Shown one piece after another: positions 1-64,000 of a DNA stretch of 64,000 nucleotides (position 1 is its first letter; each line of letters opens with the position of its first letter). The DNA is taken from contig CBDBHR010000028.1 in assembly GCA_965205865.1 (NCBI GenBank), positions 448,001 to 512,000 on the forward strand, read 5' to 3'. The translations under genes and the position numbers were made by a program. The stretch is from a bacterium (GTDB lineage Bacteria > SAR324 > NAC60-12). The notes under the pieces were generated by a model, which worked only from the letters and a program-made list of their open reading frames with translations, did no database searches and had not been told where the DNA came from.

Positions 1-208
1 TCCAATGGAATTTGTTGTCAGAGTAATGGCTGCTGTTTTCCAATTGAGTGAACCGCAAGCAGTTGAGTTTATGTTATACGTCCATTTCCATGGTGTCGGC
101 GTATGCGGAATTTATAGTTACGAAATAGCGGAGAGTAAAATCAATCAGGTCCATGAAATGGCAGAAAAGAAAAATTATCCTCTCTTGTGCAGCATGGAAG
201 AAGCTTAA
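1..208 (+). CDS. clpS: Clp protease adaptor ClpS, 5'-truncated by window edge
   Basis: PMEFVV..VF..A..ML.VH..G.GVCG.Y.YEIAE.K...YPL.C.ME is the ClpS core. Confidence 0.92.
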   Translation, partial: PMEFVVRVMAAVFQLSEPQAVEFMLYVHFHGVGVCGIYSYEIAESKINQVHEMAEKKNYPLLCSMEEA

Positions 209-226
209 ATGCTCCTCCTCTTGAAA

Positions 227-601
227 TCATTCAATTGATTTCATTCCAAGTTCTTTCGCCGAAACCTTTGCCGCGACCTGAAACAACGCTTTGGGGAATT
301 CCGCATGATGGATTTTGCCATCTTGAATCCATTCCGTCTCTTCAAAAGTGAAGCCGTGGAAACTCACTCTTTGAAAATCATACCAAACCCCATGCCGTTG
401 ATGCTGTAATTTGTCAGCAACGAAACAAGTTCCTGTTTCATCCCGAAAACCAATTTTTTTATTCGCGATAACCTCTGCTTTGCTAGTTTTGCGAAAATAT
501 AAACGAAAATCGAACTTTCCCCACAAGAAATACACCAAGGGTATTGATGTATCTTTATCAAAAATGAAATAACTGTTGTTTTCAATTTCGTATTTGTTCA
601 C
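227..601 (-). CDS. hypothetical protein (124 aa)
   Basis: Open ORF with AAGGAG upstream on the minus strand; no family recognised. Confidence 0.55.
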   Translation of the reverse strand: MNKYEIENNSYFIFDKDTSIPLVYFLWGKFDFRLYFRKTSKAEVIANKKIGFRDETGTCFVADKLQHQRHGVWYDFQRVSFHGFTFEETEWIQDGKIHHAEFPKALFQVAAKVSAKELGMKSIE

Positions 602-985
602 AGTGCATACTCCTTCACAGCGTAATTTTTCCAGAAGACATAATCAATGATGCAATTTCTATCAATAAAAGAGGTTTTCATGAGTGTCAAGTTCAGAAGA
701 AATCCGAGTAGGCTTGTAATGTCTTTTCCACACTAATTTTAACCGTAGTCAGCAGTTGTCCGGTCAAAAAGGATATGGAGAAAACGCGCCCGACTGTAAT
801 ACTTCCATTTCACAAAATGAGGAACTCGGGCAACTGCTCAATTCTCTTCAAATCTTGTGTAGGAATTCTCGACTCGTCTGCAATTTCTATATCTTTGTCC
901 TTTTTTCATCAATGTGTCAGGATCAGATCCTTGTTGAATTCAACTTCCCACACAAAACATTATTTCCTGATTCTCGAGATACGCT

Positions 986-1630
986 ATGATTAAAGCAATT
1001 TTTTGTGATTTTGGAGGGGTATTGACGACCAGCCCTTTCGTCGCCTTCAACCGTTACGAAGCGGAACACGAAATTCTTCAAGATACTATTCGGAAGATAA
1101 ATGCCACCAATCCGGATCAGAATGCATGGGCGCGTTTTGAACGCAGTGAAATCAACTTGGATGCCTTTGACCAGGAATTTGCGGCCGAAGCCAAACAGCT
1201 CGGTTATACTATTCCGGGACGCGACGTTATTGCCTTACTGTCCGGCGAGTTGATTCCTGAAATGGTGGAGGCGCTGCACCACTGGGGAAAGTACTTCAAA
1301 ACTGCCTGCTTGACCAACAATGTCCAAGCCGAAGATGGACCTGCCGTGCATTTTTCGATTAAACAGATAGAGAAAATCAATCAAGTGATGGCACAGTTTG
1401 ACTTTGTCATCGAATCAAGAAAAATTGGTCTCCGTAAACCAGATCCAAAATTTTACAAAATCGCTTGCCAAAAAGTGGAGGTGGAGCCGGTTGAAGTCGT
1501 CTTTCTCGATGACTTGGGAATCAATCTGAGACCCGCACGGGCCATGGGTATGAAAACAATCAAAGTTCTGCATCCCCGCCAGGCCCTTGAAGAACTGCAA
1601 TCATTTCTCAATTTTCCTCCAAGGGTATAA
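986..1630 (+). CDS. HAD-IA family hydrolase (epoxide hydrolase N-terminal/ACAD10-like)
   Basis: DFGGVL motif I, LTNN, RKPDP.FY, FLDDLG.NL..A..MGM.TI. Confidence 0.9.
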   Translation: MIKAIFCDFGGVLTTSPFVAFNRYEAEHEILQDTIRKINATNPDQNAWARFERSEINLDAFDQEFAAEAKQLGYTIPGRDVIALLSGELIPEMVEALHHWGKYFKTACLTNNVQAEDGPAVHFSIKQIEKINQVMAQFDFVIESRKIGLRKPDPKFYKIACQKVEVEPVEVVFLDDLGINLRPARAMGMKTIKVLHPRQALEELQSFLNFPPRV

Positions 1631-1827
1631 CACCCGATTCCCCACAGAATCTTGTAAAAACATTGCGGAAAATAAAAACAGAAGTGGTCTCGCGCCCATG
1701 TGACAGTGTTCTTTCCAGATTCGTAATCAAGACGAGAGTTGATCATTGCTTAAAATTGCTTTAAAACCTTGGAAACGCACCGTTTTTAAAGCAACGGATA
1801 AACCAATCACAAACGGTAAAAGGGAAT

Positions 1828-3012
1828 ATGGGTGAAGTTTTGGAAGGCATCCGGGTATTGGATTTCGGGCGCTATATCGCCGGTCCATTTTGCGCAACCT
1901 TGTTGGGAGATTTTGGCGCTGAAGTGATTCGCATCGAAAAAGTGAGAGGCAGTGAAGATCGCTATGTTTCTCCCATCAACGACGCCGGAGAAGGATCATT
2001 ATTCATGCAAATGGGTCGCAACAAACTGGGAATGACCCTCAACCCCATGAAAGCGGAAGGACGTGAAATCGTAAAAAAACTGGTGAGCACTGCCGATGTC
2101 GTAGTCGCCAATCTTCCTCCCGACACACTGGTCACAATGGGATTGGATTATGAAAGTTTGAAGGCCAGCAAAGCGGATATCATATTGACCACAGTCTCTG
2201 CTTTTGGCTCCGGTGGTCCCTACAGCAATCGGGTGGGATTCGACGGATTGGGGCAAGCCATGTCGGGTCAAATGCACCTGACTGGTCCGGCCAGTCAACC
2301 TGTCAAATCATTTTCCCCTTATGTCGATTACGGCACTGCCTCCCTGTGCGCGTTCGGTACCTTGGCCGCGTTGATGGAACGCCAAAAAACGGGAAAAGGA
2401 CAGGTCGTGGAAGGTGCACTGCTCACCACTGCCCTCTCGTTCAACAACAGTATGTTGATCGAACAAAGTGTTATTCAGGCAAATCGTGTTGGCACGATGA
2501 ACCGTTCGCAGAATTCGGCGCCTGCGGATACCTTTAAAACCAAAGATGGCTGGGTGCTCATCCATACCGTGGGACAACCTTTGTTTGAGCGCTGGGTTCG
2601 ATTGATGGGAGAAAATCACTGGCTTGAGGACCCGCGTATGCAGGATGATCAGTCCCGTGGTGATCATGGCGAAGTGATCAGCGAAAGGTTGGCTGACTGG
2701 TGTGCAGAAAGGACCACGGATGACGTCCTACATATCTTCGAGGAAGCACGCTTGCCGGCCGGTCCTATACTCACTCCTCAGCAAACACTGGAGGATCCGC
2801 ATGTCCTTGCAAAAAATCTTTTCAAGAAATTAGACTATCCCGGACTAGCAAGTCCCGCTCCGGTAATGGACACCCCTGTCCGCCTTTCAGAAACCCCCGG
2901 ATCCATCCGCAGACGGTCTCCTATCCTCGGAGAACACACGAACCTCCTTCTCGGCGAACTGGGTTACACAGTGGCAGAAATCAATGACCTACGCCAAAAA
3001 AGAGTAGTCTGA
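1828..3012 (+). CDS. family III CoA-transferase (CaiB/BaiF)
   Basis: LEGIRVLDF..IAGPF...LLGDFGAEVIRIE, RNK, ADVVVAN, GFD, C-terminal P.LGEHT. Confidence 0.93.
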   Translation: MGEVLEGIRVLDFGRYIAGPFCATLLGDFGAEVIRIEKVRGSEDRYVSPINDAGEGSLFMQMGRNKLGMTLNPMKAEGREIVKKLVSTADVVVANLPPDTLVTMGLDYESLKASKADIILTTVSAFGSGGPYSNRVGFDGLGQAMSGQMHLTGPASQPVKSFSPYVDYGTASLCAFGTLAALMERQKTGKGQVVEGALLTTALSFNNSMLIEQSVIQANRVGTMNRSQNSAPADTFKTKDGWVLIHTVGQPLFERWVRLMGENHWLEDPRMQDDQSRGDHGEVISERLADWCAERTTDDVLHIFEEARLPAGPILTPQQTLEDPHVLAKNLFKKLDYPGLASPAPVMDTPVRLSETPGSIRRRSPILGEHTNLLLGELGYTVAEINDLRQKRVV

Positions 3013-3039
3013 AATCGGATCAAAATTAGGGAGAACCAT

Positions 3040-3870
3040 ATGGAATTCAGCGGCTCGGAAAAGTACTATCTCAATCCTGAGATAGGGATGATCGTCAATA
3101 TGGCGGTACGGATGGAAAAGCCTCTGTTACTGACCGGGGAACCAGGTACCGGCAAAACCCAACTTGCTTTTGAAGTCAGTCAAGCCCTGAACATGCCGAT
3201 TGAAGTACTACGCGCCAAGTCCACGATCAAAGGGGAAGAAGTTTGCTACACGCAAGACACCGTGTTGCGTTTAAACGATGCGCGGTTCGGAGCAGGTGGG
3301 AGCCAACGCAATGTCAATGAATTTTATGATTATGTGATCTGGGGACCCATTGGTCGAGCCTTTCGCAGTGAAGTCCGCGTGGTCTTACTGCTCGATGAAA
3401 TCGATAAGACTGAATCCGATGTTCAAGACAATCTCTTGGATGTCTTGGAAGACTGCGAATTCACCATTCGCGAGGTCAATCATGTAATCAAAGCCAAACT
3501 CCGTCCCGTGATCGTCATCACATCCAATGCCAAACGTGAGTTGTCGGATCCTTTTTTGCGTCGCTGTTTTTGCCATCACATTGCTTTTCCTAAGCCGGAT
3601 GAAATGGAGCAAATCATCAGGCTTCATTTCCCGGATGTCTTGCAAGGTCTGCTGGAAGCGGCATTGAAGATTTTCTATGAATTGCGCGAACGAGGTTATG
3701 AAAAGCCTCCTGCAACGGGGGAATTATTGAATTGGATTGAAGCCTTGCAGATTTCCGGAGAATTTCCCCAAGATGCCAACAACGCTCCTTACTTGGGAAC
3801 ATTGCTCAAACGTACCAATGATATTCTGGGCTACCGCAATGCGGGAAATTTTCAACAAAAACGATGGTGA
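3040..3870 (+). CDS. MoxR family AAA+ ATPase (CoxD-like)
   Basis: Walker A GEPGTGKT, Walker B LLLDEIDK, ITSN..RELSDPFLRRC. Confidence 0.92.
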   Translation: MEFSGSEKYYLNPEIGMIVNMAVRMEKPLLLTGEPGTGKTQLAFEVSQALNMPIEVLRAKSTIKGEEVCYTQDTVLRLNDARFGAGGSQRNVNEFYDYVIWGPIGRAFRSEVRVVLLLDEIDKTESDVQDNLLDVLEDCEFTIREVNHVIKAKLRPVIVITSNAKRELSDPFLRRCFCHHIAFPKPDEMEQIIRLHFPDVLQGLLEAALKIFYELRERGYEKPPATGELLNWIEALQISGEFPQDANNAPYLGTLLKRTNDILGYRNAGNFQQKRW

Positions 3871-3893
3871 TCCCTTAAACGAAGAATTAAACC

Positions 3894-5087
3894 ATGCTCA
3901 CTGTTTTTTGTAATTTACTACGAGACTATGGAATTCCAATTTCCCTGCATGAAGTGATGGATTTTCATCAGGGTCTGGAAAAGGGATTAGTCAATGATCT
4001 GGACGAACTTTACCTGTATGCGCGTCTCTCCATGGTCAAACGGGTCGAACATATGGATTTATTCCAACGAGCCTTTGCTTTTTATTTTTATGGCGTGGAC
4101 TTACCCGCTGTTGGAGAAGACGATCCGGAAATATTCAAAACATCACAATTCCAGGAATGGTTACGGAATGCCATTCAAAACGGAGAAATTCCAAGGAATG
4201 CATATTGGAATGTGCCGGCCGAAGAATTGATGAAAAAATTTTGGGCCACGGTCAAAGAACAAATGAAGGCACATCATGGCGGCAATAAATGGGTCGGTAC
4301 CGGGGGAACTTCTCCCTTCGGCCATTCCGGATTTGCTGAGCGCGGAATCCGGGTTTTCGGTTCTTCAGGAGATCACTCGGCCATCAAGGTCATTGGAGAT
4401 CGCAATTATATCAATTACTCGGCCGATCAAACTCTGAGCGGCGACAACATACGCCAGGCTTTGGAAAGCCTTAAATATTTGAGAAAAACCGGTGCGGAAG
4501 ATGAATTGGATCTTGATGAAACCATCTACCGCACTGCGCGCAATGGTGGAGAAATCGACCTGATTTTTCACTGTGAATTGAAGGACAAAATCAAAGTGGT
4601 GCTCTTGATCGATAATGGTGGATACTCCATGACCCCGTATGTCGACGTCACTCGTTTGCTCTTTTCCAAAATGCATGCGCGTTTTCAGGAGTTCACTACG
4701 TATTATTTTCATAACACCATTTACAATCGAGTCTATCAGGACCCTCGACGAACCAAACCTTTTCAGACAAATGATCTGATAAAAAAACCGAGAAGCACTC
4801 GAATCATTATTTTGGGCGATGCCAGCATGGCCCCCGAAGAACTGCTGCAACCTCATGGATCCATCTATATTGATGACCATCAACCTCTTTCAAGCTTGGA
4901 TTGGCTCAAGAAATTAAAAATACGTTTCCCATACATCGTCTGGTTGAATCCTATTCCTCGTCATGAATGGAATTACGGTGTCCGGACTTTGGACAAAATT
5001 CGGGAACTCTTTCATATGGAAGAATTAACGCTTCGCGGCATCAAGCAAATGGTCGACTTTCTGAATGCCCGATCCGCCGTGGATTAA
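3894..5087 (+). CDS. VWA-domain CoxE-like protein, MoxR partner
   Basis: H.GGNKWVGTGGTSPFGHSG, LLIDNGGYSM, YYFHN, GDASMAP.EL, VWLNP; adjacent to MoxR. Confidence 0.88.
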   Translation: MLTVFCNLLRDYGIPISLHEVMDFHQGLEKGLVNDLDELYLYARLSMVKRVEHMDLFQRAFAFYFYGVDLPAVGEDDPEIFKTSQFQEWLRNAIQNGEIPRNAYWNVPAEELMKKFWATVKEQMKAHHGGNKWVGTGGTSPFGHSGFAERGIRVFGSSGDHSAIKVIGDRNYINYSADQTLSGDNIRQALESLKYLRKTGAEDELDLDETIYRTARNGGEIDLIFHCELKDKIKVVLLIDNGGYSMTPYVDVTRLLFSKMHARFQEFTTYYFHNTIYNRVYQDPRRTKPFQTNDLIKKPRSTRIIILGDASMAPEELLQPHGSIYIDDHQPLSSLDWLKKLKIRFPYIVWLNPIPRHEWNYGVRTLDKIRELFHMEELTLRGIKQMVDFLNARSAVD

Positions 5088-5107
5088 ACTGGTTTTATGG
5101 AGTTCCT

Positions 5108-5991
5108 ATGATTTCCAGCGAAGAACGTTTTTCCAAAAAACAAGCATCGATTCTCGGTTCTCAAATAAGCTATGTGGAGGAGGGGAGCGGGGACCCCATT
5201 GTTTTCCTGCATGGCAATCCGACCTCTTCCTATCTCTGGCGTAACGTCATCCCGTTTGCCCTGAACCTCGGGCACTGCATTGCTCCGGACCTGATTGGCA
5301 TGGGCGACTCGCAAAAACTGGCAAACAGCGGACCGTCTTCTTATACGTTGAGGGAACACCGGCGATACCTCGATACCTTGCTCGCCTATCTGGAAGTAAA
5401 CGAAAACGTCACTTTCGTGGTCCACGATTGGGGCTCTGCTCTCGGCTTTGACTGGGCCAATCGTCATCGTGAGCAGGTCAAGGGCCTGGTTTATATGGAA
5501 TCGCTCGTTTATCCCCTTGAATGGGAGGACTGGCCGGAAGTGGCCCGCAATGTATTCCAGGGATTTCGTTCCCCGGGGGGGGAGAGTATGATTTTAGAAA
5601 AAATTTTTTTGTGGAGAAAGTGCTCCCCCGTTCGGTGATGCGTGAACTCACTGAAACGGAAATGGTGGTCTACCGTCGTCCCTATCTGCAAGCGGGAGAA
5701 AGTCGCCGTCCTACTTTGACTTGGCCCCGTCAAATCCCCATTGCAAAAAAACCTGAAGACGTCGCGGCCATTGTTACGGATTACGGCAAATGGTTGTCTT
5801 GCTGCCAAGTTCCCAAATTATTCATCAATGCGCACCCGGGAATGATTCTGGTGGGTCAGCAACGTGAATTTTGTCGACTCTGGCCAAATCAAAAAGAAAT
5901 AACGGTCAAAGGGTTGCACTTCATTCAGGAAGATTCGCCCGCTGAAATTGGCGCAGCCCTGGCTGATTTTCTGAAAAAGATAAGCACTTGA
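5108..5991 (+). pseudogene. haloalkane dehalogenase (HLD-II, LinB/DhaA-like), frameshifted near 5600; possibly a sequencing error
   Basis: FLHGNPTSSYLWRN, VVHDWGSALGF and YME in the first frame; RRPTLTWPRQIP and GLHFIQEDSP in the second; break at an A/T homopolymer (one extra A restores LEKNFFVE). Confidence 0.9.
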
Positions 5992-6051
5992 ACCAATCGC
6001 TGTTTCAGAAAAATAAAGACCCTGTATTATCCTCAATCACAAAAAAATCCT

Positions 6052-6648
6052 ATGCAACTCGTCGAAGATATCCTCCATTTCTGGTTTGGTGATTTGCAGA
6101 CAGACGATCAAATATCTGAGGCCAAACATCGAATTTGGTTCAATAAAAATGATGAAATCGATCAGGCGTGCAGCCGGTTCGAAGCCGAACTCCTCAAAGT
6201 AGCCCAAGGCGACACGGAAACCTGGAAAACTTCTCCCAGAGGCATTCTGGCTTTGATCATCCTCCTGGATCAATTCTCCAGAAATATCTACCGCAACTCT
6301 CCCAAGGCATTTGCTCAGGATCCACAGGCGTTGGCATTGTCCCTGAAAGCGGTGGAGACTGGAGTGGATGCTGCCCTGCGACCAATCGAGCGCATCTTTC
6401 TTTACATGCCGCAGATGCATTCAGAAAAGTTGGCACACCAGAAACAAAGTATCCGACTTTTTGAAAACTTGCTGGAAACGGCACCCCTGAACTTGAAGGA
6501 GATCATGAAAGCATCGTTGGATGCGGCGCATCGTCATTGTGAAATCATTGAGCGCTTCGACCGCTTTCCTCATCGCAACGAAATCCTGGCACGTCCCAAC
6601 ACCCCAGAGGAAGAAGCATTTCTCACACAACCAGGGTACCGTTTTTAG
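6052..6648 (+). CDS. DUF924 family protein
   Basis: ILHFWFG, LALIILLDQFSRNIYR, ER.FLYMP.MHSE, RF.RFPHRN.IL.R..TPEE..FL. Confidence 0.92.
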   Translation: MQLVEDILHFWFGDLQTDDQISEAKHRIWFNKNDEIDQACSRFEAELLKVAQGDTETWKTSPRGILALIILLDQFSRNIYRNSPKAFAQDPQALALSLKAVETGVDAALRPIERIFLYMPQMHSEKLAHQKQSIRLFENLLETAPLNLKEIMKASLDAAHRHCEIIERFDRFPHRNEILARPNTPEEEAFLTQPGYRF

Positions 6649-6745
6649 CACCAGAACCCATGAAGAAGGACAAGCCAAAGCTCTGGCACAGGGCCCCTTT
6701 TTTAGTACCAGAACGCGTGAAGAAGCACAAACCAAAGCCCTGGTA
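6643..6745 (+). repeat. imperfect 57-bp tandem duplication
   Basis: TTTTAGCACCAGAACCCATGAAGAAGGACAAGCCAAAGCTCTGG at 6643 vs TTTTAGTACCAGAACGCGTGAAGAAGCACAAACCAAAGCCCTGG at 6700. Confidence 0.8.
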
Positions 6746-6890
6746 TTTATACCATTGAAATGCGCAGGACGGTTATGCAGGCTCACCCAAACGAAAAATT
6801 CACATCAAACCCTTCGATCCCTGTTTACTACGGGGCGCTTATCTGGCAGGCGGTTCGGATTGGAAGACTCCGGATACCCCCTAAAATTCA

Positions 6891-7166
6891 GTGCTGGGTC
6901 TCATCCTCTATGCCTCCCCCTTTACCCAATCCGACCAGAATTATTACACGTTCTTTGATCGATACGATACGGAAGCGCTCGGTCGACGGAAGATGGTGAG
7001 CGTGGAGCGACTTGTCGACTTTGATCGCGCGTGCTGGCAGCTGGAACGCAATTGCCTGGGAATGTCAGCGGCAGCAATAGATGGCACGATTGAAAAAATC
7101 CTCAGCTGGCATTATCGAGAAATTGCAGAATCGGCGATACGCCGCCTCGCGACTGGCCTTGAATGA
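6891..7166 (+). CDS. hypothetical protein or gene fragment (91 aa)
   Basis: Protein-like composition, weak start, no family recognised. Confidence 0.3.
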   Translation: MLGLILYASPFTQSDQNYYTFFDRYDTEALGRRKMVSVERLVDFDRACWQLERNCLGMSAAAIDGTIEKILSWHYREIAESAIRRLATGLE

Positions 7167-7201
7167 TCCCCATTGCAGTTTTATCTTTTCCCGGAGTTCC
7201 A

Positions 7202-8182
7202 TTATCCCTCTTTATTCAGAAATTCTTGTAAGATCGGCAGCACTTTGGGTACCCGGTGTCGGCTCATAGGGAGAGCGTCTACCTGATCTCCCATAAAAAT
7301 CCGGTAAGACCTGGCCGATTGTTCGAGATGAGAAACATGGGCCAAGTTGATCACATGGGAGCGATGAATCTGTATAAAAGTACTCGCAGGCAATTGTCTG
7401 AGCGCCTCTTTAAGGGAAATACGCACTTCGATCTCTTCCAAAGCCTGGTCCGTTTTTACAAATATGCGGGAATAATGCTCTTCTACACTAATGTGGCTGA
7501 TAGCTCCCGGCTCCAGGGTGTCCGCCCCATTGCTTCCCGGAATCCTGAACGATTGAGGTTCCGACTCGGAGGTTGAAAAAGATCGAGATGCTTGTTGAGA
7601 AGATATAGATTTACTTCTCCCAAGCGTCGCAGTTGCAAATTCACTGTTTCTTTGCTCCAGAAGCCGGTTGATCTGCCTGGCCTGCTCCAGGCTACCTGCC
7701 AGATTCTTCTTGATTTCCATCTGAAACACGACAAAGGCGATAAAAAACCACAGTGGCAGGATTTTCAAAAAAAGCCCCCATGTTCCGATTTCCTCATTGA
7801 CCTTTGCATATTCGGGGTAAACCTGCGGGACCAGCATGCCGCTCACCATGATGAACACCCCATATCCCGCCAGAAAATTGACGAATGTTAAGGGCCATTG
7901 CTGTCCTATCTTCCTTTTTCCTGAATACCGCTTTCCCCTGGAGATGAAAAAAATTGAGACTTCACCTAAAAGCCACTGGCTCCCTCCAAAACTCGCGGCA
8001 ACGATTCCCCAGGAATAAAAGATACTGAAGGAAAAAGAGAAGCTGGGATTGAACTGCAGGACTACCATGAGGACCACCCCAATCAGCAGGGTGACTTTGA
8101 AATTGAGGCGCAAGCGTTTCTGAAAATCGTAAACAAGTATGGGAGTGTCCCAGTACTCACGAAATGCGTTGATGATTGCCAT
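7202..8182 (-). CDS. membrane-anchored LytTR family transcriptional regulator
   Basis: About four hydrophobic N-terminal segments; C-terminal LytTR signature I.HI.VEEHY...SLKE...LP...FIQIHRSHVINL.HV...LPMSR; no receiver domain. Confidence 0.9.
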   Translation of the reverse strand: MAIINAFREYWDTPILVYDFQKRLRLNFKVTLLIGVVLMVVLQFNPSFSFSFSIFYSWGIVAASFGGSQWLLGEVSIFFISRGKRYSGKRKIGQQWPLTFVNFLAGYGVFIMVSGMLVPQVYPEYAKVNEEIGTWGLFLKILPLWFFIAFVVFQMEIKKNLAGSLEQARQINRLLEQRNSEFATATLGRSKSISSQQASRSFSTSESEPQSFRIPGSNGADTLEPGAISHISVEEHYSRIFVKTDQALEEIEVRISLKEALRQLPASTFIQIHRSHVINLAHVSHLEQSARSYRIFMGDQVDALPMSRHRVPKVLPILQEFLNKEG

Positions 8183-8264
8183 AAAATTTTCTGAGGATTT
8201 GGTGTTTTTAGTTGAAAAAACATATCAACTTTTTTCGGAGTTTCCAATGGATATTCGACTCTGC

Positions 8265-8390
8265 CCATTCATGAAATCAAGAAAAATGTTTTAATATCAA
8301 TTATTTTCCTGCCCTTCTACCCATTCAAGACAAGTTTTATCCGCTTCATGGGGATTGCCCATTGACGACAGGGTCCGACCACTCGTGACA
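8265..8390. promoter_or_regulatory. candidate LytTR operator direct repeats in the divergent promoter region
   Basis: CCATTCATGAAA (8265), CCATTCAAGACA (8321), CCATTGACGACA (8359), CCACTCGTGACA (8379); weaker CGCTTCATGG at 8342, 21 bp after 8321. Confidence 0.55.
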
Positions 8391-8485
8391 TTTCTCTTGT
8401 CAGCTATTTCTTCCGTCGTTAGGGTGATGACGGTATCGAATTTCTCGGTAAATTTTTTCAAAAACTTTATCACGGAGTAGCGAAC

Positions 8486-9166
8486 ATGGCCGTCGTCAAA
8501 TTGAATAACGTACACAAAGGCTATCCTCTGGGAAAGACCCGAGTCATGGCACTACGGGGGGTTTCCCTGGAAGTTGGGGTCGGAGAGTTTCTGGCTATCG
8601 GTGGTCCAAGCGGAAGTGGCAAATCGACGTTATTGAACCTCATCGGCGCCCTCGACCTGCCGGACCGGGGAACGGTTGAAATCGCAGACAGGAATCTGGG
8701 AAATCTGGGAGACGACGAATTGTCGAGACTGCGGGTGCAGCAGCTGGGGTTCATTTTTCAATCATTCAACCTTATTCCCGTACTCACTACTCTGGAGAAC
8801 GTTGAATACCCCCTCCTTCTGGCGCGAACGTCCCATGCCAGAGAACGGGCGTCGGAAGCTTTGTGGCACGTGGGTTTGCAGGATTTTGCCAGACACCGTC
8901 CCAATGAACTTTCCGGAGGACAGCAACAACGCGTCGCTATCGCACGGGCTCTCGTGGGAAAACCTTCTCTTATCCTGGCCGACGAACCAACGGCTAATCT
9001 GGACTCGAAAACCTCGCAGGAAATCATTCATCTGATGTTACGGATCAATGCGGAGGACGGCGTTACTTTTATCTTTGCCACCCACGATTCCCTGATCATG
9101 CGTCATGCCCATCGATTGGTGAGTCTGAAAGACGGGGTAGTGGCGAAAGAAATCAAGAAAAAATAG
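8486..9166 (+). CDS. ABC transporter ATP-binding protein (LolD/MacB-like)
   Basis: [48 protein letters not shown]. Confidence 0.95.
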
Positions 9167-9179
9167 AAAAGGAGATAAG

Positions 9180-9854
9180 ATGAAAAAAGTCTTTTTTTTC
9201 TGGAGCAACTTGCTTTTCTTCGTTGCTCTCCCGCATGCCATGGAATTGACGACGTTGACGACTCCGGGGGCTGAGCGAGATCGACTGGAACAAAAATTTC
9301 TGTCCCAGTTGAATTCCGGTCAGACCTCTGTGCAGGCTTCGCGCGCACTGGGCATTATCTACCATATGAAGGCCGTGGAGGGGCCGGACAATATTCAATT
9401 TATTCAAGAGTCTCACTCCCTGCTGAAAAAAGCGTACGCCAAAGACAAAACCCACGCAATCACAAAAGCCTACTTGGGAAGCATCACTACTATGATGGCC
9501 ATTACCGTGGAGGGAGGTTTGCAAAAAATGAAATTTGTTAATCGGGGAACACGTCTCTTGGATAAAGTGGTTAGAGATTACCCTGACAATATCGAAGTGC
9601 GTATATTGAGGGGCAGAAACTCCCTGAATTTGCCGAAAATTTTTAATCGTGCGCGCATTGCTGTACAGGATTTCAACCACATTTTGAAATTAACAAAAAA
9701 TTCTTCTGTAGAATTCAAAGCGCGACTCCATTTCAATCTGGGCCAAGCAAATGAACTGAATGAAGCCTTCGAAAAAGCGGCTGCTCATTGGAAACAAGTC
9801 ATCCGCTTGGCGCCGGATTCTCCTGAAGCACTGCAAGCCCGGAAAAAAATTTGA
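9180..9854 (+). CDS. secreted TPR-like protein
   Basis: Signal-like N-terminus, helical TPR pattern (LGQA..L.E.FEKAA.HW..VI.LAPDS), AGGAG SD. Confidence 0.75.
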   Translation: MKKVFFFWSNLLFFVALPHAMELTTLTTPGAERDRLEQKFLSQLNSGQTSVQASRALGIIYHMKAVEGPDNIQFIQESHSLLKKAYAKDKTHAITKAYLGSITTMMAITVEGGLQKMKFVNRGTRLLDKVVRDYPDNIEVRILRGRNSLNLPKIFNRARIAVQDFNHILKLTKNSSVEFKARLHFNLGQANELNEAFEKAAAHWKQVIRLAPDSPEALQARKKI

Positions 9855-9877
9855 ATGCAATCTTCAATCGGAGAAGA

Positions 9878-10588
9878 ATGATGGAAACAATTTTATTGAG
9901 TTATGTCATAGGATTTGCCATGGCCTGGATTTTCGGAGCCGCCCCGCAAGATTTTCCGCAAATTCCTATGACTGCCGAAAACAGCGTGGAAATAGTCCAG
10001 TTACAGCAGGAAATTCAAGACGATCCTGAAGATGTGGTAAGCCGGTTGCGCCTGGGACAAATTTATTTTTTCCACAACCATCTGGAAGCGGCGGATCATC
10101 AATTCACGAAAGCCAGAGCCATGGACTCGCAAGGAGGAATCGTCTTGACCTGGTGGGGAACCAACCAGGCAAAACGGGCGGGAGCCGCCCTCCCCTGGTG
10201 CTGGGGGATATGTAAAATCCTTGCCCTTAAGGAGGGGGTGGTCGCTCTCAATGAAGCCGTTGCCCTGGCTCCGGACGATCCCGTTGTACGCCTGGTCCGC
10301 ATCAATACTCTCACTGCCCTAGAAGGGCGATTCAGCGATTTTAATCTGGTATTTGAGGATGAACAATATTTCATTTCCCAATCCCCCGAAAAGCTCGACT
10401 CACTGCCGGAAGAACTGATGGCAGAGGTTTATCTCGCTTTGGCTTCCGCCTATTTCTGGAAATTCAAAGAAGCGGGAAAAAATCCGGATAGCCCTTACCT
10501 ACGGCAGGTCTTGGCTTATTTGGAACAGGCTGAACAAAAGAACAGTGAAATTCGCAAAGAAACCAAAATAATTCGTCAAAGTCTCTAG
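9878..10588 (+). CDS. TPR-like protein with N-terminal hydrophobic anchor/signal
   Basis: DPEDV..RLRLGQIYF...LEAA...F.KA; AV.LAPDDP.VRL; GGAG SD before ATG 9878. Confidence 0.75.
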   Translation: MMETILLSYVIGFAMAWIFGAAPQDFPQIPMTAENSVEIVQLQQEIQDDPEDVVSRLRLGQIYFFHNHLEAADHQFTKARAMDSQGGIVLTWWGTNQAKRAGAALPWCWGICKILALKEGVVALNEAVALAPDDPVVRLVRINTLTALEGRFSDFNLVFEDEQYFISQSPEKLDSLPEELMAEVYLALASAYFWKFKEAGKNPDSPYLRQVLAYLEQAEQKNSEIRKETKIIRQSL

Positions 10589-10603
10589 AATCCGGAGTGC
10601 CCT

Positions 10604-11833
10604 GTGACTCTTCTATCCAAAATTGCCATGCGCAACATACTCCGTAACAAACGGCGTACGGGATTGACCATGACTGCTATTGTCTGTGGATGCGTCGCCC
10701 TTATTTTATTCGGCGGATTCATTCAAGCCAACTACGAGGGACTGCGGGAAACCACTATCAATTCCCGGCTGGGTCACATTCAAATCTTCAAGGCAGGCTA
10801 TCAGGAACACCACGCTTCGGATCCCGAAAAATTCTTGCTCACCCCTCGAACCGTGCAAAAAATAAAAATCATCCTTAAAGAAATCCGGGGAGTACGAATC
10901 ATCACCACACGTCTGGAGTTTTCCGGACTATTGAGCAATGGCAAGACGTCCATTGCCGTGATCGGCATTGGGGGAGAAGCAGAAAAAGAAGCCGAAATGA
11001 GCGAGGGATTGACGCTTATCGAAGGTGAAACACTTTTTGAAGACGACTTGGATAATGTTCTCATGGGAAAAGGACTGGCCGCCTCCATGCATGCCAGTCC
11101 CGGAGACGTCCTCACCCTGCTCGGCTCCACCGGCGATGGAGCCATTAATGCGGTTGACGTGATTGTTACCGGAATCTTCGAATCCTTTTCCAAGGAGTAC
11201 GATGAACGCGCCATGCGCATGAATCTGCGCCACACCCAGTTTCTCTTGGACAACGAAGGAGTGACGAACGTCGTCGTCCTGCTTGATGAAACCGCACGCA
11301 CCAGTGCCGTTGCCAAACGACTTGTCACCGAGTTTCAACAAAAGGAATTGGAGGTTGAAATCAAAACCTGGAGCGAACTTGCCACTTTTTACCACGCGGT
11401 GGTGAAATTGTATGACGGATTGTTTGGATTTCTCCAGGTAATCGTGATGGTCATTGTCTTTTTGGGAATTGCCAACACCATGATGATGACCGTGATGGAA
11501 CGCACCCCGGAAATCGGAACCATTCGCGCTCTAGGCACCCAAAAGAAAGGCGTAATCCTGCTTTTTCTCCTGGAAGGAATGCTGCTTGGCATTCTCGGGG
11601 GGATCGTGGGAATTTTGCTGGGGATTGTGTTTGCGGAACTCATCACTGCGGGACAATTCATGATGCCTCCGCCTCCTGGTTCCTCCATGGGTTTCCCCAT
11701 CATAATCCGCATCGTTCCATCCGTCCTGGCAATCAGCTTTTTATTGGCAGTTGGCGCTGCGTTGCTATCCAGCATTTATCCCGCACTGAGAGCGGCTCGA
11801 TTGAAAATCGCGGACGCCCTGCGATTTGCGTGA
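10604..11833 (+). CDS. ABC transporter permease (MacB/FtsX/LolE family)
   Basis: IAMRNILRNKRRT, large periplasmic loop, NTMMMTVMERT.EIGT.RALG, YPA.RAARL.I.DALR. Confidence 0.93.
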   Translation: MTLLSKIAMRNILRNKRRTGLTMTAIVCGCVALILFGGFIQANYEGLRETTINSRLGHIQIFKAGYQEHHASDPEKFLLTPRTVQKIKIILKEIRGVRIITTRLEFSGLLSNGKTSIAVIGIGGEAEKEAEMSEGLTLIEGETLFEDDLDNVLMGKGLAASMHASPGDVLTLLGSTGDGAINAVDVIVTGIFESFSKEYDERAMRMNLRHTQFLLDNEGVTNVVVLLDETARTSAVAKRLVTEFQQKELEVEIKTWSELATFYHAVVKLYDGLFGFLQVIVMVIVFLGIANTMMMTVMERTPEIGTIRALGTQKKGVILLFLLEGMLLGILGGIVGILLGIVFAELITAGQFMMPPPPGSSMGFPIIIRIVPSVLAISFLLAVGAALLSSIYPALRAARLKIADALRFA

Positions 11834-12621
11834 TTATGAGAAAGGCGATCATGAGGACATCAGCAATCAGTAACCATCTTTTTCTCCACTTCGGTTCTCT
11901 GCTCTTTGTATTGTTGTTATGGATTCCGCATTTTGCTTTAGCCGTAGGGCCGGGTAGTCAACAACTGATCCGGGATGCCGATCGTTTCCGTGGATTTCCC
12001 GGGCAAGGTTTCAAATTTAAACTGGAAGTGACCAGCATCATTCCCGGCGAAGCAAAGCGCACCAATCGCATGTCCGTTTTTGTCCGGGAAGCTGCCAGCT
12101 TGGTCAGGTTTGACGCCCCTGCCCGCGACAAAGGAAAAGCCATGCTTTTCAAGGACCGCGCACTCTGGTTTCATATACCCAAAACCAGAAAGTTGATTCG
12201 GATCGCTCCCCTCCAGCGTCTCCTCGGAGATGCGTCCAACGGCGACGTGGCAGGGACGCAGTTTTCTACTGACTATCAGGCTGAAATAATAGGCAGGGGC
12301 TCCATCGACGGAGAGCCCTCTTACGTGTTGGATCTGAAAGCAGTGGATCGCAAAGTGACTTATGCCCGCTTGAGATATTGGGTTTCCCAGAAAGACCACC
12401 GTCCCCTCAAGAGTGAACATTATGCAATCTCCGGAAAACTCTTGAAAGTGGTTCTATATCAGAAATTCATGGAAACCCCTGATGGACCGAAGCTGGCTCG
12501 ACTGTTGATTCTCAATCCGCTCAAAGAAGGGCATCGAACTTTCATGGCCTATAGCGATTGGGAACCCGTCAATCTTTCCCCTGCCATGTTTCAAAAAACA
12601 TATCTGAAACGCTTGAAATGA
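11830..12621 (+). CDS. outer membrane lipoprotein-sorting (LolA-like) protein; start may be slightly downstream
   Basis: Signal peptide, LVRF.APARDKG..ML, LW...P......RI...QRL.G, Y.L.L.A....VTY....YWV, SGKLLK. Confidence 0.85.
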   Translation: MIMRKAIMRTSAISNHLFLHFGSLLFVLLLWIPHFALAVGPGSQQLIRDADRFRGFPGQGFKFKLEVTSIIPGEAKRTNRMSVFVREAASLVRFDAPARDKGKAMLFKDRALWFHIPKTRKLIRIAPLQRLLGDASNGDVAGTQFSTDYQAEIIGRGSIDGEPSYVLDLKAVDRKVTYARLRYWVSQKDHRPLKSEHYAISGKLLKVVLYQKFMETPDGPKLARLLILNPLKEGHRTFMAYSDWEPVNLSPAMFQKTYLKRLK

Positions 12622-13994
12622 AGGTTTCGCTTGCCACGAGGTTTTGTTGCTTCACTGTGTGCTGGCTAATCTTTTGTATGCCTGCCCATAGTTTGGAATT
12701 TTGGGACTTTAGTGGAGAATGGCAGGTCGAATTGCAACAAAATACGCAGAGAAAAAATTATTGGTTACGAACACCGGAAATAGCGCTGCCCCCATGGCAT
12801 GCCAGCGCATCAATGGTTGGCGAAGTCCGGGGGGAATGGCATCCTCGCTTGCGTTACAATTTCCGCGGAGAAGCAAATTTTCAGGAAACAGAGAGGCTAT
12901 TCTTCCACCGATTTCGCTTGATCGAAGGAGCCATTCACTATGAACTCAATCCGCTCGTTTTTTTGGACATCGGTAAAGTCTTGGAAGAATGGGGAACAGG
13001 CTATGCGTTCAATCCGGTCAACGTCCTCCTTCCACCCAAAAATACTTCGGATCTACAGGGAAATCGTCCCGGAGTGACACTGTTGAAGTTGGAAATTTTA
13101 GGGGAAAGAACCACATTCAGCATCATTCTGGCAGGCGTTGCCGACGAAAACACCGCGGAGCAAGCTTTCGTGATCCCGGATTCCAAAAACAAAAGACGGG
13201 TTGCCTTCAAGTGGGATCATACTATTGGTGATCTGGATCTTTCCTGGATTCATGCGCAGGGAGGTATTGAAGGGAAAAGTTTGCAGGATTATCTCAGGGG
13301 AAGCCCTCTTGAGCCGCAAACTCTGCCCGCGTTAAGCGGCCTTGCCTGGACCACGGTGCTGGGGGAATCCCTGGAAATCCACGGGGAATATGCGCTGCAA
13401 CGAGGACGTGGTCGTCCCATCGTTCTGATGGCTACGCCGCCACTAACTGAGGAAAGTACCCTGGGGAATCCATCCCGTTTTATTTACCAGTATGATAATG
13501 CCGGCAAAGACCGCCTGTTCTCCCGGTTTTTACTGGGAGCCCAATTCACTTTCAGCAATGGCTTCAACCTCGCCGGTGAATGGCTCTACCATGAACCGGG
13601 TTATACCCGACAAGAATGGAGACGCATTCGTCAGGGGATTCAAACGGCGCGCGAAGCTCGAAGGGGAAACTCTTTAATTTCAACAAAACGCGATCCTTTT
13701 TCGGGATTTTTATCCCAAACGCGATTCCTGCTGAAACACGCGCCTTTTCGACAGAATTACATTTTTCTGCGTTTGTTCAGCGATCGATTTGCCAGTGACT
13801 ACGAATCAGAAAGCGTCGTATTGTTCAATGCCGACGACTCCGGTTTCCTCTTTCATGAAAGATTGAGCCTGTTCCGCGGCGCCCACTGGACCCTTTCTTT
13901 GGAATGGACTACTTTCCAAGGACCCGCCTTCAGCGAATTCGCCCTCAATCCTTACCGGAATCAACTCGACCTATCCATTTCTTACTTGTTTTAG
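12618..13994 (+). CDS. probable outer-membrane beta-barrel protein
   Basis: Signal peptide, alternating beta-strand pattern, GK....WGTGYAFNP, C-terminal aromatic ISYLF; ATGA overlap with the previous gene. Confidence 0.65.
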   Translation: MKVSLATRFCCFTVCWLIFCMPAHSLEFWDFSGEWQVELQQNTQRKNYWLRTPEIALPPWHASASMVGEVRGEWHPRLRYNFRGEANFQETERLFFHRFRLIEGAIHYELNPLVFLDIGKVLEEWGTGYAFNPVNVLLPPKNTSDLQGNRPGVTLLKLEILGERTTFSIILAGVADENTAEQAFVIPDSKNKRRVAFKWDHTIGDLDLSWIHAQGGIEGKSLQDYLRGSPLEPQTLPALSGLAWTTVLGESLEIHGEYALQRGRGRPIVLMATPPLTEESTLGNPSRFIYQYDNAGKDRLFSRFLLGAQFTFSNGFNLAGEWLYHEPGYTRQEWRRIRQGIQTAREARRGNSLISTKRDPFSGFLSQTRFLLKHAPFRQNYIFLRLFSDRFASDYESESVVLFNADDSGFLFHERLSLFRGAHWTLSLEWTTFQGPAFSEFALNPYRNQLDLSISYLF

Positions 13995-14294
13995 CACCAA
14001 TCCTAAGCGGCCGTTTGGTAAAAATATTGCTTGTCTACTAAATTTCCATTTTTTTCAAAAGGAGATAGCTGAGCTCCATTGTTGCGCAATCCTGCTGATT
14101 CTGACTTGCTTAAGGAATTTTTTAATCTTCCGTATTTGTTCCCCAATAGCTCCTTTTACTTTATCCATATCATAAAGGAGCAGATCTCCCTGATTTATTG
14201 ATTTTTTAATTTTTTTTACGAATCCTGCTTTTTTTTCATTTGGGGCTTGAGGCTGCGTAGTAGTGCTAAAATCATGCCTTGTTGTTTTAAAGAA

Positions 14295-14445
14295 GGAGAG
14301 GATTCCCACCCGATCGATTCAAAATAGGCGCGGGAGGGTTCCCGCCCGTTCAATTGAACAATATCGTGGGAGGGTTCCCGCCCGTTCAATTGAACAATAT
14401 CGTGGGAGGGTTCCCGCCCGTTCAATTGAACAATATCGTGGGAGG
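14295..14445. repeat. 36-bp tandem repeat: 3 exact copies plus degenerate and partial flanking copies
   Basis: GGGAGGGTTCCCGCCCGTTCAATTGAACAATATCGT at 14332, 14368 and 14404; degenerate copy at 14295; no spacers. Confidence 0.95.
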
Positions 14446-14502
14446 ACTTGAAAGCGATGGATCCTCCCCGGGAATCTTTTTTCAGAGTGTGTCCCACTTA
14501 AT

Positions 14503-15876
14503 CTACGTGGGATGAGCCCTTGGAGGGGGCAATTGATGTACAGTCCAGCCGAGATACTTCACGGCCTGATAGATCCGCAGACAATTGTCCCGACCCTTCT
14601 CGGAGCGAAAGCCGTCGTGTTCGATTTCCAGTCGTCGCAGAACTCGTATGCCGCTTTCGGCCAGAGAATTGCGCCGGACCCCGTCCTTTCGCAAGTACTC
14701 GGTCATCCATTCGAAATGGGACTCCAAGAACCGGAGGACTTTCTCAAAGGGCTTCGAATGGCGTTGATCCCGCGGCATCTGTTTCAAGGTGTCCAGCGCC
14801 GCGCGGGCTTGCTCTTCGTCCTGACTGTCTTCGAAGATGTTCCGGACACCACCCAAGAAGGCGCGCAAGCGACCGATCTGCTCATCGACCTCGACGATCT
14901 CGATCAAGCGCTGCTTTTCTTCGGGGCTCATTCGCTTTTCGGCTTTGAACAGCAGGTAGCGGTTCTCCCACAGGCTCTGGGCCAAGGTCTCGAGTTTCTT
15001 CTTGTACCATGACGTGGTCACTTTCTCGCTCCGGTTTTTGATCCGCCGCCGCCGCGCCACATCCCACTTTCCCAGATGTCGCCAGACGTTCCGCAGAATG
15101 TGAAAGTAGTCATACTGGATCGCCACCTGAGATCCGAAGACTGTGCGAATGGCGTTGTAGTAGGCTTTGCAACCATCGATGTAGAAGGTCTTCAGGTTCA
15201 GACCCAAGTCCTTCATCTGTTGCAAGAACCGGATCACGGTCTGCTCGTTGCGCTTATCAACCTCTTGGGTGGCCAGCAGGCGGCCATGCTCATCTTTGAG
15301 GACCAGGACACGGCGCGAGGTACCCCGGGGAAAGATTTCATCGAAATGAGCCTCGGTGATCGGCTGGTCCTGATCGAGAACTTAGATCATCTCCTGGCGA
15401 GAGGGCAACTGGCAGGCCATCTCTTCGACCCAGCGATGCAGTGCCGATTTCGAGGTCTCGATATGGAAAAGCTGGTGCAACAGCCAAGCTGTCCGCCGAT
15501 ACCCCACGCCGGCAATGACGACCAACAAGGCCGCGGCGCGCATCACCACCTCCGAGAGCCCGCGATGGGCATCCGGACCCCGAGCGCTCGTCGTGAAATG
15601 CACCCGCTGGCTCTTCTGGAGGTAGTAGCCATCACGGGTGATCACGCGGTAACGAATCGGCCAAGTCAATCCACTCAACTCTTGGACCTCGAACCTATGC
15701 TCGGCCCCCCAATGGAGCCGCGTCTTGCTGCCCAGCCCCAAGCGCTGATGGACATTTTGACCACGGGTATCGATTGTGATCACCAGAACCCCGTTTTCAT
15801 AAGCCCCACTGAGGGCACAGTCGGCATTGGATTCAATGAATTCGGTGCGAATCGGGACGGTGACAAATAGTGCCAT
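14503..15876 (-). mobile_element. DDE transposase (IS256/ISL3-like), interrupted by an in-frame TAA at 15382-15384
   Basis: ORFs 15382-15876 and 14503-15237 are in one frame; read-through gives HFDE...YIDG.KAY..AI..VF....QYDYFHI...NSLAES; much GC-richer than flanks. Confidence 0.8.
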
Positions 15877-15961
15877 CTCTGCCTCTTTTTTCGGGTGGCG
15901 GTTGCAGTCACCCTAATAGGAGATAAGCAGGAAAGTCAGTTTGTCAAGTCCTTTCAATCAG

Positions 15962-16183
15962 TTAGGCCTGATTCAAGATAGATTCAGTGGAACACACCCT
16001 TTTTAACCAGGTACTTAAGGTTTTCTCTGTGATATGGTACAAACGGTATATTTCACTGTGAGATAAACATCGACTCTTCAGGTAAAGCGTTTCCATCCTT
16101 CTTTGAATCTGAGGATGAGGATAATGATAGCGTTCATAATCCAGCTTACGAATGATTTCTTCAGTAAACGATACTTTAATCAT
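15962..16183 (-). mobile_element. truncated IS630-family transposase N-terminal HTH fragment
   Basis: L.YERYHYPHPQIQRRME.LYLKS..LSH.EI.RL..I...TL..WLK; no DDE domain follows. Confidence 0.65.
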
Positions 16184-16260
16184 GAGAGGCTCCTTCGAAT
16201 TTGAGATTTTAAAAAGTATCTCATGAATATGATAAAATTAATCGTCTAAAGTATATCATT

Positions 16261-16430
16261 GACATCAGCCATGAAAGAAACTCATGGCGCCAATTGTGGC
16301 CAATCCTCAAACGCGGTGATGTGATCCTGGCAGACTGAGGGTTTTGCGGCTATGCCGATTATTGGTGTTTATTGCAGCAAGGAATTGACTCAGTGATGCG
16401 CCTCTATCAACGCCGCAAAGCCAGAGACAA
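16261..16430 (+). mobile_element. IS4-family transposase internal fragment
   Basis: Manual translation SHERNSWRQLWPILKRGDVILAD*GFCGYADYWCLLQQGIDSVMRLYQRR, i.e. the GD.ILADRGF motif with a stop at 16336. Confidence 0.7.
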
Positions 16431-16551
16431 ATCTCAATTTGAAGGCGCAAAAGGACTTGATATACTTCTGCTCATGGGCGGTGGGGTCTTGCGGATTCAT
16501 TTGAAAATTTGATTCTTTTCCAGCAACGCTCCACATAGGTAAAAAAAAAGT

Positions 16552-16579
16552 TTGACAAAAGGTTTTTTTTCTATATAAT
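16552..16579 (+). promoter_or_regulatory. sigma70 promoter of the rRNA operon
   Basis: Perfect TTGACA (16552), 16-bp spacer, TATAAT (16574), A-tract upstream. Confidence 0.85.
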
Positions 16580-16732
16580 GTCTCTTTTGCGTTAAAACGC
16601 AATCAAATCATGTTGATCTTAGACAAGGGAATCGGAAGAAAATTACAAGAACGGGCCAATGGTTCTTCAGATGCAATTTGTGGAACCATTCAATATTATG
16701 CTGAATTATATCAGCAAGTCATATCAAACTTT

Positions 16733-18259
<1,527 letters not shown>

Positions 18260-18501
18260 AATTTCTTGAATTTATTCCAAGAGATAAGGTCGATGCCCTT
18301 CTTGTTTTTTTCGTCTGACCCCTTGTCGTAAGATTATTTACCTTTTGGTATGTTGGTGGAAAAATAGAAGCAATTCTGTTTTTGTGTCTCCAGTCTAAAG
18401 GTTTTTAGTTGTTCTTAGAAAATGGAATCAGAAAATTGTTTAAACTTTCACCCGGGTAGAGGTGAAGGTTTTATCTTCAAGAGAAATTTGGTTTCAAGAG
18501 A

Positions 18502-21440
<2,939 letters not shown>

Positions 21441-21501
21441 TGAAAAACCAAATATTCTTTGATAAAACCTTCACCACTTTCAGGGTGGGCAACTAATTGC
21501 T

Positions 21502-21620
21502 TTCCGGTGCTTATGGCAAGGGGGATATACCTGTACCCTTCCCGAACACAGAAGTCAAGTCCCTTTGCGCCTATGGTACTGCCAGGGAAACCGCGGTGGG
21601 AGAGTCGGACGGTGCCGGAA
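21502..21620 (+). rRNA. rrf: 5S ribosomal RNA
   Basis: CCGAACACAGAAGTCAAG, ATGGTACT, GGGAGAGT; terminal stem TTCCGGTG/TGCCGGAA. Confidence 0.95.
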
Positions 21621-21662
21621 ATCTTTAATATAGAAGAATCGATAATAACAATCCTCGCGGTT

Positions 21663-21749
21663 GCCGAGGTGGTGAAATTGGTAGACGCGCTGGATTCAAA
21701 ATCCAGTGGGGGCAACCCCGTGCCGGTTCGATTCCGGCTCTCGGCACCA
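21663..21749 (+). tRNA. tRNA-Leu(CAA)
   Basis: Acceptor GCCGAGG/TCTCGGC-A-CCA, anticodon arm CTGGA-TTCAAAA-TCCAG, long variable arm, GGTTCGATTCC. Confidence 0.97.
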
Positions 21750-21930
21750 CTCGGATCAACCCTCTTTTGTTTCCATAAACCTTGTCTAGTTTTTGCTGAA
21801 AATCGGTTTTTTTAATTTCCAACTTTTTTCTGTTGATTCAATTACTTTTTTTCACACCAGGCACTTGAATCAATTGCCTTGAGTTTTCTGGGTCGCGAAA
21901 TTGCATGTTGAAACATCTTAATTATTTTAC

Positions 21931-21959
21931 TTGAAAGTTCACTCGTTTTATAGGATACT
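21931..21959 (+). promoter_or_regulatory. candidate sigma70 promoter for leuS
   Basis: TTGAAA, 17-bp spacer, GATACT about 50 bp upstream of the ATG. Confidence 0.5.
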
Positions 21960-22010
21960 TACAGGTTTTATGGAAATACACTTACTTTCATTTGAGTCCA
22001 ATTTTGCGAT

Positions 22011-24494
22011 ATGAGTACATACCATCCTAGCGAGATTGAGAGGAAGTGGCAGAAAAAATGGGAGGAAGACGGGCTTTATCGGACAACACCGTTTACTTCC
22101 AATCCAAAATTCTACATGCTGACCATGTTGCCTTATCCCTCAGGGGACTTACACATAGGGCACTGGTATGTCATGACTCCTTCTGATGGGATAGCTCGAT
22201 ACAAGCGTATGGAAGGCTATAATGTATTTTTTCCAATGGGTTTTGATGCATTTGGATTACCTGCAGAAAATGCGGCAATTAAGCACAATATTCATCCAAA
22301 AGAGTGGACTTATAAGAATATGGAACGCATGCGCGAGCAACTTCGTTCCATGGGGGCTATGTTTGTCTGGGAGCATGAAGTGGCCTCTTGTGATCCTGAC
22401 TATTACAAATGGAATCAATGGTTCTTTCTCAAATTTTATGAAAACGGGTTGGCTTATCGGGAATATGCACCAGTGGATTTTTGTACGACTTGTAATACAA
22501 CCCTTGCTAGGGAACAGGTAATCGGGGAGCAACGCCTTTGTGAACGTTGTGAAAATCCTGTTGTCAAAAGGGAACTCAATCAATGGAAACTGAAAATCAC
22601 CCAATATAGCGAAGAACTCTTGAATTTTGAGGAGATGGAGTGGCCGGAACCGGTTAAACTTATGCAGACCAAGTGGATTGGCAAAAGTGAAGGTGTTGAA
22701 TTCAGCCTCCAAGTTCCTGGACAAGATGGACAGGCTATTCGTGTCTTTACGACCCGGCCAGATACAGTTTTTGGCATGACATTTTGTGTGCTTGCGCCAG
22801 AGCATCCGTTAATTGAATTCATTACGACGGAAGAACAGAGTCAAGCAATGCGGGACTACAAGGAAATGGCTGTTCGAAAATCGGAAATTGAACGTACTGC
22901 AGAAGGAAAAGAAAAAGACGGAGTTTTTACGGGTACCTATACCATCAATCCGTTAAACCATCAGCGAATCCCAATTTGGGTTGCCGATTATGTGCTCGCA
23001 ACCTATGGGACGGGAGCCATTATGGCAGTTCCTGCCCATGATCAGCGTGATCTTGAATTTGCACGCAAATACCATCTCCCTGTCACAGTGGTCATTCGAC
23101 CGAAAGACACTAGCAAGGCCGTTCCAACCGGCGAGCAAATAAGCGAAGCCTTTGTCAGCAAAGAAGGTACGATCACGGTTAATAGTGGAGAATTTAATGG
23201 CTTGGAATGGCCACTTGGATTTGAAAAAGTAGCTGAATTCATGGAGGTGCAAGGTATAGGGGAACGGAAAGTCAATTTCCGTCTTCATGACTGGCTGGTC
23301 AGCCGGCAGAGGATGTGGGGGACTCCTATTCCGTTTGTGCATTGCTTTGATTGTGGAGCAGTGCCGGTTCCCTATGAAGATCTTCCTGTCACGCTACCCG
23401 ACGATGCCGAATTTAAACCAACAGGTGAGAGTCCGCTCAAATACCATGAAGGGTTTTTGAAAACAACTTGCCCACAATGCGGTACGCTGGCAGAACGGGA
23501 ATCCGATACAATGGACACGTTTTTCTGCTCATCTTGGTATTATTATGCGTATCTTTCACCTTATTGGAAAAAAGGGCAAAAACTGACACGAGACGAATTG
23601 CCTTGGGATAAAAAGCTCGGGGATTATTGGTTGCCTGTGGATCAATACACTGGAGGTATTGAACATGCCACGATGCATCTATTGTATTTTCGCTTCTTTA
23701 CCAAGGCGTTGGCAGATATGGGACTATTGCCATTTCGGGAGCCGACGAAAAGACTTTTCAATCAGGGAATGATTCTAGGAGAGGATCATGAGAAGATGTC
23801 AAAAAGCCGGGGAAATGTGATCAATCCCGACAGTATTGTCCAACAAAATGGAGTCGATGCGGTGCGAGCTTATTTGATGTTTATAGGACCATGGGAGGCC
23901 GGAGGTCCTTGGAACTCGAGAGGAATTGAAGGAATTGTCCGATTCCTCAAGGATGTTTGGAATCTTTCCGCTGCTCAAAATTCGGGGGCTACTGTATTTG
24001 ATGCGGAGGATATCAAATTGCTAAAAAAAACAACTCATCAAACTTTAAAGAAAGTCACCCAAGATTACAATCAATTTAAATTTAACACCGCCATCGCTGC
24101 CCTCATGAGTTTCCGCAACGTCATGAAGGAATTGGAGCAAAGGACATGTGCTACTCCCGTATGGGATCAAGCCTTGGATACTTTGCTTTTGATGCTTGCT
24201 CCCATCACTCCTCATATCGCTGAAGAACTGTGGCAGAAACGGCATGCTGGAGATTCTATCCATCTCCAGCAATGGCCACAATTTGATGAAGAACTTGCCA
24301 AAGAAAAATTTACCACACTTGTCGTGCAAGTAAATGGGAAGTTACGAGATCGATTGGAAATCCCCATGGATTTGGAACAATCTATGGTTGAAGAGAAAGT
24401 GCTCAGTTCTCCCAAAATTCAACCCTACGTGGCTGATCATACTATTCGTAAACTCATTGTAATCAAAAATAAACTTGTCAACATCGTTGTTTAG
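22011..24494 (+). CDS. leuS: leucine--tRNA ligase
   Basis: PYPSGDLHIGH, GFDAFGLPAENAA, FTTRPDT editing domain, KMSKS, VVQVNGKLR. Confidence 0.98.
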   Translation: MSTYHPSEIERKWQKKWEEDGLYRTTPFTSNPKFYMLTMLPYPSGDLHIGHWYVMTPSDGIARYKRMEGYNVFFPMGFDAFGLPAENAAIKHNIHPKEWTYKNMERMREQLRSMGAMFVWEHEVASCDPDYYKWNQWFFLKFYENGLAYREYAPVDFCTTCNTTLAREQVIGEQRLCERCENPVVKRELNQWKLKITQYSEELLNFEEMEWPEPVKLMQTKWIGKSEGVEFSLQVPGQDGQAIRVFTTRPDTVFGMTFCVLAPEHPLIEFITTEEQSQAMRDYKEMAVRKSEIERTAEGKEKDGVFTGTYTINPLNHQRIPIWVADYVLATYGTGAIMAVPAHDQRDLEFARKYHLPVTVVIRPKDTSKAVPTGEQISEAFVSKEGTITVNSGEFNGLEWPLGFEKVAEFMEVQGIGERKVNFRLHDWLVSRQRMWGTPIPFVHCFDCGAVPVPYEDLPVTLPDDAEFKPTGESPLKYHEGFLKTTCPQCGTLAERESDTMDTFFCSSWYYYAYLSPYWKKGQKLTRDELPWDKKLGDYWLPVDQYTGGIEHATMHLLYFRFFTKALADMGLLPFREPTKRLFNQGMILGEDHEKMSKSRGNVINPDSIVQQNGVDAVRAYLMFIGPWEAGGPWNSRGIEGIVRFLKDVWNLSAAQNSGATVFDAEDIKLLKKTTHQTLKKVTQDYNQFKFNTAIAALMSFRNVMKELEQRTCATPVWDQALDTLLLMLAPITPHIAEELWQKRHAGDSIHLQQWPQFDEELAKEKFTTLVVQVNGKLRDRLEIPMDLEQSMVEEKVLSSPKIQPYVADHTIRKLIVIKNKLVNIVV

Positions 24495-24839
24495 TTATTT
24501 CAAATGATCTTGAAATTGAATTGCGCTCCAATGATTAGGACGTTTGAAATATCAAGATTTGGGAAGTTAAGGAAATCAGGGCTTTATGTTTTGTCCCAAA
24601 AATTTAATTTTATATTGCTAAACAGCAATTTATTTGTTACAAATATCGATTAAAAAAATTGTATAATCAATTCAATCGTTGAAAGATTCTTACCTGTTTT
24701 GAGAGAGTTATGCAGGATGTTGTGATCTGGTTCTTCGAACTTCATGGAAACTCAACAGAGAAATTGACCTCAGGATTGAAACCGATTCACGCAGATTAAT
24801 GCTGCGCTATAAAAGACTTCAGGCACGGGAACTTTCAAT

Positions 24840-25208
24840 ATGCCGACATTAAATCAACTGGTTCACAAAGGACGGGCAAATAAGACATCCAAATGCGATA
24901 CACCTGCTCTCCAGGGTTGTCCTCAAAAAAGAGGAGTGTGCATGAGAGTTTATACATCTACTCCAAAAAAACCGAATTCGGCTTTGCGGAAAGTGGCACG
25001 GGTTCGTTTGAGCAACGGGATTGAAGTGACAAGCTACATTCCTGGAATTGGACACAATCTACAGGAACACTCTGTTGTCCTGCTCCGTGGAGGACGGGTC
25101 AAAGATTTACCTGGGGTTCGCTATCACATAATTCGAGGTGCTTTAGACACAGTTGGAGTGTCCGATAGGAAGCAGGGGCGCTCAAAATACGGAACCAAAC
25201 GCAACTGA
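24840..25208 (+). CDS. rpsL: 30S ribosomal protein S12
   Basis: [31 protein letters not shown]. Confidence 0.99.
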
Positions 25209-25224
25209 GAGGTGAGCAAGTAAT

Positions 25225-25698
25225 ATGGCCAGACGGCATGCAGCAGAAAAAAGGGAGGTATTGCGAGATCCCAAATATAAAGATCAACTGGTCGGTAAGT
25301 TTGTCAATTGCCTAATGAAAAGCGGCAACAAAAGCACAGCTGAAAAGATTTTGTATGGTGCGTTTGAAATAATTAAAAAAAGAGAAATGGAAGCCCTACC
25401 CCTCGAAGTTTTTAGAAGTGCCGTTAAAAATGTGTGCCCGGTCTTGGAAGTGAAATCTCGTCGTGTTGGAGGATCCACGTATCAAGTTCCCATTGAAGTG
25501 AGATACGATCGCAGTCAGGCATTGGCAATTCGTTGGTTGATTTCATATGCAAATGGACGCAGTGGTAAATCAATGAGGGGAAAATTAGCTGAAGAATTAC
25601 TTGATGCTTTCCACAACAGAGGATCTTCCGTGAAGAAAAAAGAGGACACTCATAAGATGGCAGACGCGAATAAGGCATTTGCTCATTATCGATGGTAA
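25225..25698 (+). CDS. rpsG: 30S ribosomal protein S7
   Basis: [25 protein letters not shown]. Confidence 0.99.
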
Positions 25699-25720
25699 CT
25701 TCGTTGCGTAGTAGCGTGTT

Positions 25721-27829
25721 TTGATTCACTCAAGATCCAGGCGAAATATTGGGATCATGGCCCATATCGATGCTGGAAAAACAACGACCACTGAACGGAT
25801 TTTGTACTTCACAGGACGGATTCACAAAATTGGAGAAGTTGACGACGGTGCTGCGACGATGGATTGGATGGAAGAAGAACAGGAGCGTGGAATCACCATC
25901 ACATTGGCAGCGACAACTTGTTTTTGGGAGGTGGACAATCAAGATTACGGGATCAATATTATCGATACTCCCGGGCATGTCGATTTTACTTTTGAAGTAG
26001 AGCGTTCCTTACGTGTTTTAGACGGAGTGATTGCAATATTTTGCGGAGTTGCAGGGGTTCAATCCCAATCAGAAACTGTTTGGCAGCAAGCAGATCGCTA
26101 CTTGATTCCACGGATTGCTTTTGTTAATAAAATGGATCGGGTTGGAGCTGATTTTTACAGAGTTCTGTCCATGATGGAGGAGAGACTTGGAGCGAAACCG
26201 GTGGCAATTCAGCTTCCCCTTGGTCAGGAAGACGACTTTCAAGGAGTGTTCGACCTGATCAAGATGAACGCCATTTATTTCGATGAAACGACGTTAAGGA
26301 CAGATTTCGGCATCAAAAATGTTCCCGAAGAGTATCGAGAACAAGTCGCTAAATATCGGGAGCATTTGTTGGAGGTCGTTGCAGAATTGGACGAGCATTT
26401 GATGGAGAAGGTCATAGAAGAAAAAGAGATTGATCCAAAAGAAATTGAGTCTGCTTTATGCCGAGGTACTTTGCAAAATCTAGTGATCCCGGTTTTATGC
26501 GGTTCCTCTTTTAAAAATAAGGGAGTACAGCCACTGTTAGATGCTGTGATCAAGTATTTGCCTTCTCCTTTAGATTTTCCAACAGTGACGGGGATCAATC
26601 CGGAGACGCATAGGAGCATTTCACTGAAAACAGTGGACGAGGAGGCGTTGTGCGCAATTGCTTTCAAGATTGCTTCGGATCCATTTGCCGGTCAATTAAC
26701 CTTTGTGAGAGTCTACTCAGGCATTTTAGAGTCAGGTAAATGGGTATACAATCCACTGAAAAAGAAAAGTGAGCGGATTGGATCGTTGTTGAAGATGCAT
26801 TCCAACAAGCGAGAAGAGGTAAACAAAATTGGTTCTGGGGATATAGGAGCTGTCCTTGGTTTTAATTTCACAACCACCGGGGATACTCTTTGTACAAAAA
26901 AAAAACCGTTACTCTTGGAACAAACCCATTTCCCCGAGCCAGTCATTGATATTGCCATTGAGCCGAAAACCAAAGCAGATCAGGTCAAGTTGGCACAAGC
27001 GCTGGAGAAGCTCACAAGAGAAGATCCTTCTTTCCATTCAAGAATCGAAGAAGAGACAGGTCAGACCTTGATTTCAGGAATGGGTGAGCTTCATTTGGAA
27101 ATTGTTGTAGGACGATTACAAAAGGAATTTCGGGTTGCTTGCAATGTGGGAAACCCCCGGGTGGCTTACCGGGAAACCATTACCACTGAAAAGCGCATCG
27201 AAAGTGAGGTGAATCAGGCGATTGGGGGAAAAGAACAATATGCTTATTGCCATCTGGAGTTAATCCCTTTGGAACCAAGAATGGGTTTCATATTTGAAAG
27301 CAAAGTACAGGGAGCGATTGAGGAGAGATTCATTGCAGCAATTGAACAGGGACTCGAAGAAGCCTTGGAAGGCGGGGTCCTTGCCGGATATCCATTAATC
27401 GATTTGAAAGCGGTGCTGCTTAAAGGAATTGCACTGGAAAATGTATCGACAGAGATGGCTTTCAAAATGGCTGGTTCTTTGGCTTTGAAAGAGGGGGTTC
27501 GGCAAGCCAACCCAGTGATTTTAGAACCCATCATGGAAGTAGAGGTCGTAGTTCCTATAAAATTTATGGGAGATGTCATCAATGACTTGAACGCCCGCAA
27601 GGGCCGTGTACGGGGAATGTCGGAACGTTCCGGTGCACAGGTTGTCTTGGCAGAGGTTCCTTTAGCCGCAATGTTCGGCTATTCCACAGATGTTAGATCG
27701 GCAACCCAAGGGCGTGCCGTATATTCAATGCAATTCAGCCATTATGAACCTGTTGTTAAAAAAATAATTGGGGACATAGCGAGGATATCTCAAAACCTTA
27801 GTATAAAAGAAATCTCAAGAGCTCGTTAA
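25721..27829 (+). CDS. fusA: elongation factor G (divergent domain IV)
   Basis: [36 protein letters not shown]; position between rpsG and tuf; TTG start uncertain. Confidence 0.95.
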
Positions 27830-27847
27830 TCATATTAGGAGAAGAAC

Positions 27848-29047
27848 ATGGCAAAAGAACAATTTAATCGGTCCAAACCACATGTGAATATTGGGACAAT
27901 TGGGCACGTTGATCACGGAAAAACCACGTTGACCGCCGCTATTACAAAGGTTTTGAACATGAAGGGCATGGCAAAAGTGATGGAATTCGGTGAAATTGAT
28001 GCAGCTCCGGAGGAACGGGCTAGAGGAATCACGATTGCAACTGCTCATATAGAATATGAAACAGAAAATCGACATTATGCTCATGTGGATTGTCCAGGAC
28101 ATGCGGATTATGTCAAAAACATGATTACCGGCGCTGCTCAGATGGATGGTGCGGTAATTGTAGTATCTGCTGCCGATGGACCAATGCCTCAAACTCGCGA
28201 ACATATCCTCTTGGCCAGACAGGTGAATGTTCCTTATCTGGTAGTTTATTTGAATAAAGTCGATCAGGTGGATGATGAAGAACTGTTGGAACTGGTTGAA
28301 TTGGAAGTCCGCGAATTATTGAGCTCTTACGAATTTCCCGGAGACGATATTCCAGTGATCAGGGGTTCTGCATTACAAGCTCTGGAATCAGGAAGTACGG
28401 ACCCCACTAGTGGAGATTTCGTGTCTATCTTGGAGTTGATGGATGTAGTCGATAGATACATACCGGAACCGATGCGGGATTTGGATAAAGATTTCTTGAT
28501 GTCTGTTGAAGATGTTTTCACAATTTCTGGTCGAGGTACCGTGGCAACAGGTCGGATTGAACGGGGTATTGTCAAAGTTGGAGAAGAAGTAGAAATTTGC
28601 GGTATTCGAGATACCAAAAAAACCGTAGTCACAGGAGTAGAGATGTTCCGCAAGACCTTGAATGAGGGACAAGCCGGAGACAATGTCGGACTGTTGATTC
28701 GAGGGTTGAAACGCGATGAAGTTGAGCGCGGACAGGTGATTTGCAAGCCAGGAAGTATCACCCCACACACCAAATTTAAGGGGCAGGTTTATGTGCTCAC
28801 TAAAGATGAAGGTGGACGCCATACTCCGTTTTTTACCAACTATCGACCGCAATTTTATTTCCGTACCACAGATGTGACGGGAATGATCTATCTTCCTGAA
28901 AATATTGAAATGGTTATGCCTGGAGACAATGTGGAAATTACGGTAGAATTGATCACACCTATTGCAATGGAAAGGGAACTCCGTTTTGCAATTCGTGAAG
29001 GAGGACGAACTATCGGCTCCGGTGTTGTCACAGAAATTATTGCTTAG
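27848..29047 (+). CDS. tuf: elongation factor Tu
   Basis: [34 protein letters not shown]. Confidence 0.99.
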
Positions 29048-29064
29048 AATAGTTGTGAGGCAGC

Positions 29065-29373
29065 ATGGAGCATAAAATTAAAGTTCGGTTCAAAGCATAC
29101 GACGATAAATTGTTGGATCAAACCGTCGGTGAAATCGCCCATACTGTTAAGAGAACAGGGGCTCAGATTGTTGGACCAATTCCACTGCCTACTCGAATCA
29201 ACAAATACACTGTTTTACGGTCTCCTCATGTCGACAAAAAGTCGCGAGAACAATTTGAAATGAGGACCCATAAACGCTTGCTTTATATACTTGATACCAC
29301 TCCACAGACAATGGATGCGCTCATGAAGCTTGATATTTCTGCAGGGGTGGATATTGCGATCAAACAGGAGTGA
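29065..29373 (+). CDS. rpsJ: 30S ribosomal protein S10
   Basis: [21 protein letters not shown]. Confidence 0.99.
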
Positions 29374-29376
29374 AGC

Positions 29377-29418
29377 ATGGAATATGGTTTGAGAATAGTT
29401 AAATGTGAAGGAAAATAA
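29377..29418 (+). other. 13-codon ORF (MEYGLRIVKCEGK) occupying the usual rplC position
   Basis: AGGAG SD at the rpsJ 3' end, ATG at 29377, TAA overlapping the rplD ATG (TAATG). Confidence 0.45.
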
Positions 29419-30041
29419 TGGCAAAATTTCCGATTTTCCATTTTGACAATACTGCTGTTGGAGAGATTGAATTCAGCGATCAATTGCTGGAAACGCCTTA
29501 TAAACCTCATTTGATCCAAGAGGCTGTTGTGCATTATCTCGCTGGTCAGCGTCAAGGCACTCATGCTACCAAAGCACGATCTCAAGTGTCTGGCAGTACA
29601 AGAAAACCATGGAAACAAAAAGGGACAGGACATGCGCGAACAGGCAGTACTAAATCCCCTATCTGGCGTCAAGGTGGAGTAGTTTTTGGTCCTCATCCGA
29701 GGAGTCATGCCAAATCGATCAACAAAAAAGCGCGCAAACAGGCATTGTGTTCTGCTCTTGCGGAGAAAGTTCGCAATAATCAAATTATCGTCTTGAATCA
29801 CCTACAACTGGAAGACCATAAAACCAAATTGTTTCAAGCAATTCTTGTCAATCTGGAATGTCCGCAAGTTCTTATTGTCGTTGATGAATTGCCACGAAAT
29901 TTACAATTGGCAGCCCGTAATCTTCCTCTGGTTCAAGTCATTAATTATCACACGTTAAACGTATATAAGTTGCTGCGGTACGCAAAAGTGATATTTATCA
30001 AAAATGCACTCAGCGCTGTCGAACAAAGATTATTGTCATGA
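29418..30041 (+). CDS. rplD: 50S ribosomal protein L4
   Basis: RQGTHATK.RSQVSGS.RKPW.QKGTG.AR.GS..SP.WR.GGV.FGP.PR. Confidence 0.98.
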   Translation: MAKFPIFHFDNTAVGEIEFSDQLLETPYKPHLIQEAVVHYLAGQRQGTHATKARSQVSGSTRKPWKQKGTGHARTGSTKSPIWRQGGVVFGPHPRSHAKSINKKARKQALCSALAEKVRNNQIIVLNHLQLEDHKTKLFQAILVNLECPQVLIVVDELPRNLQLAARNLPLVQVINYHTLNVYKLLRYAKVIFIKNALSAVEQRLLS

Positions 30042-30325
30042 ACCTCTACAATGTTATTAAACGACCCCTGCTGACTGAAAAAACGACTTGGCATCATGAA
30101 TTTTCTAACCAAGTCATTTTTCAGGTGCAAAAACATGCTAACAAAGTGCAAATCAAAGAGAGCATTGAAAAAGCTTTTAATGTGACTGTCCTTCAGGTCC
30201 AGACGATTAATGTCAAAGGGAAACCAAAAAAGTTGGGGCGCTATCTGGGAAAACGGTCTGATTGGAAAAAAGCAATCGTGACTTTGAAAGAGGGTGATAA
30301 AATCGAATATTTTGAAGGTGCGTGA
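30038..30325 (+). CDS. rplW: 50S ribosomal protein L23
   Basis: P.LTEK, ANK.QIK, WKKAIVTL. Confidence 0.98.
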   Translation: MNLYNVIKRPLLTEKTTWHHEFSNQVIFQVQKHANKVQIKESIEKAFNVTVLQVQTINVKGKPKKLGRYLGKRSDWKKAIVTLKEGDKIEYFEGA

Positions 30326-30344
30326 CTGCAATAGGTAAAGAATT

Positions 30345-31169
30345 ATGTCGATTAAAAAGTATAAGCCAACCTCGCCAGGCCGACGGGGAATGAGTGGCTT
30401 TGGATTTGAAGAAATCACGACATCGAAACCGGAAAAATTATTGTTGGCGCCTCTAAAAAAAAAGGGGGGGCGTAACAACCACGGACGAATTACAGTTCGT
30501 CATCGTGGAGGTGGCCATAAACGCCGATACCGCATCATTGACTTCAAACGAAACAAGTTTGATATACCTGCAAAGGTGTTAACTATTGAATATGATCCCA
30601 ACCGCAACGCTAGGATATCATTAGTTCGCTACATTGATGGGGAAAAACGTTACATTATCACTCCAGAGGGTTTGAAAGTCGGAGATACAATCATCGCTGG
30701 CACTCAAGCGGAAATCCGAGTTGGAAATACTATGCCGTTGAAAAATATTCCTTTGGGCACCGTTATTCATTGTGTGGAACTCAGGCCACGAAAAGGTGCT
30801 CAGTTGGCGAGGAGTGCTGGTGCTTCCTTACAATTGATGGGAAAAGATATAGACTATGTTCAGTTGAAACTGCGTTCCGGAGAAATTCGAACGGTGCGTG
30901 CAGAATGTTTGGCAACTATCGGCACGGTGGGCAATGCCGAATATATGAATATGAAGCGAGGCAAAGCGGGCCGATGTCGATGGATGGGAATTCGGCCCAC
31001 AGTACGTGGAGTGGTGATGAATCCTGTTGATCATCCGCATGGTGGTGGAGAAGGCCGCACTTCAGGAGGACGGCACCCTGTCAGCCCATGGGGAGTGCCA
31101 ACTAAAGGATATCGAACTCGAAACAATAAAGCCACCGACAAATATATCATCCGGAGACGTAATGCATAA
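30345..31169 (+). CDS. rplB: 50S ribosomal protein L2
   Basis: [33 protein letters not shown]. Confidence 0.99.
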
Positions 31170-31178
31170 GGAGAGTTC

Positions 31179-31457
31179 ATGCCTCGATCTTTGAAAAAAG
31201 AACCTTTTGTTGATAGCCATTTAGAAAAAAAAATTTTCGCTGCCCAAGAAAAGCAAGATCGTAAATTGATCAAAACCTGGTCTCGTCGCTCAATGATCAC
31301 TCCCGACTTTATCGGACTCAATATTGCGGTCCACAACGGTAAGCAATTCATCCCCATCTTTGTTACTGAGGAAATGGTGGGTTACAAATTGGGAGAATTT
31401 GCTCCAACACGTACATACCGCGGACATACCAGTAAAACCGATAAGCGGACACATTGA
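31179..31457 (+). CDS. rpsS: 30S ribosomal protein S19
   Basis: [27 protein letters not shown]. Confidence 0.99.
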
Positions 31458-31466
31458 AAATTAATT

Positions 31467-31805
31467 ATGGAAGCAAGAGCACTAGTCAGAAATGTTCGAA
31501 TAGCTCCGCGAAAAGCGCGTTTGGTGTTGAATTTGATCCGGAGAAAAGATGTCCTCCAAGCTTTAGCCTTTCTTGAAGCAACTCATCGAAAGGCGGTACC
31601 TGTCGTAAAGACACTGCTCAAATCGGCGATTGCAAATGCTGATGAAATTCACCCGCATGTGGATGTCGACAACTTGATTATTATAGCAGCTTATGCAGAT
31701 GAAGGAGCAACTCTGAAACGCTTCAGAGCACGGGCAATGGGACGTGGTGCCCGAATCAACAAACGCACCAGTCATATTACTTTGATTGTTGGAGATACGA
31801 TCTAA
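31467..31805 (+). CDS. rplV: 50S ribosomal protein L22
   Basis: [17 protein letters not shown]...I.KRTSHI. Confidence 0.98.
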
Positions 31806-31828
31806 TTTTCTTGTTTATAGAGGCAATT

Positions 31829-32491
31829 GTGGGTCAAAAAGTTAATCCCATCGGGTTGAGGCTTGGCATAACGCATACTTGGAATTCAAAGTGGTATGCA
31901 GAGAAAAAATATGTGGAACATTTGAAAGAAGATATAGATATTCAAAAATTCGTTAAGAAGCAACTCAAACATGCGGCAATTTCGAAAATAGAAATAGAGC
32001 GTGCTTCACGTAAAACAAAAGTCAATATTTTTTCCGCCAGACCTGGAATCATTATTGGCCGTAAAGGTGATGAAGTAGAAAAGCTCAAGAAGTCACTCGC
32101 TCGACTAACCAAACGAGATATCGTCGTCAACATCAAAGAAGTGAAACGACCTGAAATTGATGCTCAGTTGATTGCGGAGAATGTTGCTATGCAGCTTGAG
32201 CGCCGGGTTGCATATCGAAGAGCAGTCAAAAGGACGATGACTTCAGCCATGCGAATGGACATTGAGGGTTGCAAGATTATGGTGGCCGGTCGTCTCAATG
32301 GCGCTGAAATGGCAAGAAACGAATGGGTCCGAGAAGGAAGGGTTCGTCTCCACACATTACGAGCTGAAATTGATTACGGATTTACTGAAGCACTAACAAA
32401 CTATGGATTAATAGGGGTAAAGGTCTGGGTATGTCGTGGTGAGAATTTTGAAAAACAGCGTAACCGCCGTCCCAGACGAAAGGAACGATAA
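31829..32491 (+). CDS. rpsC: 30S ribosomal protein S3
   Basis: GTG start [30 protein letters not shown]. Confidence 0.98.
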
Positions 32492-32493
32492 GC

Positions 32494-32910
32494 ATGTTGA
32501 TGCCGAAAAAAACGAAGTTTCGAAAAAAAATGAGAGGTAGGCTTGCTGGTGTTGCCAATTCTGGTAATGTGGTCCAGTTCGGATCACTCGGCTTACAAGC
32601 GACGAGCTGTGGATATATCACGGCTCGGCAAATTGAGGCGGCTCGTCGAACAATTACCAGGAAATTGAGGCGAGGAGGGAAAATTTGGATCCGAATTTTT
32701 CCAGATAAGCCGATTACGAATCGACCTGCAGAAACACGAATGGGCAAAGGCAAAGGATCGGTGGAGGCATGGGTCTCTGTAATCAAACCGGGACGTATTT
32801 TGTACGAAGTCGACGGCATCGAACCCGAGATTGCTGAAGACGCGCTACGTTCGGCAGGATTCAAGCTCCCAGTACAAACCCAAATTATGAAACGAGGACT
32901 GATTGCATGA
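32494..32910 (+). CDS. rplP: 50S ribosomal protein L16
   Basis: [25 protein letters not shown]. Confidence 0.99.
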
Positions 32911-33092
32911 AAGTGACTGAGTTGAGGGCATTGTCTACAGAAGAATTGGAAAGCAAGTTACTTGAAATGCAGGAAGAACAACTCCGACGTCGTTGCAATC
33001 AAGTCATTGCTCAGCTTCCAAATGTGAGATTACTGCGTCAAGGACGACGCGATATTGCCCGAGTAAAGACAATCATAAATGAAAAGAAATGA
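32907..33092 (+). CDS. rpmC: 50S ribosomal protein L29
   Basis: [18 protein letters not shown]; canonical position. Confidence 0.95.
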
Positions 33093-33160
33093 GAAAAAAG
33101 GCAGCAATAAGGTAGCAAGATGCGCCCTCCTTTGTGATCATTGATCCAAGAAGTTATTTG

Positions 33161-33412
33161 ATGAATCGAAAAAATAAAAAAGCACGAACAGGAATCGTAG
33201 TCAGTGATCAGATGGAAAAATCTATTGTAGTTCGGATAGATAGGACGGTCAAACATCCCTTTTATAAAAAAACGATAAGACGGTCCAAAAAATACATGGC
33301 ACATGATGAAAACAATGCCTGTAAGATTGGAGATATCGTGCAGATTATTGAATGCAAACCGATCAGCTTCCGGAAAACATGGCGCGTAGTGGAAGTTGTA
33401 AAAACATCTTAG
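33161..33412 (+). CDS. rpsQ: 30S ribosomal protein S17
   Basis: [31 protein letters not shown]. Confidence 0.98.
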
Positions 33413-33445
33413 TTTCAGTGATGGGATTGAGCAGAGGAAGAAATC

Positions 33446-33814
33446 ATGATCCAAATGCAGAGCATACTTGAAGTGGCTGATAATTCTGGTGCGAAACGAT
33501 TGATGTGTATTAAAGTATTGGGTGGATCGAAGCGGCGCTATGCTGGGGTGGGGGATATTGTTGTTGCTTCTGTAAAAGCGGCTTTGCCCAATTCTCGCGT
33601 CAAATCAGGTGAAATCGTCAGAGCGGTTATTGTGCGTACCAGTAAAGAAATTCGTCGCAGTGATGGCACATATATCAAATTCGATAAAAATGCGGCCGTC
33701 ATTGTGGATAACAAGAGAGAGCCGGTTGGTTCCCGAATTTTTGGTCCAGTGGCCCGTGAGTTGAGAGTTGGAAAGTTTATGAAAATCGTTTCTCTTGCTC
33801 CTGAGGTATTATAA
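33446..33814 (+). CDS. rplN: 50S ribosomal protein L14
   Basis: [25 protein letters not shown]. Confidence 0.99.
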
Positions 33815-33828
33815 TACGTCAATAACAG

Positions 33829-34176
33829 ATGAGTATGCATGCAGTGACAAAAAAAGTGAGCCGTGGAGCAATTCGCGTTGGAGATACCGTCCAGGTAATC
33901 ACCGGCAAAGACAAAGATTATCGGGGAAAAGTCTTAAAAATCGATTGGAAGGCCTTTCGTATTTTGGTGGAAGGGGCCAATAAAGTTCATCACCACAATA
34001 AACCCAATCAACAAAATCAGCAGGGGCAGGTTTCCATTTCCGAGGCTCCGATTAATTATTCGAATGTCTTGTTGTACTGTAATGCCTGTGAGAGAGGAGT
34101 TCGAGTACGGATGGACCGAACAACTCCGAGAGTTAAAAAGCGTATTTGTATTAAATGTTCCAATATTATTGAATGA
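33829..34176 (+). CDS. rplX: 50S ribosomal protein L24
   Basis: KOW motif GDTVQVITGKDK, EAPINYSNV. Confidence 0.97.
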   Translation: MSMHAVTKKVSRGAIRVGDTVQVITGKDKDYRGKVLKIDWKAFRILVEGANKVHHHNKPNQQNQQGQVSISEAPINYSNVLLYCNACERGVRVRMDRTTPRVKKRICIKCSNIIE

Positions 34177-34184
34177 GATAAGTT

Positions 34185-34724
34185 GTGAGTCAGTCACTAG
34201 CGACATATAAAGAAACATTGGTCCCCTCATTGAAGTCACAGTTTGCATTCAAAAACTTTCATCAAGTTCCAACAATTAAAAAAGTAGTCCTCAACATGGG
34301 ATTGGGGGAAGCTATTCAAAATCCTAAGATCATTGAGGCTGCCGTAGATCAATTGAGTCTTATTGCTGGACAGAAAGCGGTGGTGACCCGCGCAAAGAAA
34401 TCCGTTGCGAGTTTCAAACTGCGAGAAGGAATGCAAATTGGTTGTATGGTTTCTTTGCGATCAATACGAATGTGGGATTTTTTAGACCGTTTTTTAACGG
34501 TAGCTCTTCCCCGAGTTCGAGATTTTCGGGGATTGTCCCCAAGAGCATTTGATGGCGCAGGAAACTATACGCTAGGTGTGAGGGAACAACTGATATTTCC
34601 TGAAATCAACTATGACAAAATTGATAAAGTACGCGGCATGAATATCACGATTGTTACGTCGACTTCGTCGAAGGAAGAAGCAAAAGCCTTGATGGAAGGA
34701 TTAGGATTTCCCTTTCGGAAATAA
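34185..34724 (+). CDS. rplE: 50S ribosomal protein L5
   Basis: [27 protein letters not shown]. Confidence 0.99.
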
Positions 34725-34740
34725 TCAACCCTAGACAATT

Positions 34741-34926
34741 ATGGCAAAATTATCACTCATCCACAAAGCCTCGAGAAAACAAAAATTCAAAGTACGGGAA
34801 TATAACCGCTGCTCCTTTTGTGGTCGCTCACGGGGATATCTTCGGAAATTTGGTATGTGTCGCCTTTGTTTCCGAGATAAAGCTGGTTTTGGATTAATTC
34901 CTGGTGTGACCAAATCGAGTTGGTAG
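34741..34926 (+). CDS. rpsN: 30S ribosomal protein S14 (zinc-binding, type Z)
   Basis: 61 aa, RCSFCGR...CRLCFR, PGV.KSSW. Confidence 0.98.
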
Positions 34927-34953
34927 ATACTCGTCATTAATAAAGCAACAATT

Positions 34954-35352
34954 ATGTTTATCCCTGATCCCATTGCAGATTTGTGTACTCGTATACGCAA
35001 TGCGAAAATGAGACAATATTCTTCAGTTCGCATCCCTCATTCAAAAATCAAAGAGCACATTGTAGAGGTGCTTCAAAAGGAGGGCTTTATTAAAAAATGG
35101 GAGATCAAAGAAGAGCAGACACAATTGCAGATAGTAATATATCTGAAATATACGGATATGGGTGAAAGCATCATCCGAACAATCCAACGCATTAGTAAGC
35201 CGGGATGTAGAGTCCATTTGAAAGTTTCCGATATCAAGCCAGTTTTAGGGGGACAAGGAATTGCAATAATAACGACGTCTCGAGGAGTATTATCCGACAG
35301 AGAGTGCCGCGAGCAGAATACAGGAGGCGAGATTCTTTGCCATGTTTGGTAA
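34954..35352 (+). CDS. rpsH: 30S ribosomal protein S8
   Basis: DPIADL.TRIRNA, RISKPG.R, GGE.LC.VW. Confidence 0.98.
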   Translation: MFIPDPIADLCTRIRNAKMRQYSSVRIPHSKIKEHIVEVLQKEGFIKKWEIKEEQTQLQIVIYLKYTDMGESIIRTIQRISKPGCRVHLKVSDIKPVLGGQGIAIITTSRGVLSDRECREQNTGGEILCHVW

Positions 35353-35384
35353 ATTTGAAAGATCCAATATCCTAAGAAAAAAAG

Positions 35385-35927
35385 ATGTCCAGAATAGGCA
35401 AACGCCCGATTAGATTAGTGAACAGTATTACCCTTTCTTACAAAAACCGAAATCTTGAAGTCAAAGGTCCCAAGGGAACTATGCAATGTGTGATTCCGGA
35501 ATTGGTGGAGTTGGATAATCAGGAACAAACCTTGATCGTACGAGCCGATTACGAAAATGACAAAAAGGCAAAATCTTTGATGGGTACCGCTCAAGCCTTG
35601 ATCACAAACATGGTAACGGGGGTGACTCAAGGATTTCAAAAACAATTGAATTTAGTTGGAGTAGGCTATCGTGCCTCAATTTCTGGGAATAGACTGGAAT
35701 TGAATTTGGGTTATTCGCATCCAGTCCATTATACTTTGCCGGAAGGAGTCGAAGCAAAAGTTGAAGCAAATAGCAGGATAATCCTGGAAAGCTGCGACAA
35801 ACAGTTGGTTGGCCAGGTTGCGGCAAACATACGAAATTTTCGGTCCCCTGAGCCTTACAAAGGGAAGGGGGTTTTGTTTGAAGGGGAAACAATTCGCAGA
35901 AAAGCAGGCAAATCGGCTAGAGTTTAA
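35385..35927 (+). CDS. rplF: 50S ribosomal protein L6
   Basis: [23 protein letters not shown]. Confidence 0.99.
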
Positions 35928-35964
35928 TCACGGCATTTGGCAAAAGGAAAGTAGAAAGACTTTC

Positions 35965-36336
35965 ATGAAAAAAACAGCACAGCGATTATCTGCCCGCAAA
36001 CAACGCCAGAGCAGGGTCCGGAGAAAAATCTCAGGTACATGCGAGCGTCCTCGCCTCGCAATATTCCGTTCATCCCGACATATCTACGTTCAGGCGATTG
36101 ATGACGAATCCCAGACAACAATGGCGTCGGCAGGAACGATTGAAAAAGAACTGACAGATTCCATCCAAGGATATAGCGGAAATCAAGAAGCAGCGGGTGT
36201 TGTTGGGAAGAAAATTGCTGAACGTCTCCTGCAAAAATCAATTTCCTCTGTCGTTTTTGATCGGGGTGGATTTCTCTATCATGGCCGTGTCAAAGCCCTT
36301 GCAGAAGGAGCACGCGAAGCCGGTTTGAAATTCTAA
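35965..36336 (+). CDS. rplR: 50S ribosomal protein L18
   Basis: [29 protein letters not shown]. Confidence 0.98.
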
Positions 36337-36369
36337 AAACAGAAATTTTATTAAAACAGAGGAGATCCC

Positions 36370-36876
36370 TTGGCGGAAAAGGCGGCAGAAAAAGGTGAAT
36401 TCATTGAAAAGGTGATCCGGGTCAATCGAGTTGCCAAAGTAGTGAAAGGAGGGCGACGGTTTAGCTTCAGTGCTTTAGTGGTTGTTGGAGATGGAAAAGG
36501 AAATGTTGGATATGGTATGGGGAAAGCTGGAGAAGTAACAGAAGCCATTAGAAAAAGCATTAGTCGGGCGACCAAAGCCATGGCTCCGATCTCCTTTACA
36601 GGAACAACGATCCCTCATGGCGTGATTGGACAATTTGGTGCCGGGAAGGTGTTCATGCGTCCTGCCAAAAAAGGACATGGTGTTATTGCCGCTGGCCCAG
36701 TTCGATCCATTCTGGAAGCAGTTGGAATACATGATATTAGTGTCAAATGCTTAGGATCGAGGAATCCTCATAATCTGGTCCGTGCCACTTTTAACGCACT
36801 GGTGAAATTGCAATCTTTTGAGGAAATTGCAAAACGGCGCAATGTTCCAGCAGATCAATTATCGTCATCGACGTAG
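36370..36876 (+). CDS. rpsE: 30S ribosomal protein S5
   Basis: [24 protein letters not shown]. Confidence 0.99.
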
Positions 36877-36885
36877 GAGCAAATA

Positions 36886-37065
36886 ATGTCCAAAATTAAA
36901 GTCAGGCAGATTCGCAGTACCATAGAGAAAAAAAAACAGCATAAAGCCAATTTGAAGGGATTGGGATTGGGGCGGATCAATCAGGAACGAATTCATCAGA
37001 ATACGGCATGCATCCGGGGAATGATCCGAAAAATACAGCATTTGGTGGAAATCGAAGAAATTTAA
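36886..37065 (+). CDS. rpmD: 50S ribosomal protein L30
   Basis: Manual translation MSKIKVRQIRSTIEKKKQHKANLKGLGLGRINQ...IRGMIRKIQHLVEIEEI (below track cutoff). Confidence 0.95.
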   Translation: MSKIKVRQIRSTIEKKKQHKANLKGLGLGRINQERIHQNTACIRGMIRKIQHLVEIEEI

Positions 37066-37092
37066 TTTACCGCACTTTGAAGAACTCAAGCA

Positions 37093-37545
37093 ATGGAACT
37101 CTCAAATTTGCAAAAACAAGAAGGTGCGACAAAACCGCCAAGGCGGGTAGGTCGTGGTCCTGGTAGTGGATGGGGCAAGACTTGTGGTCGTGGACAAAAA
37201 GGTTACAAATCCCGTTCAGGATCCAAAAAACGACACGGGTTTGAAGGTGGGCAAATGCCGCTGCATCGCCGATTGCCTAAGTTTGGGTTCACCAACATTT
37301 TTCGAACTGAATATACAGTGATTAATATAGAAACGTTGGAAAAATTGGGCGATTTAGATTCCGGGGATATGGTTACAAAGGAAGTTTTAAGATCTAAAAG
37401 AATTATTCGCAGTTTGAAACGTCCTGTCAAACTACTGGGAAAAGGTAAACTTTCAAAAGCAGTCAAAATTGAGGTGGATAGAGCCAGTCAATCTGCGATG
37501 GAAAAAGTAAAAGCAGTAGGTGGAGAAGTGGTCTTGTTGAAATAG
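37093..37545 (+). CDS. rplO: 50S ribosomal protein L15
   Basis: RVGRGPGSG.GKT.GRGQKG, GFEGGQMPL.RRLPK. Confidence 0.99.
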   Translation: MELSNLQKQEGATKPPRRVGRGPGSGWGKTCGRGQKGYKSRSGSKKRHGFEGGQMPLHRRLPKFGFTNIFRTEYTVINIETLEKLGDLDSGDMVTKEVLRSKRIIRSLKRPVKLLGKGKLSKAVKIEVDRASQSAMEKVKAVGGEVVLLK

Positions 37546-37554
37546 GTAAGGGAT

Positions 37555-38886
37555 ATGTGGTCAATCATTCAAAATATTTTTAGAATAGAAGAACTAAGAG
37601 AGAGGATCCTATTCACGATCATGATGTTGATCATCTTTCGAATAGGTGCTCATATTCCTACTCCTGGTATTGATGGTGAAGCGCTCAGTAAATTTTTTGA
37701 TGCTCAGGCTGGTTCGATATTAGGCTTTTTTGACATGTTTACTGGCGGAGCATTGGGACGATTGACGATATTTGCCCTCGGAGTGATGCCCTATATCAGT
37801 GCTTCGATTATCATTCAGTTGCTAACAGTGGTTTTTCCGTATTTGGAACGATTATCCAAAGAAGGAGAAGCAGGACGCAAAAAAATTACGATTTATACAC
37901 GATACGGCACCATTGTTTTGAGCGTTATTCAGTCTTTTGGAATTGCAGTGGGTATTCAGAGTATGGCAGCTCCAGATGGTTCCCCAGTCGTTATTTCGAC
38001 GATGAATGTCTGGGGGTTTCGAGCATTAACTGTATTGACCCTAACTGCTGGGACCACCTTTTTGATGTGGATGGGAGAACAAATCAATGAAAGGGGCATT
38101 GGGAACGGAATCTCTTTGCTGATCTTTGCTGGAATTGTCGTCGACATGCCTGGGGCTGTTATCAACTCGGTGCAATTGATCCAAAGTGGACAATTGTCTG
38201 AACTGGTTATGGCCCTGATCATAGTCTTGATGGTCGTTGTCCTGTTTTGTGTCATTTTCATGGAAACCGCCTATCGTCGAATCCCTGTCCAATATGCCAA
38301 ACAGGTACAGGGGAACAAAATGTATGGCGGACAGTCTTCCAATCTTCCTTTGAAGATCAATTCTGCAGGAGTGATCCCTCCTATATTTGCCTCCTCCATT
38401 TTAGCTTTTCCGGCAACCATTACCGGTTTCATCACCATTCCTTGGGTGCAAGCCATTGGTAATCAATTGATCCCAGGACGTTTATTGTATTCTTTTCTGT
38501 TTGGCATCATGATTTTCTTTTTCTGCTTTTTTTATACGGCAATTCAGTACAATCCAGTAAAAATTGCAGACGAGATGAAAAGATATGGAGGTTACATTCC
38601 AGGAATCCGCCCTGGAAAAAAAACGGCAGAATATATCAATGCAGTCTTAACTCGTCTGACTTTTGGAGGAGGATTGTACCTCACCGCGATTTGTGTGTTG
38701 CCGAGCATTCTGTTGCTCAATATGGGGATTCCATTCAACTTTGGGGGCACAGCCCTGCTGATTGTGGTAGGGGTTGCTTTGGACACCATTAATCAAATTG
38801 AAACCTTTCTTTTGAATCGCAATTATGACGGATTCATGCGTAAAAGCAGAAGACGTCAGGTGAGCACAAGAAGGCTGCGTATCTAA
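37555..38886 (+). CDS. secY: preprotein translocase subunit SecY
   Basis: [36 protein letters not shown]. Confidence 0.99.
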
Positions 38887-38915
38887 TTTATATTTCAGTT
38901 TTCCAAAAGGTTATA

Positions 38916-39029
38916 ATGAAAGTTCGCTCATCAGTCAAAAAAATGTGTGAAAAGTGCAAAGTAATTAGGCGGCATGGTGTTTTACGGATTATTTGCGTTA
39001 ATCCGAAACACAAACAAAGACAAGGATGA
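38916..39029 (+). CDS. rpmJ: 50S ribosomal protein L36
   Basis: Manual translation [37 protein letters not shown]. Confidence 0.98.
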
Positions 39030-39047
39030 TACCGAGAGGAGTGTGAC

Positions 39048-39416
39048 GTGGCCAGAATTGCGGGTATTGATTTGCCCAATAAGAAGCGGGTTGAAATCGC
39101 ATTGACCTACATTTATGGGATTGGTCGCCCCACTGCCAACGAAATCTTGGAAAAAGCTGAAATTGATAAAGACACGAAAGTACAAGGCTTATCTGATGAA
39201 GAAGTCAATAAGATTCGCATTTTGATTGAAAATGAATACCGAGTCGAAGGGGACCTACGTAGGGAATTCAGTTTGAATGTCAAGCGCTTAATGGATCTGG
39301 GAAATTATCGAGGTTTGCGTCATCGACGAGGTTTGCCAGCACGTGGGCAGAGAACCAAGACCAATGCAAGAACCCGCAAAGGGCCAAGGCGTATTGTCGG
39401 GAAACGAAAAAAGTGA
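39048..39416 (+). CDS. rpsM: 30S ribosomal protein S13
   Basis: [35 protein letters not shown]. Confidence 0.99.
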
Positions 39417-39441
39417 CAAGGCTCTTTTTTAGAGTATGAAC

Positions 39442-39828
39442 ATGGCCAAAAAAAAAATAGTCAAGAAGAAAGAGAGAAAAATTGTTGAACGAGGTGTAGT
39501 GCATATTCAGGCTTCCTTCAACAACACAATTATTAGTGTGACAGACCCCCAAGGAAATGTAATCGCCTGGTCGAGTACAGGGTTGCACAACTTTAAAGGA
39601 TCCCGGAAGAACACGCCTTTCGCAGCAAAGATAACGGCTGAAGATGCGACTCGCAAAGCGCAAGATTTTGGTATGAAGGAGGTTGAAGTTTATATCAAAG
39701 GGCCTGGAGCTGGACGTGAATCGGCGTTGAGGGCAATTGCATCTGAAGGTATTACAGTGACAAGTATTCGAGACGTGACCCCCATTCCTCATAACGGATG
39801 TCGTCCCCCCAAACAACGTAGAATTTAA
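39442..39828 (+). CDS. rpsK: 30S ribosomal protein S11
   Basis: [31 protein letters not shown]. Confidence 0.99.
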
Positions 39829-39847
39829 ATCAATTGTGGAAATTGAG

Positions 39848-40858
39848 ATGTACGCAAAAAATTGGACTGCAATCGCTAAACCAAATCGTCTGCAAGTCGA
39901 GGCCAGAACCTTTAGTAGTTCATACGCAAAATTTATAATAGAACCATTGGAACCCGGATATGGTGGGACGATAGGGCACGCATTACGCAGGGTCCTGTTA
40001 TCGTCGGTTTGGGGTAGTGCCGTATTTGCGGTCCAGATTGAGGGAGTTTCTCATGAATTCTCTCATATCCCCGGAGTGGTTGAAGATGTAGTACAAATCA
40101 TCCTCAATCTCAAAGAACTCAAACTGAAGCAATTTGAGGAAGGGATTATCGAATTAGAGTTGATTGGAGAGGGAGATTGCACGTTGACTGGTGCTGATAT
40201 TGCCACCTTTGAGAAGGCGGAAGTATTGAACCCCGATCTGAAGATCGCCACTTTGAATGAAGATGCCAAATTGAGCATGATTCTGTACATACGCCATAAT
40301 AAAGGCTATGTTACTTCAGAGGAAAATCAGTCCGACGAATTACCAATAAACGTCATTTATCTGGATTCAAATCACTCCCCTGTAACGCGGATCAATTATG
40401 AGATTCAAAATGCGCGGGTAGGGCAACAAACCGAGTTCGACAGGTTGATTTTTGAATTGTGGAGCAATGGATCGGTAAAACCGGAGGATGCAATTGCCTA
40501 TGCCGCAAAAATCTTGAAAGAACACATGGATATTTTCATAAATTTTGATGAAAAAGCGGTAGAGCCAGAACCGGATCCCCCCGAAGAAATACCCATATAT
40601 AGTGAAAATTTATACCGAAGTGTCAGCGAATTGGAACTTTCAGTACGTTCAATCAATTGTTTGCAAAATGCAAAGATTGAGACTATAGGTGACTTGGTTC
40701 AAAAGACTGAGCAGGAAATGCTAAAAACAAAAAACTTTGGTCGGAAATCTTTGAATGAGATAAAAGCAATTCTATTATCAATGGAATTATCATTGGGAAT
40801 GAAACTGGAAAATTTTGATCCCGAAAGTAACCCTTTTGAAAATCAAAAAGGCAGTTAA
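39848..40858 (+). CDS. rpoA: RNA polymerase subunit alpha
   Basis: EPLE.GYG.T.G.ALRR.LLSS, HEFS.IPGV.ED, alpha-CTD ELSVRS.NCL...NFGRKSL.EI. Confidence 0.99.
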   Translation: MYAKNWTAIAKPNRLQVEARTFSSSYAKFIIEPLEPGYGGTIGHALRRVLLSSVWGSAVFAVQIEGVSHEFSHIPGVVEDVVQIILNLKELKLKQFEEGIIELELIGEGDCTLTGADIATFEKAEVLNPDLKIATLNEDAKLSMILYIRHNKGYVTSEENQSDELPINVIYLDSNHSPVTRINYEIQNARVGQQTEFDRLIFELWSNGSVKPEDAIAYAAKILKEHMDIFINFDEKAVEPEPDPPEEIPIYSENLYRSVSELELSVRSINCLQNAKIETIGDLVQKTEQEMLKTKNFGRKSLNEIKAILLSMELSLGMKLENFDPESNPFENQKGS

Positions 40859-40891
40859 GCAATTTTATATACTGAAAATCTTTGAATCGTT

Positions 40892-41425
40892 ATGCGTCAC
40901 TTGAAAGCAGGTAGACGATTGGGAGTGACTACCGCTCATCGTCGAGCAATGATGAGAAATTTAGTTACTTCTCTCGTAGAAAATGAGCAAATCACTTGTA
41001 CTCTGGCCCGTGCAAAAGAACTACGAAAACCACTGGACAAAATGATCACATTGGGAAAACGGGGTGATCTTCATGCACGTCGACAAGCTTTGAAATTTGT
41101 TAAATCTAAAAAGGCCATGGCAGCCTTGTTTGGTGAATTGGCTGAGAGATATGAAGAAAGAAACGGGGGCTATTCTAGAATCATCAAAATGGCGACCCGA
41201 CGATTGGGAGACGGGGCGCAAATAGCAATTGTCCAATTGCTCGATGGGCCCAATGATCTCCTCTCGGAGCAAAAAAAGAAATCTCCTCGAAAGGGATCAA
41301 AATCAAGCGATACACTCCTGGCAGAGGTGAGCTTGCAGATTTCTAGCGAAACTGATCAAGGAAAGACAGAAGAAAAAACTGCTGAGGAGACAACAGAGTC
41401 CCCAAGAAGAAACCTTGCAAGCTGA
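40892..41425 (+). CDS. rplQ: 50S ribosomal protein L17 with C-terminal extension
   Basis: MRHLKAGRRLG...HR.AM.RNL, R.GGY.RI.K. Confidence 0.98.
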   Translation: MRHLKAGRRLGVTTAHRRAMMRNLVTSLVENEQITCTLARAKELRKPLDKMITLGKRGDLHARRQALKFVKSKKAMAALFGELAERYEERNGGYSRIIKMATRRLGDGAQIAIVQLLDGPNDLLSEQKKKSPRKGSKSSDTLLAEVSLQISSETDQGKTEEKTAEETTESPRRNLAS

Positions 41426-41549
41426 AGCAGTTCAGGAAAATAACGATACTGAAGTAGATAACTCTCAAATTGAAGTCAGTTAGGATCAAAGGGGTGTTGA
41501 AGAATCCACTTCGGCAGTTGAAAGAGGAGACCCTGAAGAGAATACGAAA

Positions 41550-41584
41550 AAGGGATAATGAACGAAATTTTATTCATATCCTTA
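41550..41584 (+). terminator. possible hairpin after the ribosomal cluster
   Basis: AAGGGATA-ATGAA...TTCAT-ATCCCTT inverted repeat; no clear U-tract. Confidence 0.3.
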
Positions 41585-41779
41585 CCTGGTCATTATTCCA
41601 GTAATGGCTAGAAAACTCATACTCTTTCAAATCAGTTTCAATTTTTATATTTCGATTACTCAGTGGCTCTGAGTTTCCCGCAGATCATCGGCGTGGGGCA
41701 ACCCATCAAAAGGAAAAACTGGTATTGACCTGCGTTTGGGTTTCTGCCTGTCTATCAACATTTCGATTATTGGTTTGTC

Positions 41780-42538
41780 ATGAAAGGTTTCTTTTTTCAG
41801 CATCCTCTAGAATATCATTTGAAAGTAGCAGGCGAAGAATGGGAACAAGGAACTACATTAAATGGAAGCTTGCTCGTCAAGAATATAGAAAACAATACAA
41901 CACTGTGTAAGTTACTTCAGATCGTATTGGTCTATGGGGTTTTTAAAAAAATTAAAGCAAAAGAGCATGAGGCATGGAGTGAGCTTCAGACTCAAGTACT
42001 GGCTGAAAATATTGATTTTGCCGCGAAGGAGGAAAAGCAGTATGGCTGGACATTTGATTTAGCAACTGATTATCAAATTTCGGACAAGGGAGGGAGTCTG
42101 TTTCTTTTATATGGAGGAGAAAATATTTATTCTCAAGGACGGATTGACGTCAGGTTGAAGCTACTACCAATGCTGCAGAGTTTTATACAAACTTTCGAAA
42201 GTCAGTTTCGATTTAAAAAAAAATATGAAAAATCAAAACAAAAGTTTACTGAAGTCAAGCTAGTCCCTCCCGATTCAAAAGAGTATATAACCCTGGACCA
42301 TGTATTGTGTTTATTGCGGGTGCATGAAAGAATTATGGAAATCCTTTATACTTTCAGAATGAAATCTTTTGGGAGAAAAGAGGACCACCAGCAGATGAAA
42401 ATGGTCAATAAAAAAAGAGAATGTCAGCAGCAATTCACGGAAGCCCAATATACCTTGGGTGGTTTCCCCAATCGAGAATGTTTCCGCCTAGCGATTCAAG
42501 AAGCATTGGAACAAGTAAAACCTCAAGTTCTGTTTTAA
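41780..42538 (+). CDS. hypothetical protein (252 aa)
   Basis: Long ORF, no signal peptide; no confident family. Confidence 0.7.
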   Translation: MKGFFFQHPLEYHLKVAGEEWEQGTTLNGSLLVKNIENNTTLCKLLQIVLVYGVFKKIKAKEHEAWSELQTQVLAENIDFAAKEEKQYGWTFDLATDYQISDKGGSLFLLYGGENIYSQGRIDVRLKLLPMLQSFIQTFESQFRFKKKYEKSKQKFTEVKLVPPDSKEYITLDHVLCLLRVHERIMEILYTFRMKSFGRKEDHQQMKMVNKKRECQQQFTEAQYTLGGFPNRECFRLAIQEALEQVKPQVLF

Positions 42539-42566
42539 ACAAAGTATAGCTGATTGAAAGTCCGTT

Positions 42567-43319
42567 ATGATGTTTTCAGAAGACTGGAATTTGGAGGAAT
42601 TGAACAAAAAAGCCGAGCTGATTCTCCAAGGTTTGGAGGCAGAGGGGTGGAGTAAATACATTGTTCTTCCTGCAACTGCAGCAAAATTACCGGCGTCCCG
42701 GGAATATGAAAATGCCGAGACAATCGTGATTGTTTGTTCCGGTTGGCCAGAGGTTGCCGGGGTGTGGGCTTATTCTCTCCTGGAAGAAAGCACTCGGCAA
42801 AATGAATTATTGGACGAGACAACGATGGCGCCTTATTTTCGAGATTTGCCAGGAAATGTAGGACTGATCATTTTAAATCCTCATGCCGAAGGCCTCAAGA
42901 CCCCTCCGGATGCATCGATTCCCAACTACCTGTCCCAATTGGAATATTTATACCAGACCGTACTTCAACCAGAAAAACAAAGAATAGTGCTCTTAGGATA
43001 TTCCCTGGGTGGAGAAGTGATTTTGCGATTTTTGCAGAAGTATAGTGGTTATGCGGAAAAGACCAATCAATTGATTTTCATAGATCCTACTCCTCCCAGT
43101 ATCGGACGTCGTAAATTGAATCCTATAGTGCTAATATTGGTGGAAAAAGCAATTTTTTACGGATTGAGTGATCAGTATGGACACCCGGGGGAATTTGCGG
43201 AATTTACAAAAATGCGCCTTAGGATTCAGCCAACCCTGGTTCCATGTGATTCTCATGGAGCAATGCCGAATCTAATTTGGCCGCGCCTTCAGAAAGAACT
43301 GCAAACCCTTCAGGGTTAA
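42567..43319 (+). CDS. alpha/beta hydrolase fold protein
   Basis: VLLGYSLGG nucleophile elbow, LIFIDP, C-terminal His (SHG). Confidence 0.75.
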   Translation: MMFSEDWNLEELNKKAELILQGLEAEGWSKYIVLPATAAKLPASREYENAETIVIVCSGWPEVAGVWAYSLLEESTRQNELLDETTMAPYFRDLPGNVGLIILNPHAEGLKTPPDASIPNYLSQLEYLYQTVLQPEKQRIVLLGYSLGGEVILRFLQKYSGYAEKTNQLIFIDPTPPSIGRRKLNPIVLILVEKAIFYGLSDQYGHPGEFAEFTKMRLRIQPTLVPCDSHGAMPNLIWPRLQKELQTLQG

Positions 43320-43326
43320 TCTTTAT

Positions 43327-44590
43327 ATGTTTTATCTGGACAATGCTGCAACGACTGCTGTTTTGCCTGGTGTGCTAAAAAAGAGCCTTCCATATTTGAC
43401 GGACAATTTTGGAAATCCTTCTTCAATCCATCGTTTCGGAATAGGTGCTGCCAGAGCTGTGAATGAGGCAAGGCTGTCAATTGCCCGCACCTTCCAACTG
43501 CCGACGAAGAATATTATTTTTTGTGGCAGTGGGACCGAATCCAATAATTTAGCTCTTTATGGCATTGCTGGTATTCCTAACCCAAGAAGCAATCAGATCA
43601 ATTGCCCGCACCTTCCAACTGCCGACGAAGAATATTATTTTTTGTGGCAGTGGGACCGAATCCAATAATTTAGCTCTTTATGGCATTGCTGGTATTCCTA
43701 ACCCAAGAAGCAATCAGATCATTGTTTCAAATATCGAACACCCTTGTGTTCTCAAAGCATCAGAAATGCTCCAAAAACAAGGGTTCCAAGTGGATTATAT
43801 CCGCGCTTCTTCGCAAGGATTAATTGATGTTGATCATCTGGAAACTCTAATTTCGGAAAATACCCGACTGGTTTCTTGTATGGCAGTCAACAATGAAATC
43901 GGAACCTTACAGCCATTGCATGAAATCGGAAAAGTAATCAAGCAAAAAAATCCACAGACTCTTTTTCATGTCGATGCGGTCCAGGCGTTTACTAAAGTCG
44001 CTCTTTCGGTAAAAAAATATTTAATAGATTTGCTTTCAATCAGCGGTCATAAAATCGGTGCACCAAAAGGAATTGGAGCTTTGATACTTGTCCATGACAT
44101 TTCTCTAGCCCCTGTTATTGTAGGAGGAGGACAGGAGTATGGCATACGGAGTGGCACCGAAAATGTTTTTGCTATTGTTGCTTTTGGAGAAGCTGTCTAT
44201 CTGAAAGAGCAACGGCGGATTTCTTGTTTTGAAGCCCTAAAAAAATATCGGCAAAATTGGTTGGAGTTTTTAGCAAATGAGTGGCCCCAAGTGAATGTTT
44301 TCCAGTCCCCCCATGTTTTACCTTACTTTCTGAATCTGGCGCTCCCCTCCATTCCTGCTGAAGTGTTTCTACATCATTTGGAATCAGAAAATATTTTTGT
44401 TTCTGCGGGATCCGCCTGTAGTTCCAGAAAAATACAGACCTCTCACGTGCTGCAAGCTATCGGAATGAAATCCGATGTGATTCAGTCCATGATCCGTTTG
44501 AGCTTTTCTGAACACAATCTCTCAGAAAATCAGGAGGAACTATTTCATCGTTTTTCTCGTGCGCTTGCTCAGTTGGAAGAACTGTTATGA
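43327..44590 (+). pseudogene. cysteine desulfurase (IscS/NifS class V), frameshifted by a 121-bp tandem duplication
   Basis: YLDNAATT, GNPSS.H, SGTESNN, EHP.V, HVDAVQ, SGHK.G.PKG.G, RSGTEN, SAGSACSS; split across two frames at the duplication. Confidence 0.9.
43477..43721 (+). repeat. exact 121-bp tandem duplication
   Basis: 43477-43597 identical to 43598-43718, TCA microhomology at the junction. Confidence 0.95.
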
Positions 44591-44690
44591 ACTGAGGTGA
44601 TCATGTAAACAGCGCTATCGAATTTGGAAGACGAAATGATTTTAACGTTTCCAGAGTTGAGAGAATTTGTTGAACCACAATTATTTTAAA

Positions 44691-45245
44691 ATGAATCTTC
44701 CCCTTTACTTTGTCACCTCCAATCCTCACAAACTCCGGGAATTTCGGAAAATTCTGGAAATACCTATTGAACATCTGGAACTAGAACTCGATGAAATCCA
44801 AACCACAAATATGGAATCCCTGTTGAAGCATCAATTGAGACAAGCCTATAAAGAATTCCAAAAGCCTCTGTTAGTGGAGGACACGGCTCTTTTTTTCAAT
44901 GCATGGAACAAATTACCCGGTCCTTTTATCAAATGGTTTCTCAGAGAGCAAGGAGTTAATAATTTGGTCAAGGCACTGTCGGTTTTCGAAGACAAGACCG
45001 CAAAAGCCGTTTGTGTTATAGGATACACCAATGGAGAAACTGAGCACCTCTTTGAAGGCGCATTGAAAGGAAGTATTGTTGCACCCCGGGGCAGTCAAGG
45101 ATTTGGTTGGGATAGCATTTTCCAACCTGAAAAATACAGGATAACCTTAGGAGAAATGCAACCTGAGAAAAAGAATAAAATTTCTATGAGACACCTGGCA
45201 TTGGAGCAATTCAGTGAATTCTGGAAAGATAATCCGGAATTATGA
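44691..45245 (+). CDS. non-canonical purine NTP pyrophosphatase (Ham1/ITPase)
   Basis: FVTSN.HKL.E, L.EIQ, VEDTAL, LPGPFIKWF, GFGWD.IF, KNKIS.R..AL. Confidence 0.92.
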   Translation: MNLPLYFVTSNPHKLREFRKILEIPIEHLELELDEIQTTNMESLLKHQLRQAYKEFQKPLLVEDTALFFNAWNKLPGPFIKWFLREQGVNNLVKALSVFEDKTAKAVCVIGYTNGETEHLFEGALKGSIVAPRGSQGFGWDSIFQPEKYRITLGEMQPEKKNKISMRHLALEQFSEFWKDNPEL

Positions 45246-46187
45246 TGTTGCCGTTTTCAAAATAGATGGTAGGGCAAAAGTTATGTTTTCTTCAACAAGC
45301 AATAATTCCTGGACTTGACTTTGGACGGACATTTTCTTCAGCGAATTGATCGTATCTTGAACGATGTCTTCTGGTGCAGAAGCACCGGCAGTAATGCCAA
45401 TACGTTTTATCCCATTCAACCACTCGGGCTGTATTTCATCAGCAGCTTCTATACGTCTGGCTGGTATTCCATAGGCCTGAGCCACTTCTACCAATCTCAA
45501 CGTGTTGGAACTATTGGGTGCACCCAGTACTAACACGAGATCCACTTGATCCGTCATTGCTTTAACTGCATTCTGGCGATTTTGGGTAGCATAACAAATG
45601 TCTTCTTTAGCAGGACCCTGAATTGAGGGAATTTTTCTTTTTAAAGCAGCAATAATTTCTGCAGTATCATCGAGTGATAAAGTAGTTTGAGTCAAATAAG
45701 CTACTTTTTGATAATAAGGAATTACAAGCTTTTCGACATCCTCAATACTGCTTACCACTAGCATGCAGTATGGTGCTTCTCCCACAGTACCCTGTACTTC
45801 AACATGGTCACGATGGCCAATCAAGATGATTGTATATCCGAATTTTGCATAACGCTGCGCTTCTAAATGGACTTTGGTGACCAACGGGCAAGTTGCATCT
45901 ATAGTTTTCAGTCTCAGTTCTTCTGCTTTTTTTCTGACTGCCGGTGAAACACCGTGCGCGGAAAAAATAATCCATGCTCCTTTGGGAACATTTTCGAGGT
46001 CTTCGACAAAAATCGCACCGTGCTTCTGTAGGCGCTTTACAACATGAGGATTGTGTACAATTTCGTGGCGTATATAAATGGGAGGCCCATATAACTCAAG
46101 TGCTTTTTCAACAATGGTAATGGCACGATCTACGCCGGCACAGAATCCACGTGGTTTGGCTAAGATTAAATCTAAATAGCTTATCAT
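45240..46187 (-). CDS. ispH: 4-hydroxy-3-methylbut-2-enyl diphosphate reductase
   Basis: PRGFCAGVDRA, HEIVHN, DATCPLV.KVH, DICYATQNRQ, SSN, TAGASAP. Confidence 0.98.
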   Translation of the reverse strand: MISYLDLILAKPRGFCAGVDRAITIVEKALELYGPPIYIRHEIVHNPHVVKRLQKHGAIFVEDLENVPKGAWIIFSAHGVSPAVRKKAEELRLKTIDATCPLVTKVHLEAQRYAKFGYTIILIGHRDHVEVQGTVGEAPYCMLVVSSIEDVEKLVIPYYQKVAYLTQTTLSLDDTAEIIAALKRKIPSIQGPAKEDICYATQNRQNAVKAMTDQVDLVLVLGAPNSSNTLRLVEVAQAYGIPARRIEAADEIQPEWLNGIKRIGITAGASAPEDIVQDTINSLKKMSVQSQVQELLLVEENITFALPSILKTATS

Positions 46188-46226
46188 ATGTCTGTGATGA
46201 ATTTATTATTATATATTGTAAAAAAA

Positions 46227-47413
46227 TATTTGTTAATTATAGACAAATCGGTTATTCTTTTCTCCTCACCCATTAATCAAGGAGGAAAGATGCCAGCGAA
46301 ATTATATCACGTCTGTTTGAAAAAGAGTGAACGCCAAACCCTAGAGAAGCTCACGCATCAAGGTCACGATTCTGCCCGTCGATTGAACCGAGCGCGGATT
46401 CTTCTGTTATCCGACGAGAGCCAGTATGGCGCGCAGCAGAAAGATGATCAAATTGCCTCGCTTCTTGGTATCAGCAGCCAAACTGTAGTCCGTATTCGTC
46501 AACGTTTTTGTAAAGAAGGTCTGGAGTCGGCTATAGGAGAAAAACCCCGTAGTGGAGCCCCTCGCAAACTCTGCGACCTGGCCGAAGCCCATCTGACCGC
46601 CTTAGCCTGTTCTGAAAGTTCGCAAGGTCATGAGCGTTGGACTCTCAGGATGCTCAGTACGAAAGCCGTCGAACTCGGACTGACTGAGAGCATCAGCCAT
46701 GTGACGATTAGAAATGTTTTAAAAAAAGCGATCTCAAACCCTGGCAAAAAAGACAGTGGTGTCTCGGCACCCTAAACAGCGAGTTTTTCCGGAGAATGGA
46801 ACAGTGGCACCACCTCTATGAACTACCCTACGATGAGGCGAGACCGCTGATTTATTGCGATGAATGCCCGTGCCAGCTAATCGGCAATACCCTGCAACCG
46901 ATTGCCATGAAACCCGGAAAAGAGATGCGAGAAAATTATGAATATCAATGCCATGGTACTTGTTCGTTGTTCTTTGCCATTGAACCCCTCACCGGAAGGC
47001 GCTTCTTGGAAATCCGAGAGAGACGCAAAAAAATTTGCTCATTTTATTAAAAAATTAGCCCGGAGCCATCGAAAGGCTCTACAAATTGTGGTGGGCCAAG
47101 ACAATCTGAATACCCATACGCCCGCTTCCTTCCACCAGACCCTTGAGCCGAAAAAGGTCCTTGAATTGGCACAGTGTTTTGAGATGCAGTTTACTCCCAA
47201 AAAAGCCTCGTGGCTGAAATTAACTCTCCGCGTCCGGAAAACAATGTCTCCACCGAAGAATTGCGAATATGAAACTCTCAAAAAAGAACTTGAGGCTTTA
47301 GCAAAAGAACGAAACAAGAAATAGTTTAAAATCCACTGGCGCTTCACAATAAATCACGCCAGAGATAAATTTAAAAACCATTATCATATTATATAAAATT
47401 TAATTAACAATAT
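46227..47413 (+). mobile_element. IS630-family insertion sequence with degenerate transposase (starts 46290)
   Basis: RARILL..D, R.RQRF...GLE.A..EKPRSG.P, G..RWTLR.L; -1 slip at TTTAAAAAAAG (~46718-46728) into DE.P.QL / YEY...G / QDNLNTH / FTPK.ASWL; further frameshift ~47030; IR TTGTTAATTA (46230) / TAATTAACAA (47401). Confidence 0.88.
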
Positions 47414-47695
47414 AATAGTAACTGGAAACACTCTATCAAATTTATGGTAAATGTTCTATAAAAGGATTATTTCTTGGACGGTCAGACAATTAATTTGGAA
47501 TTTTCAGTTATCATCAGAATTGGACTAACTACGGTATCAAATGCGACTTTGAAAAAAAAAACTAGGGAGCTTGACTCATGCCGTTTCCCCGGTTTATCGG
47601 ACGATGACAATAACCCTGACGCATTTCAATCAGAAATTGGTATTATAGAGTTCGGGAATCTTTATATTGCAAACCCATTGTAGTGATTTCGCTCA

Positions 47696-49870
47696 ATGAG
47701 AAGGAATTGGATAATACTGGGGTTGGTAGGAATAGCATTGGGGCTAATTTACTTGGAAAAAGCATCCCTCGCTTCTCCAGGAATTTCATGGAAAGAGGTA
47801 AAGCAAATTGATCTTTCCTCGTTCACGTTTCAGAGAGAAACCCTTCAAAACGTGATTCGGGGTTTTATCGATCAATATGCCGTCAGTCCTGAAAAAATTT
47901 TAGTTACTCCTTCCATTTCTGATAGTTTTTCCACATTTCAGTTAAACGCCACTTCTGTTGATACGGCATTTCAATGGTTGCTCACCCGCTATGAACTGGC
48001 AGTGTTTTTTCAGGACAATCGATGGTTGATTCTTCCAAAAAATGAAATTTGGCAGTATCAGCCTTATTACAAGTTAATACCTTCTTCACTGTCACTGGAG
48101 CAGATACTGGATGATTTATCAAGGACAGGTCAGATAACAATTTTATTTGACAGAATTCAGATTCGACCCATCCAGGTACAGCGAAATTTGATTTATCCAA
48201 CGGTAGAAGCAGCACTCAAAGATTTGGCTCAGCAATTCAGATGGTTTATCCAGTATGATTCCCATTTTCATACAATCCGTATTATGGAGGAAAAGCTCGT
48301 TCAAACTGAGAGTATCTTATTGGTGCATATTAGACAGCGGCAGGTCGAAGAATTTTTTGAGGTAGCCGTCCCCTTATTTCAAGATTTACAGCAAGTCCAA
48401 ATTTTTTTTCCTGCAAATCACATTTTGATGTTAAAAGGACAAAAGCAAGAGATTGAAACAATTTTTACCGCAGTGAAACAATTGGACCAAGCACCCCAGG
48501 TATCCTCACTTACCAGTGATTATCATTTTGAAGCTATTGCGCTCCAATCGATGGCCTATGAGGACATAAAACAACATCTGCAAACCGTGTTTCAACAAAA
48601 TCCACATCTTCAAAGTCAACTGTCTCTCAAATGGCAGGTAGAAACATCCGACACCTCCAGTCACTTTGCAGTGGTTTCGCTTTACGGGAAAAAATCTGGC
48701 GTAGAAAAAGTGGCTGATATCATTAGTAAATTGGATCAAACTTTTTTGTTGCGCCATACCTCGGTTATTGACCGCGTGGATCTGGATTATTTGCATGTTA
48801 ACACAAGAAAAATTATCAGTGAAGGAGAGGCTGTTACAAATGAAGGAGCGGAATCAAAGCTCAGGCAGTTTTTACAAGAACTGATTCTGGAGGAAGGCAA
48901 AAAAAATCAATCGATTCACATGATCCCTGATTTTATCGGTAATTCCATAATCCTGGAGGGAACTCCCGAACAAGTGGAAAGAGCTAAACAAGTATTTGAA
49001 ATCTGGGATAAACCTCAACCACTTATCCAAATTGAAGCACATATTTTTGAAACATCCGATACGGTTTCTCGTGAGTTAGGCGTGCAATTCAGTGCTCAGG
49101 GGATTGCCAGCGGAGCAGATGCGCCCAATGTGGAAAGTGCCGGCGTGTTCACAGCAGGGATAACGTTGGGTCCATTGCAGACCACAGAAGCATTTCAGGT
49201 GGATACCTTGCTTCGATTCATGGAAGCCGAAGGAAGAGGTAGAGTACTTTCAAGGCCAATAGTGGTAACGACTAATAATATTGAAGCAGAAATGAGAAGT
49301 GGCGATATTATCAATGTCAAGGTCGTGATCGACAATCAACCAACTCTCAAGGAAATCAAAACAGGGGTGATTTTAAGGGTAACCCCACGCCTCATCGGGG
49401 AAGCAGGGGAAGAAGACAATAGAATCCGATTGAATATTTTTGCGGAAAGCAGCACTCCTATCGGTGAAACAGTCGACGATATCCCACGAATCAATAGTCA
49501 GTCTGCACGGAGCGAAGTGGTAGTTCGTAATGGAGAACCATTTTTGTTGGGAGGGTTGATTCGTACTAACTCCAGTGAATCTGACAGAGGTATTCCCTTG
49601 CTAAAAGATATTCCTTTATTGGGGTATTTCTTCAAAACAGAATCTATCAGTGATCGTTTTAATCATATCTTGGTCTTCGTTACTCCAACTTTGGTTTCGA
49701 TGGATCAAGAAATAAACTTGCCGGATTTTTCAGAATTGGAAGAGATGCTTCAATTGGAATCATTGGATTCCCTTTCAGTGGATCAAGAAATAACGTTACC
49801 GGATTTTTCAGAATTGGAAGAAAGACCCCTGTTAGAAACCTTGGAACCCCTTCCGGAAGAAAGCAAATAA
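47696..49870 (+). CDS. secretin (GspD/PilQ-like outer-membrane channel)
   Basis: N-terminal anchor, repeated N domains, D.P...IQIEA.I.E, LSRP.VVT.NN..A, G..L.VTP, G....LGGL, IPLLKDIPLLGYFFK, LVFVTP. Confidence 0.9.
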   Translation: MRRNWIILGLVGIALGLIYLEKASLASPGISWKEVKQIDLSSFTFQRETLQNVIRGFIDQYAVSPEKILVTPSISDSFSTFQLNATSVDTAFQWLLTRYELAVFFQDNRWLILPKNEIWQYQPYYKLIPSSLSLEQILDDLSRTGQITILFDRIQIRPIQVQRNLIYPTVEAALKDLAQQFRWFIQYDSHFHTIRIMEEKLVQTESILLVHIRQRQVEEFFEVAVPLFQDLQQVQIFFPANHILMLKGQKQEIETIFTAVKQLDQAPQVSSLTSDYHFEAIALQSMAYEDIKQHLQTVFQQNPHLQSQLSLKWQVETSDTSSHFAVVSLYGKKSGVEKVADIISKLDQTFLLRHTSVIDRVDLDYLHVNTRKIISEGEAVTNEGAESKLRQFLQELILEEGKKNQSIHMIPDFIGNSIILEGTPEQVERAKQVFEIWDKPQPLIQIEAHIFETSDTVSRELGVQFSAQGIASGADAPNVESAGVFTAGITLGPLQTTEAFQVDTLLRFMEAEGRGRVLSRPIVVTTNNIEAEMRSGDIINVKVVIDNQPTLKEIKTGVILRVTPRLIGEAGEEDNRIRLNIFAESSTPIGETVDDIPRINSQSARSEVVVRNGEPFLLGGLIRTNSSESDRGIPLLKDIPLLGYFFKTESISDRFNHILVFVTPTLVSMDQEINLPDFSELEEMLQLESLDSLSVDQEITLPDFSELEERPLLETLEPLPEESK
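49695..49852 (+). repeat. 78-bp in-frame duplication in the secretin C-terminus
   Basis: SMDQEINLPDFSELEEMLQLESLDSL / SVDQEITLPDFSELEERPLLETLEPL. Confidence 0.9.
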
Positions 49871-49965
49871 ATCCGATTTGCTTTGAAAGATTTTGCATTT
49901 AGTTCGAGACTTGAGTCGAGGAATCCTCTCAATATTTACAGGAAAACAGGATCAGAGTAGTTGTC

Positions 49966-50379
49966 ATGTCTTCCGGACCTATAGAACCGTTTGATCAAAG
50001 CGAATATCAATCACGCAAAAAGCGGGAAAAATGTCTGGCTTGGATTTTTATGATTCTGGGAGGGATAGTTATGATAAACAGTTCCTCTCCTGTCCCAATT
50101 CCTATGATGGGAATTTCTTCCATTTTGTTGGGAGGCGCCTTGCTTGCTTATGGCTATTATCAGTTCAAAATTTTTCACAAGCTTCCTTTACATGATGCGC
50201 TACAGTACGCTCATTTCCTGGATAAAAACTTTACGAAAACCGACTTGTTCCTCACGTTTAAACTATCTCCTGAGAAAATAGACGATTTGGTCCGGGAATT
50301 GATTCAAAATGGTTTCATTGAGCCAGTAGATAGTGAACTCCCACCCGAATCGGACATACAGTACCGTGTGATCCATTAA
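49966..50379 (+). CDS. hypothetical membrane protein
   Basis: Two hydrophobic segments then a winged-helix-like tail (L.EL.QNGFIE). Confidence 0.65.
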   Translation: MSSGPIEPFDQSEYQSRKKREKCLAWIFMILGGIVMINSSSPVPIPMMGISSILLGGALLAYGYYQFKIFHKLPLHDALQYAHFLDKNFTKTDLFLTFKLSPEKIDDLVRELIQNGFIEPVDSELPPESDIQYRVIH

Positions 50380-50389
50380 TAGCCCCTCC

Positions 50390-51478
50390 ATGGATTTTGC
50401 ATCAATGCTGAAATTGAAATTCTCTTGGAAAACGGTTCCTTTTTTTGTTGTTTTATTGTTTCTGTCATTGATTTACGAGACGATAGTTTTAATACGGTTG
50501 GCTATGTATAAGAAAGGGTTCCTACAAGCAAAAAAAGCTGAAGTCTCGATCATCTCAGTGGGAAATCTCACTGTAGGAGGCACCGGAAAAACACCAATGG
50601 TCGATTTTCTGGTTAGGGAATTGAAACAGATGGGAGTCCACACTGCAATTTTAAGTAGAGGATATGGTAATCACACTCAGTCCTCACTGCAAAGAATTCT
50701 CATATCTGAAAAAATTCTCAATACACCGTTCACCTGTGGCGACGAGCCTTATTTGCTGGCTTCCAGAAATCCTTCAGTTCCTGTTTATATAGGACGTAAC
50801 CGGAAATTGTCATCAATTCTCGCGCAGCTTTGGGATCATCCTCAAATGCTTGTGTTGGACGATGGCTATCAGCATTTGCAACTACAACGGGATCTCAACC
50901 TGCTTTTGATCGATGCTGAGCAGGGATTGGGCAACGGGTGTCTCCTGCCATTGGGAGAGCTAAGGGAACCTGCGCATCATTGGCAAAGAGCAGATGCAAT
51001 TATTTTGACAAAAAGCAATCTGGGATTCTCGGATCGAGTACTTCACCAACTTCATAATCAACAAAACATTACTTGTCCCGTATTTAAATTCAATTACGCA
51101 CCTTTTGGTTTAAGACGTCTCGACCGGCAAGAAAACCTGGATTTAGCTGTTCTGCCAAAAAAACGGGTTCTATTGAGTTGTGGCATTGCTCAGCCAGAAG
51201 GATTTACATTGGTTTTGAAGCAGTTGAATGCCGAAGTAGTGGACATGATCTCCTTTGATGACCACTATATCTATTCGCCCCATAAGATAAATTCACTACT
51301 GCAGTATAAACAGAAAATAAATCCGGATTTTTGGATTACTACCGAAAAAGATGCGGTCAAGCTGCAGCAGTTTTCTGATTTGGCAAATGAAGTCTGGGTG
51401 ATGGAAATGCAAATCATACCAGACCCTTACTGGCAAGAATTCTTTATTGATTTTTTAAAGCGAATCGAGTTAAAATGA
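50390..51478 (+). CDS. lpxK: tetraacyldisaccharide 4'-kinase
   Basis: ISVGNLTVGGTGKTP, LSRGYG, GDEP, LDDGYQH, LLP.G.LRE, TTEKDAVK. Confidence 0.97.
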   Translation: MDFASMLKLKFSWKTVPFFVVLLFLSLIYETIVLIRLAMYKKGFLQAKKAEVSIISVGNLTVGGTGKTPMVDFLVRELKQMGVHTAILSRGYGNHTQSSLQRILISEKILNTPFTCGDEPYLLASRNPSVPVYIGRNRKLSSILAQLWDHPQMLVLDDGYQHLQLQRDLNLLLIDAEQGLGNGCLLPLGELREPAHHWQRADAIILTKSNLGFSDRVLHQLHNQQNITCPVFKFNYAPFGLRRLDRQENLDLAVLPKKRVLLSCGIAQPEGFTLVLKQLNAEVVDMISFDDHYIYSPHKINSLLQYKQKINPDFWITTEKDAVKLQQFSDLANEVWVMEMQIIPDPYWQEFFIDFLKRIELK

Positions 51479-51544
51479 GCTACTCATGGAATTGATAATC
51501 TATAATCGGATTTGTATCTATCTGTTTGAAATTATAAAGGGGAA

Positions 51545-52063
51545 ATGACTTTACTCACTGTTTACGCGTTCCCGGATTCTATATTGAAACAGATCGCAAA
51601 ACCCATTGAAGTGTTTGATCGGGATCTGGAAAATTTAGCAGATAATATGCTGAATACGATGTATGCTTCCAATGGTATCGGCTTGGCAGCCAATCAAGTT
51701 GGAATTCTGAAACGAATCGTGGTGGTTGATGTTTTCAGTGGTAATGAAGACCAGTCCACTCTGGAACCTCAAGTTTTTGTCAATCCTGAAATTATTGAAG
51801 AATCAGGAGAAGTAGTGACTGAAGAAGGTTGTTTGAGTGTCACTGATTTCAGAGCAGAAGTCAAAAGGGCAGAACAGATCAATCTGAAGTATCAGGATGT
51901 CCATGGCAATCTTCATCAAGTGGCAACGGAGGGCATCAAAGCCATTTGCATTCAGCACGAACTGGACCATTTGAATGGCATCTTGTTTATCGATCATCTT
52001 CCCATGTTAAAGCAAAACATGGTCAAAAAAAGGTTGATCAAACAAGCTCAGAAAACTGTATGA
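51545..52063 (+). CDS. def: peptide deformylase
   Basis: GIGLAANQVG, EGCLS, QHELDHLNG. Confidence 0.98.
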   Translation: MTLLTVYAFPDSILKQIAKPIEVFDRDLENLADNMLNTMYASNGIGLAANQVGILKRIVVVDVFSGNEDQSTLEPQVFVNPEIIEESGEVVTEEGCLSVTDFRAEVKRAEQINLKYQDVHGNLHQVATEGIKAICIQHELDHLNGILFIDHLPMLKQNMVKKRLIKQAQKTV

Positions 52064-52554
52064 ACCCCAGTATGTCGATTCCGATTCGAAATTTCTATTT
52101 TTTACTTGTTTTTTATGCGGGCTTCACTCTCTTTTGTTCCAGCTTCATTGCCATCGCCCAAGAGGGTGCCCATTCGATTCAATATACACATGCCAAAGTG
52201 ATTACCCCCCAAGGCACTTCAATTGAAGTCGAGATTGCAGATACAATAGAAAAACGTAGACTCGGTTTGAGTTTTCGTACGCAGTTGCCACACGGAAAAG
52301 GAATGCTTTTTATTTTCAACGACAAAAAGAAACATTCCTTCTGGATGAAAAATATGCTCATCCCTCTCGATATTTTATGGATGGATAATCATCGCATTGT
52401 TCACATTGAACATGCCACCGCTCCTCTTCTTCAGAATGAAACCCCCCGTGCTGTTGTCCCTGATAAAAAAGCTAATTTTGTGCTGGAAATTGCGGCAGGT
52501 CAAGCCAAGGTATTGAATCTCAAAGTTGGACAAAAGCTCAAATATCAGTTTTGA
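52060..52554 (+). CDS. DUF192 family protein
   Basis: VEIADT...R.LGL.FR..L....GMLF.F, FWMKN..IPLDI, VLEI.AG. Confidence 0.92.
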   Translation: MNPSMSIPIRNFYFLLVFYAGFTLFCSSFIAIAQEGAHSIQYTHAKVITPQGTSIEVEIADTIEKRRLGLSFRTQLPHGKGMLFIFNDKKKHSFWMKNMLIPLDILWMDNHRIVHIEHATAPLLQNETPRAVVPDKKANFVLEIAAGQAKVLNLKVGQKLKYQF

Positions 52555-52566
52555 AGAAAAGTTCAA

Positions 52567-54444
52567 TCATGCGTAATATAACCTCTGAAGAGCATCTTCG
52601 AGGATCTCGTAACCATTTTGAGTGAGAATGGATTCTGCATGAAATTGAATACCAATGAACTGTTCGGATCTCAACGCATGAATTTCCTTATTTTCCACAT
52701 CGTATGAGATTTCCAATCCTGGAATGGGTCTCTCATATTTTCCAGCAAAAGTATTATAAAATCCTACCTGCTGCAGTTGACCAAATAAATCAATCTTTTC
52801 CTGAGTGCCTTGAAAAGGAGTCTGTTTTTTAACCACTTCAAAGCCTAAAACTTTGCAAAGGATTTGATGTCCCAAACAAACGGACATGAATTTTCTCTTT
52901 GAAGCAAGTAGCTGTTGAGTCAGTTCAAAATTGATCTTCATTTTCGGAAGGTCCAATTCATTGGGATTACCAGGTCCAGGTCCCACAATGACAAGGTCTG
53001 CATCGTCTGCTTCCACGTTGTATTCAGAAAATCGCACCACGCGTGCTGTCGCTCCCATTCGATTGATCATATGCCGCATCATCAGACAGAAATCATCCTC
53101 ATTGTCGGTGATGGTAATTTTATAGTTTGAAAAAATTTTCAGATCAGAAGCATCGGTCTGGTCAAAAAACCAGAATTTGGAAAGAAATTGATTGCGTCGC
53201 TGCATGACAATCTGAATTTCATCATCTCCCGCGAAATAAGGCAAAAAGGCTACCGGCGTTTGAGAAGGTGGATTCTCGATGTTTTCCAGCATTGCCCCGA
53301 TTTTAGCTGCTGTTTCTTTGACCTCTTCCGATGGCACAGAGTCTCTGACCAGAGTCGCTCCGACTTGCAAAACCAATGCGCCTCCCATGTCGATTTCAAC
53401 AGTCCTGATCGTGATGGGGCTGTCGAGAGTATCATCGCCATCCTCATCACGACCAATCAATGCCAAGGCGCTTGCATAATAGCTCCGGGATTCATTTTCA
53501 TGTTTATGGATGATTTTACAGGCGTTTTCCAGGGGACTACCAGTGACTGTAGCCGCATACATGGAGTCCTTGAGCAATTCGATGATATCAAGATTGCTTT
53601 TGCCGACCAACAGATATTCTGTATGAATCAGCTTGGACATTTCTTTTAAGATAGGTCCTACGACCATGCCCCCTTCTTCACAAAAACGAGCCATCATTTT
53701 CAGTTCTTCGTCCACCACCATGAACAATTCATTGATTTCTTTTTGATCGTTTAAAAATCGAAGAAGGTCTGCTTTGAATACCGTGCGGCTGATTTTCTCT
53801 TTCTTTTTTCGGAACGTCCCACTGATGGGGTTCATTTTGACCTGTTTTTTAAAAACGGAGATATGCCGCTCGGGAGTGGCACCAATGAAGTATTGTTCGC
53901 CATTGAAAAAAATAAATTTCCAATAACTTCCCATCTCGTTTTGAAGCAGATTCTTATAAAGGCTCAACGCTTTCGTCAGATGCATGTCAATGATTTGAGC
54001 TTTTCCTTTTCGCGGAATGACAAAATTCGCCCCTTCTCCATTGCCGATCTCATCTTCTACAATGGTCCTGATGATCTTTTCATACTCTGCAGATGAATAA
54101 TTATACCGAACCCCTTTTTTCAGAGAAATTGCTTCACTGGGAAGGATATTGATTAAATCTTCCAGAGCAATTCGGGTTTGAGTATGAATTTGGATACATA
54201 AAATTTTTTCTCCCGCATCGTGGACCTGATATTGTCGTTCTCTCAATTGACAAAACGGGATCAGGCTGATGGTATCATAAACCTCTCCCTGAGGAACTTC
54301 CCCGGTTTTTCTTGGGATTTCGGAAAGCCACTCCAGAGAAATTGCCTCTCCCTCGAGAATCAAGGCTTCTTCCTCGATTTGCTTTTTGATAATGGCAAAA
54401 GGCTTTTCGAAGTTAAATTTGGTCAATTGGTATAAATGGCTCAT
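52567..54444 (-). CDS. fused chorismate aminase (MST) + glutamine amidotransferase, PhzE-like anthranilate/ADIC synthase
   Basis: EIG.GEGANFVI, GATPERH, MNPISGT, EL.MVVDEELKMM, GP.LKEM..L.HTEY, TVTGSPLE.AC; GATase GPGPG.P, VCLGHQ, QFHAES. Confidence 0.9.
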   Translation of the reverse strand: MSHLYQLTKFNFEKPFAIIKKQIEEEALILEGEAISLEWLSEIPRKTGEVPQGEVYDTISLIPFCQLRERQYQVHDAGEKILCIQIHTQTRIALEDLINILPSEAISLKKGVRYNYSSAEYEKIIRTIVEDEIGNGEGANFVIPRKGKAQIIDMHLTKALSLYKNLLQNEMGSYWKFIFFNGEQYFIGATPERHISVFKKQVKMNPISGTFRKKKEKISRTVFKADLLRFLNDQKEINELFMVVDEELKMMARFCEEGGMVVGPILKEMSKLIHTEYLLVGKSNLDIIELLKDSMYAATVTGSPLENACKIIHKHENESRSYYASALALIGRDEDGDDTLDSPITIRTVEIDMGGALVLQVGATLVRDSVPSEEVKETAAKIGAMLENIENPPSQTPVAFLPYFAGDDEIQIVMQRRNQFLSKFWFFDQTDASDLKIFSNYKITITDNEDDFCLMMRHMINRMGATARVVRFSEYNVEADDADLVIVGPGPGNPNELDLPKMKINFELTQQLLASKRKFMSVCLGHQILCKVLGFEVVKKQTPFQGTQEKIDLFGQLQQVGFYNTFAGKYERPIPGLEISYDVENKEIHALRSEQFIGIQFHAESILTQNGYEILEDALQRLYYA

Positions 54445-54472
54445 GGAGTCCGATTTTAAAATGCTTGTCGAT

Positions 54473-55690
54473 TTATTGCTGACTGGTCAAATCCAAAGAA
54501 GATTTTAAAAATTCTTTGCGTGCAATCAAAAGGAAGACGCGTCCGGAATGCTGCATATGCCCTGCCGTCAATTCTGCAATTTGACCATGTCCCCAAAAAA
54601 TATCCCCACGACCGTGCCCCCGAATGGCACCTCCGGTATCCTGCGTCAGCATGAATCGTGTGAAAGGCTTCAAACCAATTATTTCGTCATTCTCGAAAAG
54701 GGGAATCTGGGTTGTCACATAGACCAGACCTCCACGTGGAATAAGTTTGCGGTCCATGGCGATAGAGCGTCCCGCAGTCAAGGGAACTTCCATATACCCC
54801 AACGGTCCTTCTTCCACTTCCCGAAAAAACGTGTAACTCGGATTGTAATTCAAAATCCTCCGCACTTCCTGAGGATTATCATACAGGTAATCCTTCAAAG
54901 CCTGCATTGACATTTTCTCGCGAGGAATTTTATCTTCCTGGATTAAAAGTCTGCCAATGGCTCGATACGGATGCCCGTTTTGAGCCGCATAATTGACCCT
55001 TTTAAGATGGCCATCAGGGAGTTGAACCAGACCGGAACCTTGAATTTGCAGAAAAAACAATTCGATGTCATTCTCAACATAAACAAGCGGATCAACTCTT
55101 TCTTGCAAAGAATGTTGATAGACAATCTGTTCACGAGAATCATAGGGGATAAATTGGTGACCTTTGATTTTTCCGAAGATGCGCCGACCTTCCCATTTCT
55201 CACTGAAATCTCCTAAATCCGCGCTGAAGAGATCCGCAGGAGTCGCATAAAGAGGAGTGGGGAATTCATCATTTGGATTCAAACGACCGGACAGAATCGG
55301 CTCGTAATATCCTGTAAAAAACGCAGAATTGTTCGAATTTTTACTTTCAAAAAACAAAAACTTCTTTTGTATTTCCGCAATACGTTGCTCCTCTTGATAT
55401 GTCTGAATGATTTCCAAAAATAAATTGAGAGAGGCTTCCATTTCCCGAGGAGAGTAACGGGTATCCATATAGTGGAATTCAGAGAACTCCGGGATACTTC
55501 GGTAGTAGCGAATAGACTGCTGGATTGCCTGAGACAAACTCTCTACATCCAAATCGTCTTCCCAACTAAAAGCTTGAACCTCGTCTTTCGAAAGAAGCTG
55601 CAGTTCCGGTTCAGGAACGGTTTTACAACTGATCACCGTCAGTATCAGGATAAAAAAAACGATTGTAAAAAAGAAGGAATATTTTTGCAT
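54473..55690 (-). CDS. mltA: membrane-bound lytic murein transglycosylase A
   Basis: Lipobox-like VISC, FTGYYEP, FFLQIQGSG, NGHPY, NPSY.FF, QDTGGAI.G..R.D.FWG.G..A...AG.M. Confidence 0.93.
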   Translation of the reverse strand: MQKYSFFFTIVFFILILTVISCKTVPEPELQLLSKDEVQAFSWEDDLDVESLSQAIQQSIRYYRSIPEFSEFHYMDTRYSPREMEASLNLFLEIIQTYQEEQRIAEIQKKFLFFESKNSNNSAFFTGYYEPILSGRLNPNDEFPTPLYATPADLFSADLGDFSEKWEGRRIFGKIKGHQFIPYDSREQIVYQHSLQERVDPLVYVENDIELFFLQIQGSGLVQLPDGHLKRVNYAAQNGHPYRAIGRLLIQEDKIPREKMSMQALKDYLYDNPQEVRRILNYNPSYTFFREVEEGPLGYMEVPLTAGRSIAMDRKLIPRGGLVYVTTQIPLFENDEIIGLKPFTRFMLTQDTGGAIRGHGRGDIFWGHGQIAELTAGHMQHSGRVFLLIARKEFLKSSLDLTSQQ

Positions 55691-55995
55691 TACGGCTCCG
55701 TTTTCATGTGAAGAGAATAGAAGACATCGGTTTTGAAAGCCATGCCGGGAATTTCAATTTTTAAGGAAATGCAAGTTTTGCTCCAAGCCGTCCGGAGCTG
55801 TATGCGCATACTCCTGCTGTCAAATTTCCAAAGTCCTGAATTTTTCCTTTATATTCATATTTTTATATGCTAAATTTGTGCAGTTTTGATTCTCCTACAT
55901 TGAATGAAAACTACAAGCCGAGTTCTTTGCCTCGGAGTCTTTTACGTATTCCTGAGGTTCTTACTTTTCCATTTTTATATGAAAGGAACATTGCA

Positions 55996-56526
55996 ATGCA
56001 AATGAAACAGATTTACGGAATCGCGGGTGGCTTGCTAATGGCCGGCTCCGCGTTCGCTGGCGGTAACGCCTTTGAAATCACTGTGACAAATGACATGTCC
56101 GAAGAGTTGCTCGCCCCTATTGTCGTTACAAGCGCAAGAAATGACGATCATTTCTTCGATGGTGAATATGTCACCAAGGCGGCCGAGCATCAAATTCTCA
56201 CGGGTGATCCGGCTATGGTGCTCGAATCGATCGGAGATGGCGGTGCTGCGGTCGGCCATGGGTCCGATGGACCTCCGGGAGTGCTGCTTGCGCCCGGCAA
56301 ATCCGTTTCTTTCACATTCGAGTCCGAAGCCACTGCCCTGCGCATACTCGCGATGGTCGCACCCACCGCCGTCCCGGACAATTATGTCTCTGCGGTCGCG
56401 GATGCGCATGTTTCCGGTTCCGTGACTGTTTATCTTGTCCGGTTTGATATCGGCCATGATGAAGGGACGATGAAAAACAGTATGGTTGGCGAGAACGCCG
56501 GAACAGTAACGATTACTCGAAAGTAA
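55996..56526 (+). CDS. secreted spondin-domain-like protein
   Basis: Signal peptide ending AFA; FEITVTN.....LAP, GD, LLAPGKS.SF, AMV.PT..PD; AAGGA SD. Confidence 0.6.
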   Translation: MQMKQIYGIAGGLLMAGSAFAGGNAFEITVTNDMSEELLAPIVVTSARNDDHFFDGEYVTKAAEHQILTGDPAMVLESIGDGGAAVGHGSDGPPGVLLAPGKSVSFTFESEATALRILAMVAPTAVPDNYVSAVADAHVSGSVTVYLVRFDIGHDEGTMKNSMVGENAGTVTITRK

Positions 56527-56646
56527 TCAAAATTCCGAGGGGCTGTGGTAGATCCGGGAAGGTCTTCGCTTTAACGTGAGTTCTGGAAAAAAAGTCCTCA
56601 ATTTTATGACTGTGGCTTTTGACGAAGCGATATAAAGAGAAACAAA

Positions 56647-57468
56647 ATGAAACTCAAAGACAAAGTCGTGATTGTAGCCGGGGCTGGCCCGGGGATTGGG
56701 GAAGCCACCGCCAAAATCGCCGCTGAAGAAGGAGCTGATATCGTTGTGGTGGACATCAATGAAACCGAAGCGAAACGCATCGCGGATGATGTGGAAAATA
56801 CCGGTCGTCAAGTGATTGCCATCCAGGCAGATTTGATGGAGGAGGCAGAGTGCCAACGTGTCGTCCGGACCACACTGGACTCCTTCGGAAAGATTGATGG
56901 CTTGGCTAATATTGCGGGAGGGATCGGCAGCATCTGGCTAACGAAAAAGAGCGATGCGTTCCTGGACCTGACCCGCGCCGAGTGGGATCAAGTATTCAAT
57001 CTCAACCTAATGACGTGCTTCTTCATGTGCCAGGCCATTGCCCCTTATTTCATGGAACAAAAATCCGGCAAGATTGTCAACACCTCTTCCATCGCCGCCG
57101 TCAGATATTCGGAGGAATGGATGGCATATGGCTGTTCGAAAGCGGCAGTTTTGCATTTCTCCAAGAGCCTGGCAGTGACGCTGGCTCCTTACAACATCAA
57201 TGTCAACACGCTCCACCCGGGTATCGTTCATACCCCGGGTTTCCATGATAAAACCACAGCGAGCAGGAAAGACCGCCACCCGGAACGGTTTGAAGGATTT
57301 GAGGGAACCGAAGGTGAGTGGTTGGAAAATCATGTAAAATCCATGACCCCGCTGAGACGATCACAGACCCCCGAAGACATGGGCCATATGGTGGCCTTTC
57401 TCCTTTCGGAGGAAGCCAAAAACATCACCGGCCATGCCCACTATGTCGACGGGGGATCCTGTATGTAG
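56647..57468 (+). CDS. SDR family oxidoreductase
   Basis: GAGPGIG, N.AG, GKIVNTSS, YGCSK, NVN.L.PG, ITG....VDGG. Confidence 0.95.
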   Translation: MKLKDKVVIVAGAGPGIGEATAKIAAEEGADIVVVDINETEAKRIADDVENTGRQVIAIQADLMEEAECQRVVRTTLDSFGKIDGLANIAGGIGSIWLTKKSDAFLDLTRAEWDQVFNLNLMTCFFMCQAIAPYFMEQKSGKIVNTSSIAAVRYSEEWMAYGCSKAAVLHFSKSLAVTLAPYNINVNTLHPGIVHTPGFHDKTTASRKDRHPERFEGFEGTEGEWLENHVKSMTPLRRSQTPEDMGHMVAFLLSEEAKNITGHAHYVDGGSCM

Positions 57469-57757
57469 TGGGGGGGGGTTGTCGACTTTGTAAAAAAATG
57501 AATGGGAGACTGCTGCGGGGGTTCCCAAGCTTCTTGCGCCCATATCATGAAACCACGTCCAATCTTCGCTTTTGCGTGATCTTCAATGGGGCAAGCGCAA
57601 TGGGGATTTGTTGGGACTATCCTACTTCTCTTTTTGTTGCTTTTCCATGTATCTCCGGACCTCTTCAAGAGAAAACCTTAACGCTCCACTTCGTTTCCGA
57701 ATAGAAAATTGAAAGTTGAGCAAGTTGCATAATGAAAACCTTGGAATCAGTAGAACC

Positions 57758-58700
57758 CTACTGATGGAACGGGTTGAGCAGCTTGGCCAGGAGGCTCCTT
57801 TTGCGTTTCCCTGTCGCGCCGTAACTGCCCTGGCCCCCTTTTAATCGGGGATCCAGCAAGTCCCTCAGGGCATCTCCAAACATGTTTATACTGAAAACCA
57901 CCACACTGAGGCAAAGCCCGGGCCAGAGAGCCAGCCATGGCGCCAACTCCATGTATTGACGCCCGTAGCTGAGCATACCACCCCAGCTAGCGACATTCGG
58001 GGGAAGCCCAAAACCGAGGAAGCTCAGGGAAGCCTCGGCCATGATCACATCGCCAATGGTCACGGTGAAGATGATGATCATGGGCGCCATGATGTTGGCA
58101 TTGCAGCACATGCCGGAAGAGGATTCGGCGCGTGGGGGTGCCCACGGCCCTGGCTGCCAGAAAATAGTCATTCTCTTTGATTCCGATCACGGCACTTCGC
58201 GCGATTCTCGAGCCGCTGATGCCACCGGAAATCCCCAGGACGAGGATGATCTGCAGCTGGCCCTGACCGACCAGCGACATCACCGTAATCAGAATGAGCA
58301 GCCCCGGGAAGGCCATCCAGGCGTCGACAAACCGCTGCACCACCATATCGAACTTGCCGCCGAAGAACCCGGTAGTCGCGCCGATCAGCAGCGCTACCAC
58401 CAGGTTGACGCTGGTTGCGGACAGGCCGATGATGACCGAAACGCGCGCCCCGTAGAGGATTCGGCTCAGCAGGTCTCGCCCCAGCTGATCGGTACCCAGC
58501 AGGTATTTCCCCGACGGCGCGCTCAGCCGGTCTATCATGTGGGGCTCACTCATCGGGAAGGGCGCCAGGACGTCGGCGAAGATGCCGCTGAAGAGCAGCA
58601 GCAGCACGATGATGCCGCCAAAGGTGCCCAGCGGCTTCTCCCTGACAAGCTTCGAGAGGAAGTCAAGGAGTCGGGAGCGTCGTTTTTGCTCCTCACTCAT
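57758..58700 (-). pseudogene. peptide ABC permease (DppC/OppC), frameshifted near 58100
   Basis: LLGTDQLGRD.LSR..YGAR.S and ARAVG....RILFRHVL in one frame; NIMAP, EASLSFLGFG, WG.ML, GDALRD.LDPR in another; ~4-bp insertion in HVLPN. Confidence 0.88.
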
Positions 58701-59649
58701 AGCGCACCCTGGGGTCCAGGTAAGCGTAGGTGAGGTCAATGCCTAGATTGATCAATATCACGGCAGTGGCCAACATCAGGTTAATGGCAGAGACCAGGTG
58801 ATACTCCCGCATGCTAAGGGCGCTCAGCAGAAGACGGCCTATGCCGGGCAGGACAAAGATCTGCTCGATGATGACCGAACCACCGATGAGGAGGGGCAGC
58901 TGATAGCCGACGATGGTGACTACCGGGATGAGGGCATTCTTCAAGGCATGCCGCATCACGACGATCTTCTCCTTCAACCCCTTCGACCAGGCGGTCCTGA
59001 TGTAGTCTTGCCGCAGGACCTCCAGCGCCATGGTGCGCGTCATGCGCATCGTGGTTCCCGAAAGGACCGTTCCCAGGAGCGCGGCCGGGAGGAGAAACAT
59101 CCCCAGATTGCCCAGCGGGTCCTCAGCGAAGTTGATCAGTTCCATCGGCGGTGACCATCCCCACCAGATCGCGGGGAAGACCATCACGATCGTTGCCGTC
59201 CAGAAGCTCGGGACTGAGATGAAGATGATGGCGAGGCTGCGCCCCCCGTAGTCGGCGATGGCATCCTGCCGAATGGCCGAGTAGATGCCTATCGGCAACG
59301 AGATCAGCAGTCCGATAATAACGGCAAACACCCCAAGCTCGAGCGTCACCGGAAGCCTGGGAAGTATCTGCTCGACAACAGGCTCGTCTCCTCTGAGCAT
59401 CGTGCCCGGGTTTCCCTGAAGTATCTCGCCAATCCAGCGACCATACTGCGCGTGTATCGGCACATCCAGACCGAGGCGCCTCTCAATGGCCGCCCGGTCC
59501 AGGGAAACGCTTGCCCAAGGCCCCATTTCACTGGCCATCACGTCGATGATGTCACCGGGAATCAGGCGAATGAGCAGGAAGACCACGACAGTCACAATGA
59601 AGAGGGTCGGGATCAGCAGCAGCAGTCTTCTGATTATGTAGGTGCGCAT
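58693..59649 (-). CDS. peptide ABC permease (DppB/OppB)
   Basis: YIIRRLL..IPTL, GLD.P...QY..W, RLPVTLEL, DYIRTA.SKGL, HALKNALIP, DL.YAYLDPRVRY. Confidence 0.95.
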   Translation of the reverse strand: MRTYIIRRLLLLIPTLFIVTVVVFLLIRLIPGDIIDVMASEMGPWASVSLDRAAIERRLGLDVPIHAQYGRWIGEILQGNPGTMLRGDEPVVEQILPRLPVTLELGVFAVIIGLLISLPIGIYSAIRQDAIADYGGRSLAIIFISVPSFWTATIVMVFPAIWWGWSPPMELINFAEDPLGNLGMFLLPAALLGTVLSGTTMRMTRTMALEVLRQDYIRTAWSKGLKEKIVVMRHALKNALIPVVTIVGYQLPLLIGGSVIIEQIFVLPGIGRLLLSALSMREYHLVSAINLMLATAVILINLGIDLTYAYLDPRVRYE

Positions 59650-59692
59650 GTCTCCTCCTCAGTGGTTGTCGGAATCCTGGTCATAGACTTGA

Positions 59693-59730
59693 GGCAAGCG
59701 GCGGGGGGTGCAAGCCCCCCACCACCTGCC
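59693..59730 (-). terminator. GC-rich intercistronic hairpin between binding protein and permease
   Basis: GGCAAGCGGCGGGGGG-TGCAAG-CCCCCACCACCTGCC imperfect inverted repeat. Confidence 0.45.
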
Positions 59731-59761
59731 CCTCATGAGCAATGGTTGTCCCCAGCGTGGC

Positions 59762-61555
59762 CTACCTCGTCCCGGTCATCTCCTCCCTGAGGTCTGAGTC
59801 GATCCAGACTCGGGAGAGGTAGAGCAAAAGCGTGTTGCCTCCCATGGTGATTTCACCGTTGTAGCCCACCATCCACGGGTGCCAGAAGATGAAAGTTGGT
59901 CGCCTCGGGGTCCACGTATGAAACTGCTTCTCGATTAAGTAGTTATCGCACTCCTTCACCAGCTCCATCATCTCCTCGCGGCTGCCGGCGCTTTCGGCAG
60001 CTTCAACCATGGCATCATAGACAGGGTCCTGGCTCCCTTGGAGGTTGACCACCCCTTCCGAATGGCCGTGGAGCCTGGCGAAGAGGAGGGGGTTGTAGTC
60101 GATGCCCCTCGCCCCCCAGGTCATGCCTTCGTAAGTATGGGCGTTTATGGAATGTGCAGTCACGACGCTCCACTCGCGGATGTCAAGCTCGACATCAACG
60201 CCAATCTTGGACCACATGTCCTGGCTCAATAGTGCATGGTCCATGTTCGTCCAGTACATGATGCCGGGGGCGGTCATCAGTTTGGTCTTGAATCTGATAC
60301 CATCCGCTCCGCGCGGATATCCAGCCGCATCAAGCAACGCTTCTGCCCTTTCCGGGTCGTAGGCGTAGTTTGCCTTGACCTCTTCGGGCCACTCCTCAAA
60401 TGGGGTGTAGAACCCGAGGCAAGCCGGCCCAACAAGCCCGTGGGGTGTCGTGTCGCCCAGCCCCCCAAACAAGGTGTTGTTGATTGCGTCGTTGTCCAGC
60501 GCCAGCTGCATCGCCGTGCGCACCCGGATGTCATCGAAGGGCGGCTTGCGCACATCCATAGCGTAGTTGTACCCACTTACCATAAAGGTTGTCCATAAGA
60601 GTTCGGGGTTGGTCTTCTGGATGGCCTCCGCCTGGTCGGTGGAAATTTCCGAGACCGGCGGTGCGAGTCGAACGATCTTGCCCGTGCGGAACGCCGACAA
60701 CCTCGTGGAGGCGTCCGGTATTATCAGCACCTTGACCTCGTCGAGGTAGGGCAGGCGGTTCTCCGGGAACTTCTCGTCGTAGCCCCAGTAGTTGGGGTTC
60801 TTGGTCAATGTTATAGCGCTGCCTTTCACCCAGTCAGTCAGCATGTACGGCCCGGAGCCAACCGACATCTTCCAGTCCCGCATGTGGCCATACTGCTTGA
60901 TTACCTCTGGCGGATAAATCCAGGCCCCGATGCTTTGGGCGAAGATCGCGTGAAAAGCATTGAAGTCCAGCCTGGTCAGCTTGAAGACAACCGTGTACTT
61001 GTCGGTCGCCTCTATCGATTCAATTGGCAGGTCGCCGGCGGCGTGCGGGCTCTTCTCCGCGAAACCGCTGCCCGTGCCCGTCATCCGGTGGAAGCTGAAA
61101 ACGATATCCTCGGCAACCAGATCACGCCCGTTCATCGGGGGCTTGTCGTGCCAGTAAACGCCCGGGCGAATGTGGAAGACGAACTCGGTGGGGCTAACCA
61201 CCTCGTGGCTCTCGGCAAGCTGTCCTCTGAGGACGGACAGAGGAGTATACCACGATATAAGATCCCATTCGTCCCTGTCTATTGACCAGTCTACTACACC
61301 CATCCTTTCCAGAAAGAGGTTAACAAGTTGTGACGGGTCAGACCCCCACCAGGTGTCTGTGTGCGGTGGGTCAGAGGTTATAGCTTCAGCGACACTCCCA
61401 CCGTACTGCGGCTTCAATATCATCTGGCCGGTGGCTGGGTCTTTGACCATCTCTTTCTCAGCCGCCACGGTCGAACTGACCCAAAATGCGGCCACCATCA
61501 GGGTGAGGGACAGCAGGATTGCACTGAAGGTTGATTTGCTTTTTTGATTTTCCAT
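59762..61555 (-). CDS. ABC transporter substrate-binding protein, family 5 (DppA/OppA)
   Basis: Signal peptide, LAES.E, F..RPGV.WHD, GSGPY, KNPNYW, PFDD.RVR.A, YDPERA.ALL..AGY. Confidence 0.93.
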   Translation of the reverse strand: MENQKSKSTFSAILLSLTLMVAAFWVSSTVAAEKEMVKDPATGQMILKPQYGGSVAEAITSDPPHTDTWWGSDPSQLVNLFLERMGVVDWSIDRDEWDLISWYTPLSVLRGQLAESHEVVSPTEFVFHIRPGVYWHDKPPMNGRDLVAEDIVFSFHRMTGTGSGFAEKSPHAAGDLPIESIEATDKYTVVFKLTRLDFNAFHAIFAQSIGAWIYPPEVIKQYGHMRDWKMSVGSGPYMLTDWVKGSAITLTKNPNYWGYDEKFPENRLPYLDEVKVLIIPDASTRLSAFRTGKIVRLAPPVSEISTDQAEAIQKTNPELLWTTFMVSGYNYAMDVRKPPFDDIRVRTAMQLALDNDAINNTLFGGLGDTTPHGLVGPACLGFYTPFEEWPEEVKANYAYDPERAEALLDAAGYPRGADGIRFKTKLMTAPGIMYWTNMDHALLSQDMWSKIGVDVELDIREWSVVTAHSINAHTYEGMTWGARGIDYNPLLFARLHGHSEGVVNLQGSQDPVYDAMVEAAESAGSREEMMELVKECDNYLIEKQFHTWTPRRPTFIFWHPWMVGYNGEITMGGNTLLLYLSRVWIDSDLREEMTGTR

Positions 61556-61775
61556 CTTTTTCCTTTCGAATGGATGTTCATAATTAAGGATGAATTTAAA
61601 ACACGCTTTGATTCCCGAAAGCACGTTGTCGACGATTGCTCTACACATTGGGTCTCCTTCATTTTGGAGTGATCAAAAAACCGATTCATTGGCTCCAGGA
61701 TTGGGCAATGAACCATAACCTTTCAATTCTCTTGAGGAATTTCCATTTGCTGAAATGAACTTTGGTGTACTTTAA

Positions 61776-61880
61776 GGATCTCTCCCCTTCGGACTGGGCG
61801 CCGCTTCCGGTACGCCGATGCGCCGTATGCGGACCACCGTGCGCGCATCGAGGCGTACCGACGGTCCCGTCGAGATGACA
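61776..61880. repeat. REP-like palindromic element, left copy
   Basis: GGATCTCTCCCCTTCGG...GTCGAGATGACA with internal stem GGTACGCCGATGCGC / GCGCATCGAGGCGTACC. Confidence 0.6.
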
Positions 61881-61897
61881 CCAGGGGGTAGAACTTT

Positions 61898-61996
61898 TGA
61901 TTGGGGACTTGTGATTGGGGACTTGTGACTTGTTGAACTTGGAACTGGGAACTGGGAACTGGGAACTGGGAACTGGGAACTGGGAACTGGGAACTG
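61898..61996. repeat. heptamer tandem repeats
   Basis: (TGATTGGGGACTTG)x2 at 61898; (GGAACTG)x8 at 61941-61996. Confidence 0.95.
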
Positions 61997-62065
61997 GGTG
62001 TTTGAGCTTACTCTCATATTCACCTTATTGTCAATATCTTTCTTGAAACGGGTTAATTTCAGACA

Positions 62066-62118
62066 TGTCATCCTGACGGTACTTGATCCGCATACGGGAA
62101 GCGGCAAAGCGAAGGATC
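62066..62118. repeat. REP-like element, right copy (inverted relative to the left copy)
   Basis: TGTCATCCTGA-CGGTAC-TTGA-TCCGCATACG-GGAAGCGGC-AAAGCGAAGGATC. Confidence 0.6.
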
Positions 62119-62378
62119 GCATTATTGCCCTTCTATGCCTAGAATAATATTGTATAATCGCTCTGCAAATGTTTCTCAAGCTTTTTTTTAAATAGGGCGA
62201 CTCATTAATTCTTGAGTGTATTCTGATGATCAACGAAAATACTTTTTTATATTCAGATAAAGAAGTCAACATTTTTGGCACTTTTCCATTCTCAGTTGAC
62301 CGTTTCTAAAAATCCTCTGGTGAGGATATGAGGTTTTACCTGACTTTCGGCTAAATAAATAGGAGCGAAATGGAAATT

Positions 62379-62516
62379 AAACCTTCAGCCAAAGGCGATT
62401 TCTTGAAAACAATCACAAATGAAAAAGAAAGACCAGCAGAAATTCATAAAAACCTTCAGCCAAAGGCGATTTCGTTGAAAATTATCACAATAGAAAACGA
62501 AAGACCAGCAGAAATG
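62379..62516 (+). repeat. imperfect ~71-bp tandem duplication
   Basis: ACCTTCAGCCAAAGGCGATTTC...GAAAGACCAGCAGAAAT at 62381 and 62452. Confidence 0.85.
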
Positions 62517-63427
62517 CTTTAACCCTCTTTGATGCCTCAGAAGGGGTGAAGGCCTATTTTGAATGTCCAATCGCTTTGCTCATGGAGGCTTGTTCGTTGC
62601 ACGCCGCCTCATCTTCGCTTCCGAGTACGGCCCGATAAATCAGGAGATCTTTCCCGCAAGCTCTCGGAAATTGGGGTCAATATTCGCAGGCTCGAGAGAC
62701 CTGACGTAATTGCATTTTTCTTTTAATTCTTTTTTCCATTGGGTCCTCTTACCTTTGAGGTGCCATAAAAAGATTCGCTACACCATGGGGCGAATCGGAG
62801 TTTCGTAGCAGACCAGGAGCCTGCTGAAATCAGCCTCACAAAAAGGCTGCAAAGCTTATTAAAAGACATAACCTACTCCTTACTCTTAGAGAAAAAAATT
62901 CCCCACCCACTGCCTGGAGAGGGGATGCCATGAAAAAAGATTCACGGGGAACAGGAATTCTTTTCATTTCAACTCACTTCCGCTTCCCCAAACAACCTTA
63001 AGGCATACAGTATGCAGAGAGAGTCAAATTTATTTTTTTTGATTATATTTTTTGGATTGCATTCAAGATACGGATATTATAGAGTATATTTTGAATTCTC
63101 GGCAGCAGTCCGCCGACGATGAATGTTTCCGTCTGCTCATTATTCTTTCTGAAAAAGAAACGATCATGGTTCACATAGACCATGTGAGTCCTTCTCCCTC
63201 TTCTTAAAGAAGAAGGGAAAATCAAAAAACTAAAGGGGTTTTCTGAAAAAAGCGAATCAGGCACTCCACTTGATTGCTTCCCTGCTGTCAGAAAACAAGT
63301 TAGTGTATCGTTCGATTCACAACATCATCTTTATAAGAATAGCCCAAATTATTAAATTCAACATTCATTGCATTTCTTGTATGATGAAAAAGGATTGATT
63401 TAAAACAAAAACTAGAAATTTGAGGAA

Positions 63428-63652
63428 ATGAAAATGATTACTAAAGCAATAATCAAAGATGGTGGTTTATTTATTCCTAATGTAGAGTTAGAGTCTTTGC
63501 CTTCAAATCAAAGAGAAGTGAGAATTGAAATTGAGATACTTGAAAAACAAAGTAATGAGGCTGCATTCAAGAAAGCAGCAGGAATATTGAAGCATAAGAA
63601 AATAGATCCTCTCAAATTTCAATCTGATCAAAGAAGTGAATGGGATGGGTAA
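63428..63652 (+). CDS. putative antitoxin (VapB-like)
   Basis: 74 aa, beta-rich N-terminus, C-terminal DPL.FQ...RSEWD; overlaps a PIN gene. Confidence 0.7.
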   Translation: MKMITKAIIKDGGLFIPNVELESLPSNQREVRIEIEILEKQSNEAAFKKAAGILKHKKIDPLKFQSDQRSEWDG

Positions 63653-64000
63653 ATATTTAGTGGACACCAACATCATTATTTATTACCTAAATGGGGAGGC
63701 AACAGCAATTGATTGGTTACAATCTCATCAGAAAAACTGTCCATTTCGGTCATTACGAAAATCGAAGTGCTTTCCTATCCATTTCAAAAAGAAGAAGAAA
63801 TTCTCATTCAACAGTTCTTGAATCAATTTGAACTGATCCATCTCTCTGACGAAATTATAGACTCGACAATAAAGTTGAGGCGACAACGAAAAATCAAAAC
63901 GCCAGATGCTATTATTGCTGCTACTGCCCTGTTAAGCAAACTGTCTGTTTGTACAAGAATTATTCGTGACTTCAAAAACATTGAAGTGGATTATTTAAAT
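63645..64000 (+). CDS. vapC: PIN-domain toxin (VapC), frameshifted at an A-run ~63732-63736, runs off the window
   Basis: YLVDTNIIIYYL; second frame LSISVIT.IEVL...K.KTPDAIIAATAL...TR..RDF. Confidence 0.85.

Follow-up and report, generated by a model that had tools for sequence, protein, structure and literature searches.

The window, that is, the whole 64,000-nt stretch of DNA that was analysed, corresponds to positions 448001-512000 of contig C28 in G000, an assembly of 30 contigs with 4,743,813 bases and a completeness of 91.88%. All features of the window described here are on the plus strand. It was found that the fusA gene for EF-G (25721..27829; Pfam GTP_EFTU, EFG_III, EFG_IV, and EFG_C) is followed by the tuf gene for EF-Tu (27848..29047; Pfam GTP_EFTU, D2, and D3), which adjoins the rpsJ gene for uS10 (29065..29373; Pfam Ribosomal_S10, E 3.7e-35). 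The stop codon TGA of rpsJ is at 29371-29373, and the next gene is rplD for uL4 (29418..30041; Pfam Ribosomal_L4, E 2.9e-68), followed by rplW for uL23 (30038..30325; Pfam Ribosomal_L23) and rplB for uL2 (30345..31169; assigned by Pfam). The remaining S10/spc row, also identified with Pfam, continues in the canonical order through rplE (34185-34724). From rplD on, the row matches the canonical S10 operon (nine ORFs with Pfam matches, 29418 to 33412), and rplC, the gene for uL3, is the sole absentee. The gap between tuf and rpsJ (29047-29065) is only 17 nt in length; thus, the str row (rpsL-rpsG-fusA-tuf) is contiguous with the S10 row. This gap has no room for an S10-type leader.

Features of the rpsJ-rplD spacer

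The spacer between rpsJ and rplD (29374..29417) is 44 nt in length and has neither rplC nor a predicted structure. A 13-codon ORF, MEYGLRIVKCEGK (29377..29418), starts with an ATG at 29377 and ends with a TAA at 29416-29418, and its stop codon overlaps the rplD start codon (ATG at 29418) by one base in the form of TAATG. An AGGAG sequence (29366..29370) lies within the final codons of rpsJ (K-Q-E-stop), 6 nt upstream of the ATG of this mini-ORF. A Shine-Dalgarno-like AAGGA sequence (29408..29412) lies 5 nt upstream of the rplD ATG, on the Glu and Gly codons of the mini-ORF. Purine-rich sites are present at the equivalent position in the spacers of several relatives, and AAGGA probably works as the Shine-Dalgarno sequence of rplD. 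The first-pass annotation of the window had read the rpsJ end at 29373, the rplD start at 29418, the 44-nt gap, the ORF, AGGAG, and TAATG in the same way, and all of these were confirmed, including the geometry from which it had proposed translational coupling (AGGAG at the end of rpsJ and the overlap with the rplD start). The 6 nt between AGGAG and the ATG are a workable Shine-Dalgarno distance.

In an Rfam scan of the region 24000-31000, which would reveal an L4-responsive leader only if Rfam includes a model of it, nothing was found above the gathering score. The sole sub-threshold row was a miRNA model (E 0.9) outside the spacer, and no Rfam match was found in the rpsJ-rplD spacer itself. 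The folding of the spacer region has a z-score of +0.45, and 135 of 200 shuffled sequences reach an equal or better fold.

uL3 is a universal ribosomal protein. Is it encoded elsewhere in the assembly? It had been noted from the letters that the window has no L3-like ORF, and indeed the Ribosomal_L3 profile (PF00297) has no match in the window or anywhere in the 4.74-Mb assembly, at E<=0.001 or even at E<=10. The same search found matches in 14 of 14 control genomes. A tblastn search of the assembly at E<=100 with the L3 sequence of a same-genus genome gave noise only (best E 0.33). A divergent or hidden L3 gene in the assembly was thus rejected as a candidate, since both searches at these relaxed thresholds returned nothing but noise.

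The gene order without rplC is inherited in the phylum

Is the direct junction of rpsJ and rplD peculiar to this genome? A set of 88 species genomes from the window's phylum, all of one class, was searched with Pfam. L3 was detected in 77, L4 in 82, and S10 in 81 of them, so that uL3, uL4, and uS10 went undetected in 11, 6, and 7 genomes, respectively. Of the 81 genomes having both rpsJ and rplD, 79 have rplD directly behind rpsJ; the remaining two are cut at contig ends. The distance between the edges of the S10 and L4 Pfam hits in those 79 genomes is 57-348 nt, which is too short for a gene of about 620 nt. Matches to both L3 and L4 were detected in 74 genomes; the two are on one contig in seven of these, the nearest pair being 70 kb apart, and rplC lies within 70 kb of rplD in none of the 74. 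No rplC was found inside the S10 operon among the phylum genomes searched.

In 30 relatives belonging to two families of one order, L3 was found in 29 genomes, and the remaining genome is 84% complete. The S10 loci of G000 and 29 relatives were fetched and compared, and the order tuf-rpsJ-rplD-rplW was found in all 30 loci, with rpsJ and rplD directly adjacent throughout. Their rpsJ-rplD spacers are 2-161 nt in length, differ in content, and share no common ORF.

These results clearly indicate that the absence of rplC from the S10 operon is a real, lineage-wide feature. The first-pass annotation had suggested that rplC moved away at this locus. It was right in that rplC left the S10 operon and lies elsewhere, but the move is neither recent nor local, since 79 of the 81 phylum genomes share the junction. 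The order tuf-rpsJ-rplD-rplW and onward is the normal inherited order of the phylum, and rplC left the operon long ago.

Two side observations were made among these loci. In G003 and G014 (loci L029 and L030), two relatives of genus g3, rplD apparently starts 2 nt past the rpsJ stop codon (TGAGCATG), which is the tightest junction in the set. The position of this ATG, apparently the own start codon of rplD, equals that of the mini-ORF ATG in G000 and in G001, a closed genome of the same genus as the window. In G006, an assembly of 12 Mb in 750 contigs, three weak additional matches to the L4 family (E 9e-12 to 1e-6) are found at C681:713-3692, beside a normal rplD gene. Either a fragmented second copy or contamination may account for them.

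Location of rplC in the relatives

The rplC gene of G001 has 206 codons and lies 2.7 Mb from rplD. It is flanked by a lipid-A-type acyltransferase gene on one side and by an RDD-family gene and then recN on the other side. In ten of ten L3 loci of relatives, S10, L4, L23, and EF-Tu are absent within 1.5 kb of L3. The neighbours in other genera include a carbamoyltransferase gene (three genomes), a YceG gene with an ABC-2 permease gene (two genomes), and a solute-binding protein gene (one genome). Since the neighbours vary by genus, rplC is regarded as a free-standing gene that was repeatedly moved. It survives as a lone gene of about 206 codons. A conserved new neighbourhood of rplC was also considered and rejected; the acyltransferase gene, the RDD gene, and recN of G001 are absent from the other nine L3 loci.

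In several rplC loci, the sequence before the gene is AT-rich with -35/-10-like hexamers, and a hairpin and T runs lie behind the gene, as judged by eye. A promoter scan before the G001 rplC gene found a consensus match (TTGTGA-17-TAAAAT), and the number of matches (2 found and 1.6 expected) is no better than in shuffled sequences. The features seen by eye hint that rplC would most likely have a promoter and a terminator of its own.

The surroundings of the G001 rplC gene are rich in repeats. The region upstream of the acyltransferase-rplC pair (locus L012, 1-6600) is packed with multi-copy elements. Its ORFs of 111-184 aa have dozens of copies, 50-90% identical, on contigs C26, C28, and C29 of G000, and its short repeats of 70-350 nt occur in very many places.

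The probable rplC gene of the window's organism

On contig C3 of G000, there are orthologues of the RDD-family gene and recN, whose products have 79% and 87% protein identity to those of G001, respectively. Orthologues of rplC and the acyltransferase gene were not found in G000, and the sole acyltransferase match is a paralogue with 27% identity. The synteny between G000 and G001 stops exactly behind the RDD gene on C3. The presence of rplC at this syntenic site was rejected, since C3 behind the RDD gene shares only repeats with G001.

The stretch behind the RDD gene (C3:24000-30640; L011 1-6640) is species-specific and has decayed enzyme fragments resembling a thiamine-pyrophosphate enzyme, as read from the translations. 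It also has three ORFs, one SDR-like (short-chain dehydrogenase), one GIY-YIG-like, and one of 449 aa that is ATPase-like, as well as a dispersed repeat (L011 3035-3240) that is about 200 nt in length and has about 40 matches in G001. This stretch may be a real island, or a repeat may have led to a mis-join here.

I examined the contigs of four runs, namely X3 and X4 from one sample and X6 and X7 from two further studies, which hold 85-100% of the sampled words of the window region 28000-31000. Runs X6-X8 hold 85% of the words, and no run recorded as RNA was found to hold this region. In all four runs, one short contig (2176, 967, 2273, or 2316 nt) that aligned to the G001 locus at a likeness of at least 80%, a level at which a contig can also derive from another organism, spans the acyltransferase gene and rplC. 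In the 967-nt record, rplC is incomplete, and the remainder is found on another short record. The short contigs of three runs have 110-114 differences from G001 in 623 nt (about 82% identity) without any gap. The RDD gene and recN are on a separate contig of 5-18 kb, whose divergence from G001 is equal to that of the rplC contig. Both contigs end between rplC and the RDD gene. In the depth comparison of the rplC contig, the two values agree in X7 (23.5 vs 22.7) and differ in X3 (7.58 vs 4.92) and X6 (16.5 vs 6.86). No run contig aligned to about 7856-8012 and about 8663-8860 of the G001 locus, and no inference was drawn from this.

A join of rplC to a contig of G000 was not seen. Judging by the equal divergence from G001 and by the depth, the window's genome is the probable source of the short rplC contig. 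Since all four runs have a matching ungapped rplC gene, either the organism itself or a near-identical strain has rplC in a G001-like neighbourhood. Thus, judging from these contigs, the organism most likely has its own rplC gene, which would lie beside a lipid-A-type acyltransferase gene, as in G001. The absence of L3 from the assembly would then be an omission in assembly or binning; the acyltransferase-rplC contig of 1-2.3 kb, bounded by breaks, is missing from it. Short pieces bounded by breaks are of the kind that assemblers and binners drop.

In summary, I consider it very likely that the locus is explained by four things together, that is, an inherited gene order without rplC, a free-standing rplC gene, a chance ORF in an ordinary spacer, and an rplC contig that was omitted from the assembly.

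Nature of the 13-codon ORF

The spacer and its flanking genes were compared between G000 and G001. The spacer is identical at 28 of 44 nt (64%), and the flanking genes are identical at 82-91%. In rpsJ, 281 of 309 nt are identical, and the differences at codon positions 1, 2, and 3 are 2, 1, and 25. In rplD, 510 of 624 nt are identical, with differences of 23, 12, and 79 at the three positions. The mini-ORF is identical at 27 of 42 nt, with differences of 6, 7, and 2. This pattern is opposite to that of rpsJ and rplD and thus indicates an unconstrained sequence rather than a coding one. In G001, the spacer is also 44 nt in length and has AGGAG and an ATG at the equal place, from which an ORF of 19 codons, MAHDWGLHKFEESQWPSFP, runs to a stop codon five codons into rplD. 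Its peptide is unrelated to MEYGLRIVKCEGK (three of 13 positions identical), and there is no stop codon at the rplD start. Is the mini-ORF conserved beyond this genus? As read from the spacers of the other 28 relatives, no comparable ORF was found, so that G001 is the only one of 29 relatives having one. G004 has an A-rich TAATG start context without an upstream ORF. When the 44-nt spacer was shuffled 20,000 times, an ATG ORF of at least 10 codons appeared in 23% of the shuffled spacers; the proportion was 43% when GTG and TTG were also accepted as start codons.

Thus, the 13-codon ORF is most likely a chance ORF and not a gene, as far as can be judged from sequence comparison. The 44-nt spacer would be an ordinary, fast-evolving spacer that carries AAGGA as the ribosome-binding site of rplD. 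The ORF would be a by-product of the spacer sequence, and its apparent Shine-Dalgarno sequence would be nothing but the last codons of rpsJ.

Might the ORF serve as a relay to rplD? Ribosomes finishing rpsJ would restart at the ATG at 29377, translate the 13 codons, and reach rplD via TAATG, and this coupling would replace that through the lost rplC in this genus. The position of AGGAG, the TAATG overlap, and the conservation in G001 of the ATG (4 nt past the stop codon of rpsJ), AGGAG, and the 44-nt length, together with an ORF extending past the rplD start, are consistent with this, provided that the role is sequence-independent and limited to one genus. However, the AGGAG letters are the Gln and Glu codons of uS10, which has 99% protein identity between G000 and G001, so that the motif is forced by the conserved protein. 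The rplD gene has AAGGA as a site of its own, 5 nt upstream of its start codon, the G001 stop codon no longer overlaps the rplD start, and the other 28 spacers have no such ORF. Besides, such ORFs are frequent among the shuffled spacers, and the two species, being of one genus, do not count as independent cases. A relay function is therefore improbable.

The first-pass annotation had proposed another reading, in which the ORF is an in-frame scar, the N-terminus of L3 joined to its tail after the excision of rplC. There is a loose likeness of the M-x-x-G-L type to the L3 start of G001 (MLNGILGRK), and this is all that speaks for a scar. It was revealed that the same-genus spacer differs at 16 of 44 nt and encodes an unrelated peptide, that no significant similarity is seen between the spacers of relatives and the L3 termini, and that the spacers of the 30 genomes vary in both length (2-161 nt) and content without a common ORF. 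Since the excision is older than the radiation of the phylum, throughout which the junction is found, and the spacer sequences were completely replaced afterwards, the scar was rejected as very improbable.

It is hardly credible that rplC was deleted by an assembly error at 29374-29418, as had been offered as the alternative, or that uL3 was truly lost; such a reading would fit the lack of any L3 match in the assembly, but uL3 is universal, the relatives share the junction (79 of 81 in the phylum, the closed G001 among them), the independent contigs of run X3 hold a fraction of 1.00 of the 324 words sampled from the window region 28000-31000, and an ungapped rplC gene about 82% identical to that of G001 is present in all four runs.

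The junction in a second phylum

The inherited order without rplC is not limited to the window's phylum. In a multi-phylum panel of 80 L3 loci, L4 lies directly behind L3 in 76 loci, and two others end at the locus edge. Only two loci of this panel lack both neighbours, namely L043 from the window's phylum and L090 from a MAG titled 'uncultured Myxococcales bacterium'. The order was not seen in the panel's other phyla; all 21 loci labelled Thermodesulfobacteriota are canonical. For the phylum of L090 (hereafter the second phylum), 81 genomes of at least 90% completeness were drawn evenly (G088-G168). In 72 of 80 genomes, rplD comes directly after rpsJ; thus, the arrangement is common to two phyla. 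Seven genomes have the canonical rpsJ-rplC-rplD spacing. L3 adjoins L4 in eight of 79 genomes, and rplC is apart from rplD in the other 71. G099 has a third arrangement, in which rplC and rplD are adjacent and rpsJ is 1.9 Mb away.

In 16 genomes of the second phylum, the contig starts less than about 1.3 kb before the Pfam match of rplD, just before rpsJ, and there is no room for rplC. This suggests that the assemblies of the second phylum often break in tuf, and a duplication of this gene is the probable reason.

Both phyla have an inherited direct rpsJ-rplD junction with rplC elsewhere. They are, however, separate phyla, and the second one includes a canonical clade of seven genomes, whereas no canonical genome was found in the window's phylum. 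Did the junction arise once or twice? A quick IQ-TREE tree was made from S10, L4, and L23 (399 of 453 columns kept, 83 rows, SH-aLRT support only). All three proteins were available from 141 of 148 loci, and the rows comprise 16 of 30 from the window's phylum (two of its seven families), 40 from the second phylum (the seven canonical genomes and 33 of the 72 derived ones, but not G099), and 27 of the 71 loci available as outgroup. The window's phylum forms one clade with a support of 100. The seven canonical genomes of the second phylum also form one clade (98), which is nested among genomes without the rplC gene at branches of 89-94. The canonical rows labelled Thermodesulfobacteriota lie between the two phyla at branches of 81-89. 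The relation of the two phyla was not settled by this quick tree. In the AU test, a tree with the two phyla as one clade has a log-likelihood lower by 6.75 (p-AU 0.384), and a tree with all 49 rplC-less rows as one clade has a log-likelihood lower by 30.95 (p-AU 0.134); neither was rejected.

It is therefore only tentatively suggested that the rpsJ-rplD junction with a freed rplC gene is a single, very old, and rare genomic change, kept by descent in the window's phylum and in most of the Myxococcales-labelled phylum. A single origin is possible but rather doubtful at present.

Discussion

The arrangement found here is a lineage-specific rearrangement of a ribosomal operon. A break at the head of the S10 operon is also found in cyanobacteria, where it separates rpsJ from rplC and leaves rplC and rplD together. 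Both cases are old, lineage-wide breaks that can mimic an insertion or a deletion when a single genome is viewed. In contrast to cyanobacteria, rpsJ and rplD stay together in the window's phylum, and rplC alone is gone.

The canonical S10 operon, as described in PMC3616713, has 11 genes and an L4-controlled leader. By its title, the same paper reports that most RNAs of this kind are confined to Gammaproteobacteria. The canonical operon is also a subject of PMC13001810. As in the canonical operon, rpsJ comes first in the window and the order from rplD onward is the same. In contrast to it, the window lacks rplC, and rpsJ is joined to the str row right behind tuf. A full-text literature search, whose coverage leaves out most subscription journals, found no paper describing SAR324 or Myxococcota members whose rplC gene lies outside the S10 operon.

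What does this mean for genome surveys? The present case is a caution that a universal ribosomal gene missing from one window may reflect nothing more than an inherited gene order and the loss of a short contig. uL3 serves as a standard marker of completeness and phylogeny. Where its gene stands alone amid variable, repeat-rich sequence, as in this lineage, metagenome bins easily lose it. As for the organisms, uL3 is encoded outside the co-transcribed and co-regulated S10 row in two phyla, and thus its level relative to the other ribosomal proteins must be balanced in some other way.

The biological point is modest, and the wider potential lies only in the possible shared origin of the junction in the two phyla. 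If the single origin is true, the junction would be a gene-order marker uniting two former 'deltaproteobacterial' phyla, and one clade would either have restored the canonical order or have branched off first. The junction would then be usable as a rare-change marker for deep bacterial phylogeny.
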